Assembly: GCA_043739185.1 (NCBI GenBank)
Contig: JAYUEN010000258.1
Location: 1 to 14,644 of the forward strand
Direction of reading: 5' to 3'
DNA length: 14,644 bases
DNA from: Bdellovibrionales bacterium
GTDB taxonomy: Bacteria; Bdellovibrionota; Bdellovibrionia; Bdellovibrionales; JAMPXM01
Every line of letters begins with the position of its first letter. Position 1 is the stretch's first letter. Under the pieces are notes generated by a model, which worked only from the letters and a program-made list of their open reading frames with translations, was not told the DNA's origin and did not search any database. The translations under genes were made by a program, and so were the position numbers. Shown here piece after piece: positions 1-14,644 of this stretch.

Positions 1-22
1 AAATTAAATAACTTGAAAACAG

Positions 23-45
23 AAAAAAACTCAGCTAAGACTGAA
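23..45 (-). terminator. Possible weak intrinsic terminator
   Basis: The minus strand reads TCAG-TCTTAG-CTGA-G-TTTTTTT: a 4 bp stem (plus one U.G pair) followed by 7 U, just after the carA stop. The stem is very weak. Confidence 0.2.
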
Positions 46-67
46 GACCTTAAGCAAACTTGCTAAG

Positions 68-631
68 TCAATACGACAACAAGCCTGAAACTTTCCGCAA
101 ATGACGAACCGGAGTCGAAACTTTAGGTAAGACATTAATATTATTGGGATCAAAAAACTCCCCTTCGTGAAGTGGAGATTTTCCTTTCGGATCCTGGGGT
201 TCAAGTCTACCAAATAATCCTTGCGCACTACGAATTTGATGCACAAGACTGCGAGTATCTACGCCCACAATTCCGGGCACCCCTTCAGCCTCCAACCACT
301 TCGAAAGACTCTGAACACTCTGCCAGTGAAAGGCGTCTGGGCTATTAGTAGAAATCACGACCCCATTGACATGAACTCGTCGACTTTCAAAGCCGGCAGT
401 TAACAGTCCCTTAATATCTTCTGTCATTTTTGGAATGCCATAATTTCCAATGAGCGGATATGAAAATACCAGAATTTGTCCATAATAAGACGGATCAGTC
501 AGCGATTCACTATAACCGACCATTCCAGTGTTAAAAACTAGATCGCCACTTGAAATAATTGGATGACCAATTAATTTTCCTTTAATTTTCTCACCAGTTG
601 AAAGGACAAGAGTACAACTTTGCTGCGCCAT
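68..631 (-). CDS. carA: Carbamoyl-phosphate synthase small subunit, N-terminal domain only (truncated or frameshifted before the glutaminase domain)
   Basis: Motifs LVLSTG, GDLVFNTGMVGYSESLTDPSYYGQILVFSYPLIGNYG, SLSKWL..EGVPGIVGVDTRSLVHQIR and the linker VST match the CPSase small-chain N-terminal domain. AGGA lies at 641-644, 9 nt before the ATG. The frame stops at 187 aa, while CarA is normally about twice that length. No SNGPG or GICLG glutaminase motif is present. Confidence 0.9.
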   Translation of the reverse strand: MAQQSCTLVLSTGEKIKGKLIGHPIISSGDLVFNTGMVGYSESLTDPSYYGQILVFSYPLIGNYGIPKMTEDIKGLLTAGFESRRVHVNGVVISTNSPDAFHWQSVQSLSKWLEAEGVPGIVGVDTRSLVHQIRSAQGLFGRLEPQDPKGKSPLHEGEFFDPNNINVLPKVSTPVRHLRKVSGLLSY

Positions 632-677
632 TGAAGAACTTCCTATATTTTATTGCCGAAATAAAGCACTCAATTTT

Positions 678-2453
678 TCAAGGTTTCTCTACAACATAAT
701 TTCCGACAACAAGTGCATCAAGTCCCGAAGTTGCGAATACTGCCATTACATCCTCTATTGAATGAGAAATTGGCTTTCCCATCACGTTGTAACTCGTATT
801 TAGAATTAGTGGGATTCCGGTAATTGCTTTAAATTCACTAATAAGATTGAAATATCTTTCATTCCATTCTTTTTTTACTGTCTGCAATCTTCCTGTTCCG
901 TCGAGATGAAAGACCGCTGGAACTTTCTTTCTTGCCGATTCTTTGAATCGAAGTGTTCTTTCCATATAGGGGGACTCTTGATAGTGTTCAAAATACTCGT
1001 CCCCATATTCATGAAGAATCGAGGGGGCAAATGGTCTAAACTCTTCACGGAATTTTACTTTGGCATTAATTTTTTCTTTCATTTCTTCAGAACGTGGATC
1101 AGCTAAAATTGATCGGTTGCCTAGGGCGCGAGGACCAAACTCAGCACGTCCCTGAATCCATCCAATAATTTTACCTGCTGCTAAAAGTTTTGCTCCAGCT
1201 TGAGCTACTTCCGAATCCGAATACTTTTTAGTTTTATATCCACAGTATAACATTGCACGATCAAGATCTTCATCCTCAATGATTGAACCCAAGTAGGGAG
1301 AATGAATTTTATTGGGATGTGAAGCTTTGGGATTATCCTCGTAAAAGGCCAGAACCGCAGCCCCGATGGCATTGCCGTCGTCGGCGGGTGCCGATGGGCA
1401 GAAAAGTGCTTTGAATTTAGTTTGATCTAGAATTTTACCATTCCAAGATGAATTGAGCGAACACCCGCCCCCTACAATTAAATTCTCAGACAAATTTAAC
1501 TTGTATAAATTGTTCAGCAATTGTTCCGCCCGGTCACAATAAAAAAGTTGACCCGTGTATGCCAAATCTTTCGCTTCGATTGGAGGCGAACCCTTTTTTC
1601 TTCCGTACTTTGTAATCAATTCAAAGGTCGCAGCTGTTGCATTTTCTGGTCTTACTAAATCAAGACCTTCAACTCTGACCATTTCACTCATCACTTTATA
1701 AATTTCATCATTTTTTTTGCCATAAGGAGCAAGACCCATTACCTTCCACTCATCACCAGCCATCGGATCGAAACCACAAGCTTGACAAACAGCCATATAA
1801 AAAAATCCAAGACTAACCTGTACACTTCTTGGCGTTGGTGGGCCGCTGATTTTCTCGACTTTCCCACCCTCTTTGAAGTGGTAAAATTTATAACTCGAAT
1901 CCTCACCGAAACCATCGATAATGGCGCAGACAGCCTCCTTCATTCCACTTGTATGGTAAGATGTCATCGCATGGGTTAGGTGATGATCGTAGGATTTCGT
2001 AGTCACATTACGACCTACTTTTCCAAGCACTGGAAATCCATAGTTTGTGGTAATTGTATCGCCGGTGTATCGAATGGTTTTCGATACGTTTCTCATTAAC
2101 TGAATACGACCATGGTTCACGTTCTTTTCATAAAGTTCTACTGAGCTATTTGATTTAGCGTCGGCTTGTACTTCATTTATCTTCACTTCGATATTCGAAA
2201 TTCTCTTCTCTATATCGCGAATAGCAACGTCACTCCATGTCTTGGCTAAAACCAAATCCGCGCCGGGTTCGCAATAGTTCTCAATAATATTATTAATTTC
2301 AAATGATATTTCAGGGGAGAGCCACAATGATCTCTTAAATTGAAAATATCGTTCAGATGCTTCAGCAAATACGATTTCTCCCTTACTATTTACTATTGCA
2401 ATCGCATTGTCGTGGCCCGTACAAGAAAGCCCAATATAATTTCGTTTCATCAA
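678..2453 (-). CDS. O-carbamoyltransferase, CmcH/NodU/TobZ family (Kae1-like N-domain plus YrdC-like C-domain)
   Basis: Family motifs: GHDNAIA, EASER, DHHLTHA, IDGFGE, SLGFFY, KVMGLAPYG, GGCSLN, DDGNAIG, GRAEFGPRALGNRSILADP, KFREEFRPFAPS, HLDGTGRLQTV, LNTSYN. The 591 aa length is typical. The true start may be the ATG at 2450 rather than the TTG at 2453. Confidence 0.95.
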   Translation of the reverse strand: MMKRNYIGLSCTGHDNAIAIVNSKGEIVFAEASERYFQFKRSLWLSPEISFEINNIIENYCEPGADLVLAKTWSDVAIRDIEKRISNIEVKINEVQADAKSNSSVELYEKNVNHGRIQLMRNVSKTIRYTGDTITTNYGFPVLGKVGRNVTTKSYDHHLTHAMTSYHTSGMKEAVCAIIDGFGEDSSYKFYHFKEGGKVEKISGPPTPRSVQVSLGFFYMAVCQACGFDPMAGDEWKVMGLAPYGKKNDEIYKVMSEMVRVEGLDLVRPENATAATFELITKYGRKKGSPPIEAKDLAYTGQLFYCDRAEQLLNNLYKLNLSENLIVGGGCSLNSSWNGKILDQTKFKALFCPSAPADDGNAIGAAVLAFYEDNPKASHPNKIHSPYLGSIIEDEDLDRAMLYCGYKTKKYSDSEVAQAGAKLLAAGKIIGWIQGRAEFGPRALGNRSILADPRSEEMKEKINAKVKFREEFRPFAPSILHEYGDEYFEHYQESPYMERTLRFKESARKKVPAVFHLDGTGRLQTVKKEWNERYFNLISEFKAITGIPLILNTSYNVMGKPISHSIEDVMAVFATSGLDALVVGNYVVEKP

Positions 2454-2459
2454 AAATTA

Positions 2460-2482
2460 CGAACCGAATCTGGTTCGCCTCC
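2460..2482 (-). promoter_or_regulatory. Shine-Dalgarno (GGAGG) followed directly by a 6 bp hairpin in the carbamoyltransferase 5' leader
   Basis: The mRNA reads GGAGG-CGAACC-AGAUUC-GGUUCG-UAAUUUUUG-AUG. GGAGG is at 2478-2482 and the stem arms are at 2472-2477 and 2460-2465. Confidence 0.5.
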
Positions 2483-2515
2483 GTCTTAGAATTTTTACTA
2501 ATTGTCTTTAGTTTG

Positions 2516-2544
2516 AGACTAACGATCCTTCAAAAGACTGTCAA
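2516..2544 (-). promoter_or_regulatory. Sigma70-type promoter for the carbamoyltransferase-carA unit
   Basis: Minus strand: perfect -35 TTGACA (2544-2539), 17 bp spacer, -10 TAGTCT (2521-2516, matching TAnnnT). It sits about 65 nt upstream of the start codon and in the correct orientation. Confidence 0.6.
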
Positions 2545-2855
2545 CACAAGAGCACGATCAAGACTTCTGGCCCCGGACTGCTTGCAAAAATTTAATTCAA
2601 CATCGAAGCACTTTTGAGCTGGATTTAAGTCAAGCTAAATGCGGTCCACAGTCGAACGGATTCAACATTATCCCAACCTGGCTCTTCGAACCAAGTATTT
2701 CACCATTTTCGATCAAGCAAAGTGTAAACTGTCTCGATTTGCATCTGATCCAACTCGACACAATCACCAATTTTTTTACAACTCAAAATTGAAGACGCGC
2801 TCTTGAATCATCCCTGCTTTAATTTTTTGTAACTGAGTTAAAGTACAAAACCAAG

Positions 2856-2884
2856 CTTATCAGCAGGACCTGCCTTATGATAAG
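2856..2884. other. Bulged inverted repeat downstream of the 160 aa ORF, possible terminator
   Basis: CTTATCA-GCAG-GAC-CTGC-(CTTA)-TGATAAG. It is followed on the minus strand by CTTGGTTTTG, a poor U tract. Confidence 0.2.
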
Positions 2885-2906
2885 AGCCCCGCATCTGGAG
2901 CATTGG

Positions 2907-3389
2907 TTAGAAAACCAAAATGGCACTATGTGCCGATTGCGAGTTGCTGAATGGCACGGGAATTCTTGCCATCAAAATCAAATCCTTATCCTTAAATTGT
3001 GCCGCTTGGTATGCTTTGAGCTTATGTTTCTTTCTCTTATAGATTTCTTTAATGTATTTTCGTTCGATCACTTCGATTTGCTTGATTGTTTTAAATTCGT
3101 TTGGAATCTCCCCCGAAAAATCGGCCCACTTTCCTAAAGCATGCTTTTCAATTAAATGAAGACGTGCTTGTTCTTCTAGACCATCGGGATAAATATCAAA
3201 GATAACTTCTTGGGCTTCTAAATTATTCCACCGGGTCTTAATCGTTTTTCCAGATTCATTGCGGACTTCACTTGCTGGGAACATGGCCTGACTAAATAGT
3301 AAATTGTCAGATTGGCTTTTCCCTCTCAGCCGATCAATTGCTTCTGGGAGAACCTCGCCGTTTTTGCTGCACGGCGGCCTTCTAGTCAA
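2907..3389 (-). CDS. Hypothetical protein, possibly a 5'-truncated remnant
   Basis: 160 aa ORF with protein-like charged composition, co-oriented with its neighbours. It has a TTG start without a clear SD. The frame stays open upstream to a TAA at 3419-3417. No family recognised. Confidence 0.45.
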   Translation of the reverse strand: MTRRPPCSKNGEVLPEAIDRLRGKSQSDNLLFSQAMFPASEVRNESGKTIKTRWNNLEAQEVIFDIYPDGLEEQARLHLIEKHALGKWADFSGEIPNEFKTIKQIEVIERKYIKEIYKRKKHKLKAYQAAQFKDKDLILMARIPVPFSNSQSAHSAILVF

Positions 3390-3408
3390 TTTTAATTTCT
3401 CTTTGATA

Positions 3409-3594
3409 TTGAAAACTTACTTCTCTTTGGTCTTGTTTTCGACCTCGAGTTTTGTATGTGAAGCATTCGCGGCAAATTGCATTGAAAGTCTCACACAAAT
3501 TCAAAGAGATAGTGGACCGATAACGAGAGGCTTGGTGGACAGGGACTTGAACTTGCGAATGCCAAATACTATCCGAACTCCACATGATGTTTGA
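3409..3594 (+). CDS. Possible small secreted protein or remnant (61 aa)
   Basis: From the TTG at 3409 it reads MKTYFSLVLFSTSSFVCEAFA/ANCIESL..., which resembles a Sec signal peptide with an AxA cleavage site. There is no SD, and it would start only 20 nt from the divergent ORF at 3389. Confidence 0.2.
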   Translation: MKTYFSLVLFSTSSFVCEAFAANCIESLTQIQRDSGPITRGLVDRDLNLRMPNTIRTPHDV

Positions 3595-3818
3595 CGAAGC
3601 CTCGCAAAATACTTTTGTCCGAAGAGCCCACTGACTTTTAATAAACATAATGACTGCGAAAAAAACTAAAAAAAATCCATTCAGGCAACTGAAAATATAA
3701 AATAACGATCAAAACGCGTCACTACAGATTTGATTGAAAATCACCATGTCCACATTCTACTTTCGATAAATTCGAGCTCAGGCACTTATCTATATTTTGA
3801 CTGTCGAGCTTGCAACCC

Positions 3819-5150
3819 TCATTTAAATTTAGAAAAAATCTCAGTCAATTGGAGGTCTTTGGTGCCAGATTCTTTTACTAGCGATTCAAAAAAGGTCGGC
3901 AGAAATTTTTTCAATTTCTCTGAAAATTCTCGTTTACTTTCATTGTCGCCAGGGGCCCGAATAACGACTTGCATTCCGCTCCCGGTGTCGACAAATAGAT
4001 AATATCCTTCAACCTGAGAACTTACCCGACCAGTGTCACTCTTAAAATATGCGTCAGAATTTACCACAATTTCTAAGGTTTCACTTTTTATGGTTTCAGG
4101 CTTTGGAATGAAGTTAAATCGAGCATTGCAAAGACTGTCACTATACTTATGTGTTGGTGGATATTCATTTTCCATACTCATCATTAGCTCATCGTTTACT
4201 CGATTGAGTAGGTCGAAAAAACTTGGATTTTCAGATATATCCACTTTCAAAGGGCAAGTACTCGAAAACTCGCCAATCATCTTCCACAATCGTTTATCTG
4301 ACCTGCCAAAATTTAGCATTTCTATATAAGAAGAATTCTTTTTGAGTCGATCAGCGAGTAGCATACCTATTGTGCCTAAAAGGACACTGCTAAATAACAA
4401 TCCATTTTCACTGCAAAAAACCTTTAACGAATTAAATACAGAAAGTGGAACTTCAGCCAAATAAATTTTAGCCTTTACAATTTCTTTTTTAGTTTCAGGT
4501 CCGCTTTCTGCTTCTGAAATTACCCCCTGCCAATACTCAAGTGACTCATCGAGCTCGCCTTCAGCTATCCTATTTCGAAAATCAATCGAGTAGGTTCCAT
4601 ATTGATATTCAGGAACCTCTTTAGAATCTACTCCATTTTTAATCAAAGAGTCATAATTCCGGACGACTTCTTCTACAAAACAGTAGAGTCCCCTCGCATC
4701 ATTAATTGAATGGTGCATGCCAAAAATAAAAATAAATCTACTTTCAGATTCTTTAAAAAGATTCAATTTCCAAAGAGGGGCCCGATAGTTTGGCAAACCC
4801 AGAACAAAGGACTCCGCAAAAACCCTAGCATATACTTCTTCTCGAGCTGCTGCGTCCAAATCAGAATGATCAGTACATGGTAAATCAAACTGAATTTCAG
4901 AATGAATTTCTTGAAAATAGACACCATCTTTTAAAGTATAGGATGTCCGTAAGACTTCATTTTCATGCACTGTCTTGCTGATGCTATTATTAAAAACATC
5001 AAGGCTTAAGGGGCCGTTTATTTCAACTCGAAATCCTAAGCTGTAAGTAGTTCCCTTGTTGCGAAGTTTACTGTCTGCAACTAACCAAATATCTTGCTGG
5101 GGAGAAGTTGTAACAAATTTGGAGGAGTTTAAACTCAAATTTTCTGCCAT
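3819..5150 (-). CDS. Stand-alone NRPS-type condensation domain protein
   Basis: C-domain core motifs appear in order: TSPQQDIW (C1), ENEVLRTSY (C2), APLWKLNL, MHHSINDARG (C3, HHxxxD), QYGTYS and YW (C4 region), IGEFSSTCPLKV (C5). At 443 aa it is one C domain with no A or PCP domain. GAGG lies at 5155-5158. Confidence 0.88.
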   Translation of the reverse strand: MAENLSLNSSKFVTTSPQQDIWLVADSKLRNKGTTYSLGFRVEINGPLSLDVFNNSISKTVHENEVLRTSYTLKDGVYFQEIHSEIQFDLPCTDHSDLDAAAREEVYARVFAESFVLGLPNYRAPLWKLNLFKESESRFIFIFGMHHSINDARGLYCFVEEVVRNYDSLIKNGVDSKEVPEYQYGTYSIDFRNRIAEGELDESLEYWQGVISEAESGPETKKEIVKAKIYLAEVPLSVFNSLKVFCSENGLLFSSVLLGTIGMLLADRLKKNSSYIEMLNFGRSDKRLWKMIGEFSSTCPLKVDISENPSFFDLLNRVNDELMMSMENEYPPTHKYSDSLCNARFNFIPKPETIKSETLEIVVNSDAYFKSDTGRVSSQVEGYYLFVDTGSGMQVVIRAPGDNESKREFSEKLKKFLPTFFESLVKESGTKDLQLTEIFSKFK

Positions 5151-5203
5151 AGAACCTCACTAACAAAAAAAGCACAAATTAGATTTAATTTTCTTTTATT
5201 TCT

Positions 5204-6289
5204 TTACACTTCAGCGGCCGAAAGCTTTTCTTCAATTTGTACCTCAACACCAATGTTTGCCAAGGTCTCCTGGGCGGGAAGAACGTCCCCCGGGCCCCAA
5301 ACTCCAGGTCGAGCAATGAAATTGTCTGACAAAAAATATTTCACTGACTCTAAAATCATCAGCGCAGTAATAAAATAAGGATCACAAGAAAACATCGTTG
5401 CTTTTGAGGTTTCACCAGCCTCATTCGTTGCTATGACTGAAACCCAACAAGTTTGCTCTTTACGTTCCTCTTCAGTTGGCCCTTCAAAACTCTTCGAAGA
5501 ATGTTTTTTTAAAATCAATTCGATCGGGACTGGAGGTGCGGTCGAATATCCAAGGTACATTTTGGCATCTTCTTCGGGATAAACGAAATAGCTGATTGAT
5601 TTTTGCAATTTATATCGACGCGTGAAAAAACTTATTTCGGGATAGGGCAAGTAATAAGCAGTTTGAGATTCTCCTCGAATTTGAAATTCACGTGAAACCG
5701 AAAATGGTGGACTATCTTGCTTTGCTCCCCCCTCAAGAAACCAGCGCTTTTGATATCTTCCTAAGTCCATTGTGAAATAGGTCCCTGGAGAAGCTTTACC
5801 TTCGTTCACATAATAAACTGAAGAAACTTCGGAGAAAGATTCTCCGGGCATACAAATAAGTGTTGAAAGAAGGTCCGCATAGGCCGACTCAAAAGAAACA
5901 GAGTGAATAATTTGGGCGCCACTCTTTAAAGCCGCTTCGTGATTTTCAGTAATGGACCAATCTACAAAGGCTTCTTCACCAGTCAAATCTATGTAAATAG
6001 CACAAGATCGCGCAGCAAGTGTTTTAACCAATGTTTTACAAAATTGAAAGTATGGACCCACGCAATTGATCAGAATTGGCGAATCCGCCAATAGACTAGT
6101 CACTTGACTCTCATCACTAATGTCGACAACTTGGCAAGCTATCGTCATCTCATTTTTCGCTTTAAATTCTTCTAATTTTTCTAAATTGCGACCCGCAATG
6201 GTGAATTTTATTTGATTCTCTTTTAAAAGCTTCGCAATCATTTCGCCGGTATACCCGGTGGCACCCAAAAGAATAACTTTTCGTTGCAT
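5204..6289 (-). CDS. Saccharopine dehydrogenase-like NAD(P)-binding oxidoreductase (trans-acting enoyl reductase family)
   Basis: Rossmann motif LLGATGYTG, then IAGRNLEKL, LINCVGPY, YIDLTGE, SFES (GFDS-like) and a C-terminal PGV. AAGGA lies at 6296-6300, 6 nt before the ATG. Confidence 0.85.
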   Translation of the reverse strand: MQRKVILLGATGYTGEMIAKLLKENQIKFTIAGRNLEKLEEFKAKNEMTIACQVVDISDESQVTSLLADSPILINCVGPYFQFCKTLVKTLAARSCAIYIDLTGEEAFVDWSITENHEAALKSGAQIIHSVSFESAYADLLSTLICMPGESFSEVSSVYYVNEGKASPGTYFTMDLGRYQKRWFLEGGAKQDSPPFSVSREFQIRGESQTAYYLPYPEISFFTRRYKLQKSISYFVYPEEDAKMYLGYSTAPPVPIELILKKHSSKSFEGPTEEERKEQTCWVSVIATNEAGETSKATMFSCDPYFITALMILESVKYFLSDNFIARPGVWGPGDVLPAQETLANIGVEVQIEEKLSAAEV

Positions 6290-6353
6290 GCAAATTCCTT
6301 GGTCGTTTAATGGTAGGTACTAAATAGTAGTCCAATTTATTTAGACACTCGTT

Positions 6354-6382
6354 AGGCTATAATTTGCACCGTTCAAAATCAA
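6354..6382 (-). promoter_or_regulatory. Possible internal sigma70-like promoter for the reductase and C-domain genes
   Basis: TTGATT (6382-6377), 17 bp spacer, TAGCCT (6359-6354), within the 147 nt gap after the PKS stop. It could be a chance match in AT-rich DNA. Confidence 0.25.
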
Positions 6383-6436
6383 CCTGTATTAACCTACCCT
6401 TTTCTTACTGGACCAAGATCAGTAAAGCGAAATCAA

Positions 6437-9400
6437 CTAGCCTCTCGCCTTCTTTTCTTCTTCGACTAAAACAGATCTCAATAAAAATTCGGTCAACGCA
6501 TCAATTGTCGGATAGTTGAAAATGAGCTTCACCGTGAATGGATAATTTAAATCTTTCTTTAAACGATTTCGAAGCTCCAAAGCAGTCAATGAATCCATTC
6601 CCAAAGTCATGAGCCCCTTAGATGTGTCAATAGCGACATCTTTTTTTGCTCCGATAATGCTGACGACGTGGTCAACTAAAAATTTAGTAACCATTTCCTT
6701 TCGTTCACTTTCGGATGCTCCCAAAACCTTAAGCTGTAAGGCGCTTCCAGTCTTTTTCGCTTTCTTTTCTGGTTTAACTAATTCGATGACTCTTCTTTGC
6801 GGAGCAAACTGACCAAAGAAGCTATTGGTTAAATTCTCTGGAGTTTTTATTAAATATTTATTCCATTCAATAGGTAAAACACAAATTTGAGATCTTTCAG
6901 AATTTATTGCTCGCCCTAAACTTTCACGACCCTTTTCGACGCTAATTAACGACAAGCCGGCTAGACTCATCAATTCTCGAGATTTTTCATCCATTTCTTT
7001 TGCCATTCCCACTTCAGCCCATGGCCCCCAATTGACTGACAGCCCCTTTAAACCCTGACTCTTTCTAAATCTTGCAAGGGCATCCAAATAAGAATTTGCA
7101 GCACCATAATTACATTGCCCCTGATTTCCTAGTAGCGCCGTGGTTGACGAAAATAACACAAAAAGATCAAGCTTCATGTCTTGAGTATAGTGATGTAGAT
7201 TCCAACTGCCTTTTATTTTGGGTGACATTACCTTTTCAAAGGATTCCCAATTTTGATTTGGCAAAAATGCATCGGCAATGACACCTGCGGCATGTATCAC
7301 ACCTTTAAGATCGGGTTCACCATCTTTTTTTAATTTTGCAATTATGGCCGCAACATCTTGCTCTTTACTGACATCTCCCAGAGCAATCGTTATTTTAACG
7401 CCTTTTTCAAGCAAGCTCTCAATAAGGATTTTGGATTCAGATTGAGGAGCATTTCGACCCATAAGCAAGAGATGTTTCGCCCCCTGATCAGCCAACCATA
7501 CTGCCATTCTTAAACCAAGCCCCCCGAGCCCACCGGTAACGAGATAACTTCCGTCGGACGAGATTTTAACTTTCTCTGAAAAATCTAGTTTTTTCCTACT
7601 CAATCTTGCCACCTGACGTAAACCCCCGCGATAAGCGATCTGGGTCTCATCATCAAATTGAACTATTTCTTTCAAAATTTCTGCAGCCTGAATATCTTTA
7701 GTTGAAGAATTTTCGGTATCTACAATTTTGGGTTTCAATTCAGGACATTCAACGGTTAATACCTTTGCAAAGCCCCAGAGTGGCGCTTGCGCAAGATTTG
7801 AAATTTTTTCAGTAAATACCTGCTGAGCTCCGCTAGTAATAAAAGTCAGTTTCGGTGGTTTCGCCTCAAGCTTTGAAAGAATGGCCTTCGTCAGGGCCAA
7901 AGCGCTACCGTAGCCTAATCGTTGACTCTCTCCCAGCTCTTCGGAGCTCAACATGGACCCAATAGATTTAATGTTTAAGCTCCACAAGTGAACAACGTGA
8001 GATAAAGGATATTCCTTCATTTCCGGGTTGAGCAATAAACCAGAAACCACTTCTTCAATTCGCTTCTCATTCTTTTCTAGTTCGGGCTCTGCCATAACGG
8101 TGAAAATGCGCCTCTCAGGTACAGTGCCCATTTTGACGAGCTCGTCACCTATACCGACTTTGTCGGTAAAAATAATCCAGCTTTCTTTTTCTTGATTTTT
8201 CGTGGCCACAGGCAAATCCTTCTGAATCCATTCAGTTTCATAGAAAATCTCTTTCTCGTCTTGAGCCCCTCCACCGAGGGCTTTTAATAAATCTGCCTTT
8301 GATGCGCGGGCCGATGTGAAATTCTTAACTTCTGCGATCTTCTCTGAACTATCATTGTAAATCACGAGATCAGAAGAAATTGTCTTTCCCCCAACGACAT
8401 CACTCGTTGTACCTGTCACATGACACCAAACCCGGTCGCCATGCTGAGCTTGTACATTAATTTCTTCAAACGAAACCGGCAAATAAATGTGCTGTTCTCC
8501 CGCGCCAAATTTATGGAGGACTCCTGTCGCTTGTAAGCAATTGTCTAGTATGATTGGGTGAATTTGATGTTTGCCTCCCGGCAATTGAACTTCTTTGGGT
8601 AAGTGAATTTCTGCCAACAACTCACCCTTCGCCCTGCGTATCGATTGAATAGCTCTGAAGTTTGGTCCGTACTCTAGACCTCCGGATTCATACTTTTTGT
8701 AGAGCTGCTCAGTTGAAACCACTTCTGTGCAACGAGTTTTAATGTCGGCAAGAGCGTCTTCAGCAAATTCAAATTTACTTGCTCGGGCAAGCTTACCGGT
8801 TGCGTGAGTTTTCCATTCTTGTTTTTCGGACCGGCTTAGCACTTCAAATTCTGTTATTCCATTTTTCTCAGGACTCACCAGCAATTGCACTTTGACACTT
8901 TTTTGATCTCGGAATACAAGCGGACGCTCAATTGACATTTCTCTGACTTCGCTAGAAGAACCAAAGATTTCAAATCCCGCTGCAAGAGCCATCTCTACAT
9001 AGCCGGTACCTGGCATGATGACGTTTCCGTAAACCACATGGTCTTTCAAGTAACTTGGGCTACTAGCACTCAAATCACTTTCAAAAATATTTTCACCATT
9101 TGCGGCTGCCATTCTTCGCCAGAGAAGAGGATGTACCATCTCACTCATGCCTTGGCCCAAATGAATCTCTTTTGTTTCGACCCAGTATTTTTGACGTTGA
9201 AATGGATAGGTTGGAAGCTTAACTTTACTTCGAGTTGGTGTATCGGTTTCAAATCTCTTCCAATCGAAGCGAACACCAGAAGTATAGAGCGAACCTACAC
9301 TTTCAAGAAGTTGTTCCCATTCTGGCCGATCTTTTTTAAAGCTCGTAAGCCAACTTCCTTCGTCGCTACTTTCAATGCAAGACTGACCCATTCCGCCGAG

Positions 9401-12400
9401 AGTCGTCCCAGCTCCTATTTCAAGGTAGCGGCGATATCCCTCATTCCAAATCGCTTTAATTCCATGCTCAAACCTGACCGCCTCTCTTACGTGACTTCTC
9501 CAGTATTTAGGTTTGCAAATGATTTCTTCAGTAACTCTAGCCCCTGTCAGATTTGAAATGAGTTTTATTTTTGGTGCAAAATAATTTATTTCACTTGCGA
9601 CCTTTTCAAATTCATCTAACATGCCATCCATTTGCGAAGAATGAAACCCGTGCGAAACGGCTAATTCTTTTACTTTCAATCCCTGTGCCTCAAACTTTTT
9701 CAAAACCTCTCGAATCGAATTTCGATCACCAGAAATACTGGTGTTCGTGGGTCCGTTATATGCGGCGATAGAGAGCTTGTTGCCATAGGTTTGAATGGCT
9801 GCCAGAACTTGTTCGCCATCTGCGCTCACCACTCCCATGCCGCAGTCGCCAGTTAATTTCTGCATGAGCTGGCCACGTTTAGCGATGAGCTTGATGCCAT
9901 CTTCTAAACTGAATACTCCAGCCACACAGGCTGCGACGAGCTCTCCTACTGAGTGCCCCATCACTGCGCTCGGCTCAACTCCCCAACTTCTCCAGAGCTC
10001 ACTCAGTGCATACTCAATTACAAATAATGCCGGCTGCGTATATGCGGTCTCATTGAGTTTTTCTTTATTCTCTCCCCAAATAACAGACAAAATCGGCAGC
10101 TCCAAATATGAATTTAAAATCTTTGCACAGTGATCAATGGCTTTCTTAAAAGTCGGCTGCGAATCATAAAGTTCTTTTCCCATGCCAAAATACTGAGAGC
10201 CCTGACCTGAAAACAAATAAACTAATTCTTCTGTAATGGTGTCTTTGCCAATGACTTTTGCTCTCGATACGCCAGCCTCAAGTTCTCCTTCAAGAAATTT
10301 GGTGATCTTTGCTTTCATTTCTTGCGGCGTCTTACCAACGACTGCCAAGCGCTCATCAAAATGGGTTCTCCCTTCAGAAGCAGTAAAACAAATATTAGAA
10401 AGTACTGGCAGATTATCTTGAGATAAAAATTTAACGTATCGGTTCGCGAGTGCTTTTAAGGCTGACTCATTTCGTCCTGATAAAACTAAAACCTGAAGTG
10501 GGCGCTCCACGGACTTTACTTTATTAATGACTCGTGGTTTCGGAGCTTCTTCAATTACCACATGGGCAATGGTTCCGGTCATTCCAAATGAACTGACGCC
10601 GGCTAATTTTGGTCCGTCATATTCGGGCCAATTTGTTAGCTCCATTGGAATTTTGGCCGGAATGTCTGTCAAATTAATATTGGGATTTAGCTTTTTCATT
10701 CCTAAATGTGGAGGAATCTTGTTATGCTCCATCGCAAGAACGGTTTTAATCAATCCCGCAATGCCTGCTGCACCCTCGGTATGACCAAAATTGGATTTTA
10801 CAGAAGAGACATAGAGCGGCCTCGCGGAGTCTCTTTTGTTTTTCATTACTCCTGTAAGAGCTTGCATCTCAAGTGGATCGCCGAGCGGTGTACCGGTACC
10901 ATGCGCCTCAATGTATGAAACATCTTTGGCTTTAATCCCAGCATTTTCAAATGCATGGTTTATAAGTTCTTCTTGAGCCTTCCCATTGGGGGCTGTTGGA
11001 CTCACTGAACGTCCACCGTGCATGATCGCCGATCCTCTAATCACAGCTTGAATACGGTCGCCTGAGGCAATGGCCTCAGACATGCGCTTTAAAATGATGA
11101 CTCCACAGCCTTCTGCTCGAACGTAACCATTTGCTTTCTCATCAAAGGTCAATGACTCACCTGTTGGCGAAAGGGCATGCGCTCTCGACATTTGCATAAA
11201 GGATCTCAATCCTAAAATATTGAGGCCCACAACAATTGCTCGTTCGCAATTGCCAGATCTCAAACTCTCGCAGGCTAAATCAATTGCCACGAGTGAAGAA
11301 GAACATGCCGTATCCGTAGTTAACATCGGACCTTGTGCACCTAGAAAATAAGACAATCTTCCGAATGCGATATTCAGTGCAAAAAACTCAAATTGGCTGA
11401 GGTCAGACTTTGAACCACGCAATACTTCCTTATAGTCTTGCCACATGGTGGAGCCAACAAATAGCCCAGTTTGGCCGCCAAATATTTTGGCCTTAGTTTC
11501 ACCCGCATCTTCTAGGGCCTCCCAAGCAGTTTCGAGTAGCATTCGAACGCCAGGCTCAGAATAATTTGCCTCTACTTTTGTGATGCCAAAAAACTCGGGA
11601 TCAAATTCATCAATGCCAATTCCGCTGATGAATCCACCACGACGAGTTGCAATTTTGTTCGGAACATCTGGATCTGGATCGTAATAATCATCAATATTCC
11701 AGCGCTCTTTCGGAACTTCAACAATACCACTCTTACCTTGTGAGAGCATTTCCCAGAATGATTCTAAATCGTTTGCTCCGCCCGGAAAGCGACACGACAT
11801 TCCCACGATTACGATTGGATCGTTCTCTTTCGCAGTAGAGCTCTTCTTTGCCTTTGTCGTCGCCGGGTGAACAGCTTTCGAAGCTTCTGCTCCTTCGACT
11901 TTTTCAACGATTAATACTGAAGTTAACAAATGATCAACGAGGGCATCAATTGTCGGATAAGTAAATATCAGTGTCGCTGAAAATGAAAAGTTGAGTTCTT
12001 TCTTAAGTTTATTTCTAAATTCAATTGCTGCCAATGAATCCAGTCCTAAACTCATGAGGCCTTTACTTGTATCGATCGCGCCGTCCTCAGGGCGAGCACC
12101 AATGAGCTTTGCAACATGATCGACTAAAAACTTAGTCACAATTGCTTTTCTCTCACTCTCAAGGGCCGCTTGTACTTTTTTCTGTAAAGCACTAGCCTCT
12201 TTTTTCTCTTTTGGCGCTGTTTTCTTAAGAGAGGCGAAGGAACTCAAATAAGTTTTGACCAATAAATCAGGCACCGTAACTAAATTCTTACTCCAATCAA
12301 TTGGAATAACCGCTAAATGTGAAAAATTAGAATTGATGATCTTACCTAGAGTCTCTTGCCCCTGATTGACTGAAATCAATGTGAGTCCCGCTTGCGAAAG

Positions 12401-14548
12401 TTGCTCTTTTGACTTCTCATTCATTTCTTTCGCCATGCCCACTTCGGCCCAAGGTCCCCAATTAATCGATACACCTGGTAAACCCAGGTTTTTTCGATAA
12501 GAGGCCAAACTATCTAAGAAAAGATTGGCGGCCCCGTAGTTTGCTTGACCCTGGTTACCTAAAACTGAAGTCGTTGAAGAAAACAAAACGAAAAAGTCTA
12601 ACTTTATGTCTCTCGTCAATTTATGTAAATTCCAACCGCCCTTAACTTTTGGACTCATTACTTTTTCAAACGAACCCCAAGTCTGTTTCATCAAAGAGGC
12701 ATCTTCGATGACCCCAGCTGCATGGATCACGCCCTTAAAATCGGGAGTCTTATCTGCCTTCATTTTTGCTATCACGGCAGAAAGATCTTGTTCTTTCGCC
12801 ACATCACCTAGTGCTATCGAAACTTGAACGCCTCGAGCTCGTAAGTTTTCAATTATTGTTTTTGAGTCGGCTGCTGGTTCTTTTCTTCCCATCAATACAA
12901 GATGCTTCGCACCTTGATCAGCTAACCAAATACCCATTCTTAAACCCAAACCACCAAGACCACCGGTGATCAAATAGCTGCCCTCTGGATTGACCTTTAC
13001 ACTTGCCGTAGTCTCTAATTTCTTCTTATTTAATCTTGCAAGCATTCGAGAGCCTGAGCGATAAATGATCTGCGGCTCATCCTCTGCTTGACTCAATTCT
13101 TTAAAAATCAAATCAGCCATTTGCTCTGGAGTTTGCAAACTATCAAGATCCATCATTTTTGATTTAAGTTCTGGATGCTCCATCAAGAGTACTCTTGAAA
13201 GCCCCCACACCGGAGACTGCTCGATGTTCGAATTCTTATCCCCTTCAAGTTGCACAGCACCGCTAGTTACAAAATTAAGGCGCGGAGGTTTTGCTCCAAA
13301 CTTTTTTAATATGACTTTAGCTACGGCCAAAGCACTGCCGTATCCTGTTTGCTGAAGATTAAGCAGCTCTTCGCCGCTCATATCTACGCGGTGCTTATTC
13401 ATATCAAGACTTGTGAGGTGAATCATATTTGTAATCACCTGACCACTTGTCTTCGCAACATTTATAATTTGAGTAATTTTATCTTCTAATTCTTTCTCTA
13501 ATACTTCACCCTGCTGAGTACTACTAATAAGGTGAAGCTTGGTGCCTTGAACACCAGCAAGCTTCTCTAAGCGCTCACTCATTCCAGACTTATCTGAAAA
13601 TACAATCCAACTTGCCTTGACACTTTCTTTTTTAGAAGTCGTAATTTCTTTCTTAACCCAGTCGACTCCGTAAAACCATTCTTTGCCACCGACTTTTGCT
13701 TCTTGCGTCTCAATTCCCAAGGCCTTAAATAAATCAGCCTTAGAAGCTAGGGCTGATGTGAAATTCTTAACTTCCGCAATCTTCTCTGAATTATCATTGA
13801 AAATCACGAGATCAGAAGAAATCGTCTTGCCACCAACCACATCACTCGTTGAGCCTGTAACATGACACCAAACTCGGTCACCGTGCTGAGCTTGTACATT
13901 GATGTCTTCAAACGAAACCGGCAAATAAATGGGTTTTTCAGAAGTGAGTGACTCATGAAGTGAACCCGTAGACTGCAAACAATTATCTAAAATTACCGGG
14001 TGTAATCGATAACTATTTGTCTGAGATTGAAGTCCTGCCGGCAGTTTGATCTCGGCGAGCAATTCGCCCTTGCCTCTTTTTACAGACTGAATAGCTCTAA
14101 AGTTTGGTCCATATTCTATTCCACCAGTACGATAAGTATTATAAATTTCATCGACAGAAACATTTTGGTTCATTCGACTTTTAATTTCAGCTAAGCTCTC
14201 TTCAGACCTTTCGAATGGAGTGGCAAGCGAGATCTTTCCGCTGGCGTGAGTTCTCCAACCGCCTTCTTCTGAATGACTAAAGATTTCAAAAGCCATTAAA
14301 CCATTTTCTTCTTCACCAACTTTGATTTGGATTTTAACAGATTTGTCGCCATTAAAAACCAAGGGTCGCTCGATTGAAATTTCTTTCACAGCACTTGGTG
14401 CACCTAGAATTTCAAAGCCTGCCGCCAAAGCCATCTCAACATAGCCAGCACCAGGCATAATGACCTTGCCGTACACGACGTGATCTAGAATATATTCTGG
14501 GTTTTTTGCGCTCAGTTCACTTTCAAAAACGTTCATTAGCAACCTCAA
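6437..14548 (-). CDS. cis-AT modular type I polyketide synthase, 5'-partial: DH-KR-ACP-KS-AT-DH-KR-ACP, no ER and no TE
   Basis: DH: HVVYGKVIMPG and HVVYGNVIMPG, each with LDNCLQ. KR: GGLGGLG, HAAGVI(E/A)D, NYGAAN (twice). ACP: GLDSL and GMDSL. KS: DTACSSS, HGTGT, KSNFGH. AT: GQGSQ, GHSVG, HGFHS. The TTG at 14548 is not the real start, because homologous coding sequence continues to the window edge in another frame. Confidence 0.97.
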   Translation of the reverse strand: MRLLMNVFESELSAKNPEYILDHVVYGKVIMPGAGYVEMALAAGFEILGAPSAVKEISIERPLVFNGDKSVKIQIKVGEEENGLMAFEIFSHSEEGGWRTHASGKISLATPFERSEESLAEIKSRMNQNVSVDEIYNTYRTGGIEYGPNFRAIQSVKRGKGELLAEIKLPAGLQSQTNSYRLHPVILDNCLQSTGSLHESLTSEKPIYLPVSFEDINVQAQHGDRVWCHVTGSTSDVVGGKTISSDLVIFNDNSEKIAEVKNFTSALASKADLFKALGIETQEAKVGGKEWFYGVDWVKKEITTSKKESVKASWIVFSDKSGMSERLEKLAGVQGTKLHLISSTQQGEVLEKELEDKITQIINVAKTSGQVITNMIHLTSLDMNKHRVDMSGEELLNLQQTGYGSALAVAKVILKKFGAKPPRLNFVTSGAVQLEGDKNSNIEQSPVWGLSRVLLMEHPELKSKMMDLDSLQTPEQMADLIFKELSQAEDEPQIIYRSGSRMLARLNKKKLETTASVKVNPEGSYLITGGLGGLGLRMGIWLADQGAKHLVLMGRKEPAADSKTIIENLRARGVQVSIALGDVAKEQDLSAVIAKMKADKTPDFKGVIHAAGVIEDASLMKQTWGSFEKVMSPKVKGGWNLHKLTRDIKLDFFVLFSSTTSVLGNQGQANYGAANLFLDSLASYRKNLGLPGVSINWGPWAEVGMAKEMNEKSKEQLSQAGLTLISVNQGQETLGKIINSNFSHLAVIPIDWSKNLVTVPDLLVKTYLSSFASLKKTAPKEKKEASALQKKVQAALESERKAIVTKFLVDHVAKLIGARPEDGAIDTSKGLMSLGLDSLAAIEFRNKLKKELNFSFSATLIFTYPTIDALVDHLLTSVLIVEKVEGAEASKAVHPATTKAKKSSTAKENDPIVIVGMSCRFPGGANDLESFWEMLSQGKSGIVEVPKERWNIDDYYDPDPDVPNKIATRRGGFISGIGIDEFDPEFFGITKVEANYSEPGVRMLLETAWEALEDAGETKAKIFGGQTGLFVGSTMWQDYKEVLRGSKSDLSQFEFFALNIAFGRLSYFLGAQGPMLTTDTACSSSLVAIDLACESLRSGNCERAIVVGLNILGLRSFMQMSRAHALSPTGESLTFDEKANGYVRAEGCGVIILKRMSEAIASGDRIQAVIRGSAIMHGGRSVSPTAPNGKAQEELINHAFENAGIKAKDVSYIEAHGTGTPLGDPLEMQALTGVMKNKRDSARPLYVSSVKSNFGHTEGAAGIAGLIKTVLAMEHNKIPPHLGMKKLNPNINLTDIPAKIPMELTNWPEYDGPKLAGVSSFGMTGTIAHVVIEEAPKPRVINKVKSVERPLQVLVLSGRNESALKALANRYVKFLSQDNLPVLSNICFTASEGRTHFDERLAVVGKTPQEMKAKITKFLEGELEAGVSRAKVIGKDTITEELVYLFSGQGSQYFGMGKELYDSQPTFKKAIDHCAKILNSYLELPILSVIWGENKEKLNETAYTQPALFVIEYALSELWRSWGVEPSAVMGHSVGELVAACVAGVFSLEDGIKLIAKRGQLMQKLTGDCGMGVVSADGEQVLAAIQTYGNKLSIAAYNGPTNTSISGDRNSIREVLKKFEAQGLKVKELAVSHGFHSSQMDGMLDEFEKVASEINYFAPKIKLISNLTGARVTEEIICKPKYWRSHVREAVRFEHGIKAIWNEGYRRYLEIGAGTTLGGMGQSCIESSDEGSWLTSFKKDRPEWEQLLESVGSLYTSGVRFDWKRFETDTPTRSKVKLPTYPFQRQKYWVETKEIHLGQGMSEMVHPLLWRRMAAANGENIFESDLSASSPSYLKDHVVYGNVIMPGTGYVEMALAAGFEIFGSSSEVREMSIERPLVFRDQKSVKVQLLVSPEKNGITEFEVLSRSEKQEWKTHATGKLARASKFEFAEDALADIKTRCTEVVSTEQLYKKYESGGLEYGPNFRAIQSIRRAKGELLAEIHLPKEVQLPGGKHQIHPIILDNCLQATGVLHKFGAGEQHIYLPVSFEEINVQAQHGDRVWCHVTGTTSDVVGGKTISSDLVIYNDSSEKIAEVKNFTSARASKADLLKALGGGAQDEKEIFYETEWIQKDLPVATKNQEKESWIIFTDKVGIGDELVKMGTVPERRIFTVMAEPELEKNEKRIEEVVSGLLLNPEMKEYPLSHVVHLWSLNIKSIGSMLSSEELGESQRLGYGSALALTKAILSKLEAKPPKLTFITSGAQQVFTEKISNLAQAPLWGFAKVLTVECPELKPKIVDTENSSTKDIQAAEILKEIVQFDDETQIAYRGGLRQVARLSRKKLDFSEKVKISSDGSYLVTGGLGGLGLRMAVWLADQGAKHLLLMGRNAPQSESKILIESLLEKGVKITIALGDVSKEQDVAAIIAKLKKDGEPDLKGVIHAAGVIADAFLPNQNWESFEKVMSPKIKGSWNLHHYTQDMKLDLFVLFSSTTALLGNQGQCNYGAANSYLDALARFRKSQGLKGLSVNWGPWAEVGMAKEMDEKSRELMSLAGLSLISVEKGRESLGRAINSERSQICVLPIEWNKYLIKTPENLTNSFFGQFAPQRRVIELVKPEKKAKKTGSALQLKVLGASESERKEMVTKFLVDHVVSIIGAKKDVAIDTSKGLMTLGMDSLTALELRNRLKKDLNYPFTVKLIFNYPTIDALTEFLLRSVLVEEEKKARG
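6480..9134 (-). other. DH-KR-ACP of the last module
   Basis: DH His at 9038-9040. KR GGLGGLG near 7514-7535. ACP Ser at 6590-6592. Only about 15 residues follow the ACP. Confidence 0.9.
8313..8489. repeat. Intragenic direct repeat, copy 2 (C-terminal part of the DH)
   Basis: Hand alignment with 13755-13931 (offset 5442 nt) gives 161/177 identical nucleotides with no gaps. Confidence 0.9.
9340..10225 (-). other. Acyltransferase domain, predicted malonyl-CoA specific
   Basis: TAYTQPALF, GHSVG (Ser at 9950-9952) and VSHGFHS, a variant of the HAFH malonyl motif rather than the methylmalonyl YASH. Confidence 0.8.
10542..11821 (-). other. Ketosynthase domain of the last module
   Basis: Runs from DPIVIVGMSCRFPG to AHVVIEEAP. 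Catalytic Cys at 11303-11305 (DTACSSS). Both histidines (HGTGT and GHTEGAAG) are present. Confidence 0.95.
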
Positions 14549-14570
14549 TTCTTCTACCTAAAAGAGGATG
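11920..14570 (-). other. PKS penultimate visible module (partial): DH, KR, ACP
   Basis: DH His at 14480-14482. KR GGLGGLG near 12945-12965 and catalytic Tyr near 12537. ACP Ser at 12035-12037. Domain boundaries are approximate. Confidence 0.9.
13755..13931. repeat. Intragenic direct repeat, copy 1 (C-terminal part of the DH)
   Basis: Hand alignment with 8313-8489 gives 161/177 identical nucleotides with no gaps. Confidence 0.9.
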
Positions 14571-14644
14571 GACATTTTGCCCAGTTTTCAGGTGAACAAC
14601 GACATTCTTTGTTTCGATCCAATATTTTTTTCTTTGAAATGGAT
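14523..14644 (-). CDS. Upstream part of the same PKS (post-AT linker and start of the DH) in a shifted frame
   Basis: It translates as (Y)PFQRKKYWIETKNVVVHLKTGQNVHPLLGRRIEVANERF*, matching the internal copy YPFQRQKYWVETKEIHLGQGMSEMVHPLLWRRMAAANGENIFES. Confidence 0.9.
   Translation of the reverse strand, partial: PFQRKKYWIETKNVVVHLKTGQNVHPLLGRRIEVANERF

Follow-up and report, generated by a model that had tools for sequence, protein, structure and literature searches.

Among the polyketide synthase (PKS) pathways to which the present locus can be likened, that of enacyloxin includes a carbamoyltransferase. Release of the chain by a condensation (C) domain has documented precedents (PMC8739492, PMC9113145, PMC13324335), as have enoyl reductases (ERs) acting in trans (PMC8739492, PMC5089993). 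Indeed, a free-standing C domain is described as releasing enacyloxin IIa from its PKS in Burkholderia (Bamb_5915/Bamb_5917; PMC9113145, PMC13324335); Bamb_5915 is reported there to bear an N-terminal β-hairpin docking domain and to act on a separate PCP-SLiM protein. The palmerolide A pathway of Ca. Synoicihabitans palmerolidicus, as outlined in PMC8739492, has a terminal C domain in place of a thioesterase (TE) together with a carbamoyltransferase, as at our locus, and its last four modules are given as DH-KR, KR, DH-KR plus trans ER, and DH-KR. Kalimantacin/batumin biosynthesis (BatF, BatK) similarly combines late O-carbamoylation with a trans-acting ER (PMC5089993).

The window analysed here (14,644 nucleotides) is the entire contig JAYUEN010000258.1 of a Bdellovibrionota genome bin, an uncultured relative of Bdellovibrio, with a GC content of 36–45% per kb. 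Pfam matches identified five biosynthetic genes, for a cis-AT PKS, a saccharopine-dehydrogenase-fold protein, a free C domain, an O-carbamoyltransferase and a carA product, and bore out the original prediction as to their domains, positions and common orientation (minus strand, to which all coordinates below refer unless stated). The five do not form a tight run, however, as an IS66 remnant occupies one of the gaps, and this remnant, a cut in carA and a break of the PKS frame near position 14536 are three lesions that had gone unreported. The locus is the 3′ end of an unfamiliar assembly line for a carbamate-bearing polyketide. Our preferred reading, to which we give a probability of about 0.6, is that it is part of a cluster for a modular cis-AT PKS at home in a single genus of Bdellovibrionota, recently working and now probably inactivated in this population by mobile DNA and the frame break; the compound made would probably be a partly unsaturated polyketide that bears an O-carbamate and leaves the PKS through the C domain. 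The original remark that this gene combination was not recognized from a characterized cluster is consistent with our searches: no close cluster appeared in the sources searched (MIBiG not being among them), and a literature search at the level of titles and abstract openings returned no paper on the gene set or on modular PKSs of Bdellovibrionota. A promoter scan yielded 6 sites, fewer than the 15.3 obtained in shuffled sequences.

The PKS reading frame (6437–14548) encodes DH-KR-ACP-KS-AT-DH-KR-ACP. Its terminal module, termed D (KS-AT-DH-KR-ACP, 6437..11830, from Pfam and motifs), comprises a KS (about 10697–11821), an AT (about 9275–10222, with GHSVG and HGFH), a DH (about 8291–9133, His and Asp present), a KR with the xxD motif and the Tyr, and an ACP with GMDSL. 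The preceding part is the second half of module C (DH-KR-ACP, 11831..14548), in which the DH again has its His and Asp, followed by a KR (about 12443–12982) and an ACP (about 11927–12130, GLDSL). The hallmarks of a modular cis-AT type I PKS were thus all found (KS Cys-His-His, integral AT with GHSxG, ACP serine, several modules). In agreement with the original prediction, both modules are DH-KR without ER and the protein ends at an ACP without TE. Since only about 10 residues follow this ACP, hand-over to a TE-bearing subunit encoded elsewhere in the bin (C481, C351 or C143) is unlikely, and with neither a TE nor a longer tail, release by the C domain is still the simplest reading.

Probable upstream parts of the PKS were located on three more contigs (C89, C44 and C108), bringing the assembly line to up to four KS-AT-DH-KR-ACP modules; the 5′ end of the cluster is missing from the assembly. 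C44 and C108 overlap by 97 nt; C108 breaks off and the window sets in inside one and the same conserved linker motif, at a distance of a single base, an abutment without overlap that none of the contigs listed spans. From these joins, and from the split insertion sequence shared by C89 and C44 (see below), we infer that the three contigs continue into the window as a single series of four modules, A to D. One clade (SH-aLRT 100) unites the KS of the sister genome G002 with those of C44, C108 and the window. Judging from motif rules that we take to govern AT specificity and KR and DH activity, the visible ATs all look malonyl-specific, modules A, C and D would dehydrate, and module B, in whose DH a Glu replaces the Asp, probably leaves a hydroxyl, although Glu-bearing DHs may be active. 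Because A, C and D would dehydrate and B would keep its hydroxyl, the chain would end in R-CH=CH-CH(OH)-CH2-CH=CH-CH=CH-CO-S-ACP. One of these double bonds would be removed if the oxidoreductase described below is a trans ER. The free C domain would then move the chain from the last ACP onto a hydroxyl or an amine, so that a macrolactone or an ester/amide results; an O-carbamate would be added by the carbamoyltransferase, and a second, acquired carA(B) would have raised the supply of carbamoyl phosphate.

The putative release enzyme (3819..5150, 443 aa; Pfam Condensation, E 1e-36) carries HHSINDA at residues 146–152, in keeping with HHxxxD, and is on sequence grounds a candidate for chain release. 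The enacyloxin analogy of the original prediction fails here as to the docking domain, for the protein has no N-terminal β-hairpin (the Pfam match begins at residue 14 and the PDB alignments at residues 9–26). The window also contains no gene for a separate PCP-SLiM protein or for making an acceptor, though the unassembled remainder of the cluster may have them. Nor was Bamb_5915 among the 29 PDB matches of this C domain. A search of 5,614 candidates returned only the domain itself, and the other 149 of its best 150 matches are multi-module NRPSs, 21–27% identical. A single-sequence structure prediction reached a pLDDT of 36 and was left out of the analysis.

Only 53 nt before the C-domain gene lies that of the NAD(P)H oxidoreductase (5204..6289, 361 aa; Sacchrp_dh_NADP, E 1e-11), whose predicted structure (pLDDT 89) has a saccharopine-dehydrogenase fold with a Rossmann motif. 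It is a candidate trans ER, the Rv2953-like role suggested originally, or imine reductase, and we put the chances of the former at about even. If it instead supplies an amine acceptor, as an imine reductase or an amine dehydrogenase, the C domain would release a polyene amide and no double bond would be removed, a departure from the preferred reading at this one step that we consider possible, if doubtful. The adjacency to the C-domain gene would suit such a role, and the top fold matches are all amine/imine oxidoreductases, namely lysine (Z 28.0), carboxyspermidine (TM 0.7) and saccharopine dehydrogenases and homospermidine synthase, yet the identities are just 13–16%. The mycobacterial protein Rv2953 (PDIM/PGL), also free-standing and beside ER-less modules, shares the saccharopine-dehydrogenase Pfam domain and is described as an ER (PMC3089613), a likeness of domain rather than of sequence. 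The window oxidoreductase itself nests among relatives encoded in a type II FAS-like cluster. The database entry P0244 (‘trans-acting enoyl reductase family protein’) falls in a different clade, which again favours the imine reductase. On the other hand, in 12 of the 17 best loci the clade occurs in KS/SDR/FabZ clusters with no usual ER among the matched genes. An AT, DH, C or carbamoyltransferase match was found in none of the 59 metagenome loci listed for these relatives.

The preferred reading also holds that the cluster is no longer active. The PKS frame is not unbroken through its modules: rather than simply running off the contig, as had been proposed, module C has its AT-DH linker, together with the first strand of its DH (14523..14642), in another frame that ends in a stop. 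The AT-DH junction of module C is 5 nt shorter than those of the three sister modules, and a 207-nt unitig of sequencing run X1 matches the break letter for letter, at a depth of 2.4 versus 7.8 in the adjacent sequence; X1 depth is otherwise even across 490–14644 (6.7–9.3). Further upstream, the KR of an inferred PKS module is split by another insertion sequence (IS), as C89 carries one end of this IS and C44 the other, with a target duplication of 4 nt, and the KR frame resumes across it. At the other end of the window, carA (98..631) is a fragment of approximately 178 own codons, limited to the N-terminal CPSase_sm_chain domain. It is cut by the end of a high-copy IS-like mobile element of about 1.65 kb (1..97, no strand assigned), and the Pfam match (68–631) includes this element-derived end. 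Nucleotides 1–97 recur with 100% identity at the ends of contigs C165 and C337 (95–96 nt) and with 98% identity over 58 nt of C7. The element sits on unitigs of 1,626 and 1,654 nt at depths of 242 and 221, versus 7–8 for the locus (approx. 30-fold), and supplies the last carA codons and the stop; an unrelated C165 reading frame ends in the same residues. The unitig covering 69–1263 runs unbranched through the carA-element junction in both runs, X1 and X2. The body and other end of the element were not found in the bin, and the metagenome contigs gave 0 matches.

The original call of CarA accordingly stands for the N-terminal domain (Pfam) and falls for a full CarA, the glutaminase domain and a CarB partner being absent. 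Intact relatives measure about 370 aa, to which the fragment is 57–60% identical. It represents a second copy, sharing 33% identity with the housekeeping gene on C116. Ten close relatives used as queries did not recover its 3′ half in the bin, which contains one carB only; an unbinned contig could hold either. Because carA and the PKS carry these lesions, the statement that this locus makes the compound is not supported for this population. We regard as unlikely that the cluster is nevertheless active, with the housekeeping CarAB compensating, the PKS break being confined to a minority of alleles or bridged by translational coupling of a split gene, and C89 and C44 stemming from another PKS or sub-population. 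The intact pyrB-carA-carB set on C116, two PPTase-family genes, the open frames and motifs of the carbamoyltransferase, C domain, oxidoreductase and module D, an ATG after the break with a GAGG motif just upstream, and the roughly one-third local depth of the unitig bearing the break would all allow it. However, the break deletes part of the conserved DH junction, with no docking sequence, an intact PKS junction appears on no contig among the indels listed, and the C44–C108 overlap ties the split KR to the same gene run.

The carbamoyltransferase gene (678..2453, 591 aa, Pfam Carbam_trans_N and Carbam_trans_C) looks intact from its sequence. Both domains, motifs and a secondary-metabolite clade uphold its original assignment to the TobZ/NovN/GdmN family: PDB matches are NovN (E 4e-72), GdmN and TobZ, and the conserved motifs shared with them include the His/Asp and Lys that we take to be metal-binding and active, respectively. 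Within this family the enzyme sits in a distinct subclade, with PKS- and terpene-cluster enzymes 44–52% identical to it (support 100/100). The 1,365-nt gap between its gene and that of the C domain contains the N-terminal part of an IS66-family tnpC (2913..3452) with an in-frame stop and no DDE domain, 47% identical to residues 40–221 of a 528-aa DDE_Tnp_IS66 protein of genome G028; a 160-aa reading frame there, which has no Pfam match, was traced to IS66.

This interrupted gap could mean that the carbamoyltransferase and carA are a separate cassette beside the PKS, the polyketide not being carbamoylated, which we consider quite unlikely. The evidence on linkage, a point at which the original pathway model was held to be vulnerable, is mixed. 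In 5 of the 19 loci listed from other phylum members, this type of carA lies within 1.5 kb of a carbamoyltransferase gene without a modular PKS, some of the five among glycan-type genes (as read from N-termini), and a PKS dehydratase (PS-DH) match occurs in none of these five genomes. Yet those carbamoyltransferases are only 25–38% identical to the window enzyme and form another clade, whereas PKS genes adjoin half (4/8) of the other loci of its own. Moreover, both sides of the gap share strand and depth, and a related strain has pieces of both (among 32 of 120 listed).

Assignment to Bdellovibrionota agrees with the original argument against an actinomycete, myxobacterial or Burkholderia host: the best PDB match of the PGI is 7nss (E 5e-91, versus 2e-42 for the next), a Bdellovibrio bacteriovorus PGI (PMC8354745), and further support comes from a Bdellovibrio plasmid match and from the organisms named for some CarA relatives. 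A bin of 540 contigs with 3.73% contamination and no 16S gene, and a tetranucleotide distance of the contig (1.16–1.28) above the long-contig mean of 0.99, though below the 95th percentile of 1.35, might allow that the contig was mis-binned from another organism. This is very improbable, for the element end recurs on three other bin contigs, counterparts of the IS66 remnant occur in family members and on a Bdellovibrio plasmid, and the PKS genes of G002, besides the shared KS clade, are up to 80% identical to those of the bin.

Multi-module reducing PKSs are rare in the phylum. A PKS dehydratase match was obtained in 23 of 401 sampled genomes (eight scored in this bin, two in one genome and one in each of the rest), and PS-DH domains occur in three of the four genomes of the host genus versus none of the 31 others in the family. 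No second genome with this gene set was found, the three other genus genomes having no C domain over the cut-off and their saccharopine-dehydrogenase-like and carbamoyltransferase matches sitting at other loci. In the related strain of runs X3/X4, which share their study with X1/X2, synonymous changes account for 32 of the 37 codons that differ (from 40 of 477 differences listed, all in KS-AT); the strain thus differs mostly silently, and therefore the cluster worked recently. A genus with several such clusters would be an unexplored polyketide source, and the C domain is without close relative in two large protein searches. If the oxidoreductase is a trans ER, a further clade would join those known for trans enoyl reduction, and one gene of a widespread uncharacterized cluster would gain a function. 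Fragmentation, the lesions in this population and the precedent for each chemistry limit the value of the locus.

Sequence relatives point to other clusters. Among plasmids, the carbamoyltransferase has its best match (50%) in Eleftheria terrae, where the surrounding cluster also includes a beta-branching cassette, FabV and a free AT. On plasmid pC052_C of Nostoc sp. C052, a cis-AT PKS (40% identical) adjoins a carbamoyltransferase of the same clade (47%); that cluster, which to our knowledge has not been characterized, differs in being a PKS/NRPS hybrid in which ER and methyltransferase are integral and one protein bears a TE, and no saccharopine-dehydrogenase-like or carA gene is annotated in the stretches examined. 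The kalimantacin/batumin system, in which BatF is likened to our enzyme by description only, differs as a trans-AT, beta-branched pathway with a TE fragment (PMC5089993). The inferred modules A–D echo the pattern of the last four palmerolide modules, a likeness of architecture rather than of compared sequences. The ene/OH/reduced/ene pattern of palmerolide would fit here only if the contig joins hold, the DH of module B lacks activity and module C is the one served by the oxidoreductase. A bolder scenario, which we hold to be rather unlikely, is that the genus duplicated modules to arrive at a multi-module cis-AT PKS of its own, took in a trans ER of a novel type from a type II FAS-like cluster, an orphan C domain as macrocyclase and its own carbamoyl-phosphate synthase, and converged with palmerolide on a carbamoylated macrolactone, the X3/X4 strain keeping a working cluster. 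As described, the palmerolide system is a trans-AT PKS-NRPS with a fused, truncated C domain of 133 aa, whereas the window has integral ATs and a separate C domain of 443 aa. The types of chemistry thus all have precedent, and the novelty lies in a variant combination in an unusual host.

The window represents a real cluster end, combining known chemistries in an unfamiliar mix; the cluster is incomplete in the assembly and probably inactive in the sequenced population. It corresponds to contig C258 in full, within a bin of 4.85 Mb (540 contigs, 97.65% complete, 3.73% contaminated). Open reading frames and domain matches bear out the five co-oriented genes of the original prediction, all on the minus strand: a PKS (DH-KR-ACP-KS-AT-DH-KR-ACP, with neither ER nor TE), a saccharopine-dehydrogenase-like protein (361 aa), a condensation (C) domain protein (443 aa, motif HHSINDA), a carbamoyltransferase (591 aa) and, as the fifth of the set, carA. 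The KS displays its Cys-His-His triad, and the AT, with motifs GHSVG and HGFH, would be of malonyl type by motif rules. His and Asp are present in both DHs, xxD and Tyr in both KRs, and the serine motif in both ACPs.

The assembly line seems to extend over three other contigs. The end of C108 and the start of the window lie one base apart and share the same linker motif, from which we infer a join; C108 and C44 overlap by 97 nt; C44 and C89 terminate in opposite ends of a further IS, whose 4-base target is duplicated, and the KR can be followed across the gap. These contigs would thus provide four KS-AT-DH-KR-ACP modules (A–D), the KS and AT of module A being absent from the assembly. Module D is taken as the final one because only approximately 10 residues follow its ACP, the linker between an internal ACP and the following KS being longer. 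The KR of module A is interrupted by the IS shared by C44 and C89, and in the DH of module B a Glu replaces the catalytic Asp, with a weak Pfam score (E-value 1e-15 versus 3e-30 for the C89 DH). One of 16 repeated end sequences is present at 81 of the bin's 1,080 contig ends, suggesting an IS expansion in the sequenced population. Further type I PKS fragments occur on contigs C492, C481, C143, C351, C49, C415, C527, C206, C276, C236, C359, C340, C175 and C398. Among them, one is an AMP-ligase-ACP-KS-AT starter next to a large Ser/Thr-kinase gene, three are ends with a TE, one module bears an ER, and one fragment is a PKS-NRPS hybrid; some are common to the sister genome G002 at 60–80% identity.

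Three lesions affect the window itself. Nucleotides 1–97, which match the ends of three other contigs, are the end of a high-copy mobile element inserted approximately 178 codons into carA. Indeed, this sequence lies on unitigs of approximately 1.65 kb at depth 221–242, versus 7–8 for the locus (sequencing runs X1 and X2, possibly behind the bin), and one unbranched unitig crosses the element–carA junction. The predicted carA is therefore present but cut, which had been overlooked. Intact relatives measure approximately 370 aa (57–60% identical), and ten of them used as queries retrieved no 3′ half from the bin, whose sole carB belongs to a housekeeping pyrB-carA-carB locus. Second, a truncated IS66 tnpC matching a Bdellovibrio plasmid occupies part of the 1,365-nt gap ahead of the carbamoyltransferase gene. 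Third, the AT-DH linker of the PKS lies in a different frame, with a stop at 14523, and relative to three sister modules the junction lacks five bases. An independent unitig agrees with this break, but at depth 2.4, so that it could be a minority allele.

A strain 90–99% alike was detected in two runs of the same study (X3 and X4), which contain parts of its carbamoyltransferase, C domain, oxidoreductase and PKS genes; the high depth at the element end is missing there (3.7–3.8 in the first depth bin, versus 68–94). KS-AT has been under purifying selection since the two strains split: among 40 listed differences of 477 in total, 33 fall at third codon positions, and the change is silent in 32 of 37 codons. 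In X3/X4, one contig also departs from the window at 659, in the stretch that separates carA from the carbamoyltransferase; insertions of 1 and 12 bases occur at 2499 and 2895.

Such assembly lines are rare in the host lineage. PKS dehydratases were detected in three of the four genomes of the genus and in none of the 31 others of the family; in a phylum-wide sample, 23 of 401 genomes gave a match, and solely this bin more than two. The KSs of the window, C44, C108 and G002 form one clade, and the PKS genes of G002 are up to 80% identical to those of the bin; both results favour a native expansion of modules over mis-binning. The PGI of the bin best matches PDB entry 7nss (E-value 5e-91; next, 2e-42), described as the B. 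bacteriovorus enzyme (PMC8354745). With the plasmid match of the IS66 remnant, this places the host in Bdellovibrionota by inference, probably in Bdellovibrionales. The three remaining genomes of the genus (88–100% complete) gave no C domain over the cut-off.

The carbamoyltransferase matches NovN, GdmN and TobZ, and falls in a clade (support 100/100) with enzymes 44–52% identical. Eight other loci of this clade lie beside PKS genes (four), in a terpene cluster (one) or elsewhere (three). They include a PKS/NRPS cluster across the origin of Nostoc sp. C052 plasmid NZ_CP040275.1 (L132 and L140; large, cis-AT, with an aminotransferase and separate PCP-TE protein), and a Planktothrix agardhii plasmid cluster (NZ_LR882940.1, L131) with terpene cyclase, P450 and Rieske genes, the carbamoyltransferase adjoining a tuf copy. 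Eleftheria terrae plasmid NZ_CP106953.1 (L130) carries a PKS cluster that includes a beta-branching cassette, a carbamoyltransferase, FabV and a free AT, in an order presumably resembling that of kalimantacin. A second same-clade enzyme of the bin (C107:36433-49209, 44% identical) lies beside an acyl-processing operon and one gene each of Rieske type and MMPL-like type, and is conserved in G002 (L023).

The window's carA type adjoins a carbamoyltransferase in five of the 19 loci from other members of the phylum (L133–L137, in G217, G182, G415, G213 and G315), whose carbamoyltransferases form a distinct clade. This is a recurring carbamoylation cassette of the phylum, with carB where the contig reaches and sometimes among glycan-type genes. 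None of these five genomes gave a PS-DH match. The pairing thus recurs and is, by itself, no proof of a PKS link.

The predicted fold of the oxidoreductase (pLDDT 89) resembles lysine, carboxyspermidine and saccharopine dehydrogenases (Z 24–28, 14–16% identity) and fits imine reduction too. Its closest relatives (27–36% identical) form one clade in FabZ/KS/KS/SDR/radical-SAM clusters (12 of the best 17 metagenome loci, the other five being contigs below 1.9 kb), a context that fits acyl-chain reduction; chances that it is an enoyl reductase appear roughly even. The conserved cluster of this source clade also occurs in the bin (C113:11837-27891) and at L051, L052, L056, L057, L062–L066, L084, L141 and L142, where gene labels, partly drawn from N-termini, comprise a FabZ-like gene, two type II KSs, an SDR, a left-handed beta-helix protein, the SDH-like oxidoreductase, an MMPL-like exporter, an oxidoreductase pair, radical SAM proteins and a PLP-lyase-like gene. 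For the C domain, one protein search returned only itself and a second NRPS matches 21–27% identical; because the latter orders its matches by entire protein, it could conceal a remote free-standing relative.

By motif rules, all extensions would use malonyl units, modules A, C and D would dehydrate, and module B would leave a hydroxyl. By precedent, the C domain may release the chain by forming a lactone, an ester or an amide, the carbamoyltransferase may add an O-carbamate, and the extra carA may have boosted carbamoyl phosphate. No description of this cluster appeared in the literature listings searched, MIBiG being outside their scope. Kalimantacin combines a late carbamoyltransferase with a trans ER (PMC5089993). 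The enacyloxin C domain requires a beta-hairpin docking domain and a PCP-SLiM partner (PMC9113145, PMC13324335), neither of which is seen here. In palmerolide, modules 10–13 are likewise followed by a C domain, in a cluster with a carbamoyltransferase (PMC8739492), and the four units of modules A–D would match the pattern of these modules if the oxidoreductase saturates the module C double bond. However, palmerolide comes from a trans-AT system whose C domain is fused and truncated, unlike the window, which thus shows resemblance rather than membership.
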